Below, piece by piece: positions 1 to 64,000 of a stretch of 64,000 bases of DNA; the stretch's first letter is position 1; each line of letters starts with the position of its first letter. Position numbers and translations under genes: made by a program. The stretch covers positions 78,165-142,164 of the forward strand of contig JBBTUG010000012.1 in the NCBI GenBank assembly GCA_038063895.1, in the 5' to 3' direction. A model generated the notes under the pieces. The model was given only the letters and a program-made list of their open reading frames with translations. It did not search any database and had not been told where the DNA came from. This DNA comes from Patescibacteria group bacterium (GTDB lineage: Bacteria > Patescibacteriota > WWE3 > JAMCXX01 > JBBTUG01).

Positions 1-699
1 ACTCGGATATAGCTCTATTATCTTTATCCCGTTCTTCTTTGCAAGAAGTGTTTTTCTCTTAAATAGTCGGTCGTATCTTTTTAATACTCCTTTTAGACCA
101 ACGAACTCTACCCAGTACTTCCCTTTAACTACAAAGTCGGCTGAAAATTTCCTTTGATTGGGATAATAAACATCCTTGAGGTGTTGAATATTATTTCTCG
201 TGAGAAAATCATCAATTATCTTTTCGCTTAGTGAGTTACAGATATGACCGTCTTTAGCCAACCACCTTTTCGCGAAAAGAACTGGATTCGGTTTAAACCC
301 GGAAGCTAAAATAGCTTTATTCCAGCTCCCAAAAACTCTTCTGAACGGCTGCCAATGGTTATAAAATTCACGTTTTGTGGGAATACGTCCAACTTTCTTC
401 CGAAAGGCTTTTATCTCGTTGATAAGTTGGTTCCTTGTGTATTTAATTTTAAATTTATACGGGGCGTTTCTCCCGCCCCTGCGACACGCATCCTTAAACT
501 GTTCTTCGGTTAGACTTTTGCGAAGTTTTATGATCCCGCGTTGCATTAAATAAAGGTGCTGTCTTCCGGTAAGTTTTATACCCTTTGTATAAACGAAGGC
601 AGTACCTAACCCTATCCCAAGCATCATAGCAACATCGCGATGGGATTTTCCAGCTCTGCGCAAAATACGTGCTTTTCTCTTAGTACTTGGTTTTAGCAC
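1..699 (-). CDS. Partial CDS running off the window edge: HTH + HEAR (homing-endonuclease-associated repeat) + C-terminal PD-(D/E)xK-like nuclease domain. Start probably the GTG at 699.
   Basis: Manual minus-strand translation gives ...TKREFYNHWQPFRRVFGSWNKAILASGFKPN (HEAR-type FGSWNxAL motif) followed by ...KFSADFVVKGKYWVEFVGLKGVLKRYDRLFKRKTLLAKKNGIKIIELYPS (D...E.VG...K nuclease-like). The open frame continues to position 1. It is not in the ORF track because there is no stop inside the window. Confidence 0.55.
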   Translation of the reverse strand, partial: MLKPSTKRKARILRRAGKSHRDVAMMLGIGLGTAFVYTKGIKLTGRQHLYLMQRGIIKLRKSLTEEQFKDACRRGGRNAPYKFKIKYTRNQLINEIKAFRKKVGRIPTKREFYNHWQPFRRVFGSWNKAILASGFKPNPVLFAKRWLAKDGHICNSLSEKIIDDFLTRNNIQHLKDVYYPNQRKFSADFVVKGKYWVEFVGLKGVLKRYDRLFKRKTLLAKKNGIKIIELYPS

Positions 700-772
700 T
701 ATTTCAATATACCAAAAATAAACCGAAAATGCTAGTTGTCTATATGCAAGATTTATGGTAACTTTTAAAGAG

Positions 773-848
773 CGGGGTGTAGTTCAACTAGCAGAACGCA
801 CGCATGGGGTGCGTGAGGCACCCGGGGCAGCACCGGGCACCCCGACCA
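773..848 (+). tRNA. tRNA-Pro(GGG)-like cloverleaf with encoded CCA but a non-canonical T-loop (GGCAGCA); possibly a degenerate tRNA or tRNA-like element
   Basis: Four perfect Watson-Crick stems: acceptor cggggtg/caccccg with C1:G72, D-stem gttc/gaac, anticodon stem cacgc/gcgtg, T-stem cccgg/ccggg. Anticodon loop is aU-GGG-gu with U33 and G37, discriminator A73, then CCA. The T-loop lacks the T54-Psi55 and A58 positions and the D-loop has A18 instead of G18. Confidence 0.5.
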
Positions 849-858
849 AGCCTACAAA

Positions 859-1998
859 ATGGACTTAATTTTCCAAGATAGTAAAAAACGAATAATCGAT
901 AAGAAAGAGGCTGTTCCTTTTACTTTAGATGATTCAGGTTTTTACCTGGTAGGCGTCGCCGCACGCGCCAAAGATGAAAAACAAGTAGGCGGTACCGACG
1001 ACGATGACCTTAGAATCGAGTTAGATAAAACAACGTTTCCCCAACTTACCAACTTAAATCGGTATTTAGATTCACCGGCTGCATTCTCTGGAGGCAAACT
1101 CAGAGACCGTAAGCAACATGTGCTCACATTAACGAACCTTCAGAAAGGTACCCATAACCTTACATTAATCCCGGACGGTTCTCCAACCTTGGAAGAAATT
1201 AATATCTGGAAGCTCCCTTCCCAAAGCACCCTCGAACTAAAAATGAATAATACCGCCGAGGATGGAAACCGTCGGCCTTGGGTGGTGTTTATCTTATTAA
1301 ACGCTTCCCTTGGAGAGTTTTCAGTCGATCTGACCCTAAAACGCCGATTTATTGATAGTGATGATGTAAAAATAGCTGTTGATGGTGTCATTATCAGAAA
1401 CAACCGAAGTGTTCTTCATAAATTTTGGTATTTCATAGCTTCTTTATTCGGCCAGGAAATTAAAAGCAACACGTTTAAAACCAAATTAGCTATCGGACTT
1501 CATTACATCGAGTTATGGGCAGATCGAATGCCAACCCTTAATTCAATCACGTTTAGGGATCTAATATTCCCCCAATCAGAAGAAAAAGACCCCGTAGAAA
1601 TTATCAAAGATAAGATTATAGCCATGGCTAGAGAATACGGTTTCGACCCTGAAATGATGCTTCGGGTAGCAAAAAAAGAATCTCAATTCAATCCCCGAGC
1701 CGTCTCTCCCGCTGGAGCTAAAGGACTTTTTCAACTAATGCCAATTACAATTGATCAAATTAATAATTTAGGTTACGAGGTTAGCGATGTTTTTAATGTT
1801 GATCAAAACATTAAAGGCGCAATGATTTACTTCCAGTGGCTTTCAGGGATGTACCCCAAGGATGAAGAGTACTGGGAAAAGATCATGGCTGCTTGGAATT
1901 GGGGGCAAGGAAACTTTCCCAAAGAAGGACCGCTAGGTGCGTGGAAACCCGTTCCAAACGAAACTATTAACTTTATAAATTACGTTTTAAATAGATGA
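859..1998 (+). CDS. Two-domain protein with no signal peptide: conserved N-terminal domain of unknown function (~250 aa, paralogous to 56940..58301) plus a C-terminal lytic transglycosylase / SLT lysozyme-like domain
   Basis: C-terminus has the classic SLT motif ...KKESQFNPRAVSPAGAKGLFQLMPIT...AYN-like. N-terminal region aligns with the ORF at 56940..58301 (MxLIFxD..KR.I, ARAK.EKQ.G, DSPAA.SGGK, AEDGxRRPW, KRxxDSDDxKIxVDG, FWYF, GLHYxExxADRMP). Confidence 0.8.
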   Translation: MDLIFQDSKKRIIDKKEAVPFTLDDSGFYLVGVAARAKDEKQVGGTDDDDLRIELDKTTFPQLTNLNRYLDSPAAFSGGKLRDRKQHVLTLTNLQKGTHNLTLIPDGSPTLEEINIWKLPSQSTLELKMNNTAEDGNRRPWVVFILLNASLGEFSVDLTLKRRFIDSDDVKIAVDGVIIRNNRSVLHKFWYFIASLFGQEIKSNTFKTKLAIGLHYIELWADRMPTLNSITFRDLIFPQSEEKDPVEIIKDKIIAMAREYGFDPEMMLRVAKKESQFNPRAVSPAGAKGLFQLMPITIDQINNLGYEVSDVFNVDQNIKGAMIYFQWLSGMYPKDEEYWEKIMAAWNWGQGNFPKEGPLGAWKPVPNETINFINYVLNR

Positions 1999-2618
1999 AA
2001 ATACCTCTCTTTCCGACATTTTTGTTGTTTTCGGTGATTACAGTAAGTTCAGTAACCTTTTGGTTTTATGTCGCGACATTGTATCAAACTTCAAACAAAG
2101 CCAGCGTCACCCCCAAGTCTAACTCTCTAACTCAGGAAGTAATAGTGAACTTAAAAGAGAAAGGGCAGGTAATACCAATTAGGATTAAATCCTACGTGAC
2201 AGATAACTTTGAAGGTAAAACAGACATATTTGTTAATTCGGACAGCACTATACTAACCTCACTACACGGACTACTTCAAAATTCATATGCTATTGACATC
2301 GAAAATAACGGAGATGAAGAGCTGGTTGTTGGTGTTGTCTCCGGGAAGTTAGGTAACACAACCTTCTACCGTTATCAGAATGATCAATTAATACCAGTAC
2401 CAACTCACACTGGAAAACAGGAAGGCTTATCCGGTACCACCTCCTACCACTTTCCTCGATTTAAAGACATCGACAGCGATGGGGTCTTGGAAATGCTTTC
2501 TTACCATACTGCTTTCCCATTCGACGAAATAGGGGGACTGGAAGTTTACAAGTTCAACGGAATGAAATTTATGAAAATTGATGAGTATGAGGAGACTACC
2601 CAAGATTTCTATTTGTAA
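1995..2618 (+). CDS. Membrane-anchored protein (N-terminal TM / signal anchor) with FG-GAP-like repeats; candidate partner or immunity protein for the upstream lysozyme-like gene
   Basis: N-terminus MKIPLFPTFLLFSVITVSSVTFWFYV is hydrophobic. DIENNGDEELVVGVV and DIDSDGVLEMLSY are D.D.DG..-type FG-GAP-like motifs. The ATGA start/stop overlap with the upstream gene indicates an operon. Confidence 0.6.
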   Translation: MKIPLFPTFLLFSVITVSSVTFWFYVATLYQTSNKASVTPKSNSLTQEVIVNLKEKGQVIPIRIKSYVTDNFEGKTDIFVNSDSTILTSLHGLLQNSYAIDIENNGDEELVVGVVSGKLGNTTFYRYQNDQLIPVPTHTGKQEGLSGTTSYHFPRFKDIDSDGVLEMLSYHTAFPFDEIGGLEVYKFNGMKFMKIDEYEETTQDFYL

Positions 2619-2647
2619 CTAACAACCGAATAAAGAATATTTAATAA

Positions 2648-3136
2648 ATGATCACCGACACCTATCCTCCATTCCTCGAAAAAATATTGTCCGGTCTTAA
2701 TGACAAAAAGGTTGAGGTGACTGATATGGAAATGGATCACATCGGCTATCAGACTGCATCCGGCCTCGAATATGAAAAGATGTTACCAGAGGTTGCCAAG
2801 CTTGGTCCGCAAATTCATGAGGCCGTTGTTCGGGGGCGGCGGGTCGCCATCTTTAAACTGAACGAGAAACTCAACTACCGAAATTACTTCATCAGCGCGA
2901 TAGAAGTAATTGAACCTTTAGCCGGGCAAGTGTGCAATTCAGGCTGGGAACATGCCGAATTCGTCATCGGAAACTCTTTTGAGACTTTTCTTAAGAAATA
3001 CCCAACGGTTGACTGGGACATCAGCGCGATAAATCAGGACACCTTCCCGATGATAAAACTTAAACTGGAAAACGGCCTCCAAGCCAAATTCCACCTCAAA
3101 CCTGTCTTAGAAATAATTCGGGATATTAAATCATGA
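2648..3136 (+). CDS. Hypothetical protein, possibly VOC/YecM-like metal-binding fold
   Basis: 162 aa ORF containing a DHIGYQTAS motif; 4-nt overlap with the downstream HD gene. The family assignment is weak. Confidence 0.4.
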   Translation: MITDTYPPFLEKILSGLNDKKVEVTDMEMDHIGYQTASGLEYEKMLPEVAKLGPQIHEAVVRGRRVAIFKLNEKLNYRNYFISAIEVIEPLAGQVCNSGWEHAEFVIGNSFETFLKKYPTVDWDISAINQDTFPMIKLKLENGLQAKFHLKPVLEIIRDIKS

Positions 3137-4134
3137 AATACTCGGATCGGGTTTACGGGCAATTCAACATTACCGAACCGGTGATTTTAGAACTGATTAA
3201 TTGCCCGGCCATTCAAAGATTGAAAAAGATCGATCAGGCCGGCTACAAACCGCTTTGGGCAAAGCCGGAAACCAGGGTCAATGGCACAGAAGCCAGCCGT
3301 TTCGCCCATTCCGTAGGTGTTTTTATTCTTCTCAACAAATATCAGGCTCCCTTAGAAGAGCAAATAGCCGGCTTAATCCACGATGTCTCTCATTCGGCAT
3401 TTTCCCACTGTATTGACTATGTTTTGGATTCCGGTTCGGAAAAAGAACACACCCACCAGGACAGGCTCTTTCCCAGTTTTGTCCGTAAATCGGGGATACC
3501 GAAAATACTCGAAAAATACGGGTTCGCTCTGGATTATATTTTAGATGACGGAAATTTTCCGTTAAAGGAAAAAGAGTTGCCGGATCTCTGTGCCGACCGG
3601 ATTGATTATTCGCTGAGAGAAGCCGTTATTTATAATGAGCTGGGTGAAAAAGACCGTAATTATCTTCTAGATTCATTAACCGTAAAAGATAACTACTGGG
3701 TATTCAGCAGTTTTGAGAGCGGAAAAAAATACGCAGAGCTGTTCTTCCAATTAAATACAATCTATTTCTCCGGCCTTCCATCGGCAGTAATGTTTCGGGC
3801 GGTTGGCGATTGCCTGAAATACGCCTTAAAAGTAGGTTACCTTTCGGAAAACGACCTCTACACTACCGATGAAAAGGTTCTGGGGAAAATTAGAAATAAG
3901 GTGGATTCGGACGGGAAATTGAGTGTACTTTGGGACCGGATGAACGGTGTCATCAAAGCCCACAATGACCCAAGCGATTATGAATCAACAGTTTTTTGTA
4001 AATCCAGAATAGTCGATCCTTTATTCCTTAATGGCACAAAAGTGCAAAGGTTATCGGAAACTAAGCCGGAGTGGAAAAAGGTCGTCGAGCGGGAATCGAA
4101 ACCAAAACAATATTTTTTGAAATTTGAAAGGTAA
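3133..4134 (+). CDS. HD-superfamily phosphohydrolase (COG1078 / dNTP triphosphohydrolase-like)
   Basis: RFAHSVGV...LIHDVSHSAFSH...CADRIDYSLRE matches the H..HD..H..D metal-binding pattern of dGTPase-like HD proteins. Confidence 0.75.
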   Translation: MKYSDRVYGQFNITEPVILELINCPAIQRLKKIDQAGYKPLWAKPETRVNGTEASRFAHSVGVFILLNKYQAPLEEQIAGLIHDVSHSAFSHCIDYVLDSGSEKEHTHQDRLFPSFVRKSGIPKILEKYGFALDYILDDGNFPLKEKELPDLCADRIDYSLREAVIYNELGEKDRNYLLDSLTVKDNYWVFSSFESGKKYAELFFQLNTIYFSGLPSAVMFRAVGDCLKYALKVGYLSENDLYTTDEKVLGKIRNKVDSDGKLSVLWDRMNGVIKAHNDPSDYESTVFCKSRIVDPLFLNGTKVQRLSETKPEWKKVVERESKPKQYFLKFER

Positions 4135-4168
4135 CCGGCTAATACTCAACTTCCCACGCTAGCAAAAA

Positions 4169-4468
4169 ATGGTCAAACAGCTAAAACAGCCTAAACGGAT
4201 TAACTGGCACTTCGTTTATCTTCTAAAATGCTCTGATCGAACGCTATACTGCGGCTCAACTAATAATTTTCAGCGGCGGCTGAGGGAACACAATAAAGGA
4301 ACAGCAGCCCGCTACACCCGCGGCCGGCTTCCGGTAAAACTGGTTTATCTTGAAAAGCACAGTACGCTCTTATCAGCCAGAGGACGAGAACAAGAAATCA
4401 AAGGTTGGACAAAAAGAAAGAAACTGACGTTGATTAAAGATAATGCTCATGAATCTTTAAATAGATAA
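4169..4468 (+). CDS. GIY-YIG nuclease family protein (UPF0213/YhbQ-like)
   Basis: WHFVYLLKCSDRTLYCGSTNNFQRRLREHN...ARYTRGRLPVKLVYLE...EIKGWTKRKKLTLI is the canonical small GIY-YIG layout. Confidence 0.8.
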   Translation: MVKQLKQPKRINWHFVYLLKCSDRTLYCGSTNNFQRRLREHNKGTAARYTRGRLPVKLVYLEKHSTLLSARGREQEIKGWTKRKKLTLIKDNAHESLNR

Positions 4469-4472
4469 AAAA

Positions 4473-4504
4473 AGCTCCGAGTCTTGCTTAGCAAGTCGGA
4501 GCTC
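4473..4504. terminator. Bidirectional intrinsic terminator hairpin between convergent genes
   Basis: Imperfect inverted repeat agctccgagtcttgc-ttag-caagtcggagct. On the minus strand it is followed by TTTTTTATCTAT (strong U-tract). On the plus strand it is followed by cattt (weaker). Confidence 0.55.
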
Positions 4505-4590
4505 ATTTAACCTGAATTTTGCGGGCGAAGATCAACCCTTCGACAAGCTCAGGATTGTGCTGAGCAAAGTCGAAGCACAAGGAACAAAAA

Positions 4591-4630
4591 TCAAGAAGCT
4601 CAAGACTTCAAGATTCAAGCTCCAAGAACC
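4591..4630. repeat. Degenerate short tandem repeats (TCAAGA)n in the 3' region of the GC-rich gene
   Basis: tcaagaagc/tcaagact/tcaagat/tcaagc/tccaagaacc: five units with period 6-9 nt. Confidence 0.6.
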
Positions 4631-4632
4631 AC

Positions 4633-5535
4633 CTACCGCACGAAACCGGACGCCGACCCACAGTCACCGCTGGCATCACCAAGCCATCTGCGGTAGAACC
4701 TGAGCCGACCGCCACTGAAGCAGAAGCACAGGCCGGACTCGAACTCCGCGCCGCCCCCGGATCGATACTCGTCACCCGAACAATCAATGGCCAGGTGCTC
4801 GTACTTCTCGAGGTTCTCGAGGCGCTTCGGGTTGGTGAGAAGAACGTGCCCCACCACCCAAGCGGGTAACGGAAACTCGGTCGTACCGCGCTCCATTTCC
4901 CAACGGGCGTTCCGTGGGCTGTAACCACCCCACTTTTGACCGGTTTGGGCGGCCAACACCAGAAAATCTCCTGGTTGTTCCTTCTCGAGCTTGGCAATGG
5001 CGTCAATTGCCAACTGCCGCATCCGTACCCGGTCAGCTGTCAACTCACCGGCGCGGTAGTTGTGAAACTGCCGCTGACGGGCGAGGTGAGCCAGAACCGT
5101 GCTCTCGAGCATTTGCCCGTAGCCCTCACCGTACGGATTCTCGATTCCGAGCTCCACCGCGACGCGGCTAAGCTTGGGAATGATGAACAAGCCGTCGGCG
5201 GCCTGAGGAACCGCAATTCCCTTGGCCACTTCAACAACGTGTGATGCGTCAAGGTAAGGGTAAAAGTCTTGCAAGACCTTCTGTTGATCAAAGATCGTCG
5301 TGGGACTCCAGCCCTTCGGGTAGAAGTAGCGGACCTCCGTCTTCTCCCTGGCGAACGGATTAGCCATCTCCCCGATAACCTTGACGAGTAACTCGCGGGG
5401 GATTGTGCCGTTGCCGATTCTGAGAAGAAAATCAAAGTTCTCCAACCACCTTTGAATCTCCGTCGGACCAAAATTGTGCTCGTCGAAGCGCTCGATTAAC
5501 GCCTTCAACGGGCCCCAGATAAATTGAGTAGCCAT
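4633..5535 (-). CDS. Hypothetical protein (300 aa) of unknown family encoded in a markedly GC-rich (~58-60%) segment; probably horizontally acquired
   Basis: Long ORF; several long antisense ORFs in the same segment are a typical high-GC artefact. Flanks are 38-45% GC. The C-terminal tail is low complexity (GGGAEFESGLCFCFSGG...). Confidence 0.6.
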   Translation of the reverse strand: MATQFIWGPLKALIERFDEHNFGPTEIQRWLENFDFLLRIGNGTIPRELLVKVIGEMANPFAREKTEVRYFYPKGWSPTTIFDQQKVLQDFYPYLDASHVVEVAKGIAVPQAADGLFIIPKLSRVAVELGIENPYGEGYGQMLESTVLAHLARQRQFHNYRAGELTADRVRMRQLAIDAIAKLEKEQPGDFLVLAAQTGQKWGGYSPRNARWEMERGTTEFPLPAWVVGHVLLTNPKRLENLEKYEHLAIDCSGDEYRSGGGAEFESGLCFCFSGGRLRFYRRWLGDASGDCGSASGFVR

Positions 5536-5649
5536 TTGGCCATCTCCTTTCTTTTCTCCTAAATTTTGGTGCTAATTAATAAGAGTGCTAAACCGAATAC
5601 CTGCCCTCCTTTCTTTATCTGCTGCCATATGAAAACAGATAGAACCGAC

Positions 5650-5682
5650 TATAGAATAATAAAAAAACGGGAATTTGTCAAC
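5650..5682 (-). promoter_or_regulatory. Candidate sigma70-like promoter for the GC-rich gene
   Basis: Minus strand reads TTGACA-aattcccgtttttttat-TATTCT about 110 nt upstream of the start at 5535. Confidence 0.3.
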
Positions 5683-5691
5683 TATAAGATA

Positions 5692-6144
5692 TTAGCGTTT
5701 TGACCACTGGGGTTTGCGGCGGGCGCGAAGGTGCCCGTACTTTTTTCTTTCCTTCATTCGGGAATCCCGGGTTAAAAGCTTCTCGGTCTTCAGTAAAGCC
5801 CTGAATTCGGGATTAAATTCGACCAAAGCCCGGGACAACCCGTGCGTAACGGCTTCCAGCTGGGAGTAAATTCCCCCGCCGCGAACTTTAATTGAGCCGG
5901 TAAATTTTCCCAAGACATCCGTAATTTGAAACGGCCGGAGATAAGAAGCCTCAGCCTGTTCCCGGGTCACGGAATGAAAATAAGCCGCAATCGGTAACCC
6001 GTTAACAACCATGCCCGCACCAGCCCCTTTGCCTTTTTCGAAAAGCCAAACCCGGGCCACCGAGGTTTTCCGCCGGCCCGTACCCGAGAAAAATTTTCCT
6101 TTGACAGGCTTCTCCGCCGTAACTGTTGTTTTTTCTTTAACCAT
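5692..6144 (-). CDS. rpsI: 30S ribosomal protein S9
   Basis: GRRKTSVARV...ends RKKYGHLRARRKPQWSKR. Confidence 0.9.
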   Translation of the reverse strand: MVKEKTTVTAEKPVKGKFFSGTGRRKTSVARVWLFEKGKGAGAGMVVNGLPIAAYFHSVTREQAEASYLRPFQITDVLGKFTGSIKVRGGGIYSQLEAVTHGLSRALVEFNPEFRALLKTEKLLTRDSRMKERKKYGHLRARRKPQWSKR

Positions 6145-6574
6145 TCGTCTCCTTCACGTTCGCGAATACTACCTTTTGCGGAATCTTATCGTCAACATAA
6201 AGATGCAATCGGGCGAGCCGGGTAGCCCGGAATTTATTATCCGGCAACATCCCCAAAACAGCCTTGCGCAAGACCTCTGTCGGACGGCGGACAAAAAGCT
6301 TTCCGTAAGTTTCCTTTTTTAAACCGCCGGGATAGCCGGAATAACGGTAATATGTTTTGTCCTTTTCTTTTGCTCCGGTTACCTTGATCTTACCAATATT
6401 AGTTACCACCACACAGTGACCCAAGTCCAGATAATTAACGTAACGGACCTCATTTTTCCCCATCAGTAATTTACTGATTTCAACCGCAAGCCGGCCCAAG
6501 ATACGCCCTCGGCCGTCGAGCAAATACCACTTCCGGGAAACTTCTTTGATCTTTAACGGCTTAGTTTTAATCAT
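6137..6574 (-). CDS. rplM: 50S ribosomal protein L13
   Basis: KWYLLDGRGRILGRLAVEISKLLMGK is the L13 N-terminal signature. Confidence 0.9.
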   Translation of the reverse strand: MIKTKPLKIKEVSRKWYLLDGRGRILGRLAVEISKLLMGKNEVRYVNYLDLGHCVVVTNIGKIKVTGAKEKDKTYYRYSGYPGGLKKETYGKLFVRRPTEVLRKAVLGMLPDNKFRATRLARLHLYVDDKIPQKVVFANVKETNG

Positions 6575-6576
6575 AG

Positions 6577-7047
6577 TTATTTGGTTGTCTTTTTCTTTAA
6601 CTTAGTTTTTTCCCCGAGAGCCGGACTTTTTACTTTTGCCGGTTTCTTTTCTTTAGCTTTGTTCTTTTTTGCCGGAGCTTCTTTTTTCGAAAGGGCAGTC
6701 ACCCATTCTAAACGGGCCATTTCCGCCCCATCCCCTCGGCGCGGCCCGAGCTTTATTAAACGGGTAAAACCGCTTTTCGTCGAGGAAAGGAGCGGGATGT
6801 CGTGAGTAAAAAAATGCGCGGCCGCTGCTTTTTCAGTGAAAGAGTTATAGAGCTGACGGCGGCTGGCTAACGTCTGGCGGCTGGCGGACGAAATTAGGGA
6901 CTCGAGCGGAGCCTGAAGGTATTTTGCCTTAGCCAAAGTCGTCGTCAACTTCCCGTTCTTAGCGAATGCGGTTATCAGATTTTTAAGAAGAAGGGCTCGG
7001 TGATCCGGCTTCCGATTTAGTTTTTTCTTATCGATTCGGTGGCGCAT
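6577..7047 (-). CDS. rplQ: 50S ribosomal protein L17 with a Lys/Ala-rich C-terminal extension
   Basis: MRHRIDKKKLNRKPDHRALLLKNL... is the L17 signature. Confidence 0.9.
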   Translation of the reverse strand: MRHRIDKKKLNRKPDHRALLLKNLITAFAKNGKLTTTLAKAKYLQAPLESLISSASRQTLASRRQLYNSFTEKAAAAHFFTHDIPLLSSTKSGFTRLIKLGPRRGDGAEMARLEWVTALSKKEAPAKKNKAKEKKPAKVKSPALGEKTKLKKKTTK

Positions 7048-7056
7048 GGCTGATTT

Positions 7057-7995
7057 TTATCCGGCCCGCCAACCCTGTTTCTTAAGAAGCTTGTCGACCT
7101 CGGAGACGGCCTTTTGCCCAAACCCGCGAAGTTTAAGTAATTCGTCGTCGCCCTTAGTCAGGAGCTCCTCAAGCGTCTTAATCTTGCCGGAAAGAATGGC
7201 GTTGGTCGTCCGGGTCGATAAACCTAAATCTTCAATCGGCATTTTTCTTTCCGACTCGGAGAGGGCTGTCGTTGTAAGCAGCGCCGGGGCGGCGGGAGTT
7301 TCTTCAATCACCCGCTCACCGCTAATAACTTTAAAGTATTCCAATATAATCATTGACGCTTTCTTTAGCGCGTCGGGGGCTGAAATCGTCCCATCAGTAG
7401 TAATCTCTAAAACCAGGCGGTCCAAATCAGTCTCGCGGCCAACCCGTGTCGGTTCCGTAGTATAGACGGCTGAAGTGACCGGGGAGTAAACGCTGTCGAG
7501 AACCAATACACCTATTTTTCCCGACGGGCGCTCTTCGGAAGCAACGTAACCGATTCCTTTTTCAGCGGTTAACTCAACGCAAAAGCGGGTCTTGCTGTCG
7601 GCCAAAGTCGCCAAGTGCAAATCCTTGTTAACGATCTCCGCATTTCCCAGCACTTCAAAGTCCCCCGCGGTCACGTCTTTAGGACCCTTAACGTCAACTT
7701 TTAAAGTAACGGGATTATCATCAAAAATTTTAATTCTTATCTTTTTGACGTTTAGGGAAAGCTGCACGGTATCTTCTTTCACTCCGGGAACGGAAGTAAA
7801 TTGGTGGGGTACCCCGTCGATCCGCATTTGGGTCACGGCAGCGCCGGGAAGCGAGGAAAGAAGAACCCGCCTAAGTGCGTTACCGATGGTGTCGGCATAA
7901 CCGGTCGGCAAAGGTTCAAAAACGAACTTACCGTAATTGGCTTTTTCCTCTTCGGTTTTTATCTTAAGTAAGTTAATTAACTGATCGATTACCAT
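7057..7995 (-). CDS. rpoA: DNA-directed RNA polymerase subunit alpha
   Basis: EPLPTGYADTIGNALRRVLLSSLPGAAVTQMRIDGV...; sits between rpsD and rplQ. Confidence 0.9.
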   Translation of the reverse strand: MVIDQLINLLKIKTEEEKANYGKFVFEPLPTGYADTIGNALRRVLLSSLPGAAVTQMRIDGVPHQFTSVPGVKEDTVQLSLNVKKIRIKIFDDNPVTLKVDVKGPKDVTAGDFEVLGNAEIVNKDLHLATLADSKTRFCVELTAEKGIGYVASEERPSGKIGVLVLDSVYSPVTSAVYTTEPTRVGRETDLDRLVLEITTDGTISAPDALKKASMIILEYFKVISGERVIEETPAAPALLTTTALSESERKMPIEDLGLSTRTTNAILSGKIKTLEELLTKGDDELLKLRGFGQKAVSEVDKLLKKQGWRAG

Positions 7996-8050
7996 AATTA
8001 TATTTAAATCAAAAAAAACCCGCCCGCCGTGCCGGAGGGGAAAATCCAGA

Positions 8051-8566
8051 CTACCTGCCTGAATAATACTCTAAAGCAAGGGTTTCGTCAATATCCGGCT
8101 CAATTTCCGTATTTTCAGGCAATCGGACGACCAAAACAGTCATTTTCTTCCGGTCAAGCTTTAACCATCCCGGCACTACGGCCTCTTCCGACAAGGAAAA
8201 ACGGGAAAGAGAAAGGGCATCGTCAACATTCAATAAATACGAAGCGGTCAAAACCCGGCGTCCGTTAACCTTAACCTTGCCGTGCCGGATCAGCTGTTTC
8301 GCATTGGCGCGGGAAGAAACCCCTATACGGTAAAGGACATTATCCAGCCTCCGCTCCAACAGGGTTAACAAAGAAACAACTCCGGATTTTTTTAGGCGCC
8401 GGAAAGCGACGACATAATTTTTAACCTGACGATCACGGATTAAGTAAGCCTGTTTTATTTTCCGGGCTTCTTTCAACCGCAGCGCGTATTCGGAAGGGCG
8501 GCGCATTCCCCGCCGTGATTTAACCGCTAAGTTGCCTGTTCGTTCTCTTGTAACTTGGTAAGCCAT
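8051..8566 (-). CDS. rpsD: 30S ribosomal protein S4
   Basis: LERRLDNVLYRIGVSSRANAKQLIRHGKVKVNGRRV is the S4 domain. Confidence 0.9.
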   Translation of the reverse strand: MAYQVTRERTGNLAVKSRRGMRRPSEYALRLKEARKIKQAYLIRDRQVKNYVVAFRRLKKSGVVSLLTLLERRLDNVLYRIGVSSRANAKQLIRHGKVKVNGRRVLTASYLLNVDDALSLSRFSLSEEAVVPGWLKLDRKKMTVLVVRLPENTEIEPDIDETLALEYYSGR

Positions 8567-8571
8567 AATAA

Positions 8572-8940
8572 TTAAACTCTTCGACGCTTTTTCGGCCGGC
8601 AGCCGTTGTGCGGCACCGGCGTAACGTCCGCGATAGAAGTAACCTGAAGTCCGCCGGTTTTCAACGATTTGATCGCTGCGTCCCGGCCCATCCCCGGCCC
8701 CTTAACAAAAACAGCTACTTCTTTAAGCCCGGCTTCGACCGCTTTCTTGGCCGCCGCAGAGGCCGCCGCTGAGGCAGCAAACGGGGTGGACCGGCGGGAA
8801 CCGGAAAAACCGACCGCGCCCGGAGTGGACCAGCAAAGAGTTTGTCCCTCACTATCCGTAATAGTTATCGTCGTATTGTTAAACCCACTGGTAATAAATA
8901 CTTTTCCGATACTGGATTTTAAAACTTTTTTCTTTTCCAT
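8572..8940 (-). CDS. rpsK: 30S ribosomal protein S11
   Basis: [30 protein letters not shown]...[14 protein letters not shown]. Confidence 0.9.
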
Positions 8941-8988
8941 AATCTTAATAGGTCCTTCGTCGAAGACTCCTCGGGATTAATTCGATCA

Positions 8989-9014
8989 CCGAAAAACTCA
9001 ACTGAGTTTTTCGG
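8989..9014 (-). other. Stable 11-bp stem-loop in the rpsM-rpsK intercistronic region; no U-tract, so not a terminator. Possible processing or regulatory hairpin.
   Basis: ccgaaaaactc/gagtttttcgg form a perfect inverted repeat with a 4-nt loop. Confidence 0.5.
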
Positions 9015-9020
9015 ATCTCA

Positions 9021-9392
9021 TCAAACTTTTCTAATTCCGCCGATTGCCGATCGCCGGCCTTTCTTCGTCCGGGCATTAGTTTTTGTCCGCTGGCCATATA
9101 CCGGAAGACCTTTAATGTGACGCAACCCCCGGTAGCTACTGATCTCTTTCAATCGTTTAATATTTGTCGCTTCAATCCGCCGCAATTCCCCTTCCACCGG
9201 AAACTTTTTTTCAATTATGTCTTTTATCCGGAGAACCTGCTCTTCGGTCAGGTTTTTCGCCCTAAGGTTAGGGTCTATTTTTGCCTCAGCTAAAACTACA
9301 TTCGACAGAGCCCGCCCGATCCCGTACATATAGGTCAGAGCAATTTCGATTCTTTTGTCGTTAGGAATGTCAACGCTGGAAATCCGTACCAT
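9021..9392 (-). CDS. rpsM: 30S ribosomal protein S13
   Basis: MVRISSVDIPNDKRIEIALTYMYGIGRALSN.... Confidence 0.9.
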   Translation of the reverse strand: MVRISSVDIPNDKRIEIALTYMYGIGRALSNVVLAEAKIDPNLRAKNLTEEQVLRIKDIIEKKFPVEGELRRIEATNIKRLKEISSYRGLRHIKGLPVYGQRTKTNARTKKGRRSAIGGIRKV

Positions 9393-9405
9393 ATTTTAAA
9401 ATTCC

Positions 9406-9519
9406 TTACCCCTGCCGCTGCTTATGTTTCGGGTTTTTACAGATAACCCTAACCACTCCGCCCCGGCGGACAATTTTACAATCTTTACAAATTTTCTTGA
9501 CCGAAGATCTGACTTTCAT
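9406..9519 (-). CDS. rpmJ: 50S ribosomal protein L36 (37 aa; below the ORF-track length cutoff)
   Basis: Manual translation gives [37 protein letters not shown] with the C..C...C zinc ribbon, between infA and rpsM. Confidence 0.85.
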
Positions 9520-9531
9520 ATCTTTAGTAAT

Positions 9532-9750
9532 TTAGCGATACCGGTAAGTAACCCGACCCCGCTTAGGGTCATAAGGCGTAACCACCAAACGCACCCGATC
9601 CCCAAGCAATATTTTTATAAAATGCAGTCTCATTTTTCCGGAGACGTGGGCTAAAACCTCGCGGCCGTCAACGAGTTCGACCCGAAACATCATATTTGGC
9701 AATGCCTCTTTAACTACCCCATCAATTTCACTAACTGCCTCTTTCACCAT
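9532..9750 (-). CDS. infA: Translation initiation factor IF-1
   Basis: [31 protein letters not shown]... Confidence 0.9.
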
Positions 9751-9763
9751 AGAATAGAATAGT

Positions 9764-10558
9764 TTAACAGATATCTAAAGTGTTTGTCAACACTATAGGA
9801 CCGCCCGACCCAATAGTGACAGTTTGTTCAAATAATCCGCCCAATTTCCCGTCTAGCGTCCTAATTGTCCAGCCGTCTTTCTCCACCGCTAAATTGAAAG
9901 ACCCTTCGGTGTAAATAACCTCAATGGCTAAGGTCATCCCTTCCTTCAAGTGCAGACCTGACCCTTTATTCCCAAAACAGGGAATCGCCGGATCTTCGTG
10001 TAACTCCCGCCCGATTCCGTGACCGACTAAGTCCCGGACAACATTATACCCATGGCTTTCGATTGTCTGCTGAATGACCGAGGAGACGTCACCCACGCGG
10101 TTGCCAACCTTACACTGACCGATTGCACTGTTCAGCGCCTCACGTCCGACGGCTAAAAAGGACAGCCTTTTCGAAAGGTCTTCTTTTGAAAACTCTGACT
10201 CATTCGCCACTGTCTTCCCACCGACCACAACCGTCCAGGAAATATCGGAGTGAAAACCTCGATAGTATACACCAAGATCGACCGAAAGCAAATCACCGTT
10301 TTTTAAAATCCGGCCGTTAGGGATCCCGTGAACAACCCCTTCATTAAGGTTAAGACAGGTAGAAAACTTATATCCCTCAAACCCTTTAAACGACGGGACG
10401 GCGCCGGCAGCCAATATTTTCTGCCCGGCCAACCGGTCAAGCTGCCGCAGAGTCATCCCCGCGTGCGCTTCCCCGATGACCTCTCTTAAAGCTTGGGCGG
10501 CGATCTTCCCGCCCGTTGCCATTATCTCAATTTCCTCGTCCGTCTTAATTGTTATCAT
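9764..10558 (-). CDS. map: Type I methionine aminopeptidase
   Basis: [31 protein letters not shown]...[11 protein letters not shown]. Confidence 0.9.
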
Positions 10559-11149
10559 TTATATTGATTCTGCCACTCGGCCAAGAATAAGGCGGTTGAC
10601 CGCTTCAGTCGATTGACTGTTATCAACCCGAGAAAGGATTCCCCGTTCTTCATAATATTTAATAATCGGCGAGATGGTCTCTTTGTAGGCGTTAAACCGG
10701 GACTGAATTATCGCAAGGGAGCTATCATCCGCCCGGACTTTACCGGTGACCGCTTTGTCGTTTTCCGCCCGGACCCGGAGACGATCTAAGGCAATCGCAT
10801 CCGGCGTATCCAAATAAAAAACGAGACGGATTTTCTGACTTTTATCACTAAGAAAAACATCCAGGAGTTTGGCCTGACCGGTGGTCCGCGGCCAGCCCTC
10901 GAGGACAAAGCCATGTCCGAGAGCGGTTTCCAGTTCCGGCTTTAGTAGCTTAAAAGCAATCGGGGTCGGAACCCATTTACCTTTTCCCCAGTAATTTTTA
11001 AAGGCGGAAATCCCAAGAGGAGTATTTTTTTCCAGCTCGTGCCGGAAAAGCCGGCCGGAGGAGATATGCGTCAGGTCCAAATCTTTGGCCAGCAAAGCGG
11101 CTTGGGTACTTTTCCCACACCCCGACAAACCCAAGATAATGAAGTTCAT
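10559..11149 (-). CDS. adk: Adenylate kinase
   Basis: MNFIILGLSGCGKSTQAALLAKDL... P-loop NMP kinase in the canonical position after secY/map. Confidence 0.8.
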   Translation of the reverse strand: MNFIILGLSGCGKSTQAALLAKDLDLTHISSGRLFRHELEKNTPLGISAFKNYWGKGKWVPTPIAFKLLKPELETALGHGFVLEGWPRTTGQAKLLDVFLSDKSQKIRLVFYLDTPDAIALDRLRVRAENDKAVTGKVRADDSSLAIIQSRFNAYKETISPIIKYYEERGILSRVDNSQSTEAVNRLILGRVAESI

Positions 11150-11198
11150 TTCCTCTTGATTCTAGCACAACTAAGCCGTAAATCAAAGGGAGAGGTGT

Positions 11199-12470
11199 CT
11201 AAGTTCCTTCCTGCCACGAGGCCAGGTAGGCTTTCTGCTCCGAGGTTAGAGAGTCGATTTGGATCCCCATCGCCTTGAGTTTTAAGGCGGCAATTTCAGC
11301 GTCGGCGTCGGCCGGGAGAGTGTAAACACCCGCTTGAAGTTTTCCTTTGTTTATCACCAGGTACTCGGCCGCCAAAGCCTGGTTGGCAAAGGACATATCC
11401 ATTACCTCGGCGGGATGGCCTTCGGCGGCAGCGAGGTTAACCAAACGGCCTTCTGCCAAAATATTTATTTTTCGGCCATCTTTTAAAGTGTACTCGTCAA
11501 CAAATTGCCGGATGTTCCGTTTCTTCACCGCCATTTTTTCCAGGGCCGGAATATTAAATTCGACATTGAAGTGGCCGGTGTTGCAAACAATTACACCATT
11601 TTTCATAGCATTAAAATCCTTTTCATTAATTACATTTTTATCCCCGGTGGCTGTAATAAAAATATCACCAATTTTGGCCGCCGGGAAAATCGGCATTACC
11701 CGGAAACCATCCATTACGGCCTCCAAGGCCTTTAGAGGATCAACTTCGGTGACAATTACGTTGGCCCCCATTCCTCGGGCTTTAGCAGCTACTCCCCGCC
11801 CGCACCAACCGTAACCGCAGGTTACAAAGGTCTTGCCCGCCAGTAAGACGTTGGTAGCCCTTAATATTCCATCCAAAGAGGACTGCCCTGTGCCATAGCG
11901 GTTATCAAAAAGGTGCTTGGTCAGGGAATCGTTCACAGCAATCACCGGTAATTTTAACGCCCCCGCGGCGTCCATCGCCTTCAGCCGGATTACCCCTGTG
12001 GTTGTTTCCTCGCTACTGCCGACCATAACGGATAGTTGCTTAGGACGGTGGCGGTGCAGGTCGGAAACCAAATCCGCCCCGTCATCCATCGTCAGGTTTG
12101 GTTTTTGGTCGAGAACTGCAGAAAGATGGCGGTAATAGGTTTTGGTGTCTTCGCCTTTAATAGCAAAAACGGGAATATTAAAATCCTTAACGAGAGAGGC
12201 CGCGACGTCATCTTGAGTTGAGAGAGGGTTGCTCGCACACAGAAACAGTTTCGCTCCCCCGGCTTGTAAAGTAAGCATGAGATTAGCCGTCTCCGCGGTT
12301 ACATGCAAACAGGCGCCAATAACTAACCTCTTCAGCGGTCTGGTTTTCTTAAAACGCTCACCAATCAGTTTTAGAACGGGCATCTCCCGACCCGCCCATT
12401 CGATTCTTAGTCGTCCTTTAACGGATAATTGTAAATCTTTAACGTCGTAAGTTTGCATTTCGATTTTCAA
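11199..12470 (-). CDS. ahcY: S-adenosyl-L-homocysteine hydrolase (adenosylhomocysteinase)
   Basis: NAD-binding [34 protein letters not shown] plus conserved HxTxE-type regions; 423 aa. Confidence 0.85.
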
Positions 12471-12472
12471 GA

Positions 12473-13498
12473 CTACTCATTATAGATGATTCGGGCCGAT
12501 AACTTAAAGTAGTTTTTTGCCTCTTTAACCAATTTCCCTCTTTCCTTTACAGACAAATTAAATGAGTCACTACGCATCAAAGCAACTTTTCCACGGATAA
12601 ATGCGCGATAAGCTTCATAAAAACGTAGGAGGCCAGAACTAACTATTTCGTAATCGGCAGTTTCTTTCAGGTAACTAGCAATTAAGATCTTAGCCATATC
12701 GCATCTGCCCAAGTATTTTAAATCCATCGATAGGAAAGCAATATCAGCAGCACAGTCTAGACAACTCAGCTCTTTGTTAAACTCAATAGCATCAAAAATT
12801 ACCGGAAAAGTCCGACTGCCTTTTCGACCAACGAAGATGTTTCCCGTGTGCAAATCGCCGTGACCATCTCTGATCCGTCCTTTTTTGACCCGATTATCAA
12901 ACAAGCTTCTATTGTTATCTAAAAATAAATGAACTGATTCTTTGAGTCTTTTGTAGTCGGGGGAAGAAATAAAAACGCCAACGAACTTTTCTGTTTGATC
13001 AAAATTCTGCTGCCAAAACTTTTTAACACTTCGGTAACCACCAAAACGGCCGGTCTTTTCAGCTTTTAAGACTTGATGAAAGTGAGCAAGCTGCTTACCC
13101 AATGCCACGAAAAACTTCCTTCCAACTTTCTTCCGTTTAAGCACAATCGAAAGCTTATCTTTTTCTTCGAGGCGAACCATCTTAAGAGCATAATCAACAA
13201 TATTTCCCGTATTTGAACCGAATAATACGGTCCCGTGTTTTTCGGTAACAGGTAAAACGTGAACATAGAGGTCAGGACTCAGAAGGCTATTCTTTGAAAG
13301 CTCTCCCAAACAAAAAAGCTTACGACTAGAGATCTTCTGATAATCACAAAAACCGAGGTCAACCGGTTTCTTGGTCTTATAGACAAAATCGTCAGTGAGA
13401 TAAAGTCTGGAAATTAGGGTATCAATTACTTCAAGAGTGTGTGTTGGCTCCTCAAACGAGTTCCTATTTATGAAACGGGTATAGTCGGTGGTAACCAC
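12473..13498 (-). CDS. Protein-kinase-like phosphotransferase (APH / 5-methylthioribose kinase-like)
   Basis: Catalytic loop [10 protein letters not shown] and DFG-like [12 protein letters not shown]; the gene sits in an AT-rich segment. Confidence 0.6.
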
Positions 13499-13507
13499 AA
13501 CTTGAAA

Positions 13508-13774
13508 TTAAAGCCCGGGGATGCCAAGGTCGCCTAAGTCGCCCTGGACTTTTTTCGCCGCTTTCTTTTGGACATCTTTCAGCGCCCGGTTAAGAACGTC
13601 TTTTACCCGATCGTTCTTTTCCCCGTCAATCACAATCTCCTCAACGTGCTGATCGCCGCGGATAATTATTTTAATTCCCTTTTCTTCAATTTCAGCCGTT
13701 ACCGCCGCCATTTTCCGGCGCATATCATCCGACTTTCTTTTTAATTCGTAAAGATTTTTTATTTTATCCAACAT
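13508..13774 (-). CDS. ybaB: YbaB/EbfC family nucleoid-associated DNA-binding protein
   Basis: About 88 aa, ...IIIRGDQHVEEIVIDGEKN...DLGDLGIPGL C-terminal GLPG-like tail. Confidence 0.7.
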   Translation of the reverse strand: MLDKIKNLYELKRKSDDMRRKMAAVTAEIEEKGIKIIIRGDQHVEEIVIDGEKNDRVKDVLNRALKDVQKKAAKKVQGDLGDLGIPGL

Positions 13775-13779
13775 AGGAA

Positions 13780-15060
13780 TTAGTGCAAAAATCCCTCATA
13801 ATCGCGGACGACCATCAGGGAATCGACTTGCCGCAACGTTTCCAAAATAACCGAAACTACGATCAGTATACTACTCCCGCCGATAGTCAGGGAGAAAACA
13901 TTGGTGTAACCCGAAAGGAGAGATGGAATAACCGCGACGGCTCCGAGGAAAACGGCGCCGGCTAAAGTTACCCGGACCAGCACCCAGCTTAAATAATCGG
14001 TTGTCGGCCGGCCGGGACGGATACCGGGAATAAAACCACCGTATTTTTTTATTTCGCCGGAGATTTTTTCGGGGTTAAACGTCACCGCCGTATAAAAATA
14101 AGTAAAGGCCACGACAGCGAGAAAATAGAAAACATTGTAAGAGAGACTGCTTTGGTCAAAAAAAGCCAGCATCTTCCGAGACAGGTCCTGCCAAAGTGGA
14201 TTGGCCAGGGAGCCTATGAAACGGGCGGCAATCGTGGGCAGTAAAATCAGGGAGAGAGCAAAGATAATCGGAATCATTCCCGCCTGGTTAACCCGGAGCG
14301 GCAAATAGGTCGATTGGGTCTGGTAGGTCAGACTGCCCCGGACCCGGCGGGCGTATTGAACCGGAATCCGCCGGACCCCTTCGTTAATAAAAACAACTGC
14401 CGCGATGAGTAAAACCGCCCCGCCGATAATAAAGCCGAAGGTCAGGAAATTTTCGGGGGTTAAAGTCGCTAAACTTTGGCCGACGGAAGTGACAACACCG
14501 GAAAGAATTGAGCCGAGGATGATCATCGAAATCCCGTTGCCGATCCCATACTCGGAAACCAGCTCTCCCAACCACATTAATAATACCGTTCCGGCAGTTA
14601 ACGTAATTATTAGAACCATCAGGGAAAACGGGTCCAAATTGTTAACAATCCCCTGGCTTTGAAAAAGCGCGTAGGTCGCGTAGCCCTGTAACGCGGACAA
14701 AGGCACGGCCAGAAAACGCGTGTACTGATTAATCCTTTCCCGCCCGTACTCACCCTCTTTCGACAGCTCCTCCAGTTTCGGAAAAACCATCGTCAGCAAC
14801 TGAATAATAATTGAAGCGTTAATGTACGGATTAAGGCCTAAAGCGGCAATCGAAAAATTCTGCAGCCCGCCGCCGGAAAATAAATTAAAGAAACCGAAAA
14901 TAGCGTACCGGTCGAGAAGCTGTTGCAGCGCGGGCAAATTAACGACGGGAATCGGCAGATGGGAAATTAAACGGAAAACAGCAAAGATAAATAGCGTGAA
15001 TAAGATGCGGCGGCGCACCTGAGGAACGGAAAAAATATTTCTAAACGCGGAAACCCACAT
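13780..15060 (-). CDS. secY: Preprotein translocase SecY
   Basis: 426 aa with 10 predicted TM helices, in the canonical position after rplO. Confidence 0.9.
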   Translation of the reverse strand: MWVSAFRNIFSVPQVRRRILFTLFIFAVFRLISHLPIPVVNLPALQQLLDRYAIFGFFNLFSGGGLQNFSIAALGLNPYINASIIIQLLTMVFPKLEELSKEGEYGRERINQYTRFLAVPLSALQGYATYALFQSQGIVNNLDPFSLMVLIITLTAGTVLLMWLGELVSEYGIGNGISMIILGSILSGVVTSVGQSLATLTPENFLTFGFIIGGAVLLIAAVVFINEGVRRIPVQYARRVRGSLTYQTQSTYLPLRVNQAGMIPIIFALSLILLPTIAARFIGSLANPLWQDLSRKMLAFFDQSSLSYNVFYFLAVVAFTYFYTAVTFNPEKISGEIKKYGGFIPGIRPGRPTTDYLSWVLVRVTLAGAVFLGAVAVIPSLLSGYTNVFSLTIGGSSILIVVSVILETLRQVDSLMVVRDYEGFLH

Positions 15061-15066
15061 TGTATC

Positions 15067-15504
15067 CTAAGTTAAGCTGCCGCCGGCAGCCTCAATTTTT
15101 TTCCGGGCCGCAGCGGAAGCTAAAAAACCTTTAAAATTCAGCTTTTTCTTTAAGTCACCCTGGCTAAGGATTTTAACTTTACCCTTGATGCTTTTTCGAA
15201 TAATCTTCAACCGCTGGAGATCCGCCACCGTAACGTCCTGTCCTGATTCCAGTTTGGCAAAACTTCTAAGGGAGATGGCAAAAGGCTGCGGACGGTGGGA
15301 ATGAAACTTAGGCAGTTGTGGCAACCGCCAGACTAAGGGCTGCTGACCGCCTTCGAAAGACTGCTTGACGGTCTCCCTCGCCCCCTGCCCTTTTTGTCCC
15401 CGCCCTGAAGTGTGGCGTCCCTTTCCGCTGCCGTAACCGCGACCAACTCTCTTTTTTGTCCGGCGCTTCGATCCTAGTTTTGGCAGACTATTTAAGTTAA
15501 TCAT
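15067..15504 (-). CDS. rplO: 50S ribosomal protein L15
   Basis: GRGYGSGKGRHTSGRGQKGQ. Confidence 0.9.
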   Translation of the reverse strand: MINLNSLPKLGSKRRTKKRVGRGYGSGKGRHTSGRGQKGQGARETVKQSFEGGQQPLVWRLPQLPKFHSHRPQPFAISLRSFAKLESGQDVTVADLQRLKIIRKSIKGKVKILSQGDLKKKLNFKGFLASAAARKKIEAAGGSLT

Positions 15505-16028
15505 TAGATTTTTTTACCTCCCGGAGCGCCAGTTTTCCAGCGAAGAGACTGCAAAGCCTTAAAAGTTGCCGCGATATTACTGGCCTTATTATTGGTGCCC
15601 AAAATCTTTGCCGTCACATCCCGGATACCCGCAAGATGCAAAATAGCCCTGACCGGACCGCCGGCGATAAGTCCTGTGCCCTTCGGAGCGGGTTTAAACA
15701 GTATTTGCGCGGCGCCTTCTTTGACTAGAACCGAGTGGGGAATACTGCCGCCGGAAACCACCGTAATAATGTTTTTCTTCGCCCGGCTAGTCGCTTTTTG
15801 GACGGCGGACGGAACTTCGGCGGCTTTGCCCAGTCCAACCCCGACCCGGCCCTTACGGTCGCCAATGGCCATTAACACCGCGAAACTAACCCGATTTCCG
15901 CCCTTCGTTTTTTTCGAAACGCGGTTCACCTGGATTACTTTCTCCTCAAATTCTTTTACTTGTTGGTCGTAAGCCGGTCTCATAAGATAATTAGAAAAGT
16001 AAACCACCCTTCCGGGCACCCTCGGCAA
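15504..16028 (-). CDS. rpsE: 30S ribosomal protein S5 (true start may be an internal Met; no L30 gene follows)
   Basis: EKVIQVNRVSKKTKGGNRVSFAVLMAIGDRKGRVGVGLGKAAEVPSAVQKA. Confidence 0.9.
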   Translation of the reverse strand: MPRVPGRVVYFSNYLMRPAYDQQVKEFEEKVIQVNRVSKKTKGGNRVSFAVLMAIGDRKGRVGVGLGKAAEVPSAVQKATSRAKKNIITVVSGGSIPHSVLVKEGAAQILFKPAPKGTGLIAGGPVRAILHLAGIRDVTAKILGTNNKASNIAATFKALQSLRWKTGAPGGKKI

Positions 16029-16377
16029 CTGCTTTTATACGCCCATGATAACGGAACTCCCCCCGATCAAAAACAACCTTATCAATCCCCGCTCCAAGCG
16101 CTTTTTTAGCTAAAGCGCCACCGACTAACTCCGCTTTTTGGAGTTTGGTTAATTTATCCTTGACCTCAAGACTACGGTCATCAGAACAGAGAAGGGTTCT
16201 CTGAGTTTTATCATCAATTAACTGCGCGTAAATATACTTGCTCGAACGGAAAACCGATAAACGGGGCCGGTCGCAGTGGCCGCGGATCGCTCCGCGGTTG
16301 CGCCGGGCTCTTTGCCGACTCCGAAGAATTGCATCTTTTGTTTCGCCGATGACTTCGATCATATTATTTGGCTCCAA
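15991..16377 (-). CDS. rplR: 50S ribosomal protein L18
   Basis: RPRLSVFRSSKYIYAQLIDD. Confidence 0.9.
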   Translation of the reverse strand: MEPNNMIEVIGETKDAILRSRQRARRNRGAIRGHCDRPRLSVFRSSKYIYAQLIDDKTQRTLLCSDDRSLEVKDKLTKLQKAELVGGALAKKALGAGIDKVVFDRGEFRYHGRIKAVAEGARKGGLLF

Positions 16378-16924
16378 AACCGGTGCCGACCTTACCTGCT
16401 TTACCGGCCTTTTTCCGTAAAATTTCGCCTGCGTACTTGATTCCTTTTCCTTTATACGGCTCGGGGGGACGGACGGCTCTTATTTTCGCCGCAACTTCCC
16501 CAACCAGTTGTTTATCAAGACCGTGAACTTTTATTTTTGTGTCTCCCTCCAAACTGAAGGAGATACTCTCCGGCGGCAGAATCTTCACCGGATGGGAAAA
16601 ACCGACGGTTAAAATCAGAGCCTCGCCGTCTTTTTTCGCCCGGTAACCGACCCCGGAAAGCTCCAGGCCGCGGATAAACCCGTCGGAAACCCCCGTCAGG
16701 GCGTTGGCCAATTTCGTCCGGTACAATCCCCAGAGGCTTCTAATATCCTGGGTGTCTTCCGAAATACTAAGAGTTATGCTCCCGTCGGTTAGAACCACGT
16801 TCAGGCTGGCGGGCAAGTTTAAAACCAATGTCCCCTTGCTCCCGCTAAGGGTTATAACCGAGTCCTCAATTTTACACTTAACTTCTGCGGGAAGTAATAC
16901 CGCTTTTTTTCCGATTCTTGACAT
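16364..16924 (-). CDS. rplF: 50S ribosomal protein L6
   Basis: MSRIGKKAVLLPAEVK... two-domain L6. Confidence 0.9.
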   Translation of the reverse strand: MSRIGKKAVLLPAEVKCKIEDSVITLSGSKGTLVLNLPASLNVVLTDGSITLSISEDTQDIRSLWGLYRTKLANALTGVSDGFIRGLELSGVGYRAKKDGEALILTVGFSHPVKILPPESISFSLEGDTKIKVHGLDKQLVGEVAAKIRAVRPPEPYKGKGIKYAGEILRKKAGKAGKVGTGFGAK

Positions 16925-16925
16925 A

Positions 16926-17318
16926 TTATTTTAAGATACACAACACTTCGCCACCCAAAGATTTGCGGTGGGCTTCTTTTCCGGAAAGGACCCCGCGGGA
17001 AGTAGAAACGATGACTACCCCTTCACGGGAAAGCTTCCGGAGCTGGTCACTTCCGCGGTATATCCGGCGGCCGGGTTTCGAGAGATGATCAATGCGGTTA
17101 AACAACGGTTGCTGGTTTTCCCCATACGCCAAGTCTAAATGAAGTTTTATTCGGGAACCTTCTTTAAATTTCTTCACTTGGGATAAATAACCGGTTTCCT
17201 TAAGAACCCCGGCAACCGTTTCGACGAAACGGGAATAAGGAATCTCTAAAGAAGCTTCTTTGACCGCAGCGGCATTTCGGAAGCGGGCGATAAAATCGCC
17301 GATTGGATCGTTTACCAT
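16926..17318 (-). CDS. rpsH: 30S ribosomal protein S8
   Basis: [16 protein letters not shown].... Confidence 0.9.
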
Positions 17319-17497
17319 GATGCTTTTCTCATTCCGGGCAACTCACCCTTTAAGGCCAACTCGCGAAAACAGATACGGCAAACACCGAATTTTCGGATAT
17401 ACGCACGGGGACGGCCGCAAAGTTTGCAGCGGTTGTAGGCGCGGACTTTATATTTCGGAGTTCTAAGTTGTTTCGCAATTAACGATTTTTTCGCCAT
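17312..17497 (-). CDS. rpsZ: 30S ribosomal protein S14 type Z (zinc-binding)
   Basis: 61 aa with CKLCGRP...CRIC. Confidence 0.9.
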
Positions 17498-17499
17498 AA

Positions 17500-18075
17500 T
17501 TACTCTTTCTTCGGTTTGGCAAAAGGCCAGCCCAAAAATTTTAACAGTAGATACCCCTCCTCATCCGTTCCGGCATTGGTCGTAACGTTAATACCTAAAG
17601 TTTTTATCCGGTCAACCCGATTCGGATTAATCTCCGGGAAAACCGTATGTTCCAAAAGTCCGAAGTTGTAGTTTCCTTTACCGTCAAAAGAAGCGCGGGG
17701 CAGGCCGTGAAAATCACGGACCCGGGGGAGGACGACGTGGATCAGCTTTTGGAGGAAACCCCACATCCGTTCCCCCCGCAACGTTACCACAAGGCCGATT
17801 GGCTCGCCAGCCCTTATTTTAAAACCGGCTTCGGCTTTCTTCGCGCGGCGGATAGCCGGCTGGAGACCGGTAATCGTTTTTAAATCGTCGCGGTAAGATG
17901 CTAGGAGCTTCGGATCGTCCTTCGCAACTCCGATACCCATATTCACAATGATTTTCACGGGTTTCGGACAGGCCATCGCCGTCTTTAACTTTAACTCCTG
18001 CATTAATTTATTTTTAACGTCTTTGTCGTAAAGACTTCTTAGTTCATTCATATTTCGGCCTGACACTTCCGGCAA
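17500..18075 (-). CDS. rplE: 50S ribosomal protein L5
   Basis: Position and length; GIGV..D conserved core. Confidence 0.85.
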
Positions 18076-18350
18076 ACCCGAATCTTGGCAGAGGAACTGA
18101 CTTTATAACCGATCCGGGTCGGCTGCTGACATTTAGGACAAAGCAACGCCACCTTGCCGACAGCTAGTGGCTTCTCAATTGCCTGAATTCCACCCTTGTT
18201 GCTTCCCGAAGCCTTAAGATGTTTTTTTACCGTATTCGCTCCGGCAACCAAAACCGAACCCGCCGAGCCATAAACATGGGTTACCTCCCCCGTTTTCCCC
18301 CGGTCTTTTCCTGACAATATTTTTACTTTATCGCCTTTGTGAATTTTCAT
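18048..18350 (-). CDS. rplX: 50S ribosomal protein L24
   Basis: MKIHKGDKVKILSGKDRGKTGEV (KOW motif). Confidence 0.9.
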   Translation of the reverse strand: MKIHKGDKVKILSGKDRGKTGEVTHVYGSAGSVLVAGANTVKKHLKASGSNKGGIQAIEKPLAVGKVALLCPKCQQPTRIGYKVSSSAKIRVCRKCQAEI

Positions 18351-18366
18351 ATTAATAACTTACTCT

Positions 18367-18735
18367 CTACCAAACCTCCGGCGCCAACGAAACTATTTTC
18401 GGATAATCCTTATCGCGCAACTCCCTCGCGACGGGACCGAAAATCCGGCTGCCCCGGGGATTACCGTCTTTATCAACTACCACCGCGGCGTTCTCATCGA
18501 AGCGGATATAGCTGCCGTCGCGGCGGCGACTTTCTTTCCGGAGACGGACGACCACCGCCCGAACAATTTCGTGATCCTTAACGATACCAGTCGGAATAGC
18601 CCCCCGGACGACGCAGGTAATTAACTCCCCCAAACCGGCCTCGAGTTTATTTGAGGCCTCCGGAATACCGACGACTTTCAATTTTTTGGCTCCGGAGTTG
18701 TCCGCGACGTTAAGAAGGGAATACCGTTGGATCAT
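18367..18735 (-). CDS. rplN: 50S ribosomal protein L14
   Basis: [23 protein letters not shown]. Confidence 0.9.
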
Positions 18736-18995
18736 TCTTTTTTACCCTTTCCGGCAGCGGGTGCGGCGACAACCTCAATCACTTTCCAAAACTTATCTCG
18801 GCTTAAAGGCCTGGTCTGCTCGATCACCACGACTGCGCCCAGTTCTAATTTCTCTTCGGTGTGGGCCTTAAATTTTTTCGTCGTTTTCTGCACCTTCTCG
18901 TAAAGAGGGTGTCTTTTGGACTTCTCTACGGCCACAACCACCGTTTTGTCCATCTTATTGGAAATAATTTTTCCGGTAAATTTTTTGTGAATCAT
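18732..18995 (-). CDS. rpsQ: 30S ribosomal protein S17
   Basis: [17 protein letters not shown]. Confidence 0.9.
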
Positions 18996-19231
18996 AAATA
19001 TTTTTTCGCGTTTTCTTTACTCAGGGAAATCTCGGCGAGAAACTTTCTCTCGGTCATAACTGTTTTTATCCGGGCTAAATTCCGGCGTAATTTCCGGACC
19101 ACGTTAGTATCTTTAACTTTTCCCGATTGACCGGCGACTTTCTGATTAAAAAGCCCGAGCTCAGACTTTAACAATTGGGTATTCAGCTCTTCATCGGTTT
19201 GTTTCCGAAGGTCGCCTGTTGTCTGATTCAT
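18992..19231 (-). CDS. rpmC: 50S ribosomal protein L29
   Basis: Position and size; LRKQTDEELNTQLLKSELGLFN. Confidence 0.85.
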   Translation of the reverse strand: MNQTTGDLRKQTDEELNTQLLKSELGLFNQKVAGQSGKVKDTNVVRKLRRNLARIKTVMTERKFLAEISLSKENAKKYL

Positions 19232-19237
19232 AATATT

Positions 19238-19645
19238 TTATTTCTCCCCGATAAATTTAGTCCGGATCGGCAACTTCTGCGACGCCCTTAAAAGGGCTTC
19301 TTCGGCAACTATCCGGGTAACCCCGCCTATCTCGAAGATAATTCGTCCGGGGCGGACGACTGCGGCGTAATGATCAACCGGGCCCTTACCGCCACCCATC
19401 CGGATCTCCGGCGGCCTTTTCGTGACAGGCTTGTCCGGGAAAATCCGAATCCAAAGACGGCCGCCGCGCTTCGTGAAGTGGGAAATTGTCTTTCGGGCTG
19501 ATTCAAGTTGCCGTGCGGTCAGCCAGCAATTCTCCATAACTTTCAATCCGTAATCGCCGAAAGCCAAAGACGTCCCCCGGCTGGCCGGTCCTTTCATTAT
19601 CCCACGCATCTGACGGCGGTACTTGGCTCTTTTTGGTTGCAGCAT
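19238..19645 (-). CDS. rplP: 50S ribosomal protein L16
   Basis: MLQPKRAKYRRQMRG. Confidence 0.9.
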   Translation of the reverse strand: MLQPKRAKYRRQMRGIMKGPASRGTSLAFGDYGLKVMENCWLTARQLESARKTISHFTKRGGRLWIRIFPDKPVTKRPPEIRMGGGKGPVDHYAAVVRPGRIIFEIGGVTRIVAEEALLRASQKLPIRTKFIGEK

Positions 19646-19646
19646 A

Positions 19647-20282
19647 TTATTTCCCCTCGACCTCCCCTAAGTAAACCCAAACCTTAACTCCGATAGTCCC
19701 GTAACTGGTAAAAACGGTCGAACGGGCATAATTGATGTTCGCCCGCAAAGTCTGGGAAGGAACCGAACCTTTAACTACCTTTTCCCGCCGGCTGATGGAT
19801 GATGGCCCGGAAAGAACGCCGGAACAGATAATCTTCACACCTTTGGCCCCGCGGGACATTACTTTCTCGGCCGTGTTATTCATTACCCGGCGGATCGGCA
19901 TCCGCATTTTTATCTGACGGACAACATCCTCACCCACGAGCTTACCGGAAAGCTCCGGCACCTTGACCTCTTCAACCACCAGGTCTATCTTCCGGTCGAG
20001 GAGCTTATTCAACCCGGCCTTCAGAATGTTTAAGGTAGAACCGCCCCGTCCTATGACCACTCCCGGTCGGGAAACCTTCAATATTACTTTTATCTTCTCC
20101 GCTTCCCGCTCAATCTCTAAATCGGCAATTCCTGAAGAAGCGGCGTTTTCTTCCAGATAACGGCGGATGTAAACGTCCGCTAAAGCCGTCCGTCCATATT
20201 CCTGGCCCCTAGCAAACCAGCGTGATTTCCACTCCTGACTGACGCCCAATCGAAAACCTAACGGATGAGTTTTTTGTCCCAT
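19647..20282 (-). CDS. rpsC: 30S ribosomal protein S3
   Basis: MGQKTHPLGFRLGVSQEWKSRWFA. Confidence 0.9.
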   Translation of the reverse strand: MGQKTHPLGFRLGVSQEWKSRWFARGQEYGRTALADVYIRRYLEENAASSGIADLEIEREAEKIKVILKVSRPGVVIGRGGSTLNILKAGLNKLLDRKIDLVVEEVKVPELSGKLVGEDVVRQIKMRMPIRRVMNNTAEKVMSRGAKGVKIICSGVLSGPSSISRREKVVKGSVPSQTLRANINYARSTVFTSYGTIGVKVWVYLGEVEGK

Positions 20283-20623
20283 TATTTTTTATTAACCTCC
20301 CCCAGACTGACGGAAATGTGGCTGGTTCTTTTTAAAATCGGGTGCCAAACGCCCCGGGAAACCGGTTGTCCACGCTTTAGCATTGGACCGCCATCAACAC
20401 GGATTTCAGTAATCTTCAATTCTTCTTTTGTTTTTCCACTCAACTGACGGGCGTTCGCTGCCGCCGAAAGGAGAACTTTAAGCAGAAAATGGGCAGCTTT
20501 CTTCGGAGTCGTCCGCAGCAGCTTCTCCGCTTCAACAACCGTCAGACCGCGGATAGCGTCCACGACCAAGACGGCTTTCTTCGGCGAAATTTTTATATTA
20601 CTTAATTTGGCGGTGGCTTTCAT
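20282..20623 (-). CDS. rplV: 50S ribosomal protein L22
   Basis: KISPKKAVLVVDAIRGLTVVEAEKLL. Confidence 0.9.
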   Translation of the reverse strand: MKATAKLSNIKISPKKAVLVVDAIRGLTVVEAEKLLRTTPKKAAHFLLKVLLSAAANARQLSGKTKEELKITEIRVDGGPMLKRGQPVSRGVWHPILKRTSHISVSLGEVNKK

Positions 20624-20625
20624 AA

Positions 20626-20919
20626 TTAAACTCTACCTTCTGACAAGGCCGACTTGGAGCCGCGCTTTCCGTGTTTCCTAAAAGTCCGGGTTAAAGAAAA
20701 TTCCCCGAGACGGTGACCAACCATTGCTTCAACGACATAAACCGGAAAATGAGCCCTGCCGTTGTGGACTCCAATCGTCAGACCGACCATCTCCGGACTG
20801 ATCATTGACGCCCGCGCCCAAGTTTTAATGGGTTCGCGCGAACCGCTCTTTTTAGCGGCCAAAACTTTTTTTAATAATTTTTCGTCCAAATAAGGACCTT
20901 TTTTTAGACTTCGGCTCAT
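20626..20919 (-). CDS. rpsS: 30S ribosomal protein S19
   Basis: [19 protein letters not shown]...[23 protein letters not shown]. Confidence 0.9.
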
Positions 20920-21746
20920 CTTAAACCTCCCCTTCGGGAAACAATATATTTATTAGTGTGGTGACGGCGGCGGGTTTTAACTCCCCGGGCCGGTTTTCCC
21001 CACGGTGTTTTCGGACCGGGCATCCCCAACCCCGAACGGCCTTCGCCGCCTCCGTGCGGGTGGCTGCCGGGATGTTGGGCCACACCTCTGACCGTCGGTC
21101 TGATTCCCCGCATCCGGCTTCTTCCGGCTTTCCCCAGCTTAACATTTTTCCGGTCGATATTTCCCAGTTGTCCGATTGTGGCCCGGCAAACAGCCAGAAA
21201 TTTTCGGACTTCCCCGGATGGCAACTTAACCTGGACGTAACCCTTCTCTTCACGGGCAGTCACCATCGCCGCCGTTCCGGCGCCGCGGACTATCTGCCCG
21301 CCCCGGCCGGGATGAAGCTCCAAATTATGAATCGCTACACCGACGGGAACTTTCTCTAAAGGCAAGTTGTTGCCTAATACCGGTTCTGCTTCAAGACCTG
21401 AAACAACTGTATCACCGACCTTTAATCCCAAGGGAGCAGGAATGTAACGCTTCTCGCCATCCTGATAGGCTAACAAAGCGATACTTACCCCACGGTTCGG
21501 ATCATACTCAAGCGCCGTAACCTTCGCGGTAATATTATCTTTATTCCGTAAAAAATCAACTACCCGGAAAAGATGCAAGGTTCCCCCACCCCGGTGGCGG
21601 ATCGTTACCCTGCCGGCGGCATTCCGTCCTCCGTGACTTTTAATTTTGAGTAACAGACTTTTCTCCGGCGCCTTTTTCGATAAATCAGCCCGGCTGATAT
21701 CCTGCCGGAAACGGAGACTGGAGGTCACGGGTTTATAAGTTTTCAT
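20916..21746 (-). CDS. rplB: 50S ribosomal protein L2
   Basis: [16 protein letters not shown]...HPHGGGEGR. Confidence 0.9.
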
Positions 21747-22057
21747 TTCTTTTCGCCTTTCTTCTCTTTTTCACCAATACCGAAATCCAGCTTCTGACCT
21801 TCTTTTAGCGTCACTATTACTTTCCGCAAAGAGGGCCCGCGGGCGGAATAACGGTACCTGGCTAACAAACGCTGCGAAACCGGCACCTTGGAACTGTTAA
21901 CCTTGACCACAGACACCTTGTACATTTTCTCCAAAGCCCTTTTAATCTCAGGCTTCCCGGCCTGCCGTCCGACCAAAAGAGAATACTTATTCTCCTTGAG
22001 CTGGCTGGAGCTCTTTTCGGTCTGCAATTGTTTAACTATTAAATCTTTAAGTTCCAT
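21743..22057 (-). CDS. rplW: 50S ribosomal protein L23
   Basis: Position and size; KYSLLVGRQAGKPEIKRALEKMYKVSVVKVN. Confidence 0.85.
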   Translation of the reverse strand: MELKDLIVKQLQTEKSSSQLKENKYSLLVGRQAGKPEIKRALEKMYKVSVVKVNSSKVPVSQRLLARYRYSARGPSLRKVIVTLKEGQKLDFGIGEKEKKGEKK

Positions 22058-22059
22058 AT

Positions 22060-22704
22060 TTACGCCGTTTTAGTGATAAATTTTTCCAGAGCGGTAAGAC
22101 TGACTTTCGAGAGAACGACTCTTTTTACCCGGGCCACGGAAAAAGCATTGAGTGAATCAACGGCCTCGATCTCGACCATTGGCAAATTTCTTCCGACCCG
22201 GACCAGATCTTCCTCGCCTTTGGTCCTGATAAAAAGAACTTTTCCCCCGAGATTCAAATCTCCCATTTTTTTAACCAAATCCTTGGTTTTAGACTCTTTC
22301 CCGAAAGAAAAATTATCCCAAACGTCAACTTTTCCCGCTTGGGCTTTAAGAGACAGAGCTGAAAGCAGTGCCCCTCTTTTCATTTTCGACGGCAGGTAAA
22401 GCGACCAATCTTTAGGTTTTGGTCCGTGAACAACTCCGCCGCCAACCCATTGCGGCGCCCGGATTGATCCTTGACGGGCCCGACCGGTACCTTTTTGCCG
22501 CCACGGTTTACGGCCGCCACCGGAAACCTCGCCCTTGGTTTTAGTTGAGGCATTACCAGCCCGCTGGTTGGCAAAATAGACCCTTAGATACTGGGCCAAA
22601 AGATCGGTATTTACCGGAACGTTGAATATCTTTTCCGGTAATTTGCTGTCCTCCGTTGTAACCGCCTCGGCCGGCTTAACTGCCGCCTTTTTTGTTTTTT
22701 CCAT
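22060..22704 (-). CDS. rplD: 50S ribosomal protein L4
   Basis: GGGRKPWRQKGTGRARQGS. Confidence 0.9.
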   Translation of the reverse strand: MEKTKKAAVKPAEAVTTEDSKLPEKIFNVPVNTDLLAQYLRVYFANQRAGNASTKTKGEVSGGGRKPWRQKGTGRARQGSIRAPQWVGGGVVHGPKPKDWSLYLPSKMKRGALLSALSLKAQAGKVDVWDNFSFGKESKTKDLVKKMGDLNLGGKVLFIRTKGEEDLVRVGRNLPMVEIEAVDSLNAFSVARVKRVVLSKVSLTALEKFITKTA

Positions 22705-22705
22705 A

Positions 22706-23143
22706 TTATTTAATTGAAAGGCTTACCTCTCCATTCCGTCCCCCCGGAACCGGGCCGCTAACACCGAGTTTCTTATTCTCTTGGTCTATTAATATTAGCT
22801 TCAAGCCCTTCACAGTAACATTATTGTTACCCATCCGGCCGGCCATCCGCTTGCCTTTATAAACGCGTCCCGGGGTGGTTGTTCCGCCGATAGAGCCCGG
22901 TCCCCGATGCCGGTCGGATTGTCCGTGAGTCGCCGGACCGCCTTTGAAGTGGTGAAGCTTAACAACCCCCTGAAAACCTTTACCCTTAGAAACACTGCGG
23001 ATCACCACTGGTGATCCGAGGGAAAGATCCGACCAAACGCGGTCATCCGTACCGATTAGGGAAAGAAGGGTTACCGGAACCACTTTCCCGTCCGGATTAA
23101 AAATCTGGGTCATTTCAATTTTTTTTGCTTTCAGTTTCAACAT
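22706..23143 (-). CDS. rplC: 50S ribosomal protein L3, unusually short (145 aa; about 60-75 aa of the usual middle region absent)
   Basis: N-terminus KKIEMTQIFNPDGKVVPVTLL and C-terminal SKGKGFQGVVKLHHFKGGPATHGQSDRHRGPGSIGGTTTPGRVYKGKRMAG are both L3-like. The segment that normally lies between them is replaced by about 22 residues. Confidence 0.85.
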   Translation of the reverse strand: MLKLKAKKIEMTQIFNPDGKVVPVTLLSLIGTDDRVWSDLSLGSPVVIRSVSKGKGFQGVVKLHHFKGGPATHGQSDRHRGPGSIGGTTTPGRVYKGKRMAGRMGNNNVTVKGLKLILIDQENKKLGVSGPVPGGRNGEVSLSIK

Positions 23144-23177
23144 ATTTTATCTGCGTAAATCTTTTCCTATCCAACAA

Positions 23178-23205
23178 AAAAGGCGCTTCCCTGGCGCCCA
23201 GTAAA
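23178..23205 (-). terminator. Short GC hairpin + U6 tract on the minus strand about 35 nt upstream of the rplC start codon; candidate leader attenuator
   Basis: Minus strand reads ggcgc-cagggaa-gcgcc-TTTTTTgttgg. The stem is only 5-6 bp. Confidence 0.4.
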
Positions 23206-23491
23206 GAATCCAAAGCCAGACTCAGCCTAGATCTACGGATCAGCGGTTATGAAATGCTTCCGGCGCCTTACCATCAGTATATTAACAAAACAGTACCCTG
23301 GCGGGCTACCGCCAAGATGGACAGATTATATCGGACAATGACGGCCTCGTCAAGCCTAAAGTAAAGCAGGTTAAGCCAGTAGATTAAGCTCGCACCATCT
23401 TGGAAGGTAGCCTATAATAGCAGAGCTGGGGGGGGCTAGCTCTACGCCAAATCGACCGAAGCCAGCTTCACTTGATTTTCGCTCGTCGGAA

Positions 23492-24211
23492 TTGGACAAT
23501 GCACTAGCTATGATTCTTGAACAGGAGTTACATCCGATACAAATGAATATTTTAAGGACGCTGCTTTTTATCCCGGCCGCCCGTTTTACCCAGCTCAACA
23601 ATCAAAAAATAGGCACTGACCAGTTTAACTTTCATCTAAAAAGACTGTTGGCTTTAAGCCTCGTCGAGAAACAAGGGGCAAGATATTATTCACTGACCAT
23701 CAAGGGAAAGGAGGCCGCCAACCAAATGGACACCGACACGGCCACCTTCGAGAAGCAGGCTAAAGTTGCTGTGTTGATCGTCGGCGTCCGTCGACAGCGT
23801 AATCGCCAAGAATTCTTAGTGCAAAAAAGATTAAAACAGCCCTATTACGGTTTCCATGGCTTTATCTCCGGCAAAGTTCGGTGGGGAGAAATATTGAAAG
23901 AAGCGGCGGCTAGAGAATTTAAAGAAGAAGCGGGGCTTTCGACAAGGCTGGAACTTAAAGGAATTAAGCATAAAATCGATTACGATCAAAGCGGTCTGCT
24001 CCTTGAGGATAAGTATTTTTTTGTCTTTCGGGCCAATAATCCCAGCGGGAAGTTGATCAATAAATTTGAGGGCGGCGAGAATTCGTGGCTGACAAGAGAA
24101 GACATACTTCGACTACCACAACTATTTGACGGAGTCGACGAGTCTCTAAAAATTATTTTGGGACGAAGACTATTATTTAGTGAAGACAAATATAACGTCA
24201 GCCACTATTAG
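23492..24211 (+). CDS. Winged-helix (MarR-like) DNA-binding domain fused to a C-terminal NUDIX hydrolase domain; encoded antisense between rpsJ and rplC
   Basis: Nudix box GFISGKVRWGEILKEAAAREFKEEAGL. N-terminal region IQMNILRTLLFIPAARFTQL...FHLKRLLALSLVEKQG...YSLTIKG is wHTH-like. Confidence 0.75.
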   Translation: MDNALAMILEQELHPIQMNILRTLLFIPAARFTQLNNQKIGTDQFNFHLKRLLALSLVEKQGARYYSLTIKGKEAANQMDTDTATFEKQAKVAVLIVGVRRQRNRQEFLVQKRLKQPYYGFHGFISGKVRWGEILKEAAAREFKEEAGLSTRLELKGIKHKIDYDQSGLLLEDKYFFVFRANNPSGKLINKFEGGENSWLTREDILRLPQLFDGVDESLKIILGRRLLFSEDKYNVSHY

Positions 24212-24264
24212 TCAAAGAAGGAAGAACCAAACACAGACCAAGGGAATCGGTGCTAGTCACCAAC

Positions 24265-24579
24265 TTACATTTTAATCTCAATTCCCACCCCGGCTGGGAG
24301 GGAGAGATTGGAGAGGCTTTCAATGGTTTTCGGAGTCGGTTCGTAAATATCAATCAGTCTTTTGTGGGTCCTGATTTCGAAAGCTTCGTGCGATCTTTTG
24401 TCAACGTGAGGACCGCGGATGACGGTCTGTCTTTCAATATCAGTGGGAAGAGGAATAGGACCAACCACTTTTGCCCCCGTACGGATGGCGGTCTCAATGA
24501 TACTTTCAGTCGTCCGGTCAATAACCCGGCTGTCATAGGCTTTTAAGCGAACTCGGATGCGTGATTCTTTCTTTGCCAT
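24265..24579 (-). CDS. rpsJ: 30S ribosomal protein S10
   Basis: [46 protein letters not shown]. Confidence 0.9.
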
Positions 24580-24635
24580 TTTCTGGTACCTTAAACTTTA
24601 GGGGGCATTTAAAAGAGCAGAGAACCGTCCCTGAA

Positions 24636-25826
24636 TTAGGCTACGACTTTTGATACGACACCCGCCCCGACGGTGTGGCCACCTTCGCGGATTGCAAACC
24701 TTAACCCCTCTTCGAGCGCAACCGGAGTAATCAGTTTTACTTTTGCCTTGACGTTATCACCGGGCATAACCATCTCGGTTCCGGCCGAAAGCATCGCCTC
24801 GCCAGTCACATCCGTTGTCCGGAAGTAGAACTGTGGCCGGTAGCCGGTGAAGAACGGAGTATGGCGGCCGCCCTCTTCTTTCGTCAGAATATAAATCTCA
24901 GCCTCAAACTCAGTGTGGGGCTTGACACTGCCGGGAGCGGCAAGAACCTGACCGCGCTCAACATCCGTCCGTTCAATTCCGCGGAGCAGAATCCCGACGT
25001 TGTCACCGGCCTGTCCCTCATCCATCGATTTTTTAAACATCTCCACTCCGGTAACAACGGTTTTCTGCGTTTCCCGGATACCGACAATTTCGATCTCTTC
25101 GTTCAGTTTAACACGGCCACGCTCAATCCTTCCGGTAACTACCGTTCCCCGGCCCATAATGGAGAAAATATCTTCAACCGGCATCAGGAAAGGCTTATCG
25201 AGCTCACGAACAGGCGTCGGGATGTACTCATCAACTGCGGCCATCAACTCTTCGATACTTTTTACCGCCGCCGGATCACCCTCAAGAGCTTTAAGAGCGC
25301 TACCGCGGATAACCGGAATCTTGTCACCCGGGAACTGGTATTTTGTCAGGAGCTCACGAATCTCGACTTCAACCAGGTCAAGCAACTCTTTATCATCAAC
25401 CATGTCACACTTGTTCATAAAAACGACAACTGCGGGAACGTTAACCTGGTGGGCTAAAAGGATGTGCTCCCGGGTTTGGGGCATCGGTCCGTCAGGAGCG
25501 GAGACGACTAAAATCGCGCCATCCATTTGGGCGGCGCCGGTAATCATGTTCTTAATATAATCCGCGTGACCAGGACAATCGATGTGGGCGTAGTGGCGCT
25601 TTTCGGTTTCGTACTCGACGTGGGCGATGGAGATCGTAATCCCGCGTTCACGCTCTTCCGGAGCGGCGTCGATTGAGTCGAAAGGACGGTAGCTTGCCCC
25701 GCCTTTACCGGCGAGAACTTTCGTAATCGCAGAAGTCAGAGTGGTTTTCCCATGGTCAACGTGACCAATGGTACCAACGTTTAAATGCGGTTTGTTCCTT
25801 TCGTATTTTTGTCTTGTTTCAGCCAT
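24636..25826 (-). CDS. tuf: Elongation factor Tu
   Basis: [19 protein letters not shown]...[26 protein letters not shown]. Confidence 0.95.
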
Positions 25827-25901
25827 AATTTCCTCAAAAAGCAGAGTCCTTACCGGACTCAGATAAGATTAAAGGTTAGCAGGTGTTTTGTCAATCCCTT
25901 T

Positions 25902-28031
25902 TTAGCGACCGGCTTCGGCACCGATAATTTTTTGTCCGACGTTATCGGGAACCTCCTGGTAGTGGCTGGGTTCCATGGCAAAAACCCCACGGCCCTGGGT
26001 TAAGGAACGGACGCTGGTCGCGTAACCGAACATCTCGGATAACGGAACCAGCGCATCAATAGCCCTGACGTTACCGCGGGATTCGGTTCCCGAAATAGTC
26101 GCCCGGCGAGAAGAAAGATCCCCGATAACTTCACCCATATATTCTTCCGGGACAGTCACCTCTAACTTCATAATCGGTTCGAGAAAAACGGGCGAAGCGC
26201 GGCGGGCCCCTTCGCGAGTGGCTTCTGAAGCGGCAATTTTAAAGGCCATTTCGGAGGAATCAACATCGTGGTAACTGCCGTCAAAAACCGTAATTTTCAG
26301 GTCGGTCAGAGGGTAGCCGGACAAAACTCCCTTGTCGAGGGCTTCCCGGACACCCTTTTCCACGGCCGGAACGAACTCAATGGGAATTGATCCACCTTTA
26401 ATTTTATTTTCAAATTCGAATCCTTGCCCAGGTGGGAGAGGCTCAAGACGGAGAAAGACGTGCCCGTACTGACCGCGCCCGCCAGACTGGTGGACGTACT
26501 TCCCCTCCTGCTCGACCAGTTTTCGGATCGTTTCCCGGTAGGCGACTTGCGGGCGGCCGACGTTAGCCTCAACTTTAAACTCCCGGCGCATCCGGTCAAC
26601 AATAATTTCCAAGTGCAACTCCCCCATTCCGGAGATAATAACCTGGCCGGTTTCCTGATCGGTGCGCACCTTAAAGGTCGGGTCTTCTTCGGCAAATTTC
26701 CGGATAGCCAAGCCCATTTTTTCCTGATCGACCTTGGTTTTTGGCTCAATCGCAACGGAAACAACCGGTTCGGGAAACTTAATGGATTCCAGAATAATAG
26801 GCTTACCGTCATCCGAGAGAGTATCACCCGTGAAAGTATCTTTGAGTCCGACGGCGGCGCCAATTTCTCCGGCGACCAAATCGGCTACCTCTTCACGGTC
26901 GTTAGCATGCATCAACAGTAATCGGCTAAGACGCTCCTTCAGGTCACGGCGGGTATTTTGAACATACGTCCCGGCCGTCAATTTACCGGAATAAACGCGG
27001 ATGTAGGTCAGACGGCCGACGTAAGGATCGGTCTGAACTTTAAAAGCTAGAGCCGCCAACGGGGCGTCGGGATCGGCGATGCGGGATTCCGCTTCACCGG
27101 TTTTAGGACTCGTACCGGTTACCGGGGGCAGATCCATCGGCGACGGCAGGTATTCAACAGCCGCATCCAAAATTGAACGGACCAGACCCTTCCGGGCATC
27201 GCCGCCCAGAACCGGGAAAAGTTTTCCGGAGGTAGTTCCCGCACGAAGAGCTCTCCGCAAAGTCATTGTACTGGCCGGTTCTCCGGCCAGATATTTTTCC
27301 ATCAACTCCTGATCAAAATCAGCCGCCTTCTCCAGCAGCAGGTCGCGGTACTTCTCGACCTGTTCTTTCATCTCAACCGGAATTTCCTCGACCTTCACTT
27401 CGGAACCGTTTTCATTACCGTAAACAAAGGACTTAAGCAGAACTAAATCAACGTAGCCCCTAAGTTCCGACTCGCGTCCGATCGGTAACTGGATGGCGAC
27501 AGCATTGGCGCCCAGCTTCTCACGGATTGAATTAAGGCTCATCACAAAATCGCCGCCGATGAGGTTCAGTTTATTAACGTAGCAAATCCGGGGAACGTGA
27601 TATTTATCGGCTTGGCGCCAGACGGTTTCGGATTGCGGTTCCACGCCACACTTGCCGTCAAAAACCACAACCGCCCCGTCCAAAACCCGCAGTGACCTCT
27701 CGACCTCAGCGGTAAAGTCGACGTGACCGGGCGTATCAATGATATTAATCCGGTGTGGGCCTAAGTCAGGCTCATCGACCGGTTGCCACAAACAAGTAGT
27801 TGCCGCCGAGGTAATAGTAATACCCCGTTCCCGTTCCTGGGCCATCCAGTCCATTTGGGTTGTCCCTTCATCAATATTCCCGATCTTGTGAATGATTCCC
27901 GTGAGGTAAAGAACGGTTTCGGTAGTGGTTGTTTTCCCGGCGTCAATGTGAGCGATAATCCCAATGTTACGGATTTTTGACAGCGGGATTAATTTTTCTT
28001 TTTCAACATCAAGCTTCGTCGGCATATTCAA
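25902..28031 (-). CDS. fusA: Elongation factor G (start at TTG 28031 or ATG 28025)
   Basis: [19 protein letters not shown]...DTPGHVDFT... 709 aa. Confidence 0.95.
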
Positions 28032-28043
28032 TATGAAGTAAAA

Positions 28044-28109
28044 CCACTAATACCCTTCACTAATTAACCGCTAATCGATTCGTGATCTATTCGTGGAGAA
28101 GATTCGTGG
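28044..28109. promoter_or_regulatory. 66-bp perfectly symmetric element with three CCAC(T/G)AAT octamers per arm around a central AATCGATT, copy B, in the rpsG-fusA intergenic region
   Basis: ccactaat-N5-tcactaat-N4-cgctaat-cg-attcgtga-N3-attcgtgg-N5-attcgtgg. Arm positions are mirror-symmetric about 28076/28077. About 90% identical to the copy at 32773..32838 in inverted orientation. Confidence 0.7.
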
Positions 28110-28122
28110 CGTTTGTTCCTTT

Positions 28123-28596
28123 TTAAGCTCCCCAACGGAAATGGGCAAAGGCTTTATTGGCTTCGGCCATCCGGTGCATTTCTTCTTTCTTTTTCATCGC
28201 CGCGCCGGTACCCTTCAAAATATCCTGCAATTCGGCCGCTAATTTTTCGGCCATCGGGATTCCTTTGCGCATCTGGGCGGAACGGACAATCCATCGCAAA
28301 GCCAGAGACTCCGCCCGTTCGTAGCGGACCGGGGAGGGCACCTGGTATGTGGCCCCGCCGACCCGGCGGGCTTTAACTTCCTGGGCGGGCGTCACGTTAT
28401 CCACCGCCGTTTTCAACATATTCTTAGCCTCAGTCTTATCCGTACTTAAAGAATTCAACGCCGAATAGACGATCCGCACCGCCGTCGATTTCTTCCCCTG
28501 AATCATCACGCGGTTAATCAGCTTGCTAACCAGCGGCGATTTGTAGAGGGACTCTAATTTTATTGGAACTCTTTTGACTTTTCCGCTTCTTGGCAT
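28123..28596 (-). CDS. rpsG: 30S ribosomal protein S7
   Basis: MPRSGKVKRVPIKL...QGKKSTAVRIVY. Confidence 0.9.
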   Translation of the reverse strand: MPRSGKVKRVPIKLESLYKSPLVSKLINRVMIQGKKSTAVRIVYSALNSLSTDKTEAKNMLKTAVDNVTPAQEVKARRVGGATYQVPSPVRYERAESLALRWIVRSAQMRKGIPMAEKLAAELQDILKGTGAAMKKKEEMHRMAEANKAFAHFRWGA

Positions 28597-28600
28597 AATT

Positions 28601-29032
28601 TTAACTTCCTTCCGTCTTTTTTAACTTACTTAATTTCGTACCGTATTTCGATCGGCCTCGGCGCCTTTTTTCAACACCACCCGTATCGTAGTGTCCGCGG
28701 ATAATCGTATATTTCACTCCCGGCAAATCCTGAATCCGTCCTCCCCGGACCATTACGACTGAGTGCTCCTGAAGATTGTGGCCCTCGCCGGGAATGTACG
28801 CAGTGACTTCGCGGCCGTTAGAGAGACGGACCCTAGCCACTTTCCGCAAAGCCGAATTAGGCTTCTTCGGAGTCATTGTTTTCACCTGAATCGCTACCCC
28901 GCGTTTAAAGGGCGAAGAAACTTTCCGGAAGCGGCGCTTTAAACTGGAGTAAACTTCCGTTAAGGCTTTTGTTTTTGAACGCTTTCTTTTCTTAGTTCTT
29001 TTATTATTGATCAGCTGTTGAATCGTTGGCAT
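28601..29032 (-). CDS. rpsL: 30S ribosomal protein S12 (with a Lys/Arg-rich N-terminal insertion)
   Basis: [60 protein letters not shown]. Confidence 0.9.
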
Positions 29033-29040
29033 AGTCCCTG

Positions 29041-32000
29041 TTAAAGAGTCCGGTCAATCCGTGCTCGCTCGCCGGTCGGAATCAGACGGCCGATAATGAC
29101 GTTCTCTTTTAAACCCCACAACCGGTCGACTTTTCCGGACAGGGCGGCTTCCGTTAAGACCCGAGTCGTTTCCTGGAAAGAAGCGGCGGCCAAGAAGCTT
29201 TCCGTCGCCAAAGAGGCTTTTGTAATTCCCAGCAGGATAATCTTGGCGGTAGCCGGTCGGCGGCCTTCAGCCAGTAAACGCTCATTTTCATCTTCAAAGA
29301 AGTAGCGGCTGACAATCTCGCCGGGAAGGAATTTACCGTCGCCGGGATTATCAATCCGGACCCGGGAGAACATTTGCCGGACGATAACTTCCACGTGCTT
29401 GTCGTTTAAGTTAACCCCTTGGGTCGAGTAAACTCTCTGGATTTCCGAAACGATATACTTTTTCGTGCCCTCGATCCCGACTACCTGAACCAGACGGGGG
29501 AGATTTAAATGCCCTTCGGTCAAAGCCTGACCCGGCCGGACCACGTCACCCTCGGAAATCAGTATCTCTGCGGTGGGATCAATATCGTAAGTAAATTCCT
29601 GGCTGCGGGAATTATCGTCTGCGGAGGTCAAAACAATCCTCCGGCTTTCTCCTTCGGTCACGATCTGAACCCGCCCCGTAACATCTGCCATCACCGCCAA
29701 AGTACTTGGATTACGGGCCTCAAAAACCTCTTCCACGCGCGGCAGACCTTGGGTAATATCCTTCCCGACAATTCCACCGGTGTGATAAGTCCGGAGAGTC
29801 AACTGGGTTCCCGGTTCTCCGATTGACTGGGCGGCTGTCACCCCAATCGCCGTTCCCACCAGCACCAGTTTCTTCGTCGCCAGATCCCGACCGTAACAGG
29901 AGGCACAGACTCCGTAATGAGCTTCACAAGTCATTGGGGAACGGGCAAAGATCCGCTCAATTCCGGCCGCGCCGATTTTCCCGGCAATCTCCTCGTCAAC
30001 CAAGGTTCCCGCCGGGAAAAGAACTTTCTTCCCGCTGGCGTCTTTCACTTCTTCCGCCAACACCCGACCGGCAACCCGCTCCAAAAAGTTCGACAGTACG
30101 GTCTCTTCACCCTTGATGATTTCTAAGCTCTGGGCGGTTCCGCAGTCTTCGATCCGCACCAGCACTTCCTGGGCCACATCAACCAACCGGCGGGTTAAGT
30201 AACCGGCGTCAGCGGTTTTAAGGGCGGTATCAACTAATCCCTTGCGGGCTCCGCGCGCACCGGCAAAGTATTCGAAACCGCTAAGGCCCTCGACGTAGTT
30301 GGACCGGATCGGCAGCTCGACGAGGTGTCCGGTCGGGTCGACAATTAAACCCCTCATTCCCGCAATCTGCTTTACCATGTCTCGGGTTCCCCGGGCACCG
30401 GAACTCACCATCATCTTGATCGGGTTGTCTTTTTCCAGATTGTCCCAAGTTAACTTATCAATCGTATTGGTCGCGTCAGTCCACACCTGTTCGGAAAGGC
30501 GCAGCTTTTCCCGTTTGGTGATCAGCCCCCGACGGAAGTTCCGGTCAATCTCCGCGGCCTTCATTGTCGACTGCTCAATAATCCCATATTTTTGGGGGGG
30601 AATCTTCCCATCCGTAATGGCCATCGACATTCCCGAAACCGTCGAAAAACGGAAACCCATATTTTTAAAGTCATCAATAAGACGGACGGTCCGGACGCGG
30701 CCTTCGTGAAGCAGCGACCGCTCAACTAGTTTCTTCAGGGCCCCGTTTTCTTTGTTAATCTCGTCGTTAAAGAATTCAAAAGCACTCGGCAAAATACTGT
30801 TGAAAATAATCCGGCCTAAAGTCGTTTCGATCAGCTCTCCGTTAATCCGGACCTTAACCGGCTCCCGGAGGTATACCCGTCCGATCTCGTAAGAGTAAAG
30901 CGCGTCTTCAATATCGGCGAAAATTTTCCCTGTGGCGCTACTTGGACGGGCGGTCGTTAAGTAATGCAAACCCACCAGCATTTCCCGGTTCGGAATGGTA
31001 ATCGGCACCCCACTGCTCGGGTAAAGAAGATTTTTGCTGGAAAGCATAATGTCGTTGGCCTCGCGGCGGGCGTTATCCGACAGCGGAATGTGAACAGCCA
31101 TCTGGTCTCCGTCAAAGTCGGCGTTGTAACCGCCGCAAACACACGGGTGGAGCTGAATGGCATAGCCATCAATCAGCTTCGGGTAGAAAGCCTGGATTCC
31201 CAGACGGTGGAGAGTCGGAGCGCGGTTTAAGAGAACCGGATGATCTTTAACAATGTTTTCCAAAATATCCCAAACTTCATCACTGCCGGAGTCCAAAACA
31301 TAGCGGGCGCTTTTTAAATTGGGCGCCAAACCGCGGACCATCACTTCCCGTAAGACGAAGGGCTTGAAAAGTTCCAAAGCCATATCTTTCGGTAAGCCAC
31401 ACTCTTCCAATTTAAGATGCGGCCCGACGACGATCACGCTCCGGCCGGAGTAATCAACCCTCTTTCCCAATAAATTACGGCGGAACCGGCCCTGCTTTCC
31501 TTTCAACAGATCGGAGAGGGAGCGCAATTTTTGTTTCCCGCGCATCGGCCGGACTTGGGTGTGCTGCTTGCTGCTGTCGATCAGGGCGTCAACCGCTTCC
31601 TGCAACATCCTTTTTTCATTGCGGATAATAATTTCCGGGGCGCCCAATTCAAGCAGTTTCTTTAAACGGTTGTTGCGGTTAATCACCCGGCGGTAGAGGT
31701 CGTTGTGGTCGGAGGTCGCAAACCGTCCGCCCTCCAGTTGCACCATCGGCCGCAAATCCGGCGGGATTACGGCGATATGACGGGTAATCATCCATTCCGC
31801 TTTAACTTCCGCCAACCGCATTCCCTCGACTAAACGAAGTCTTTTCGCGAGTTTAATCCGCCGCGGTCCGATTGCCTTCGCCAATTTCCGGTGCAGTGAT
31901 TTTGCAATCTCATCCAAATCAACCGCCTTTAATACCTGGTCCACAGCTTCCGCTCCCATCGCCACTTTCGTAAAACGGTCGAGGTAGTCACTCAGCTCGT

Positions 32001-32754
32001 TGTATTTCGCTTCCGGAATAACCGTGAGGTAATCGACACTCTTCAGATAAGTTTCCCATTCTTTAAAGCGGTCTTCGATCTTACCGAGCTCATTCGCGAG
32101 AGCTTCCCGTAGCTGGCTGATTTCTCGCCGAGCCGTCATCGTCAGTGATCGGCTTTTATTTTCCATTGCGTTTTTGTCGGCGGAACTTTTTTCCAAAGTC
32201 GCGATGGCTTTTTCAACTTCTCTCTCCCGTTCCTTAATCTTCCGTTCGGTTTCCTTTTCCGCTTTTTCCTTACTTTCAAGTTCTTTTTTGGCTAAGAGAC
32301 TTACCGCCTCGGCCCGGTGGACGGGATTGAAATTGACGACGAGGTAAGAAGCAAAGTAGATAACCGTTTCCAACTCCCGGGGAGAGACATCCAAAAGAAT
32401 GCCGGCCGGAGAAGGAATCCCGCGGAAATACCAGACATGGGCGCAGGGGGTTGACAGGGTAATATGCCCCATCCGCTCACGCCGCACCCGGGAATAGGTA
32501 ACCTCGACACCACACTTATCGCAGATAACGCCTTTATAACGGATCCGCTTGTATTTTCCGCAGTAGCATTCGAAGTCTTTGGTCGGGCCGAAAATCCGCT
32601 CATCAAATAAACCGTCTTTTTCGGCTTTAAAGGTCCGGTAATTTATTGTTTCCGGCTTGACCACTTCACCGTGCGACCACGAAAGAACGTCCTCAGGCGA
32701 GGCAACGCTGATCCGCAGAGCATCAAATTCTTTTAGACTTTCTAGAGTTTCCAT
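29041..32754 (-). CDS. rpoC: DNA-directed RNA polymerase subunit beta'
   Basis: 1237 aa; zinc-binding CxxC near the N-terminus, NADFDGD catalytic motif ([13 protein letters not shown]). Confidence 0.95.
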
Positions 32755-32772
32755 AGTAGTTTGGAACTAACG

Positions 32773-32838
32773 CCACGAATATTCTCCACAAATAGACCAC
32801 GAATCGATTAGTGGTTAATTCGTGAAGGAAATTAGTGA
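32773..32838. promoter_or_regulatory. 66-bp symmetric six-octamer element, copy A, immediately upstream of rpoC (between the PHP gene and rpoC)
   Basis: ccacgaat-N5-ccacaaat-N4-ccacgaat-cg-attagtgg-N3-attcgtga-N5-attagtga, symmetric about 32805/32806. The reverse complement aligns with copy B over about 85 nt including flanks. Confidence 0.7.
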
Positions 32839-32850
32839 CATTCCTTCCTT

Positions 32851-33921
32851 TTACTCCCTTACCGAGCTCCATTCTAAACTCGGTTTAGCAGCCTTTATCA
32901 TCTCCGCCGCCATTCCCACCGTCCGAGACGCCAACGCACTCCCGCTAAAAGCCATTAAATCCGCCTCGTTGTGTATATCACCTCCGCCGCTGGCAAGCAA
33001 GCCGTATTTTCCCGTTATTCCGGCTAAACTCTTCTGATCCGCCTTAATTTCATCCTTGCCCTCAGTCACGTTGACTCCGTAAACTACCTCAATTCCATCA
33101 AGTCGGTGTTCCCGAGCCAGCCGCTCAACCCACGCTTCGGTCAGTACTTTTTTACTAAATGTCCAGTGCGCTAAAATTGCCACTCCGCCAGAGCGACGAA
33201 TTAAAGATACCGCGTCATCCAACTGCAAAGAGTCGTTATAAGGGACATAGATCCCCTTAATTATTGCGCTCTCACCGAGCAACAAACGGAAGAGCTGTTC
33301 CTTCGCTGAGGCTTTGGTCAGCAGTTCCGCATCAGCACCGCTGCTTATCTCCTGATCGACCAGCTCTGCCAATCGGTTGCGATTAACCGGATTAATTAAC
33401 AATGCCTCGGCAATGTGCGGACGTCCGATCGAAGGTCCTTCTGATACCGCTAAGACGTCCTCAACCGTGATCACAAACCCAGTCCGCTCAAGGTTCCCAA
33501 TCATCAACCGGGCCCGGGCTAACCGTTCCTCCTGGCGCTCCCGACAATGATCCAGTAAACGTTTATTTCGCGGGTCAACAAACAGACCGACGATATGAAA
33601 GAGCGGCACCTCCTCGACCAACTCCCGGACGTGACTGACTGAAAGCTCAATCCCCACAATGAATTTGGTCGGATGCGCCTTTAACCCATTCAGTTCCTGA
33701 AGAGCCGATTCATCCGGCAGCGCATCGTGATCGGTGAAGGCCGCTACCCCCACATTATATTTTTGGCAGGCATTAAGAATCCCGCCATAACTTAAAGTGC
33801 CGTCGGAAGTCCTGGTGTGACAGTGCAGACTTTCCAACTCTTTATTGATTCGACTCATTCCCGGCCTCAGCATTTTTTTCGGCTGCCGGAGGTGCTGTCG
33901 GCTCACTGATTTCCGGCTCAA
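32851..33921 (-). CDS. PHP-domain (polymerase/histidinol-phosphatase-like) metal-dependent phosphoesterase. The listed start overlaps the rpoB 3' end; the likely true start is the Met at 33858.
   Basis: HCHTRTSDGTLS...AFTDHDAL is the PHP His-rich motif. The ORF-track start uses an upstream alternative start codon. Confidence 0.65.
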   Translation of the reverse strand: MSRKSVSRQHLRQPKKMLRPGMSRINKELESLHCHTRTSDGTLSYGGILNACQKYNVGVAAFTDHDALPDESALQELNGLKAHPTKFIVGIELSVSHVRELVEEVPLFHIVGLFVDPRNKRLLDHCRERQEERLARARLMIGNLERTGFVITVEDVLAVSEGPSIGRPHIAEALLINPVNRNRLAELVDQEISSGADAELLTKASAKEQLFRLLLGESAIIKGIYVPYNDSLQLDDAVSLIRRSGGVAILAHWTFSKKVLTEAWVERLAREHRLDGIEVVYGVNVTEGKDEIKADQKSLAGITGKYGLLASGGGDIHNEADLMAFSGSALASRTVGMAAEMIKAAKPSLEWSSVRE

Positions 33922-36900
33922 CCGGTTGCTTTTTCTCCACGGATATTGTCTCCACTTTTAAACCCAGTCCGTTCAGTTCCCGGACCAGCAACTTGAATGA
34001 TTCCGGAATCGTCGCTTCGGGAATCGGTTCGCCCTGGATAATCGCCTGGTATGCGCGGGTCCGGCCAACCAGATCATCCGATTTAATCGTCAGCATTTCC
34101 TGAAGAACATGGGCAGCGCCGTAAGCTTCAAGGGCCCAAACTTCCATCTCACCGAAACGCTGGCCGCCAAACTGCGCCTTGCCACCCAGAGGCTGCTGGG
34201 TAATCAGGCCGTAAGGACCGATAGAACGGGCGTGGGCTTTATCCTCAGCCATGTGGGTCAGTTTCAGGACATAAGCCTGACCGACAACGATCTCCTGATC
34301 AAAGTATTCGCCCGTGCGGCCGTCGATAAGTTTTGTTTTTCCGCTAACGGGGAGTCCCGCTTTTTTAAACTCTTCCTGTAGATAACTCATCTTGAAAGGT
34401 TCGAAGGCGGGAACAGCGTATGTCTTACCAAGCTTTTTTGCCGCCCAACCCAAGTGAGTTTCCAACAGCTGGCCGATGTTCATACGGGAAACGACGGAGG
34501 CGGGTGAGAGAATAAAATCAATCGGGGTACCGTCGGGCATATAGGGCATGTCTTCAACCGGAACGATTTTGGAAATAACACCCTTGTTACCATGCCGTCC
34601 CGCCAGTTTATCACCGACCGTAATCTTCCGGATCTGGGCCACGAAAGTCGATATCTCCTTGATAACTCCGGCTGACAACTCATCCCCCGCCGCCTTTTCC
34701 AGCACTTTGACTCCGATGACCGTACCATACTCTCCGTGCGGAACCCGCAGGGAGTTGTCTCTGACTTCCCTAGCTTTCTCACCGAAAATCGCCCGCAGCA
34801 ATCTCTCTTCCGCGGAAAGTTCTGTTTCCCCCTTCGGCGCGATTTTACCGACGAGAATATCTCCTGACTTAACCTGCGCTCCGACATAAACAATTCCGTT
34901 TTCGTCCAAATTCCGTAAAGATTCTTCCGAAACATTCGGGATATCGCGGGTAATTTCCTCGGGCCCCAGCTTAGTTTCCAAAACCTGAACGGTATGTTTG
35001 GAAATATGGATTGAGGAAAGGGCATCTTCTTTCAACAGCCTTTCGGAGATGATCAAAGCGTCCTCGTAACCGAACCCCTCCCAAAACATGTAAGCAATCC
35101 GCAAGTTAGTCCCCAAAGCTAACTCTCCCTGGTCAGTCGCCGGGCCGTCGGCTAAAACGTCGCCCTTCTTAACCTTTTGATCGGCGGAAACGATTGGCCG
35201 CTGATCGTAGCAAGTTTCCTGGTTGGACATAACATATTTCTGCAATTTATAGGAATCCTTCTTTCCGTTGGCTTTTTTAATTACGATATTTTCAGCATCC
35301 ACGTAACTGACCGTGCCGCCTTCTTTGGCGACAACCGCAACGCCGGAGTTAACCGCAATATCATGCTCCAAACCGGTTCCGACTAACGGAGCTTGGGGAC
35401 GGAGCAACGGCACTGCCTGCGCCTGTTGGTTAGTTCCGATAAGGGCCCGGGTAACGTCGTCGTGAGCTAGGAACGGAACTAGAGCGGCCGAAGCGCCGAC
35501 AATCTGCCGCGGCACAACGTCCATGTAGTTCGCGTTAACCGATTGGCCGATGAAAAATTCCGATCCGTGCCGGAGGGGCACCCGGTCTTCTTTAACGATG
35601 CCTTTTTCGTCAAACTCGATTGAGGCGTCCATAATCGTGTATTTCTCGTCGTCATAGGCGGCCAGGTAGACAACTTCATCGGTCACCTTCACCTTTTCGA
35701 CCCCACCGACAGTAACTTTTTCCAGGCGGCGGTAAGGGGTTTCCATAAAACCGAATTCGTTGATTTTGGCGTAGAGGGCTAAGTAGGAAATCAGACCGAT
35801 GTTCGGACCTTCAGGCGTCCGGACGGCACAAACCCGGCCGTAATGGCTGTAGTGAGCATCCCGGACCGAGAAAGATGCCCGTTCTTTAGTCAGGCCTCCG
35901 GGACCGACAACACTCATCCGGCGCAAGTGGTCGAGTCCGGCTAAGGGGTTAACCTGCTCCTGGAACTGAGAGAGTTGCCCCGAAGCAAAGAACGAATGAA
36001 TCCGGGCGGTAATTGGGCGGGGAGAAATTAAAACCCCGGGCGGACAAAGCCGTTCCCGCGGTTGGAGACTCATCCTCTCCTTCACGACCCGCTCTAACTG
36101 AAGAAACCCGTAGCGCATTTGTTGGGCAACCAACTCCCCGACGGCACGGACCCGGCGGTTACCAAGATGATCGATATCATCAAATTCGCCGATACCCCGG
36201 TCAAGTTCGATTACGGTCTGGATAATTTTAATCAGGTCCTCTTTTTGGAGAGTGTGATATTTTTCGAGGTTCGGAAAATTTAAGCCCAGCCGTTGATTCG
36301 CTTTAAAACGTCCGACCTTGCCGAGACTGAAACGCCGGGGGTTAAAGAAAACACTCTCGACGACTTGGCGGGCGTTTTCCAAAATTAAAGGGTCGCCAGG
36401 ACGGATCCGGCGGTAAACTTCCAAAATCGCTTCATCGTAAGAAGCCGCGCTGTCGCGTTTCAGGGTTTCTTCGATGTAGAAATGGTCAGGACCGGTATCG
36501 ACCGAGGCAAAAGCGTCTTTTATTTCCTGATTATTTTTTAAGCCGAAAAGGCGGAGCAGGGTTGTCACGGCCAGACGGCGGCGGCGATCAATCCGGACGG
36601 TAATAAAGCCGGTCTTGGCGGTTTCAAACTCCAGCCAGGCGCCGTTTTTCGGAAGAATTTTCGCCCCGGCCAGACGCTCGCCTGTTTCCGCATCCGTCTC
36701 CCCGACAAAAAACACGCCTTCCGAGCGTGTTAATTGGGAAACGACAACCCGCTCAACTCCGTTAATAATAAACGTGCCGTTTTCGGTAATCATCGGCAGT
36801 TCGCCCATGAAAACTTCCTGCTCTAAACTTTTTCCGGAGGGCGATTCAGTCAGGCGGGCTTTAACGTAAAGAGGCGCCTCGTAAGTGACGCCTTTATTGA

Positions 36901-37138
36901 TTGATTCGAAAACGTTGAGTTTGGGCTGCTCAAGACGGGGATCGGAAAAGGACAATTCCCAGCCACGGCCGGTATAGTCCTGGATCGGACTGATCTCTTT
37001 CAAAATTTCGGCAATCCCCTCACTAATAAACCAGTCGTAAGAAACTTTCTGGACGTCAGTAAGGTTGGGAAGGGTTAGGATTTCTTTTTTTTGGGAAAAG
37101 TAATGGCGCATAACTTTAAAGCTAACGGATAACTTCAA
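33842..37138 (-). CDS. rpoB: DNA-directed RNA polymerase subunit beta
   Basis: 1098 aa, conserved beta-subunit regions (e.g. GDKLAGRHGNKGVISKI, FGGQRFGEMEVWALEAYGAAH). Confidence 0.95.
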   Translation of the reverse strand: MKLSVSFKVMRHYFSQKKEILTLPNLTDVQKVSYDWFISEGIAEILKEISPIQDYTGRGWELSFSDPRLEQPKLNVFESINKGVTYEAPLYVKARLTESPSGKSLEQEVFMGELPMITENGTFIINGVERVVVSQLTRSEGVFFVGETDAETGERLAGAKILPKNGAWLEFETAKTGFITVRIDRRRRLAVTTLLRLFGLKNNQEIKDAFASVDTGPDHFYIEETLKRDSAASYDEAILEVYRRIRPGDPLILENARQVVESVFFNPRRFSLGKVGRFKANQRLGLNFPNLEKYHTLQKEDLIKIIQTVIELDRGIGEFDDIDHLGNRRVRAVGELVAQQMRYGFLQLERVVKERMSLQPRERLCPPGVLISPRPITARIHSFFASGQLSQFQEQVNPLAGLDHLRRMSVVGPGGLTKERASFSVRDAHYSHYGRVCAVRTPEGPNIGLISYLALYAKINEFGFMETPYRRLEKVTVGGVEKVKVTDEVVYLAAYDDEKYTIMDASIEFDEKGIVKEDRVPLRHGSEFFIGQSVNANYMDVVPRQIVGASAALVPFLAHDDVTRALIGTNQQAQAVPLLRPQAPLVGTGLEHDIAVNSGVAVVAKEGGTVSYVDAENIVIKKANGKKDSYKLQKYVMSNQETCYDQRPIVSADQKVKKGDVLADGPATDQGELALGTNLRIAYMFWEGFGYEDALIISERLLKEDALSSIHISKHTVQVLETKLGPEEITRDIPNVSEESLRNLDENGIVYVGAQVKSGDILVGKIAPKGETELSAEERLLRAIFGEKAREVRDNSLRVPHGEYGTVIGVKVLEKAAGDELSAGVIKEISTFVAQIRKITVGDKLAGRHGNKGVISKIVPVEDMPYMPDGTPIDFILSPASVVSRMNIGQLLETHLGWAAKKLGKTYAVPAFEPFKMSYLQEEFKKAGLPVSGKTKLIDGRTGEYFDQEIVVGQAYVLKLTHMAEDKAHARSIGPYGLITQQPLGGKAQFGGQRFGEMEVWALEAYGAAHVLQEMLTIKSDDLVGRTRAYQAIIQGEPIPEATIPESFKLLVRELNGLGLKVETISVEKKQPVEPEISEPTAPPAAEKNAEAGNESNQ

Positions 37139-37268
37139 ATACCAATGACAAAAAAAAGGCCGGCGCCCTACGGACGGTCGCTTTACCTAGTTACAAGCCC
37201 TATATTATCTCTTCAAGGCCAAGTTGTCAAGAGTTATTAACACCCTTGGAAACCTATAACGGTCGTGG

Positions 37269-38306
37269 TTAATTTGACAGGTACCGGCCGGCATTTAGGT
37301 TATGCTCTTCAAGCGTTTTAGCGTAGTGCATCCGGCCTTCCTTATCCGAAAGATAGAACCAGTAACCCGTCGCGGCGGGGCGGACCACTGCCGTCATTGT
37401 CGAGAAACCGGGATTACTAATCGGCGTTGGCGGCAGACCTTTATACTTCCGGGTGTTGTAAGGCGAATCAAGTTCTAGGTCCGTGGCTGTGATTTCTTTC
37501 GGCCACCACTCAATGGTGTTGAATTTTGAATTTTGACTTTTTCCTCCAGAGGTAGATCCGCCCTTGGCGGAGATTTTTGAATTTGTAATCGCATACTGCA
37601 AGGTCGCATCAACTTCTAAAGGCCAGTCGTTTTCCAGCCGTTTTAATAGGATGCCGGCGATAATCGGCCGGTCCTCAGCAAACCGGGCCTCCCGCTCAAG
37701 AATTGAGGCGAGGATAACGATGTCTTTTTCCGAGAGGGAACTTTTGGGAAGAGCTTTAATCTTCGCCGCAAAGTTATCCTGCATCATCCCAACCAGCCGT
37801 GCCGCTGTATACCACGCCGGGACAAGATACGTGTCGGGAAATAAGTATCCTTCCAAACTTTTCGTTTCATTTAAAAACTCCGCTATCGATAATGCGGATC
37901 CGCCTTGGGCGGAGAATTTTGAATTTATGTATTCCCCCATCTCCTCACGGCGCCAACCTTCGGGAAAAGTCAGCTTAATATCGGCGCGGCCATGCCCGAG
38001 AATTCCGACGACTTCAGTCAGACTGGCGTTTTGGGGCAAGGAAAAGACCCCGGCCTGGACAAAGGAACCCAAACCGCTCAGCCGGACATACAAACGCAAC
38101 AGGAGGGCTGAATTGATCAACTTTTTATTTTCCAGCTCCTGCGCGATTTTAGATAAAGGCTCTCCCTCACTGACTACGAATTCCACAGGCTCCGCCGGTC
38201 CCGGCTGCCTGTGGTCCAAAGCAGATTGGTAGAAACGAAAACCACCGATTATTAGCGAAACGGCAATTAGGAAAATAATGATCAGTAGCCTGACTGAAGT
38301 TTTCAT
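37269..38306 (-). CDS. mltG: Endolytic murein transglycosylase MltG (YceG family)
   Basis: N-terminal TM anchor; ...GYLFPDTYLV... YceG signature. Confidence 0.8.
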   Translation of the reverse strand: MKTSVRLLIIIFLIAVSLIIGGFRFYQSALDHRQPGPAEPVEFVVSEGEPLSKIAQELENKKLINSALLLRLYVRLSGLGSFVQAGVFSLPQNASLTEVVGILGHGRADIKLTFPEGWRREEMGEYINSKFSAQGGSALSIAEFLNETKSLEGYLFPDTYLVPAWYTAARLVGMMQDNFAAKIKALPKSSLSEKDIVILASILEREARFAEDRPIIAGILLKRLENDWPLEVDATLQYAITNSKISAKGGSTSGGKSQNSKFNTIEWWPKEITATDLELDSPYNTRKYKGLPPTPISNPGFSTMTAVVRPAATGYWFYLSDKEGRMHYAKTLEEHNLNAGRYLSN

Positions 38307-38390
38307 TATTTATTAAGGGTAGCATAACTCTTTCCTCTTTCCCAAGGTTTGCCTCCTTTCCCCTGACCGTGTTAGTTTTATACAGGACAG

Positions 38391-38663
38391 ATGAAAGGCG
38401 GTGATTAATTTCTGGAAAAAGTAATCGGTAAAATTATCCACTTTTACGACCGGCTTGGCGTCGCCATTGTTAAGTTGAGCGATAAACTTAACGCCGGGGA
38501 TAGTCTTCATATCTTAGGCAAACACACTGATTTCACCCAAGTTGCGGAATCGCTCCAGATTGAACACACGGCCGTGGAGGCCGCCGCGAAAGGAGAGGAG
38601 GTCGGAATTAAAGTCAAGGAAAAAGTTCATGAGGGCGATAAAGTATTCCGGGTTGGGGTTTAG
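38391..38663 (+). pseudogene. Small ORF encoding a stand-alone EF-Tu/IF2 'domain 2'-like beta-barrel, interrupted by an in-frame TAA after codon 5 (MKGGD*FLEKVIGK...). Probable pseudogene or fragment.
   Basis: Manual translation gives ...VIGKIIHFYDRLGVAIVKLSDKLNAGDSLHILGKHTDFTQVAESLQIEHTAVEAAAKGEEVGIKVKEKVHEGDKVFRVGV, which resembles translation-factor domain II. ATG at 38391 with an AGGA upstream; in-frame TAA at 38406. Confidence 0.4.
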
Positions 38664-38670
38664 GTGTTAA

Positions 38671-40242
38671 TTATTTTCGGTCAACGACGATAGTGATATG
38701 GTCCTTAATTCCCGGAACTTTCTGCCAGAATTTTAGGACCGGGAATACTTCCAAACGGGCGGCGTCGATTCCGGGTAGGGAGGTCAGGTAGGAGTTGGCT
38801 TCCGCAAAACCCTGTCCCGCTAGGTCTTCTTGGATTTTCGCTGTGTCCAACCGTGGGACGATATAACCTTTAACCTTTGCCGTAAACTTAAGCACCCCGC
38901 CCTCCGTCCGCACGCCCGTCACGGAAACACTTTTGTCCTGGGAGTAAAGTTCGTAATTAACCGGGACTAAGTCCTTAAGAATCTCGCCCAATAACTCATC
39001 CAGCGCCTGCGGCGAATAGGCAAGAGCGCTGGCCTGTTTCTCCAACTCCAGATTAAATTTATCCGCTTCGTCCCCAACATTTTTATCGAAAGTTTTTTTA
39101 ACCGTTGTTGCCACCAGCGCCCCTTCTTCCAGCTTCTGGTCCCCCACGAGGCGGGAACGCAAGTCCGCCTTCAGTTTTTCTTCCAAGTCCTGACTTAAGG
39201 CCTCAAGGATCTTTTGCTGATCGTCTTTGGTTATTACCTTGACCAACCGAACGGCCCCACCCGAAAAGGATTCCTTGTTTTGCGCAATAAAATCGGCGGT
39301 GGAAAGATCGCCAATACTGAAGGTTTGGTTGGGGGTAAGATTTCCGGCCGGACCGAGCACGACCGCGCTCACCGAGGCTTCCGCCTGGCCGAAGACAAAG
39401 CCCGGTTGAGGGGTGATCACGGAGGAACGGGCCGGGACGCTGATGTCCGAAGACAGCGAAAAAGCCAAATCCCCTCCCGATTCGACGGCAATCCGCCGGA
39501 GCACTGTTCCCTTCCGGATATTCCGGCTGGCTTCAGTTTTATTATAAATTGTAACTTTGCCGAGAGCTTTTTCCCCGGCTTCTTTCTTTCCGGTAGCCTC
39601 GCCCTCACCCTTGCCTTTGGCCGAAGCCGAAATTACAACGGCGGGAATAATCCTTTGTTTTACATCCGCTTTTTCCGCCGAAGTGGAAGCTTCAACTTCG
39701 ATGCTCTTCACCAGAGATTCGGAACTGACCGTCAAAGTCACGGTCGCGCGGGGAATGTAATTCAAAAGGAAGATAGTCAGCCCACCGATAGCCAGAAGAA
39801 TAAATACCCCGACAAAAAGCCATGGGAGGCGAAGCGAGGGGGGAAGGAATTTCGGCAATTGGGGCAACTTCGGCAGAGTAAATATTTTCGGAAAAGTTGT
39901 CTTCACTTTTTCTTGAGGCTCCGCAATGTCCTTGCCCGGAATAAACCCAAAAGCTGAAGGGGCGATTGACGCTGCCTCTCGGAAACCGGCGACCAGTTCT
40001 TCACTGACTGCATCCTGCGGAGTGAAGATCAGGTTTTTCTTTAGGATTTTCGCCTCTCTTAATAACAATTTGAGGTTAAGGCGGTTTTGCGTCCAAAGAA
40101 AAGCGGCACTTACCGGCAGGGAGATGTTTTCCTCCGGACAATTTTTTATCTTGTTGATAACGGAAAAAAGATTATCGTTAGGTTCTAAAAAAAGCGTCAA
40201 CGCTACTCCTTTCCCGATTTTCCTGCAACCCGGTAAAGCCAA
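38671..40242 (-). CDS. Hypothetical membrane protein (one TM helix around residues 150-175, large extracytoplasmic domain) encoded immediately after the pilM-like gene
   Basis: LPWLFVGVFILLAIGGLTIFLL TM segment; an alternative TTG start with AAAGGAG SD sits at 40200. Confidence 0.5.
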   Translation of the reverse strand: MALPGCRKIGKGVALTLFLEPNDNLFSVINKIKNCPEENISLPVSAAFLWTQNRLNLKLLLREAKILKKNLIFTPQDAVSEELVAGFREAASIAPSAFGFIPGKDIAEPQEKVKTTFPKIFTLPKLPQLPKFLPPSLRLPWLFVGVFILLAIGGLTIFLLNYIPRATVTLTVSSESLVKSIEVEASTSAEKADVKQRIIPAVVISASAKGKGEGEATGKKEAGEKALGKVTIYNKTEASRNIRKGTVLRRIAVESGGDLAFSLSSDISVPARSSVITPQPGFVFGQAEASVSAVVLGPAGNLTPNQTFSIGDLSTADFIAQNKESFSGGAVRLVKVITKDDQQKILEALSQDLEEKLKADLRSRLVGDQKLEEGALVATTVKKTFDKNVGDEADKFNLELEKQASALAYSPQALDELLGEILKDLVPVNYELYSQDKSVSVTGVRTEGGVLKFTAKVKGYIVPRLDTAKIQEDLAGQGFAEANSYLTSLPGIDAARLEVFPVLKFWQKVPGIKDHITIVVDRK

Positions 40243-41419
40243 GGGCGAGGGGCAAAAGATCCCAGTCGCCCAGAATATGACTACTGTGGTTTTCGAGGAA
40301 AGAATCGGTACTCGACAGACTGACCGGAATTATTTTCGGGCAATCTCTGAAAGGCAGGATAGAAGTCCAGGGAAAAGCCGCTAAGCGTCCTGACAGTTCC
40401 GGTAAAATACTGCCGCCGCCGGAGAGGACAAACCGGTTCGGAAAAGTTTTCACGCCGGAGAAATCGGAAAGCGCGGTTTCCAGTCCGGCCAACCACAGAC
40501 TGATAAAAGCGTGCACCGCGTCTTTAACAGCCGGCAAATGCTCCCCGGCGGGTTGACCCTGCAGATAACTTATTTTCTCCGTTTCCGCTTCGGAGTAAGA
40601 AACCATTAGACGGTCCCGGATTAACTGGGTTAGATGGCTGCCGCCGACACCCCAACTGCGGCTGCCGATCAGCTGTCCCCCAAAAACAACGGCAATGTCC
40701 GTTTTTTCGCCGCCGATATCTGCTAGCAGCGTGTTAATTTTTTTATCCGGACCGGCAATAACACGGGTAAGGGCGGAGAGTTGTCCGATGCATCGGTACT
40801 CGGAAATTTTTAGCAATTTCAGCAAGGCCCTAAGCCTTTCCAGGTAAACCCGGGGCGCGACCGTATTTCTTAGCGAAATTTCTAAGACCTTGCCGGTAAA
40901 GCCCAACGGCTCCTCAAGATCATAACCATCAACCTTGAAATTAGAAAGGCGGCTGTCAACAATCTCTGCCTCCAACTGCGTACTGCCGGAGATGTCCGTC
41001 AACTCCTTTTCCACTTCCAGAAAAGAGGCTTCCCGGACTTTTTGGGAGATTTTCGAAAGCTCGCTTTCCTCCAAAATACTTTCCGGTGCCTCACGGGTAA
41101 TCTTTATCTGGGTTAAAAACTCCTGGACAGCCGCGCCCGAAAGTCCGATGATAACTTTTTCCGGCTTAAGGCCGGCCGCCACAGATACCTCCTCAATAAC
41201 CTCTTCCGCTCTCCCGGCTACGGCGGCGATATCGATTAACATCCCCTCCCGGACCGCGTTCTCAGCCTGAAACTGCCTGCTGTAGCCCAAAAGGGAAAGT
41301 TTGGTTTCGGAGAGACGGGAAAAAACAGCAGCCTTAATGTAGCTGCTACCGAGGTCCAGAACAAGAAAAGACGGCTCCGATTCCGGGTTTTTGTGAAGAA
41401 TATTGGGCAGATTAAACAT
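40178..41419 (-). CDS. pilM: PilM-like actin-fold ATPase (type IV pilus assembly / FtsA-like); the ORF-track N-terminal extension to 41638 is probably not translated
   Basis: MFNLPNIL...FLVLDLGSSYIKAAVF (the phosphate-1 motif of actin-like ATPases). Confidence 0.6.
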   Translation of the reverse strand: MFNLPNILHKNPESEPSFLVLDLGSSYIKAAVFSRLSETKLSLLGYSRQFQAENAVREGMLIDIAAVAGRAEEVIEEVSVAAGLKPEKVIIGLSGAAVQEFLTQIKITREAPESILEESELSKISQKVREASFLEVEKELTDISGSTQLEAEIVDSRLSNFKVDGYDLEEPLGFTGKVLEISLRNTVAPRVYLERLRALLKLLKISEYRCIGQLSALTRVIAGPDKKINTLLADIGGEKTDIAVVFGGQLIGSRSWGVGGSHLTQLIRDRLMVSYSEAETEKISYLQGQPAGEHLPAVKDAVHAFISLWLAGLETALSDFSGVKTFPNRFVLSGGGSILPELSGRLAAFPWTSILPFRDCPKIIPVSLSSTDSFLENHSSHILGDWDLLPLALGFTGLQENRERSSVDAFFRT

Positions 41420-41423
41420 ATTC

Positions 41424-43173
41424 TTAACCTTCCACAGTCGCGTAAATCCGCCGGATACCCCGGCCGACAGCTTCCTCTTTATCAACCCGGAACTTAAGCA
41501 ACTGACCAGAAGAAGCGGCGTGCGGGCCGCCGCAAAGCTCCCGGGAAAAATCCCCGATTGAATAGAGAGTAACCGCATCGACCTTCTGGTATTTTTCTTC
41601 AAACATGGCCTCCGCTCCGGAGCGGACAGCCTTCGCAAAAGTAGTCGCCTCGGCTTTTACCGGTAAGTCTTTTTTAATCTGCTCGTTAACCAGCTCTTCC
41701 ACTTGTTTCAGCTCTTCGGGAGTAAGTTTCCGGTCAAAAGTAAAATCGTGCCGGAGGCGGGACGGGGAAATTTTCTGTCCGGCCTGGTGAACAGAGACCC
41801 CTAAAATCCGGCGGAGGGCGGCATTTAATAAGTGTGCTCCGGTGTGCGCGGTTTTTATTTTTTCCGGTTCGTACGATTCTTTCCGGGCGGCGGACCGTGC
41901 CCGGTCCTGCTGCTGGCTCATTTGCTGTTCAAACTTTTCTGTATTAACAGTTCGTCCGCGCTTACGTGCTTCGGAAAGCGTGAAAGACAGTGGCAGACCA
42001 AAGGTGTCAAACAATTTAAAGGCGTCAATATCCGCGCCCATTTTTTCAAGCTCCCGCCTACCCCGCTCCAGCGTCTGGGCAAAAACTTTTTCCTCTTCCA
42101 TCAAAACTTCAATAATCGAAGTTTTCGCGCTGCGCAGAGGCGGATAAATATCGCCGTAACGCTCAATAACTTTTTCCGCCAACTGACCTAAAAAGTGTCC
42201 GTGGATCTCCAGCTCCTCGGCCCGCTCTAGGGAGCGGCGGATAAGTTTCCTTAAAACGTAACCTCTTTCAACATTGGAGGGAACAATGCCTTCCGCGGCA
42301 ATAAAGGTCATCGCCCGGACGTGATCGGCAATTATCCGGAAAGCTTTGGTTAAAGAGGGATCTTGCCCGTAAGTCTTTTCCGCAATAGTTTCAATGGTTT
42401 GGATAATCGGGAAAAAAAGATCGGTTTCATAGTTGGAAGCAGTATTTTGTAAAATCGCCGTAATCCGGTCCAGCCCGGCCCCGGTATCAACGCTGAGAAA
42501 AGGCAGTTTTTCGTATTGGTTTTCTCCGGTCCGGTTATACTGCATAAATACTCCCGCGTTCCAAATTTCGTAAAACCGCCCGCACCCGCAGGTCGGTCCG
42601 CAGTCGGGCCCGCAGGCAAATTGAAGCCCGCGGTCGTAAAGGACTTCCGTACAGGGACCGCAGGGGCCGGTGGGTCCGGAAACCCAAAGATTCTCCCCGG
42701 CCGGACGGCGGAGGACCCGTTCTTTCGGCAAACCGGCAGAAGTCCAGTACTCAACTGTCTCATCGTCTGCCGGCAGATATTCATTTCCGGCAAAAACGGT
42801 AGCGTAAAGTTGCTCCGGGTCGAAACCGAAACCCTCGGCCTTATCCGTTAACAACTGCCAGGCAAATTCAACCGCTTCCCGTTTTCCGTACCCCCCAATT
42901 GACCAACTACCCATCATTTCGAAAAAAGTGTGATGATTAGAATCTCCAATGTTATCCAAATCTTCCGTCCGCAAACAGGGTTGAATATCAACTAACCTTT
43001 CGGAGGGGGGCGGCTTAATTCCCAAAAAATAAGGCTTCAATGGGGCCATTCCTGAATTGGTAAATAGCAAAGTGGGATCGTACTCAGGCACTAAAGATGC
43101 CTGAGGGATAATAAGGTGATCGCGCTTGGCGAAGAAGTTAAGAAAAGTTTCCCGAACCTGCTCACTGGTCATT
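41424..43173 (-). CDS. alaS: Alanyl-tRNA synthetase, short form (catalytic + editing domains; lacks the C-terminal C-Ala domain). Start taken at the Met at 43173.
   Basis: MTSEQVRETFLNFFAKRDHLIIPQASLVP...FTNSGM...; editing-domain HxxxH (AHTGAHLL) and CGGPH. Confidence 0.85.
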
Positions 43174-43354
43174 AACCAAAATATAACACTAAATATCCCC
43201 CCTTTCCATCCCTGCACGATACGTTTCGAAGATTGAGGACAAACCGAAACGAGCGCTGAGTTCGGCCAAATGCCCGTCCCCAGAATCAGATAGTATGTGC
43301 TAAACACACATTACGCGTCGGTAGCTTTTTTAGTACTTCCAATCTTTTTATAAG

Positions 43355-44506
43355 TTAGACCTGGTCGGGTTCTTCTGGTTCTCCCGATTGTAATAATTTG
43401 ATCTGTGGCAAAGCCTGGCCGGCGATACCTGTCATACTACCGTAGATACCCGAAACTCCTAATAGCAGCCTGTCAACCTGTATCTCTCTGAGTTTCCAGG
43501 ATCTTTCAGCCGACGCACGTTCTTTAGATATTTGTCCCTTCATCTCTAAATATGTTTCCGCCATTCTTTCAACTTGTTGTGCAAATTCATGACTCGTCAC
43601 GAAGTCGTACATTTCCTCGGCCGTACTTTGTTTTAGCGTAACTGTTGCTTTTTCTTTTGCCACATCGTAAAGATTTTTACGCAAAAGCGCCCCTAAGGGT
43701 TCTATAAGCTTTGGGCTAACAATCCAAACGCCGCCTTTTTCTCCTATTTCTTTTTTAAAATCAATCGGCAGGGCTTCGCTCACAATCACCCCTATATGGG
43801 CCTTATCTCGTTGTACATCTCCCTTTAACTTACTGATCCAGCTATCAGACCACGCTTTAGTTCTTTTACTTTCCCAGATTATTTTCCCGCATATTGTACC
43901 CCGGGCTGTTTTTATGGTATGCCGTATATCCCCACCCAATTCGCCTTTCTTAATCTCTTCTACCCCATCAGTGGGAAATAATCGCCTAAGCGTTTCTTCA
44001 AGATCAAGCTCTTGCACCTCACCCTGCAACTGCTGCGATCCTTGGTTTGCTTTTCGATTTGCGTCTTCGAGGGCTTTCGCTAGATCTGCCTTTTGCTTTT
44101 CGTATTCGGCAAACTTGAGTTTATCTTTCTCTATTTGTTCCTCCGTCGCTTTTAATCGTATCTTTTCGCGCTCTTCGTCCATTTGCCGTTGTTTTTCTAG
44201 CTCAAAGCTACGCCGGGCCTCATCTAATTCCCGTTTTTCCTTTCGTATTGCAAGTTCAGCATCCTCTGCCTTCTGCGCCCGGCCCTTTAAATTATTAATT
44301 TGTTCATCCTTGTCTTTCAGATCTTTAGAAAGTTGTTCTTTTGCTTTACTTTCTGCCGTTTCCGCCGCTTGTTTTCTCGCATCTTCGAGTTCCTGGAGGT
44401 GACGAGACTGAATAGACACAAGAATACGCTCTTCAGTTTGATGTGCTAGTGCTTCCGATACTTCAATCTCAAAACCGCACTTTTTGCACTTAATCGTTGT
44501 GTTCAT
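43355..44506 (-). CDS. DUF2130-family protein: N-terminal zinc ribbon, long coiled coil, C-terminal conserved domain
   Basis: MNTTIKCKKCGFEIEVSEALAHQ... followed by a Glu/Lys-rich coiled coil; 4-nt overlap with the upstream hsdS. Confidence 0.65.
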   Translation of the reverse strand: MNTTIKCKKCGFEIEVSEALAHQTEERILVSIQSRHLQELEDARKQAAETAESKAKEQLSKDLKDKDEQINNLKGRAQKAEDAELAIRKEKRELDEARRSFELEKQRQMDEEREKIRLKATEEQIEKDKLKFAEYEKQKADLAKALEDANRKANQGSQQLQGEVQELDLEETLRRLFPTDGVEEIKKGELGGDIRHTIKTARGTICGKIIWESKRTKAWSDSWISKLKGDVQRDKAHIGVIVSEALPIDFKKEIGEKGGVWIVSPKLIEPLGALLRKNLYDVAKEKATVTLKQSTAEEMYDFVTSHEFAQQVERMAETYLEMKGQISKERASAERSWKLREIQVDRLLLGVSGIYGSMTGIAGQALPQIKLLQSGEPEEPDQV

Positions 44507-45942
44507 AATTTTATCCTTAATTTTACTAGTTCCGTGTTAATCCACTCTTTCGCTTCCTTTTCGTTCTTCTCAATCGCCGTTTCCACGCCGTGCTTGGCGA
44601 TTTCAAGCAGAGCCTTTGACGAGTTCCCATCATTAAATGATTCTTCAACAAGTTTCTTGATTTCCTCTTGCTTATCGTTTTTCAAAAGGGGAATTATCGT
44701 TGCTGTGACTTGATCGGGTCGCCAATGATTAATAATCGATCCGCCGGCATCGCGTTCAATTTGTTTTTGGACGATCACGGAATTTAAAACAAGCGTCAGA
44801 TATTCCGGCAATACTTTTCGACTATCTACTATTAATCTCAAAATACCACCAGAAACTATCATTTTTTGCGATTCTTCGTTCAGATAATAGGCTAGGCCGG
44901 GCGTTGCGTCTTTTGAAAGCAATATCTCGCCTTTCTTCGGCTGATGAATTTTTAGTTCGTTGTACAATTCTTCGGATATAAACTGCTGATTGTTGTCGGA
45001 AAGCTCAAATTTAGAAATATTGCTCACGCGGACAAACGGCACGCCATTTTCTTTGTATGCGTCACTTCCTGGTTCAACGCTTTTTTTGATTTTCACTAAA
45101 TTCCCCAATTCATCAAACCCCCCTTTGTATTTTTTTACTGCAGCAATAAGTTCATCATATTTTGGCTGGAAATATTCCGCGTCGGCGCGCTCGGCGTACT
45201 TTACGCCAGAAAGTTTAACGACAAATACTAAGTCGTCTTCAACTTGATAATCCTTTAATCCCAATTCTTCCAAAAGCAGGTTTTCAGCGTTTGAATAATG
45301 TTGAGCTGCTACGATTTTATATTTTCTTGAGCTCTTTATAAGAGAATCAATTTTCTGCTGAAAAGAAATACTAGTAATCGGAATAGTAATATTTTCAACT
45401 TCCCTGCAATTTAGATTTACCTGCTCGGTTTGACGGCTTTGTTGCCAGAGCTGATACCGTCCATATTTTCCTCTTAAAAAAGATTCTAGGTAAGAAGAAA
45501 GGATAGTATCCAAGGGTCTAATCAAGGCTATATTCTGATTTATATTCATCTTTGGATCATCGACGAAAACCCGAGCGGTTCTCCCTACGATTTCATAGGA
45601 AGCACCTATTATAGTAACCAGAACATCCCTCTCTTTTGGTTCAGAGTATTTTCTACTTTCACCCACCGGTAAATTATCAGCGAATTCAAATTTAATCTCC
45701 CCGTCTCTAAGAGAATCGGTCTTTATAAACTTAATATCTGTACCGTCTTGTCTACAAATCCGCCGTTTTGGAGTTGTCCCCGTTAAAACAGGCCGGGATA
45801 CTAATTCCTTTAGTATTTTGGAACGTAAACCAGAATCACTAATGACTTTTTTGATTGACAAATATTCCGGTTGGTAATATTCCGCATCCAGCCGTAAGGA
45901 ACCTTCGAGTTGGGATTTTTGGATAACTGAATAGTTCATCAC
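44503..45942 (-). CDS. hsdS: Restriction-modification specificity subunit (HsdS-like, two target-recognition domains)
   Basis: LEGSLRLDAEYYQPEY at the N-terminus and the repeated conserved coiled region (...ELKIHQPKKGEILLSKDATPGLAYY...). Confidence 0.85.
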   Translation of the reverse strand: MMNYSVIQKSQLEGSLRLDAEYYQPEYLSIKKVISDSGLRSKILKELVSRPVLTGTTPKRRICRQDGTDIKFIKTDSLRDGEIKFEFADNLPVGESRKYSEPKERDVLVTIIGASYEIVGRTARVFVDDPKMNINQNIALIRPLDTILSSYLESFLRGKYGRYQLWQQSRQTEQVNLNCREVENITIPITSISFQQKIDSLIKSSRKYKIVAAQHYSNAENLLLEELGLKDYQVEDDLVFVVKLSGVKYAERADAEYFQPKYDELIAAVKKYKGGFDELGNLVKIKKSVEPGSDAYKENGVPFVRVSNISKFELSDNNQQFISEELYNELKIHQPKKGEILLSKDATPGLAYYLNEESQKMIVSGGILRLIVDSRKVLPEYLTLVLNSVIVQKQIERDAGGSIINHWRPDQVTATIIPLLKNDKQEEIKKLVEESFNDGNSSKALLEIAKHGVETAIEKNEKEAKEWINTELVKLRIKL

Positions 45943-46565
45943 AGGGGTTTGATTTTTGAGTATTTCAAAATTTCTATATAGGAAAGAAAAGCCTTGCCCG
46001 TGTTTGTTATCATAATATTACCTTCTTCATCGTTGGCTATTAAACCAGAGTTGAATAAGAAGCTTAGATAGTCTCCTATGTTGTAGTTTTTATGTATTGG
46101 GTATTGATTTTGTAGCCCTTGAAAAAACCCATTTTGCCCAGTGTTTGTTAAATGAGTGACTCTATTTAAAAACTCTAATAATCTTATCTGACTTCCAAAT
46201 ATAAAGTTGTAGATTCTTTCGAAACCTAAATAGACTTGCGTATTAGCCAGTTCATTCTGGAGTTTCCTTTCGTTATCCCCTAAACTCTTGATTTTTTCTT
46301 CATACTCATCTTTAATTTTGTTTAGGTTGGTATCCACTGATTTATTAAGGTCTTCTTCCTGTAACTCTTTTGTTTTTTTATTTTGTTCTTCGATTTGGTC
46401 CCCAATATCAATCTGCGTATCGCCAGGCCCTTTAATACTTTTAATTCCAGCAATCAGGTTTCTGATACTCGATCTAAAGTAAATTAGTGAGCAGGAAACA
46501 ATGAAGGGCCAGGTAATTGCTTTTGTGTAATCCAATAAAAGTTTCCAATCCATTTCTACCTCCAA
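45939..46565 (-). CDS. Hypothetical protein encoded between the MTase and S genes: N-terminal TM helix, central coiled coil, C-terminal domain of unknown function
   Basis: AITWPFIVSCSLIYF TM segment; translationally coupled (overlaps) on both sides within the R-M operon. Confidence 0.6.
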   Translation of the reverse strand: MEVEMDWKLLLDYTKAITWPFIVSCSLIYFRSSIRNLIAGIKSIKGPGDTQIDIGDQIEEQNKKTKELQEEDLNKSVDTNLNKIKDEYEEKIKSLGDNERKLQNELANTQVYLGFERIYNFIFGSQIRLLEFLNRVTHLTNTGQNGFFQGLQNQYPIHKNYNIGDYLSFLFNSGLIANDEEGNIMITNTGKAFLSYIEILKYSKIKPL

Positions 46566-48517
46566 AAACTAAATTTTTGCTCCTTGGCGAATTTAATAAA
46601 GGCTTCGGCGATTTCGTCTAAGTCGTGGTCAAGAACCTTGCGAAAGTTGGCGTCGTGGACGTGATTTCCGTCTGCGTCTTTCTTGTAAAGATAATCACCG
46701 GAGTTGTCTTTCCCCGGCCTCTTGGAGACAGCCATAAAAATTGGGTAGTCGGGTAGCGGTTCTCCCGTTTCTCCGCCCCATTTCTGCAAAAACAAAACAG
46801 ATGTCTTTGTTCCGGTATGGGGCTTAAAGGTATTGCCATGGAGTCCGACCACTGCCAAAATCCGCGCTTTTTCGAATAGATATTCGCGAATGTATTCCAT
46901 ATTGGTGTTATTTAAGACGCCTTGGGGTAGCACAATGGCTATTCGTCCTCCGGGTCGTACCATATCCAAAGCCCGCTCAATAAATAAAATGTGCCTTTCG
47001 ACTTTATTAACTAACTTTCCCTTCTTTTTTCCAAAATCATATTGGCGAAGTATCCCGGTGTCCTTGATTTCACCGGCGAAAGGGGGGTTAGTCAAAAGTA
47101 AATCAAAATTAAAATTGTGAAACGTTTTTCTATTTTCTTCGTTGTCCGATGAATTAACGCTTTCCAATAACCTTGTTTGGAGCTTGGCTCGTGCATCCAA
47201 AAGATTACCGCTTTCACCTTGCCACTCTCGGGGATCCAGCGAATTAAGTTTAAACATGTGTGACCTCCCGTCGCCGGCAATCAGCATCAAAGCCCGGGAA
47301 ACTTTGGAGATTTCCTCGGCAAAGTCAATTCCCCAGAGATGTTCTTTTGAATACTCTTTAACCGACTCGTCAACCCGGCCTAAGTACTTTTCCTTTATCC
47401 AGTTCATCGTTTGGATAAGAAAACCGCCGGAACCGGCGGCCGGATCGATTATGTATTCACTACTCTTTGGGTTTAGCATTTTAACCGCCATGGCAATAAC
47501 GTGACGGGGTGTGAAATATTGACCCTTCTTACCCTTGGCCACTTCCGGAATCAAATACTCAAAGGCTTCGTCCACGATGGATAAATCGGAACCAAACAAG
47601 CGCGCTTTCTCTAATTCCGCTACAACAATCGACAGGTGTTCAGGGGAAAGGTTAATATTTTCCTGCTCCAAAAACGTCCCCGGCCATTTTTTAATTGCTT
47701 GTTTAAAGAGATTGTTAATAACGGAGTAGGTTTTGGCTTGGTCTTTGTACTTGCGGAAAAATACTTCTTTGTCTGAACGATTCAGCCGGGCTTCATTTTC
47801 GTCGAAAAGTTTCGCGTAAACGAGCTTAAAGACCTCGGTAAAAACATCCACGCCGGCGTTAGCCAGAACAAGCTCCTCCATTTGTTCGATGATTTCTTTG
47901 AGATTGGCGCTTTTATCGGTATATTCAAAAAGAGTTTTTTTAGACTCTAAAAGATCGTCGATCGTTTTTCCGGCAGAGGGCAAGTCCGGCAGAGTATCAT
48001 TGAATTCTTTGGGGTAGGGACGGTACAAAATAATTCTTTTTACCCCGTTGGACCAAAGGCCAATCTCCGCCCCTTCCGCCGAAAGGTAGCTTTTAAGCTG
48101 CTCAATGCCTCTACTCTCGGTTGGGCTTTTAACTTCAATAATAATGTAGGGAGTAATTTTGTCCGGTTTATAGACAACCACGTCCGCGGCCTTCGCGTGG
48201 ATTTCTCGGCCAAAGTGGACGCTTTTTTCGGTGTCGATTCGGTCAAGCGGATACTGGTAGTAAGTGTTGAGTTTATGGATCCATAACTGGCGGACAATTT
48301 CTTCCGGTTTCCCGGTTTGTTTCCGGTCGTCAAAAACGAATTTTTGACCGCCCGATTTTAAATCTTTCACATAAAAACGGTGGGGCTCGTCTTCAGTTAT
48401 GTGTAAAACTTCCGCGATTTCTACCTCGCTAAACTCCCTTAATCCGTAGACTGTATCACTATCTCCAAAAACTTTGTCTATGATTTCACTTGATTTGTTG
48501 GGCTTAATTGTTGGCAT
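46556..48517 (-). CDS. Restriction-modification fusion protein: N-terminal PD-(D/E)xK nuclease-like domain + N6-adenine DNA methyltransferase (HsdM-type). Start taken at the Met at 48517.
   Basis: Nuclease-like D...EVK (DVVVYKPDKITPYIIIEVKSP). MTase motif I IIDPAAGSGGFL and motif IV LLTNPPFAGE. Confidence 0.8.
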   Translation of the reverse strand: MPTIKPNKSSEIIDKVFGDSDTVYGLREFSEVEIAEVLHITEDEPHRFYVKDLKSGGQKFVFDDRKQTGKPEEIVRQLWIHKLNTYYQYPLDRIDTEKSVHFGREIHAKAADVVVYKPDKITPYIIIEVKSPTESRGIEQLKSYLSAEGAEIGLWSNGVKRIILYRPYPKEFNDTLPDLPSAGKTIDDLLESKKTLFEYTDKSANLKEIIEQMEELVLANAGVDVFTEVFKLVYAKLFDENEARLNRSDKEVFFRKYKDQAKTYSVINNLFKQAIKKWPGTFLEQENINLSPEHLSIVVAELEKARLFGSDLSIVDEAFEYLIPEVAKGKKGQYFTPRHVIAMAVKMLNPKSSEYIIDPAAGSGGFLIQTMNWIKEKYLGRVDESVKEYSKEHLWGIDFAEEISKVSRALMLIAGDGRSHMFKLNSLDPREWQGESGNLLDARAKLQTRLLESVNSSDNEENRKTFHNFNFDLLLTNPPFAGEIKDTGILRQYDFGKKKGKLVNKVERHILFIERALDMVRPGGRIAIVLPQGVLNNTNMEYIREYLFEKARILAVVGLHGNTFKPHTGTKTSVLFLQKWGGETGEPLPDYPIFMAVSKRPGKDNSGDYLYKKDADGNHVHDANFRKVLDHDLDEIAEAFIKFAKEQKFSFWR

Positions 48518-48524
48518 AAAACAT

Positions 48525-49163
48525 CTAGCTAACCTGACTCCATCGGTTATTCTTAAATAAAGAAACAACCTTGCCGATTAGTTTCATTTCCTCGGTTATG
48601 GGAATTATTGGATAGTTCGGGTTCTCCGGTTTTAAGTAAACGTATGGTGGCGTGTCCGTGGAAACAAAACGTTTAATGGTGGTTTCTCCATTTATATCCG
48701 CCAAGACCACGTTCCCCGAAACAAATTCCTTGTCCGCTTTTACTAGAACCAAATCTTCATCTTCTATCCCCGCGTTAATCATGGAATCTCCATGAACTTT
48801 TAGAACAAAAACTTCGTCGTCGAGCTGTTCTAAGTCGTTAGAGACCTTCCGCCAGTTTCCGGATATTTCTATTGCTTCCGCTGGTTTACCTGCCGTTGTG
48901 GTTCCAAAAATCGGAACTAGAGATGGACGGGAAAGCTCTTTATACCCTAATGGTAAGACGGTAACACCTCTGGCGGTGGCTTCGTTCCTCTTTATTAATT
49001 TATGGTTCTCCAATTTGGACAGTAGATCAAGGATAGATTGATTTGAGGAAACATTGAGTTTATCTTTCATTTCTTCGAAAGTTGGGGGATAACCGGTAAC
49101 ATCAATAAAGTTGTATATCACCTCAAGAAGCTCTCTTTGTCTTTTTGTGACAGCCTTTTTCAT
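48525..49163 (-). CDS. lexA: LexA repressor (S24 peptidase with N-terminal wHTH)
   Basis: N-terminal LexA DNA-binding domain (KRQRELLEVIYNFIDVTGYPPTFEEM...), Ser-Lys dyad region (VHGDSMINAGIEDEDLVLVK...TIKRF). Confidence 0.85.
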   Translation of the reverse strand: MKKAVTKRQRELLEVIYNFIDVTGYPPTFEEMKDKLNVSSNQSILDLLSKLENHKLIKRNEATARGVTVLPLGYKELSRPSLVPIFGTTTAGKPAEAIEISGNWRKVSNDLEQLDDEVFVLKVHGDSMINAGIEDEDLVLVKADKEFVSGNVVLADINGETTIKRFVSTDTPPYVYLKPENPNYPIIPITEEMKLIGKVVSLFKNNRWSQVS

Positions 49164-49411
49164 ACACTAGTATGTTACCCGACTGTTTAGTCAGTTGTCA
49201 ATAGGTGATGTTCACGAAGAAGGGATGTGGCGATTAACATAAAGATAAAACCTAAACTAAAAAAAGCAGAAAGCTGGCGGCGGGTAAGGTTTTATAAGGT
49301 GCGAAGTCACGTTTACCGTGACGAAGATGTCTTAGATAATTCCAAGACGATTGTCCCACCGCCAACTTTCTGCCTTTCAATAATTAGTACCCTATCTTAC
49401 CATTTTAACAC

Positions 49412-49472
49412 AAATGTCCTATAATGTCAACTATAAGGGTATATTAGGAGTGGGGTTAAACTGTGATAAAAT
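49412..49472 (+). promoter_or_regulatory. Candidate promoter(s) for tRNA-Cys
   Basis: TTACCA-17 nt-TATAAT at about 49398-49426, and an extended -10 TGtGATAAAAT about 15 nt upstream of the tRNA 5' end. Confidence 0.4.
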
Positions 49473-49485
49473 GGAAATTGAAAGG

Positions 49486-49560
49486 GGCGCGGTGGCGAAG
49501 TGGAAACGCTGGAGTCTGCAAAACTTCGATGCGAGGGTTCGATTCCCTCCCGCGCCTCCA
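49486..49560 (+). tRNA. tRNA-Cys(GCA) with encoded CCA
   Basis: Acceptor GGCGCGG/CCGCGCC, U8, D-loop with GG, anticodon stem ggagt/acttc, loop cU-GCA-aa, T-arm gaggg-TTCGATT-ccctc, discriminator U, CCA. Confidence 0.9.
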
Positions 49561-49570
49561 TCGGAAAAAC

Positions 49571-50086
49571 TTACCTCTTAACTTTAAAAAACCTTTTCTG
49601 GTTTTTCGATGGCGACTCGGGGCCGGGGGAAGCTTGTTTCTTTATTTGATTAGTCACTGCCTCAGTCACTTCTTCAATTCCCTTGGCGACTTTTTCTCTG
49701 CCGGCGGTAAACGCTTTGCTGATCTCCCCAGTCACCGGTTCGGAAAATTCCGTAACCTCCTCAACCACCGAACCGACAGTTGCTTCAATTTTCTCTTTCA
49801 GCGGAGCGAGCTCTTCCTGCACCCGTTCAAAAACCGGGGCCACGGTTTCTTTAAGCTCGGTCACTAAGGGTTCTAAGTCTTCTTTGATTTGGCCATATGC
49901 GTCGTCAAACTGTTCTTTCACTTCACCGTACTTTTCTTTTAGTTCCTTACCCTTAATTTTAAGTCTTTTCCGAGTCCGCTCGCCGTTGTCCGGGGCGAAC
50001 AAAACCCCGAGTACCGCTCCAAGCGACGCTCCTAAAATAATTCCGAAAAGAAACTTGCCGCCTTTCTTACAATTATTTTGGCACAT
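49571..50086 (-). CDS. YtxH-like (DUF948) membrane-anchored protein
   Basis: N-terminal FLFGIILGASLGAVLGVLFAPDNGERTRKRL followed by a Glu/Lys-rich helical region. Confidence 0.6.
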   Translation of the reverse strand: MCQNNCKKGGKFLFGIILGASLGAVLGVLFAPDNGERTRKRLKIKGKELKEKYGEVKEQFDDAYGQIKEDLEPLVTELKETVAPVFERVQEELAPLKEKIEATVGSVVEEVTEFSEPVTGEISKAFTAGREKVAKGIEEVTEAVTNQIKKQASPGPESPSKNQKRFFKVKR

Positions 50087-50088
50087 CT

Positions 50089-50421
50089 TTATTCCTCCTC
50101 CTCACTGCCTTTTTTAACCATCTTCTTAATATTCTTTACGGCCTGAAAAATTTTTAGCCCTTCGGTAAACCCTTCCACTGCTCCGGAAAGGCCGACGATC
50201 GGGCGAGCAACAGCCGCGGACAATTCGCTGACGGTATCAAGAATCCGGTTGACTTTTAAAACCGAACCCCGGACCTCTTTTAAAACCAGAACGATGTAGA
50301 CCCCGACAAAAAGGACATTAATAGTTAACAGAAGGAGAATTAATACGAGCAGTGTTTGGGTATCCATCTCGGGCAGTTTTCCTCTCAGAAGAAGTATCCC
50401 ATGAGGAGTTCGGGGTGTCAA
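50089..50421 (-). CDS. Small TM protein, YtxG/DUF948-like (likely start at the internal Met, MDTQTLL)
   Basis: TM helix LLVLILLLLTINVLFVGVYIVLVL. Confidence 0.5.
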   Translation of the reverse strand: MTPRTPHGILLLRGKLPEMDTQTLLVLILLLLTINVLFVGVYIVLVLKEVRGSVLKVNRILDTVSELSAAVARPIVGLSGAVEGFTEGLKIFQAVKNIKKMVKKGSEEEE

Positions 50422-50437
50422 TTAACCGATAAAAAAA

Positions 50438-51385
50438 TTAGGGAAAGTTTTTATAGACGACTTGACCTTCCTCGCCCAAGGGTCCGAGATCCTTGCCGTT
50501 GACGACCGCCCTGACCGAACCGCCGTTGCCGGCCCGCACCCGGATTGAATTCCGGGAACGGAAGGTTTTCTCAAATCCGGAAAGCGCCAGCCCTTTGTAA
50601 AGAGTGGTTTCGCCTTCGGTTATATCCAGCCAGGAGGCCTGCGGACCGATCTTTAAAATTACTTCTGATCCGTAAATCTCAGGAGCCGCCGGAGAACTGG
50701 CCTCCTTCGTTAACGCGGTCTCGCTTTGCCCGGAGCCTGACGTGCCTTCTTCCACGATAATCGTCCGGGTGATTTTTCGCTCTTTCCCGAGTTTATTAAC
50801 CGCCAGAAAATTGATGACATTAACTCCGGGCGAAAGACTAAGCGTTTCCGCAAACTGACCATTTTCCCCCAGGCTTATTTTTTGGCCGTTGATACTAAGA
50901 ACTGCATCCCGGTCGGCCTTTCCGGAAACCCGCAAAGTTGACGAAGAAGTTTTAAGATCAGTAGCGAGGCCATCAAGATTTAAAAGCGGCGCTTCGGCAA
51001 AAGAGCGGTAGGCGAAAGCCAGATAGAGAAAAAAAGCCAAGACTAAAACCACCGTAAAGACGCCCACGACAATTCCGGGGGTAATCGAAAAGGGAGAAGA
51101 TAAGGGGCTGATTTCCAGAGTCCTTTTTTTCCCTTTTTCCTCATCGTATTCCCGCCGCCAAAAGGCGAGAATCTGTTCGACGTTCAGCCCTAGGTACTCC
51201 GCATAATTTTTTAGAAAGCCTTTTAGGTGAACTGGGGAGGAAAAAATTTCGTAAGTTCCCTCTTCCAGTGCCTGCAAAAAACGAGGGTGGATTTTCAAAT
51301 CTTGCTGCGCCTGTTCGAGAGTTAAACCTTTCTGCTCCCGGACTTTTTTTAAGATGGAGGCGACGGTCCGCATATTAGAAACCAT
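50438..51385 (-). CDS. rodZ: RodZ-like cytoskeleton protein (XRE-type HTH + TM + C-terminal DUF4115-like domain)
   Basis: HTH LKKVREQKGLTLEQAQQDLKI, TM IVVGVFTVVLVLAFFLYLAF, C-terminal beta-rich domain. Confidence 0.65.
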   Translation of the reverse strand: MVSNMRTVASILKKVREQKGLTLEQAQQDLKIHPRFLQALEEGTYEIFSSPVHLKGFLKNYAEYLGLNVEQILAFWRREYDEEKGKKRTLEISPLSSPFSITPGIVVGVFTVVLVLAFFLYLAFAYRSFAEAPLLNLDGLATDLKTSSSTLRVSGKADRDAVLSINGQKISLGENGQFAETLSLSPGVNVINFLAVNKLGKERKITRTIIVEEGTSGSGQSETALTKEASSPAAPEIYGSEVILKIGPQASWLDITEGETTLYKGLALSGFEKTFRSRNSIRVRAGNGGSVRAVVNGKDLGPLGEEGQVVYKNFP

Positions 51386-51398
51386 AATTTATTTCCAT

Positions 51399-53669
51399 TT
51401 AGGAAGGAAAATCTTCTTCAATCCCGTCCGGGGAAGTTGGAGGGGTGGCCTCCGGCTGTTGGGCGCTGCTCTTTCCTAGTACCTGCTCCGGATCGTGGAT
51501 CAGGACATCGCGGGGCTTGGCGCCCTCCCCCGGACTGACAATCCCCCGCGCCTCGAGCTCATCTATCAACCTTGCCGCTCGGGCGTAACCGACCCGGAGT
51601 CGGCGCTGGAAAAGAGAAGCCGAAGCTTTCCCTTCCTGGCAAACCGTCCGGACGGCTTCGGCGAAAAGTTCGTCTTCGCCGCCGCCTTCATGGGTATTTT
51701 TTATCGGAGCGACATCAGTAATCTCCTCCTGGTATTGCGGGGTGAAGTTGCTTTGCTTTAGAAAATCGATTAATTTTTTCAACTCCCCCGGCGACACATA
51801 AACGCCCTGCAACCGTTTCGGCTTACTCGCTTCCGGCGGGACATAAAGCATATCCCCCCGGCCCAAAAGCTTTTCGGAACCGGCCTGGTCGATAATTACC
51901 CGGGAGTCGATTTGGCTGACGGTATTAAAAGCAATCCGGCAGGGAATATTCGCTTTAATAAGTCCGGTAATAACCCGGACATCCGGGCGCTGGGTCGACA
52001 AGATTAAATGAATCCCCGTCGCACGGGATAGTTGGGCCAGGCGGCAGATGGCTTTTTCCGCCTCGACCGGAGCCAGCGCCATCATATCCGCCAGCTCATC
52101 GACCATGATAATGACGTAGGGCAAAGCTTGGAAACCGGACAACTCATTATAACCGCCCAAATCGCGGACCTTGGCGCTTTGAAAGAGCCGGTACCGTCGG
52201 TCCATCTCCCCAATCGCCCACTTTAAAGCCGCCAGAACTTTCTCCGGATCGTTAATCACCGGAGTTAAAAGATGCGGGATCCCGTTGTACTCCGAAAGTT
52301 CCACCCGCTTGGTGTCGACAAGAATTAATTTGACCTCGGAGGGCGAGGCGCGGAAGAGAAGGCTGGATAAAAAAGCGTGCATCATCGTACTTTTACCGGA
52401 ACCGGTAGCACCGGCAACAAGAGCGTGAGGCATCCGGCCGATATCTGCCACAAAAGCATCCCCGGCGACATCCTGACCTAAAGCGACCGTCAGTTTCGAT
52501 TTTGAATTCTTCATCGGAGCGGAGGACAAAATACTTTTTAACGTGACTACGGAGGAAGATATATTCGGAACCTCAATCCCAATCAAGGACTTTCCCGGAA
52601 TCGGAGCTTCAATCCTGACAGAGCCGGTGGGAGAAGCCAAAGCCAGCGCCAAATCATTCTGCAGGCTTTTTATCTGGATAATTTTTGTCCCTTGGGCCGA
52701 TTCCAACGCGTACTGGGTTACCGCCGGACCTTTGTTTATCTCCACCACCTTCGCCCGGATCCCGAAAGAATCGAGCGCCTGTTCGATTAAAGCCGCGTTT
52801 TGGTTGGTATCACCCCGGTTGGCGTCAGCCCCAACGGCCTCGGAAAGAAGGGATAAGGGCGGGTATTCCCAAACCTCCGCCAGCTCGGGAATCTTCGGTC
52901 CGGTTTTTTTCTCTCTCGGAACAACCGGCACCGGCAGGAGGCTTTCTGCAGTTACCGGTTCCGCCGGCAAAGGCAGAATCTCGAGGGCATTTTCCTTTTT
53001 CCCTTCGGTTTTTTTCGGTTCCGGTTTTTCCGCCCGGGCCGGCTCCTCTTCCTCCCACGTTTCTTCAGTTTTTATTGCTACTCTTTTCGGCAGACGAAGA
53101 CCTTGTTGGGGAAGGAAGCCTGAAACCAGAGTCGTAACCCGGAGGGCTATATTCGAAAAAAAGAGAAATATTTTGTCCAGTGGAGTATTAAAAGTCACCA
53201 CCCAGGAAAAGGCCAGACCGGCAATGGCAATAAAAAAAGCGCCAAGACTGGAAAAGTACCGGCGGAGAGAACTAGAAAGCATAAACCCAAAGTAGCCGCC
53301 GCCCTGACCCAAAGCTGCGGCCTCCTTAGCCCGCTCCAAAGGGATAAAAAGATGCGCCAGACTGACAAAGGAAAGGGTAAAAATCAGCAGACCCAAAAGA
53401 TGGTTGAGGCGGAGACCCGGCAAACGGAAAGATCTCATCAGCAGAAGTCCGGAAAGACCTAAAAGGGGCGGGACGAGAAAAATTCCCAAACCGAAAAAGG
53501 AATTTAGGGCGTCCTGGAGACGGTTATTAAATTCCGCGGCCTGCGCAAAAAAAGAAATTAAGGTTAATACGGAAAGCAAAAGCAGCGTAATCGACGTTAA
53601 AGAAAGAATACTTTCCGGAGAAATTTTCAGCTTAAAATGACGGTAACCACGGCGGCGACGGGCAACCAT
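51399..53669 (-). CDS. ftsK: DNA translocase FtsK/SpoIIIE
   Basis: N-terminal TM segments; Walker A AGATGSGKST; gamma domain wHTH at the C-terminus. Confidence 0.9.
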   Translation of the reverse strand: MVARRRRGYRHFKLKISPESILSLTSITLLLLSVLTLISFFAQAAEFNNRLQDALNSFFGLGIFLVPPLLGLSGLLLMRSFRLPGLRLNHLLGLLIFTLSFVSLAHLFIPLERAKEAAALGQGGGYFGFMLSSSLRRYFSSLGAFFIAIAGLAFSWVVTFNTPLDKIFLFFSNIALRVTTLVSGFLPQQGLRLPKRVAIKTEETWEEEEPARAEKPEPKKTEGKKENALEILPLPAEPVTAESLLPVPVVPREKKTGPKIPELAEVWEYPPLSLLSEAVGADANRGDTNQNAALIEQALDSFGIRAKVVEINKGPAVTQYALESAQGTKIIQIKSLQNDLALALASPTGSVRIEAPIPGKSLIGIEVPNISSSVVTLKSILSSAPMKNSKSKLTVALGQDVAGDAFVADIGRMPHALVAGATGSGKSTMMHAFLSSLLFRASPSEVKLILVDTKRVELSEYNGIPHLLTPVINDPEKVLAALKWAIGEMDRRYRLFQSAKVRDLGGYNELSGFQALPYVIIMVDELADMMALAPVEAEKAICRLAQLSRATGIHLILSTQRPDVRVITGLIKANIPCRIAFNTVSQIDSRVIIDQAGSEKLLGRGDMLYVPPEASKPKRLQGVYVSPGELKKLIDFLKQSNFTPQYQEEITDVAPIKNTHEGGGEDELFAEAVRTVCQEGKASASLFQRRLRVGYARAARLIDELEARGIVSPGEGAKPRDVLIHDPEQVLGKSSAQQPEATPPTSPDGIEEDFPS

Positions 53670-53710
53670 AACACGGGTATTATCACATACTCAGACAGAG
53701 GAGGCAAAAG

Positions 53711-55420
53711 TTAAATATCTAGAATAACCGGAAGGACTAAAGGGTGGCGGAGGGTTTGGCGGGAAACAAATTTCATCAATTCTTTCCGCAGACAGCGGAT
53801 AGCTTCCGTCCGGTTGCTCCTGACTAACGGTTCGTTCTCCGCAAAAAAACGCTTAACTTCTGTTTCCACTTTCGCGAAAAGAGCCTCCCCGCGGTCTTCC
53901 TGGGTAAAACCACGGCTTAAGGCTTCGACTTTAACCGGAGTGAACCCGTCTTTGAGAACCACCGAAACGACCAACACGCCGTCATTAGCTAAGAGCTGAC
54001 GGTCCCGCATAATTTTTCCGCCCAAGTCCTCAACCCCGGAGCTGTCAACGTAGACGCCGGTTAACGGAATTTTTTCTCCCCGCAAGGCTTTCTGCCCGGA
54101 CGTAAAGCGCAAAAATTGACCCGCCTCCATCTTAAAAACATCTTCGGGATGGACCCCTAACGGCTCAACCATCTTCGTGTACGCCTGAGCATGGCGTAAG
54201 GTGCCCCCGATCGGAATAAAGTAGCGGGGGGAAAGCAACGAGGCCAGCATTAATAAGTCGCCGCGGGAACCGTGACCGGAAGTATGCAAATTTTCCTGGG
54301 TGTCGTAGTAATAAACATCCGCCCCCAATCCGGTTAACCGGTCAACTAGACTATCAACGTGCTCTTTGGCGCCGGGAGGGGCCGGGTCGCCGGAAAAAAC
54401 CACCGAGGCTCCGGGAAGGATGGAAACGAAGCGGTAATCACGGCGGGCTAACTTTGCTAAAACCGAGTTAGGCTGGCCGTAGCAGCCGGTCACGATATAA
54501 AGAATCTGGGATTGCGGAAAATCCATTGCTTGTTCCGCCTTGATCCAGGTTTTCTTCACCAAATGCAGATAACCGAGGCGTCCGGCCACCAGCGTATTCC
54601 GCTCAATCGAGCGGCCGAGGAAGCAAACCCGACGGCCAAGTTTTTCGGCGACGTTGATCGCCTGCTGCATCCGAGAAATATTGGAAGAGATGGTCGTTAA
54701 AAATATCTGCCGTTTGGCTTGGGAAAATATATTGAAAAATTCGCCGCCGATTTCCATCTCGGAACGGGTGTAGCCGTCGGTCGAGGCTCCGAGCGAGTCC
54801 GTAAAAAGGGCTAGGGGGCGGCCGTCGGCCAGGGTTAACATCCGGGCCACATCAAACGGCTTATCCATCACCGGGGTCCAGTCGAATTTAAAATCGGCGA
54901 CGTGGAAAATTTTTCCCACCGGCGTTTCGATGCACAGCGCCGTCGAATCCGGCACAGAATGATTAATCCGGAAGGGACTAATCTTAAAAGGCCCTAGGGT
55001 TACGGAGTCTTTTTCAGGATCGAGCACCCGGATATCGCGGTCGTGCAAATTAAAATCCTCCAATTTAGCTTTAATAAATCCGGCAACGAGTTTTGAAGCA
55101 TAGACGGGAACGTGTAAATCTTCGAGAAAATAAGGCAGGGCGCCGAAGTGGTCTTCGTGGCCGTGAGTTATTACAACTCCTAAAACATTATTGCGCCGCT
55201 CAAACAGATAGGAGAAATCGGGGAGGACAATTTCGACGCCGGGCATATCCGAATCAGGAAAATCGATCCCACAATCAACGACGAGAATCTGCCCGTTGTA
55301 TTCGTACAGGTGCATATTTTTATTTACGTCGCCCGCCCCGCCCAAAGAGAGGTAACGTAGCTCATTCGCCGGATAAGTTTTGTGTTTCTTTTCTTTAAAT
55401 TGCATAACTATAACCCGCAT
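53711..55420 (-). CDS. rnj: Ribonuclease J (metallo-beta-lactamase / beta-CASP)
   Basis: VVITHGHEDHFGALPYF. Confidence 0.85.
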   Translation of the reverse strand: MRVIVMQFKEKKHKTYPANELRYLSLGGAGDVNKNMHLYEYNGQILVVDCGIDFPDSDMPGVEIVLPDFSYLFERRNNVLGVVITHGHEDHFGALPYFLEDLHVPVYASKLVAGFIKAKLEDFNLHDRDIRVLDPEKDSVTLGPFKISPFRINHSVPDSTALCIETPVGKIFHVADFKFDWTPVMDKPFDVARMLTLADGRPLALFTDSLGASTDGYTRSEMEIGGEFFNIFSQAKRQIFLTTISSNISRMQQAINVAEKLGRRVCFLGRSIERNTLVAGRLGYLHLVKKTWIKAEQAMDFPQSQILYIVTGCYGQPNSVLAKLARRDYRFVSILPGASVVFSGDPAPPGAKEHVDSLVDRLTGLGADVYYYDTQENLHTSGHGSRGDLLMLASLLSPRYFIPIGGTLRHAQAYTKMVEPLGVHPEDVFKMEAGQFLRFTSGQKALRGEKIPLTGVYVDSSGVEDLGGKIMRDRQLLANDGVLVVSVVLKDGFTPVKVEALSRGFTQEDRGEALFAKVETEVKRFFAENEPLVRSNRTEAIRCLRKELMKFVSRQTLRHPLVLPVILDI

Positions 55421-55423
55421 CTA

Positions 55424-56041
55424 TCATATCAAACTCATCTGATTCTCGTCGTCTTTTTTCTTCCCTACGACTTTCATCTCACTCTTATCCATCTTCAAAA
55501 TCGCAGGGATTCGGCGGAACTCGGCCTTAAGCTGGAGCAGAACCTTTTCCGACCGAAGCGCGGCCGCCGGGTGATAAAGCGGATAAATTATTTTTCCGGA
55601 CACATAAAACGGTTTGCCGTGGTCGCGGGAAATTTTGCCGTCAGGCAGAAAATGTTCGAGAGCATAACGGCCGAGGGGGATAATCATCTTCGGGCCGATG
55701 GCCTTCAGCTGCTCGATTAAAAAAGCTTTACAGGTCCGGACTTCATCCACCATCGGATTGCGGTTTTCCGGAGGCCGGCATTTAACTACGTTGCTGATCC
55801 AAACTTTTTCCCGCCGGGTTCCGATCGAACGCAGCAGCATCTCCAAAAGATCCCCCGCCCGGCCGACGAAGGGTTTGCCTTGCTGATCTTCGTTGTAGCC
55901 CGGACCCTCACCAACAAAACAAATCTGGGCGTTCGAGTCGCCGACGCCCGGAACAGCGTAGTGTCGGGTCCGGTAAAGGCGGCAAAGTTTGCAGCGAATT
56001 ATTTGGCGGGCAAGCTGTTCCAGCAGTTTCTCTTTATGCAT
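55424..56041 (-). CDS. Uracil-DNA glycosylase, family 4
   Basis: CKLCRL...AQICFVGEGPGYNEDQQGKPFVGRAGDLL. Confidence 0.85.
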   Translation of the reverse strand: MHKEKLLEQLARQIIRCKLCRLYRTRHYAVPGVGDSNAQICFVGEGPGYNEDQQGKPFVGRAGDLLEMLLRSIGTRREKVWISNVVKCRPPENRNPMVDEVRTCKAFLIEQLKAIGPKMIIPLGRYALEHFLPDGKISRDHGKPFYVSGKIIYPLYHPAAALRSEKVLLQLKAEFRRIPAILKMDKSEMKVVGKKKDDENQMSLI

Positions 56042-56110
56042 TTGGAAAAAGTTTCTTCAGCGATTCAACAAGGAGGATAGCACAGATGAAAAAAGTTAAA
56101 AAGGCAGAAA
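55975..56110. repeat. Direct repeat copy R1 (~135 bp; UDG 5' end plus upstream region), about 85% identical to 58405..58540
   Basis: ttgcatttggaaaaagttt(ct/aa)tcagcgattcaa(c/g)aaggag(g/a)atagcacag is shared nearly exactly; similarity extends into the first ~25 UDG codons. Confidence 0.8.
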
Positions 56111-56127
56111 AGTGGAAAAGGTAACTT

Positions 56128-56958
56128 CTACAGCCTATGCAGTATCCGGTCACACTCCCCAACACCAACCTCTTGACCGTGCTCGGTCAATAAAGCTTGT
56201 TCCGTAAGACACTCTAATACGGGATAGTAGAAGTGAACGTCCGGTTCCCATTCTTTGTTAGTTAAGACCAAGTCGTAGAGATTGATTAAGGCGGTGTACT
56301 CTTGGGGAAAGAGGTGGTTGACCTTAACCGGCGAGGCTCCGTCCAATTTCCAAACATCCTTCCAGCGGAGAAGATCCCGCTCCATTTTACCGTTACCGGA
56401 AAGGGAGTACTCATGAACGATCTCCTCTTTTATATCACCGTCTAAATCCCGGATTTCGATTTTATTGCTGTTCTCGATCAGCTTTAGGATCAGCTTGAAC
56501 CGCCCCTTCCCGTACGAGTAAAGATAAAAAGGATGAACCCCGGCGGTCCCGGTATTGGCGTACTGGACCAAGAAATAACTATCCCCACCGGTGCTGCTAC
56601 CGCCGAGGTTGTCAAACCGAAACCAGTCAAGGTATTCTCCGGGCACGGGAAAGTAGTTGTCTCTTAGATAAGGCTTACCCTCGGGCAACCATTCGATAAA
56701 ATTATTTTGATAGTCGATCAGGGCTAGTCCGGACAGGTTGGCAATAAGATTATAGACGGAGGCGACTTGCCGGTTCTCACCGAGATTGCTAGTCATTTCG
56801 ATACTTAACGATTTGGCCGGATAATTTCGCAGCAAAAGGTAGCGGCGCGTATCTTCAATTCCTAAAACCTTTCGCTGTGAACGTTCTTTAAGCGCCCAGA
56901 CAGTTACCGCTAACACCAACAGGGCCAGGCTTAAATAAATTATTTTCCTTCTGCCCAT
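56128..56958 (-). CDS. Membrane-anchored FG-GAP-like protein, paralogous in architecture to 1995..2618; partner of the upstream lysozyme-like gene
   Basis: N-terminal anchor IIYLSLALLVLAVTVWAL; IRDLDGDIKEEIVHEYSL FG-GAP-like motif; 19-nt overlap with the upstream gene. Confidence 0.6.
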   Translation of the reverse strand: MGRRKIIYLSLALLVLAVTVWALKERSQRKVLGIEDTRRYLLLRNYPAKSLSIEMTSNLGENRQVASVYNLIANLSGLALIDYQNNFIEWLPEGKPYLRDNYFPVPGEYLDWFRFDNLGGSSTGGDSYFLVQYANTGTAGVHPFYLYSYGKGRFKLILKLIENSNKIEIRDLDGDIKEEIVHEYSLSGNGKMERDLLRWKDVWKLDGASPVKVNHLFPQEYTALINLYDLVLTNKEWEPDVHFYYPVLECLTEQALLTEHGQEVGVGECDRILHRL

Positions 56959-58301
56959 ACCGTCTCTCCTTGACTGTCAGTTCCTTCCAGATGAACCTTC
57001 CAGGTATCAAGAGTGTAGTTTTCAGCTTGGGCGGAAGCGTTGTAATAATAGACAGCCTCACGCCAAGACAGCCACCAGCGCCGGTAAGGAGGGTTGAGCG
57101 ACTCGGTTTCCGGCCCGCTGAATTGTTGAGCCTTGTGGTAGAGCCAACGGACACCCCAAAAAATACTTTCCTGCGGTGTGGTCACTTTAATCGGTAGTCG
57201 TTCCGGCGGGTAGCTATAGCTGAGATGTTTATAGACAGCTTCATTAATGAACTCGTTGGCGGCGTTTTTAAATTTCTCTTCCGGTTTCATGTGTTGGGGG
57301 GTCTTATTTCTCTCATCCCAAACCTGCATGACGTCCGGAAAAGACGGATAGCCGGTGGAGGACTTGCCGTAACCCATCCGACTCTCAATGTAGATCATGG
57401 CTTTGACCAGATCGGGATTGAGCGGATCGGGTGGCGGAAAATTTTGAGTGAGGAAGAAATTATTCCAAAAGCGAGTTGCCTGCTCAATCGCCGTATCATA
57501 CTTGTTATAGCGGTTATCCTTATACTCTCTTATCTTACCCGCCGTTTCGGAAAGATCCAGTTCGACGTAGTCAACGTAGGGCATTCGGTCGGCGTAGATT
57601 TCAACGTAATGCAAACCTTGAGGTAAGTTCGTTCTAAAGCTGGCAGTTGTCTGTTTATTCAACAGCAGAGAACCGGCAAAGTACCAGAAACGGTAAAACC
57701 ACTCCCGCGGTAACGATTCTTTAGGCTTCTCTTTTAGTTCCCTAAAGTTGGTTTTGACCTCGCCGTCAACCACGATTTTAAGGTCATCGCTATCCCTGTA
57801 TCTTTTCTTGACGATCGCATTAACAGTTAAGGCCGCGAGCGGTATGTTATCAAGGATAAAGGCTAGCCACGGACGGCGGTCCCCATCCTCCGCCGAGCTT
57901 TTGACCCCTATTGACGCAGCTGGTCCTGGCTCCAAGGTGTAGACTTCCAAGCTTTCAAACGTGGCCGTACCGGGAGGGTTTTCCGCGGAAAGAGTTACCT
58001 GATGATCTCCGTCTTTGAGGAAAGTCAGAAAATAGGTGGTCTGGGAGAGGTTGTAGGACTTACCGCCGGAAATCGCGGCCGGCGAGTCAACGAAACGGCT
58101 GGGATTTCCCAACTTGGGATAAATCTTAGCGTCGATCTGGATGGTTAAATCTTCATCATCGGTGGCGTTCGGTCCCAGCTGTTTTTCGCCCTTGGCTCGA
58201 GCCGTGAGTTTAAGGAGGTATAAAGAGGAAGAACTAGAGAACGTAATCTTTTCGTTTCCCTTAATTGTTCTTTTATTCTTATCCGCAAAGATGAGTTCCA
58301 T
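56940..58301 (-). CDS. Two-domain protein with no signal peptide: conserved N-terminal domain shared with 859..1998 plus a divergent C-terminal lysozyme-like (GH23-like) domain
   Basis: N-terminal alignment to the 859..1998 product (MELIFADKNKRTI...ARAKGEKQLG...DSPAAISGGK...AEDGDRRPW...KRYRDSDDLKIVVDG...RFWYF...GLHYVEIYADRMP). C-terminal IYIESRMGYG...DVMQVW resembles the E-S...G.MQ. lysozyme-like catalytic region. Confidence 0.75.
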   Translation of the reverse strand: MELIFADKNKRTIKGNEKITFSSSSSLYLLKLTARAKGEKQLGPNATDDEDLTIQIDAKIYPKLGNPSRFVDSPAAISGGKSYNLSQTTYFLTFLKDGDHQVTLSAENPPGTATFESLEVYTLEPGPAASIGVKSSAEDGDRRPWLAFILDNIPLAALTVNAIVKKRYRDSDDLKIVVDGEVKTNFRELKEKPKESLPREWFYRFWYFAGSLLLNKQTTASFRTNLPQGLHYVEIYADRMPYVDYVELDLSETAGKIREYKDNRYNKYDTAIEQATRFWNNFFLTQNFPPPDPLNPDLVKAMIYIESRMGYGKSSTGYPSFPDVMQVWDERNKTPQHMKPEEKFKNAANEFINEAVYKHLSYSYPPERLPIKVTTPQESIFWGVRWLYHKAQQFSGPETESLNPPYRRWWLSWREAVYYYNASAQAENYTLDTWKVHLEGTDSQGETVWAEGK

Positions 58302-58404
58302 TTCGCCTTACTTTCGGTACCTGATTCTAGATTAAGGTACGTAGCTGAAGGTTGTCAAGATAAACTTTTAAGTGAAGCCGCACTGATTAGAAAACTCGGG
58401 TTCC

Positions 58405-58540
58405 TGGCCCGGGGCAGTCAGCAAGTCTGGTAGCGGACCACCTGTTTGGCAATCTGCTCGAGGAGTTTTTCTTTTTGCATTTGGAAAAAGTTTAATCAGC
58501 GATTCAAGAAGGAGAATAGCACAGCGGTAGGAAGTTAAAA
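58405..58540. repeat. Direct repeat copy R2 (see 55975..56110)
   Basis: Aligned by eye to R1; located between the HD-like gene's 3' end and the lysozyme-like gene's start. Confidence 0.8.
58418..58480 (-). pseudogene. Truncated duplicate of the UDG 5' end (MQKEKLLEQIAKQVVRYQTC*), inside direct-repeat copy R2
   Basis: 20 codons homologous to the UDG N-terminus MHKEKLLEQLARQIIRCKLC, then TGA. Confidence 0.75.
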
Positions 58541-58547
58541 AGAAGAA

Positions 58548-59162
58548 TTAATAACCTAGTTTACTAAGGGCTAGGTGATACCAGGGTTTAGCTACCTCTT
58601 CGGCGTTTGGCGAGGTAATTCGGTTGTACATCCAATCAAATTTTTCTTTTACCTTTTCTTTACCTCTCACCGCGACCTGCTCCGTTACGAAGTGATCGAC
58701 TTGGGTTTCTAAGAAGCTGACGCTGTCTGCATCTTTAAGAAGATTTTGATCGGGGTTACCACCAATCTCGTGTTTAGAAATGAGCATCGCGACTCTGGCA
58801 ATTAACTCTACCGGAGCCTCAATTCCGATAAGAAAATCTGACATGATTTTCGCGCCTGTCTCTTGGTGATAAATAAGATGCCCTTTATCCTGGAAGCCTT
58901 TTTCTGACTTGTCAATTTTGTTGTAAGTCGAATCACGATAGGCCCTCTCAATATCGTGGGCATACGCCGCGATTAAAAGAGCTTCGTCCGCCTCGGGCTT
59001 AAGCTGTTTAAGCCAATAAACGGTGCGGTCAAAATGCCGCAGACCTTGCGCCTTTCCGGCTTTCTGGTGTACCTCATCAACAAAATTCCTGACTAACGGA
59101 AAATAAATCTCAACCACAACATGATTATACAATATAAATAGGTCGGAATAACGGTTAGGCAC
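58548..59162 (-). CDS. Hypothetical protein, possibly an HD-like hydrolase
   Basis: Contains ...AAYAHDIER... H..D-like motif; family assignment uncertain. Confidence 0.35.
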   Translation of the reverse strand: MPNRYSDLFILYNHVVVEIYFPLVRNFVDEVHQKAGKAQGLRHFDRTVYWLKQLKPEADEALLIAAYAHDIERAYRDSTYNKIDKSEKGFQDKGHLIYHQETGAKIMSDFLIGIEAPVELIARVAMLISKHEIGGNPDQNLLKDADSVSFLETQVDHFVTEQVAVRGKEKVKEKFDWMYNRITSPNAEEVAKPWYHLALSKLGY

Positions 59163-59196
59163 TTTATCAAATGGTTAAACCGGATTACAATTTAAC

Positions 59197-59577
59197 TTGA
59201 TGAGCAAAGGCCACCATAAAAGCAAACTGCAGATAGCAATAGATCGGGCTTGGAAATTTTACGAAGAATGGCGGGGACACGAACCAGTAACACCGGCTTT
59301 CGGAGAAAAAGTCTACGCCTCACGACTCGGCTGGGACCATATCCTTAATCCCTCGCACCGAAGGAGTAAGGCAGATAAGATTCGTCGGCTTGATGCCTTG
59401 CCTCTTGCTAAGAAACTTCTCACCGTGGCAACAACTTACCAGGAGTATCGGTACGCCGATGGATTTCACTACTACGCCTTACAAGCTGAACTGGGTGGGA
59501 AGAGGATAAAGGTTATCGTAAGTTCAAAAAAGAAAAGTGGAAGGAAATACTTCCTTTCGGTGATTATCTTAAGGTAG
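59197..59577 (+). CDS. Hypothetical basic protein (126 aa)
   Basis: ORF only; Lys/Arg-rich; no recognisable motif. Confidence 0.35.
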   Translation: MMSKGHHKSKLQIAIDRAWKFYEEWRGHEPVTPAFGEKVYASRLGWDHILNPSHRRSKADKIRRLDALPLAKKLLTVATTYQEYRYADGFHYYALQAELGGKRIKVIVSSKKKSGRKYFLSVIILR

Positions 59578-59678
59578 AGTGTCTTTCACTTTGGCGACGT
59601 GCCGTTATGAGGTCAGGGTCAAGCCCTTCACCCTACCAATGACATTCTATACTGCAACCCAGGAAGTGTCAAACAAAA

Positions 59679-60728
59679 TCACCAACTCGGCAGAAAGTCC
59701 TTAATATTTGTGTCGTTCAGTATGAATTTTGACTCCGTCCCAGCGGATTCGACTATTTTCCGCGCGGCCTTCCGGCAGATGCCGTGAATTGTCCGGTCCA
59801 GCGTTCTGATCCCGGCGTCGTACCCCAGGGGGCGAATGATTTTCGGCCAAAGATCATCCGCAATCGTAATTTGCTCCTTGTCTAAACCCGATTCCCTTAG
59901 GCCCTTCGGCAGCAAGTAGTCGCGGCCGATAACCTTCTTCTCTTCATCGGTATAGGCCGGCATTTCGATAATTTCCAGCCGGTCAATGACCGCGGTGGAA
60001 ATTCCACCGGTGTTGTTCCCGCTGCAGATAAACAGAGCTCCCGAAAGATCGAAAGGATAACCGAGAAAATAATCGGTAAAAGCGTTATTTTGTTCGGGGT
60101 CCAGTAGTTCCAACAGAACACCCATAATTGATGCTCTGCCGGCCTCTGCCACCCGGTCAATTTCATCTAAAAGAATTACCGGATTCCGAACGCCGACCCG
60201 GGCGAGGTTGCGGATAATAAGACCCGGCTCCGCTCCCGGCAGGTAACGGGGTAGGCCGCGGAGCTGCGTTACCTCCCCCATCCCTCCCATCGCAATCCGG
60301 ATAAACGGCCGGGCAAGCGCTTCCGCAATTGAGGAAGCCACTGAAGTTTTTCCGATGCCGGGCAAACCGACAAAGCACAGAACCGTCGCCCCGATTTTTT
60401 TCTTTCCTCGGTTAAGATTGAGCACGGCGATGTACTCCAGCAGCCGATCTTTAATTTTTGGCATGCCGTAATGGTTCTTATCCAAAACAGCCCGGGCGTT
60501 GCTCAGATCGAGATTATCCGGCGACTCTGCCACCCACGGCAGACTGACCACCCACTCGAGATAATGCGAAACGCTTTCGTACTCCAACCCGTAGCCGCTC
60601 GCTTCCGTCATCCGGGAGAGCCGTTCCAACATCCCTTCTAAATGCAAACGCAAATCTGGAGGAATGCCGTTAACGGCAATCTTCGCTTGTAATTTTAAAA
60701 TTTCCGTTTTATTTGATTTATTTTCCAT
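59679..60728 (-). CDS. Lon-like AAA+ ATPase module lacking both the N-terminal LAN domain and the C-terminal S16 protease domain (truncated Lon or stand-alone Lon-like ATPase)
   Basis: Lon hallmark YLEWVVSLPW, Walker A GLPGIGKTS, Walker B ILLDEIDRV, sensor-2 GIRTLDRTIHGICRKAA. The ORF ends right after the AAA+ alpha-helical subdomain. Confidence 0.7.
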   Translation of the reverse strand: MENKSNKTEILKLQAKIAVNGIPPDLRLHLEGMLERLSRMTEASGYGLEYESVSHYLEWVVSLPWVAESPDNLDLSNARAVLDKNHYGMPKIKDRLLEYIAVLNLNRGKKKIGATVLCFVGLPGIGKTSVASSIAEALARPFIRIAMGGMGEVTQLRGLPRYLPGAEPGLIIRNLARVGVRNPVILLDEIDRVAEAGRASIMGVLLELLDPEQNNAFTDYFLGYPFDLSGALFICSGNNTGGISTAVIDRLEIIEMPAYTDEEKKVIGRDYLLPKGLRESGLDKEQITIADDLWPKIIRPLGYDAGIRTLDRTIHGICRKAARKIVESAGTESKFILNDTNIKDFLPSW

Positions 60729-61647
60729 CTATAGTTCCCTGTAACAACGTTCCGCTACTTACCGGCGTAACTACGAGCGCTTGGCCCCGAATTTTTCCGG
60801 AGAGCTTCCCGCCAATATCCGGACCAAAAACAGTTGTCAGCAACTGACCAAGATTATCATGACTGGCGGCAAAAAAGAAAAACTGCCCCTGGTGGGGTAA
60901 TCGCCGCCACGCCTCGGAGAACGGGGTGGTCAGGGACAGGTTGAGATGTTTCTTCGCCTGAGTTTGAACCGTTAACTGCGCCAACTCGGGGGAATCAGTG
61001 ACCAGCAGGTATTCTCCGATGATTAAGGGCGAGAAACCCTGCGTTTCAAGGCTATTCTTTACCTCATCCACCTTTTGCTCCACAAAACTTTTCGCTTTTA
61101 TTTTTCCCAGGAAAGCGGAGCTACTCCCGGATTTGAAAAAAGCGAAATCCGGCTCGAGGTATGTCTGGGCTTCCGCCAAAGTCAGGCCGGTAATCTTTTG
61201 GAATTTTAGGCTCTGTCCTTCCGGAATAATCTTCGAAACAAAGTCAGCGAAACTCCGGCCAAAGACGGCCGAATCGGCCGTATCCGGGACGAGCTCGGCG
61301 AGGGATAATTTAGCCCAGGGCAGATCAGGAGCGGCAAAATGAAAATTTTGCAACAATACGGCATTTTCCGGCCGTCCGGACGGAAGTTTAGAAGCACGGA
61401 ATGAGCCCGACCGAAACCAGTAGAAACCAGTCCCGGCGATTGAAAAGACTAAAATCAGCAGGAGAAAAAAGAAAAGCCGCCCTCTTAAACTAAAAACGGA
61501 AGTGACGGAAACTACGAGTGGTGGTGTTTTAACGGGAAAACTGTTGTCCGGAGTTTGCTCTAAGGCCAAACCACAGTGGTAACAAAAACAGGCGGTTGGA
61601 GACTCAATCGTACTTCCGCAGTGGGCGCAGATGCGGTATCGCAGCAT
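60718..61647 (-). CDS. Membrane protein with N-terminal Cys4 zinc ribbon, one TM helix and an extracytoplasmic domain (anti-sigma-factor-like topology)
   Basis: CAHCGSTIESPTACFCYHCG, then FFFLLLILVFSIAGTGFYWF. Confidence 0.5.
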   Translation of the reverse strand: MLRYRICAHCGSTIESPTACFCYHCGLALEQTPDNSFPVKTPPLVVSVTSVFSLRGRLFFFLLLILVFSIAGTGFYWFRSGSFRASKLPSGRPENAVLLQNFHFAAPDLPWAKLSLAELVPDTADSAVFGRSFADFVSKIIPEGQSLKFQKITGLTLAEAQTYLEPDFAFFKSGSSSAFLGKIKAKSFVEQKVDEVKNSLETQGFSPLIIGEYLLVTDSPELAQLTVQTQAKKHLNLSLTTPFSEAWRRLPHQGQFFFFAASHDNLGQLLTTVFGPDIGGKLSGKIRGQALVVTPVSSGTLLQGTIDGK

Positions 61648-61679
61648 AATGTGGAATAGAGCTTGAAATCAAAAGTCAA

Positions 61680-63923
61680 CTAACGCCGGCGGTCGCTTCC
61701 GGGAGACCGGTAGGGCTGGTATTCTCTTTTTTTAAAAAACGGGGTTCGGTAACCGGAAGTAGAGCTTCCTGAACGCTGTCCACTTTCATGACCTCCGGCA
61801 AATTCTTCTCCGGCCGGACGCGGCTCAAGAGCTTTCTTCGAGAGATTAACACGGCCCTGCTCGTCAATCCCGACCACTTTCACCTTAACCGGATCACCAA
61901 CCTTAAGATAGTCCTCCACCCGCTCAACCCGGTGGTAAGCGATCTCACTGATGTGAATTAAACCTTCCTTGCCGGGGAATATCTCGGCAAAAGCACCGAA
62001 GTCCATCAGACGGGTAACCCGGCCGTCGTAAACCTCACCAACCTTAGCCTCTTTGACAATCCCTTCAATCATCGCGCGGGCGCGGGCTGAAACCGCGTCC
62101 TCTTTTGCGGAAATGTAAACTGAGCCATCATCTTCGATATCAATTTCAGCCCCAGTCTCTTCAATAATTCGCTTGATGATCCGCCCGCCGGGACCGATAA
62201 CTTCACCGATTTTCTTCGGATCAATTTTAATCACCGTGATCCGCGGGGCGTACTGCGAAAGGGTTTCGCGTGGCTTGCCGAGGATCTCCGCCATAATGTC
62301 CAAAACCTTTAACCGGGCCTGTTTTGACCGTTCGATAATATCCGCGAGCACGGGAATGGGCAGGCCGTGGTGAAGTTTAGTGTCCATCTGCAAAGCCGTC
62401 CAGCCCTCCCGGGTCCCGGTCAGTTTAAAATCGAGAAAACCGTCAAAATCTTCGACCCCGGCGATATCCGTTAAAATAATGTATTTGCTTTCGGCCGGGT
62501 CGGTGACTAAACCGATGGCAATACCGGCAACCGCCGACTTAACCGGAACACCAGCGTCCATTAGGGCTAAACTGGAACCGCAAGTGGAAGCCATTGAGGT
62601 TGAACCGTTTTGGGAAAGGATTTCACTGACCACCCGAATGACGTAAGGAAACTCATCTTTTCCGGGAACCACCGGACGCAGTGCTTTTTCCGCCAGCATT
62701 CCGTGACCGAGTTCCCGCCGTCCCGGACCCCGGAGCGGATTGGTCTCGCCGGTCGAATACGGCGGGGCGTTGTAATGATGCATATAGCGTTTCGTCTCCT
62801 CGCCCGTCATCGTCTGAATTAATTGTTCGAGGGAGCTGGAGCCTAAAGTAGCAATTGTGAGCGCTTGAGTCAGACCCCGGGTAAAAATAGCGCTGCCGTG
62901 GGTCCTAGGTAGAACACCGACCCGACCGCTGATCGGCCGGATTTCATCCAATTTCCTTCCATCCGGACGGCGGCCGTCATTGAGAATAAGGGAACGGACC
63001 AATTCTTTTTCGATCAGATCCAGAGATTCATCCATGTTCACTTTGGTGTACTTTCCCTGAAACTGTGCGTAGGTTTCGTCCTTCAGCCGCTTTTTGTAGT
63101 CAACATAGTCCAATTTATCCAAGGGGGTGGAAAGCATTTCCTTCACCCGCGTTCCGGCAAAGCTTTGGACCTCTGCGACCATATCCGCGTCGAGCTTATC
63201 GGAAACATAAACTTTTTTCTCCACCCCGACCGCGGCTGAAAAATCCCGGATAAAATCAAGCAACGGTTTGACTTGCTCCTGTCCGAACTTAAACGCCGCC
63301 AACAGTTTTTCCTCGGGAACCATTTTTGCTTCGCCCTCGGTTGCCACAACCCGGTCGCCTAAATAAGAAACAACTAAATCCAGATCAAAAGCGTTGGCCT
63401 CGGACGCGCGGGTGGAAGGCCGCAGATTAGGATTGAGGACAAATTCACCATCCTTAAGAACAACCCGAACCGTGCCTAGTGGCCCGTTCCAGGGAACGTC
63501 GGAAGCAGACAGCGCCGCCGAAGCGGCTACAAGCGCGAGAACTTCCGGGTCGCCTTCCGGATCGACGGAAAGCGCGGTTACAATAACCTGAACCTCTTCT
63601 TTATAATCTTTGGGAAATAAGGGACGGATCGCGTGATCGATTAAACGGGCGGATACGGTTGCCTCATCAGTCGGCTTTGTCTCCCGCTTAATAAAGCGGG
63701 AACTTTTAATAAAACCGCCAGCATAAAGCTTCTCTTCAAAATCAACCCGCAACGGGAAGTAATCGACCTCATTTTTAAGTTCGTTAGCAACGACAGTGGC
63801 CAGGATAACAGTTTCACCGTAAGTCGCTAAAACCGCCCGGTTGGCCTGAAAAGCAATCTCGCCCGTCTCAAGACTTAAAGGGCGGCCGGCAAATTCAATT
63901 TGTTTTTTTACAATTTTAACCAT
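61680..63923 (-). CDS. pnp: Polynucleotide phosphorylase (two RNase PH domains + KH + S1)
   Basis: MVKIVKKQIEFAGRPLSLETGEIAFQANRAVLATYGETVILATVV...; C-terminal KH/S1 and a Gly/Arg-rich tail. Confidence 0.9.
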   Translation of the reverse strand: MVKIVKKQIEFAGRPLSLETGEIAFQANRAVLATYGETVILATVVANELKNEVDYFPLRVDFEEKLYAGGFIKSSRFIKRETKPTDEATVSARLIDHAIRPLFPKDYKEEVQVIVTALSVDPEGDPEVLALVAASAALSASDVPWNGPLGTVRVVLKDGEFVLNPNLRPSTRASEANAFDLDLVVSYLGDRVVATEGEAKMVPEEKLLAAFKFGQEQVKPLLDFIRDFSAAVGVEKKVYVSDKLDADMVAEVQSFAGTRVKEMLSTPLDKLDYVDYKKRLKDETYAQFQGKYTKVNMDESLDLIEKELVRSLILNDGRRPDGRKLDEIRPISGRVGVLPRTHGSAIFTRGLTQALTIATLGSSSLEQLIQTMTGEETKRYMHHYNAPPYSTGETNPLRGPGRRELGHGMLAEKALRPVVPGKDEFPYVIRVVSEILSQNGSTSMASTCGSSLALMDAGVPVKSAVAGIAIGLVTDPAESKYIILTDIAGVEDFDGFLDFKLTGTREGWTALQMDTKLHHGLPIPVLADIIERSKQARLKVLDIMAEILGKPRETLSQYAPRITVIKIDPKKIGEVIGPGGRIIKRIIEETGAEIDIEDDGSVYISAKEDAVSARARAMIEGIVKEAKVGEVYDGRVTRLMDFGAFAEIFPGKEGLIHISEIAYHRVERVEDYLKVGDPVKVKVVGIDEQGRVNLSKKALEPRPAGEEFAGGHESGQRSGSSTSGYRTPFFKKREYQPYRSPGSDRRR

Positions 63924-64000
63924 AAATTAACAGACCCGGATCTTATGGGGAAGGTAACAGGTTACTATATCAGGCCCGCTCTTATTTTTCAAGGCCGATT

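Follow-up and report, generated by a model that had tools for sequence, protein, structure and literature searches.

The window analysed here, a 64-kb stretch of DNA from an uncultured groundwater bacterium of candidate division WWE3 (Patescibacteria), raises a simple question. Why does the 5′ end of a uracil-DNA glycosylase (UDG) gene occur twice, once on the intact gene and once, orphaned, beyond a cassette of two other genes? All genes at the locus lie on the minus strand. We call the segment that belongs to the live gene copy A and its displaced partial duplicate copy B. Comparison with related genomes suggests, with a probability of roughly 0.6, that copy B is the scar of a homology-anchored recombination of the cassette between related lineages in which no integrase took part. 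It is most likely an ordinary recombination scar and not a new kind of mobile element.

The repeat itself is real. A first-pass annotation of this DNA had reported it at 55975–56110 and 58405–58540 with about 85% identity, and it lies essentially there. A repeat search returned one 137-nt direct-repeat family (55967–56103 and 58406–58542; spacing 2,439 nt; 75% ungapped identity). A BLAST search of the window with copy A gave a single non-self match (84.2% over 95 nt, E=3.8e-25; 56009–56103 against 58448–58542), so the figure of about 85% is right for the best local segment. The remaining matches had E≥0.007 and covered at most 25 nt each; there are exactly two copies in 64 kb, not the many scattered ones of a dispersed REP- or MITE-like element. 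The 4-kb span 55300–59300 is 100% identical in five longer assemblies, made with different assemblers in different projects (ENA Hainich, Logan ERR3858136/8 and SRR32696707/09), and two shorter contigs are identical to the window across the portion that they cover.

Table 1. Features of the UDG–HD interval in window coordinates.
Feature	Coordinates	Strand	Remarks
Intact family-4 UDG gene	55424..56041	-	Pfam PF03167, E=2e-31
Copy A: live UDG 5′ unit (left arm, extended −10, 5′ UTR, codons 1–27)	55961..56103	-	Runs into the full family-4 UDG ORF
Copy A high-identity core (extended −10 motif to ATGCA)	56037..56085	-	45/49 identical to the copy B core
Extended −10-like motif TGTGCTATCCT of the putative UDG promoter	56074..56084	-	Motif conserved among relatives
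Cassette tail, 24 nt, 276-aa gene stop codon to UDG unit start	56104..56127	-	20/24 identical to L021
Cassette gene 2, 276 aa	56128..56958	-	19-nt overlap with gene 1
Cassette gene 1, 453 aa	56940..58301	-	Two beta-sandwich domains and a helical C-terminal domain (predicted)
Cassette's own promoter-like site: TTGACA, 17–18 nt, TTAATCT	58329..58358	-	Conserved in the window, L021 and L056
Filler, 41 nt, end of UDG homology to promoter-like site	58359..58399	-	From spacer comparison
Copy B: displaced partial duplicate of the UDG 5′ unit	58400..58542	-	Begins a few bases past the DUF4202/HD stop codon
Relic ORF in copy B: 20 codons and TGA, MQKEKLLEQIAKQVVRYQTC*	58418..58480	-	N-terminus matches sister-clade UDGs
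Copy B high-identity core	58476..58524	-	UTR of window type
Extended −10-like motif TGTGCTATTCT in copy B, oriented into the cassette	58513..58523	-	Same motif as that of UDG
DUF4202/HD-domain gene (HD), left neighbour of copy B	58548..59162	-	PF13875, E=7e-15

In register, the homology between the copies runs from −62 to +81 relative to the UDG ATG, 143 nt in each, and takes in a promoter-like part and the first 27 UDG codons (Table 1). Between the far end of copy B and the promoter-like site of the gene pair (453 aa and 276 aa) lie 41 nt. The first-pass annotation had the copies bracket exactly these two genes. They do, but the bracketed span also holds the filler and the promoter-like site on the B side and the 24-nt tail on the A side. 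The first ~20 nt of copy B are also present at the end of a contig from a relative, L055.

Copy B retains recognizable parts of a gene start. The 20-codon UDG N-terminus followed by TGA that had been read in it is present, and 18 of its 20 residues match UDGs P0002 and P0003 of the sister clade (the clade of relatives L017 and L021), compared with 12 of 20 for the resident UDG, which is itself 78% identical to P0002. The first Cys of the CxxC pair has become Tyr. Some 37 nt upstream of the UDG ATG, the motif TGTGCTATYCT recurs in L017, L020, L051 and L052/53; L021 has the version TATGCTATTCT, and L054 is without it. This extended −10 motif is probably the UDG promoter, and the copy B sequence matches the form conserved upstream of UDG in most relatives. 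We found no sign of a structured RNA or riboswitch in the repeat: Rfam gave no match at E≤1 in 55900–59800, and the copy B transcript folds no more stably than shuffled sequence (z-score +1.0).

The UDG unit starts at the same nucleotide (CTTTTTAAC; CTTTTTTAC in L017) after three different upstream partners: an AAA gene in L017, the tail of the 276-aa gene in L021 and at copy A of the window, and at copy B the HD stop codon. A shared start behind all three, the HD stop codon among them, is the expected remnant of a former HD|UDG adjacency.

The two genes between the copies behave as a unit. The 453-aa protein has no match in Pfam, NCBIfam, PADLOC or PDB sequences, and no relative of it was found in the viral contigs; its AF2 model (pLDDT 79) matches only generic beta-sandwich folds, and about 55% of it aligns with proteins bearing PF07486 or PF01464 cell-wall hydrolase domains. 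The 276-aa protein has no Pfam, NCBIfam or PADLOC match. The genes for both are paired in L021–24 and L057, and in L022–24 and L057 the pair stands in unrelated contexts. At the position of the cassette's promoter-like site L057 carries TTGACA...TATAAT; in the window a consensus promoter scan did not call the site because its −10 box is weak.

The cassette has also diverged far less than its surroundings. Between the window and L021, the fraction of identical codons at conserved residues is 0.71 for the 453-aa gene and 0.76 for the 276-aa gene (88–92% for codons 121–240 of the latter), against 0.49 for AAA, 0.51 for HD (the level of core genes), 0.54 for UDG and 0.44 for RNase J. Synonymous divergence of the cassette is thus far below that of the genes on either side. 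Sliding nucleotide identity reaches 95% inside the 276-aa gene and falls to ~65% at copy A, with flanks at ~65–75%. These comparisons indicate that the inserted DNA shares a more recent history with other lineages than the flanks do. They also suggest that the 453/276 pair is a discrete, exchangeable transcription unit swapped among WWE3 lineages. The idea of an exchangeable cassette, raised in the first-pass annotation, is thus supported by the promoter-like site, the unrelated contexts and the low synonymous divergence.

What do relatives carry at this place? The order UDG–RNase J–FtsK is syntenic in all of them, and the repeat is the promoter and 5′ end of UDG, a conserved gene of the chromosome that should be able to act as an anchor. 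Upstream of UDG, by contrast, content changes. L021 has the full gene order of the window without copy B. L017, whose core genes are 92.5% identical to those of L021, is without a 126-aa gene, HD and both cassette genes all together, and a 3,452-nt block in L021 corresponds to 43 nt in L017. The variable block is therefore larger than the two cassette genes. AAA adjoins UDG, with no HD, in L017–19 and L052/53; the upstream neighbour is a small ORF in L020 and L051 and toxin–antitoxin genes in L054. The arrangement is thus not shared by all relatives; the first-pass annotation had named such sharing, with both copies equally intact, as the sign of an old, fixed duplication. The interval appears to be a swap hotspot among them.

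The empty site that had been predicted, with HD directly followed by UDG, was found in none of the genomes examined, which have the upstream neighbours listed above or, in L021, the full order without copy B. In 26 JGI loci with HD homologues (35–65% identical) none adjoins UDG, and the contexts are unrelated. The proposal that the repeat is a footprint of cassette insertion accordingly holds in part: it agrees with a scar, but the footprint is not obligatory, because L021 holds the cassette at the same place without copy B.

The junction between HD and the 453-aa gene differs in every lineage examined and is homologous only from the −35 box on. The spacer is ~50 nt in L021, unrelated in sequence and ~190 nt long in L056, where it includes a stable hairpin, and copy B plus 41 nt in the window; neither the L021 nor the L056 spacer contains a significant UDG remnant. 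The AAA and HD genes of L056 are of sister-clade type (88% and 83% identical to L017 and L021). Its cassette start is 96% identical to that of the window, including 86 nt without any difference, in a contig that shows only 102 nt of the cassette and could be chimeric.

The two copies are not uniformly alike. They agree at 13 of 18 positions in the left arm, 45 of 49 (92%) in the core, 36 of 55 (65%) in codons 2–20 and 12 of 21 in codons 21–27; core and coding arm differ significantly in identity (Fisher p=0.0017). This unevenness had escaped the first-pass annotation. The longest uninterrupted run of identity is 18 nt, which is short for a RecA-type crossover.

The coding arm points to different ancestries. 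Over 60 nt, copy B has 8–9 differences, mostly synonymous, from sister-clade UDG and 19 from copy A, and copy A has 19–20 from sister-clade UDG; in percentages, the copy B arm is 85–87% identical to the sister clade and 65% to copy A, distances that rest on 60–80 nt and small numbers. By hand count, the identical-codon fraction relative to the sister clade is 0.67–0.72 for copy B, like the cassette, and 0.46 for copy A, like core genes. The coding part of copy B therefore does not look like a decayed copy of the resident UDG. With mostly synonymous differences, 18 of 20 residues kept and 19 of 60 positions different from copy A, it would have been part of a working UDG until recently. Small as the numbers are, they suggest that the copies are of different ancestry, donor and recipient, and not copies of each other; the first-pass suggestion of donor-derived UDG-flanking DNA fits the coding part of copy B. 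Yet the first 60 nt of UDG evolve slowly in other lineage pairs (6 of 60 differences between L017 and L051, against 22% elsewhere), so the closeness of copy B to the sister clade could be vertical and copy A the anomalous one.

Copy A, too, is uneven. Its tail and left arm are 36/42 identical to L021, a cassette-level identity, whereas its UTR and coding part are lineage-specific; a crossover would be expected to leave such a pattern. Both copies carry a 28-nt UTR of window type and differ from each other at 3 of the 28 positions; copy B differs at 19 of 28 from L017 and L021, and the window type occurs in no sampled relative. The 24-nt tail is unrelated to the left flank of copy B and to L017.

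How might such a structure have arisen? On the scar reading, the starting point would be a chromosome on which HD was directly followed by UDG, and the UDG 5′ unit would have served as the homology anchor when the 453/276 cassette recombined in. Two routes can be envisaged. A circularised molecule from an L021-like genome, made of the cassette, its tail and the UDG unit to codon 27, could have been integrated through one Campbell-type crossover located in the conserved core of promoter and UTR. Alternatively, a linear molecule of cassette followed by UDG could have entered by homology-facilitated illegitimate recombination (HFIR); UDG or RNase J would have anchored its right end, and its left end would have been joined illegitimately at UDG codon 27. 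Either route would leave a complete UDG (copy A) and an orphan fragment (copy B) around the cassette, with no need for an integrase or transposase; domain searches found neither in the cassette or within ~8 kb. The displaced UDG 5′ end (extended −10, 5′ UTR, codons 1–27) would persist as the 20-codon relic, and a short gene-conversion or heteroduplex tract would have made the two cores alike. The HD-to-453 junction is without homology and variable between lineages, as expected of a homology-anchored scar of HFIR or Campbell type. An intact promoter-like motif in copy B, reading into the cassette, is a possible consequence.

The anatomy of the locus, the mosaic identity, the lack of copy B in L021, the gain or loss of the block between near relatives and the low synonymous divergence of the cassette are observations; we infer the HD|UDG recipient, the route and the equalising tract. 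Because L021 has the cassette without copy B, either copy B arose in an event of one lineage or it was lost later. A sister-clade-like donor would have brought in another UTR, so each route requires a further conversion tract or else a donor outside the sampled lineages; only with a gene-conversion step added does the shared 28-nt UTR fit either simple model.

A possible, though unlikely, alternative is that the duplication arose within the genome. The cassette would have sat at the locus beforehand, as it does in L021, and a stretch of some 145 nt covering the promoter and 5′ end of the resident UDG would have been duplicated into the HD–453 spacer of the same chromosome; template switching while the DNA was replicated or repaired could have done this. 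The cassette would thereby gain a second, UDG-type promoter, and later recombination with a foreign allele would have altered one coding arm. Since L021 shows the cassette without copy B, copy B does look like a later addition in the window lineage; the UTR shared by the copies (3/28 differences, against 19/28 with the sister clade) would be a direct signature of within-lineage origin, and the extended −10-like motif in copy B is intact and correctly oriented. A recent copy, however, should be uniformly similar, and here both arms differ by 28–35% and the core by 8%, with the coding arm of copy B grouping with the sister clade and not with copy A. Nor is it obvious why the cassette, which has a conserved promoter-like site of its own, would need a second promoter. 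The model calls for at least two additional events, and copy B begins at the canonical start of the UDG unit, which is unexpected of a random copy.

It is improbable that the scar is old. The duplication would then have occurred once, at the first entry of the cassette, before the window lineage and the L017/L021 clade separated; copy B would later have been deleted in L021, and the cores would have been kept alike by gene conversion or by selection on two working promoters. The ~30% difference between the arms of the copies resembles lineage divergence in core genes, and the block has the same position and outer boundaries in the window and L021. But a pseudogene that predates the split should be at least as far from sister-clade UDG as copy A is, and copy B is far closer (8–9 against 19–20 differences in 60 nt, mainly synonymous); moreover, the L021 spacer is without a detectable remnant of it.

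We give little credence to the idea that the pair of copies is an integrase-free, RecA-dependent switch, in which a cassette circle with a UDG ‘handle’ re-enters at UDG and copy B provides UDG-type transcription. If it were so, a crossover in the core would excise the cell-envelope cassette precisely and restore the HD|UDG junction; the circle, or DNA acquired by transformation, could enter any related chromosome at UDG, and the cassette would be a self-targeting mobile unit among WWE3 lineages.

It is highly unlikely that the 49-nt core is an attachment site (attL/attR) used by an integrase encoded elsewhere, with the cassette a small integrative element that brings a replacement 5′ end for its target gene. 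The architecture is that of e14 in icd: direct repeats, one of which completes a gene, an orphan fragment, a near-identical core and diverged arms. The core, though, is not identical (4/49 differences), and in L021 the cassette lacks a second site. The viral contigs yielded no relative of the 453-aa protein, and no recombinase domain was found in the two cassette proteins or in neighbours within ~8 kb on either side.

We reject a transposon or IS target-site duplication, which the first-pass annotation had already considered too short to explain so long and diverged a repeat; at 143 nt and 75% overall identity this judgement is borne out, no inverted repeat pairs the cassette ends and no transposase domain was found. 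Chance similarity or an assembly artefact, favoured by nothing beyond the metagenomic source of the assemblies, is refuted by the BLAST E-value (3.8e-25), the recurrence of the same sequence in the five longer assemblies, and the in-frame UDG N-terminus inside the repeat.

Read as a recombination scar, the locus would be a clear sequence-level example of an episymbiotic, reduced-genome WWE3 bacterium remodelling a chromosomal hotspot without dedicated mobile-element machinery: modules would be swapped between lineages via a housekeeping-gene anchor, and an orphan gene start remains. Such scars could serve to trace gene flow among CPR populations in groundwater, and annotators should be wary of a UDG pseudogene that is 20 codons long and has a promoter that looks live. 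The scar opens no long-standing question. A specialist would not be surprised by it, since in mechanism it is like scars already described, icd/icdC at e14 and the orphan fragments at T6SS/Rhs loci.

The known systems each share part of this structure. Transposon target-site duplications also place direct repeats on either side of an insert; they are identical repeats of about 2–14 nt directly beside the element, whereas the repeat here is 143 nt, its copies have diverged, and it contains a promoter and gene start. A Campbell-type single crossover of circular DNA leaves an insert flanked by direct repeats, each a hybrid of donor and recipient. One repeat on an intact gene and the other truncated is the topology of the UDG locus, where the homology is a diverged 143 nt with a longest identical run of 18 nt and the circular intermediate is hypothetical.

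HFIR has been proposed for orphaned gene fragments at T6SS/Rhs loci (PMC5361080). There, as here, a conserved anchor is paired with another end without homology, and displaced fragments lie beside the new module; alleles within a genome can resemble alleles from other strains more than they resemble one another (PMC5361080). The T6SS/Rhs loci are polymorphic toxin arrays under diversifying selection, whereas the UDG anchor has a housekeeping role in DNA repair and belongs to a Patescibacteria genome of reduced size, and we read the event from sequence comparison. In E. coli K-12, icd and the pseudogene fragment icdC flank prophage e14 (and phage 21) (PMC13626634). The differences between icd and icdC are mainly conservative or synonymous because the two come from different lineages, and recombination between them would excise the insert, leaving a chimeric but intact gene (PMC13626634). 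E. coli duplicates the 3′ end of the gene and e14 encodes its own integrase; at the UDG locus the 5′ end, promoter included, is duplicated, and the insert consists of two genes of unassigned function with no recombinase seen. In both, an insert lies between a complete target gene, here UDG, and an orphan fragment of the same gene, here copy B.

The edges of the cassette, a pair of genes encoding proteins of 453 and 276 aa, coincide with two copies of the 5' end of UDG (family-4 uracil-DNA glycosylase). The direct repeat reported in the first-pass annotation is real. A repeat search of the window returned one long pair, 55967-56103 and 58406-58542 (137 nt, 75% ungapped identity), and copy A, the live UDG 5' end, had a single non-self BLAST match in the whole window (84% over 95 nt, E=3.8e-25). 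In register, the homology runs from -62 to +81 relative to the ATG. Copy B, the displaced partial duplicate, codes for MQKEKLLEQIAKQVVRYQTC and then TGA, as had also been stated. The topology is that of an insert between direct repeats of the downstream gene's 5' end, with one repeat truncated. We read copy B as the scar of homology-anchored recombination, with a probability of about 0.6.

Features around the repeat, listed in the direction of transcription; all are on the minus strand except the 126-aa ORF
Feature	Coordinates	Strand	Remarks
AAA+/Lon-lid ATPase (AAA)	59679-60728	-	
Candidate small RNA gene	59530-59672	-	directly 3' of AAA stop codon
126-aa ORF	59197-59577	+	convergent with neighbours
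DUF4202/HD gene (HD)	58548-59162	-	
Copy B	58400-58542	-	after HD
Filler			41 nt, copy B to cassette promoter-like site, 5' of 453 gene
Cassette promoter-like site	58329-58358	-	TTGACA, 17-18 nt, TTAATCT
453-aa gene	56940-58301	-	
276-aa gene	56128-56958	-	
Copy A	55961-56103	-	
UDG	55424-56041	-	intact, continuing from copy A
RNase J, then FtsK		-	downstream of UDG

Identity between the copies is strongly uneven. The left arm matches at 13/18 positions, the core (from the motif CTGTGCTATYCTCCTT to ATGCA) at 45/49 (92%), codons 2-20 at 36/55 (65%) and codons 21-27 at 12/21; core and coding arm differ significantly (Fisher p=0.0017). Within the core lies TGTGCTATYCT, an extended -10-like motif that most of the relatives examined have about 37 nt 5' of the start of UDG: it is exact in L017, L020, L051 and L052/53 (L numbers denote contigs of relatives), reads TATGCTATTCT in L021 and is missing from L054. 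Copy B therefore has a complete UDG-type promoter-like site directed toward the cassette. L021 and L056 keep the cassette's own promoter-like site, which has a counterpart in L057. On the opposite strand (56070-56124, +), the copy A motif is a perfect Shine-Dalgarno sequence (AAGGAGG), and 8 nt past it an ATG opens a 12-codon ORF (MKKVKKAEKWKR, then stop). We dismissed this mini-ORF as probably due to chance because copy B reads CGG where the ATG would be.

The coding arm of copy B resembles other UDG genes more closely than it resembles copy A. Over the first 60 coding nucleotides, copy B differs from copy A at 19 positions and from L017, L021 and L051 at 8, 9 and 9; copy A differs at 19-22 from members of the nearest distinct clade (X: L017-19 and L021), whose UDG is 76-78% identical to that of the window. 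Most of the changes that separate B from X are synonymous, with 18 of 20 residues kept, which argues that copy B belonged until recently to a working UDG and did not arise by decay of copy A. A duplication of the promoter region within this genome would suit the 28-nt UTR (3 differences between A and B, 19 to X), but not this coding arm, and we consider it improbable.

Read from left to right, copy A has an X-like tail and arm (36/42 identical to L021, the level seen in the cassette) and then lineage-specific UTR and coding sequence, whereas copy B has an arm of its own, lineage-specific UTR and X-like coding sequence. Such reciprocity is the expected outcome of a crossover between two UDG units that have diverged from each other. 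The unit starts with CTTTTTAAC in both window copies and in L021, and with CTTTTTTAC at the same point in L017; the preceding gene differs in each case. In other pairs, the first 60 nt of UDG change more slowly than the remainder (6/60 between L017 and L051, versus 22%), so the distance between B and X also fits a native copy B and an incoming 5' end in copy A. A crossover on the right-hand side would be marked by a step, along UDG, in the divergence of the window from the sister clade; no clear one was found.

Sharing between lineages is much more recent for the cassette, which behaves as an exchangeable unit, than for its flanking genes. Among conserved residues, the fraction of codons identical between the window and L021 is 0.71 for the 453 gene and 0.76 for the 276 gene (0.88-0.92 over codons 121-240), with 0.66 for the 126-aa ORF, versus 0.49 for AAA, 0.51 for HD, 0.54 for UDG and 0.44 for RNase J. 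Sliding nucleotide identity points the same way, peaking at 95% within the 276 gene and descending to ~65% at copy A. The two genes also occur together among unrelated neighbours in L022-24 and L057, where their proteins are 49-58% identical. The start of the L056 cassette is 96% identical to that of the window, including 86 nt with zero differences.

Neither cassette protein matched anything in Pfam, NCBIfam, PADLOC or PDB sequence searches, and viral contigs scanned with the 453-aa protein held no relative. Its AF2 model (pLDDT 79) has two beta-sandwich domains and a helical C-terminal domain; fold matches are to generic tandem beta-sandwiches of carbohydrate-binding-like type, with TM-scores <=0.25 relative to the query. 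The family (P0121-P0240) is without a Pfam model and is widespread in Patescibacteria, for example in Gottesman-, Davies-, Roizman- and Collierbacteria. Homologues in other CPR lineages carry cell-wall hydrolase domains (SleB-type PF07486 or SLT PF01464) and have about 55% of the query in common. A conserved YxESR-like motif suggests that the shared domain may itself be lysozyme-like; a role for the cassette in the cell envelope is our guess.

Upstream of the syntenic genes UDG, RNase J and FtsK lies a hotspot for changes in gene content, as the varied fillings in relatives indicate. The closest named UDG homologues are from candidate division WWE3 (Patescibacteria), the annotation of the window's UDG itself names a Patescibacteria group bacterium, and the contigs derive from Hainich groundwater metagenomes. 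At least six fillings of the AAA-UDG interval are seen among WWE3 relatives (L017, L020, L021, L051, L052-54, L056): nothing (UDG 88 nt after AAA in L017/18/19; AAA adjoining UDG in L052/53); a small ORF ending ...LENYAK (L020, L051); an MNT/HepT toxin-antitoxin pair with small ORFs (L054); HD and cassette (L056, with X-type AAA and HD); a four-gene block; and that block with copy B. L021 has the gene order of the window (AAA, 125-aa ORF, DUF4202, 453, 276, UDG, RNase J). It is 92.5% identical to L017/18/19 in core genes, and a 3452-nt block of L021 corresponds to 43 nt in L017.

These comparisons bear on the proposal, made at first pass, that the repeat is a footprint of cassette insertion or replacement. 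Mobility of the cassette and non-native ancestry of one copy are supported, but the predicted empty site, with HD directly followed by UDG, was not found among relatives, and L021 carries the cassette without copy B. All strain-level contigs share the window arrangement; contigs with an exact match to the UDG or HD protein were all strain-identical and arranged in this way, leaving no population polymorphism to exploit. Scanning genome contigs with UDG gave only 43-53% identical UDGs from other phyla and no added context, and none of 26 loci found with HD in JGI metagenomes (35-65% identity) adjoins UDG, 453 or 276. Two low-coverage Hainich contigs vary: L014 (1-140) has seven substitutions in the copy A upstream region and UTR, one of them the copy B base, and L055 (599-653) carries an HD gene of mosaic make-up (89% nucleotide identity to the window), the contig itself breaking off within the first ~20 nt of copy B. 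Such variants may be genuine to the population or, with coverage at 1-2, errors in the reads.

Were the scar ancient, its subsequent loss from L021 would also account for a cassette without copy B. The HD-to-453 spacer of L021 is just 110 nt. A search of it and of the L056 spacer for decayed B-like remnants revealed no significant likeness to any of the UDG units; a single p~0.01 among eight tests was treated as noise. We regard such a loss as quite unlikely. The L056 spacer (920-1110, ~190 nt) is unrelated to the window's and contains a long, near-perfect and very stable hairpin (GGTCCCATTTTTG...CAAAATGGGAC); folding of the full spacer is significantly more stable than that of shuffled sequence (z=-2.4).

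The candidate small RNA has a near-consensus promoter (TTGACA-17-TAGAAT, 11/12), a ~65-nt multi-helix RNA with a 9-bp closing stem (MFE -28.1, z=-2.0), then a hairpin and T-run; it matches neither Rfam families nor tRNAs. Its identity to L021 is 87%, versus only ~70% for flanking core genes, and closing-stem changes keep pairing (A-U to G-U, G-U to A-U). It is antisense to, and overlaps, the 3' end of the 126-aa ORF, whose protein is 89% identical to its L021 counterpart (adjacent core proteins, 69-77%), is missing from L056 and L017, and has as its only match a sub-threshold Pfam LPD3 (E=8e-4). The two may form a separate mobile module. The ATPase (349 aa) is without a protease domain, has a weak PADLOC DolB match (E=7.5e-9) and overlaps by 11 nt an upstream gene for a 309-aa protein (together 59679-61647, -) with no Pfam, NCBIfam or PADLOC match; the pair is kept in relatives whose contigs reach that far (L017-L021).

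Homology-anchored recombination could have proceeded by either of two routes. In one, a circle made up of the cassette, its tail and the UDG unit as far as codon 27 would integrate by a Campbell-type single crossover into a chromosome with HD then UDG. The other would be homology-facilitated illegitimate recombination of a linear fragment beginning cassette-UDG, with UDG or RNase J as the anchor on the right and codon 27 of the resident UDG as the joining point on the left. Both would need an illegitimate joint at the filler, and cores that were, or became, alike, for example by heteroduplex repair or a short conversion tract between the conserved motif and the ATG region. Neither the cassette nor its vicinity encodes a recombinase. 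The two copies are very unlikely to be att sites of an element with a trans-acting integrase. Target-site duplication, dispersed repeat and structured RNA all failed their defining tests. Region 55900-59800 has no Rfam match at E<=1, ARAGORN found nothing, and the copy B transcript has no significant secondary structure against shuffled sequence (z=+1.0). An assembly artefact can be dismissed, since five longer assemblies, made in different projects, match the window at 100% identity across 55300-59300.

Among known systems, icd/icdC at the e14 prophage is the nearest parallel: a full icd gene and an orphan homologous fragment, icdC, likewise bracket an insert there, and icd x icdC recombination yields a chimeric intact gene (PMC13626634). 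Here, by contrast, it is the 5' end with its promoter that is duplicated, and there is no integrase. The closest mechanistic precedent is provided by orphan fragments at T6SS and Rhs loci, which have been attributed to homology-facilitated illegitimate recombination (PMC5361080). Copy B is most likely a recombination scar of an ordinary kind, found in an unusual group of organisms.
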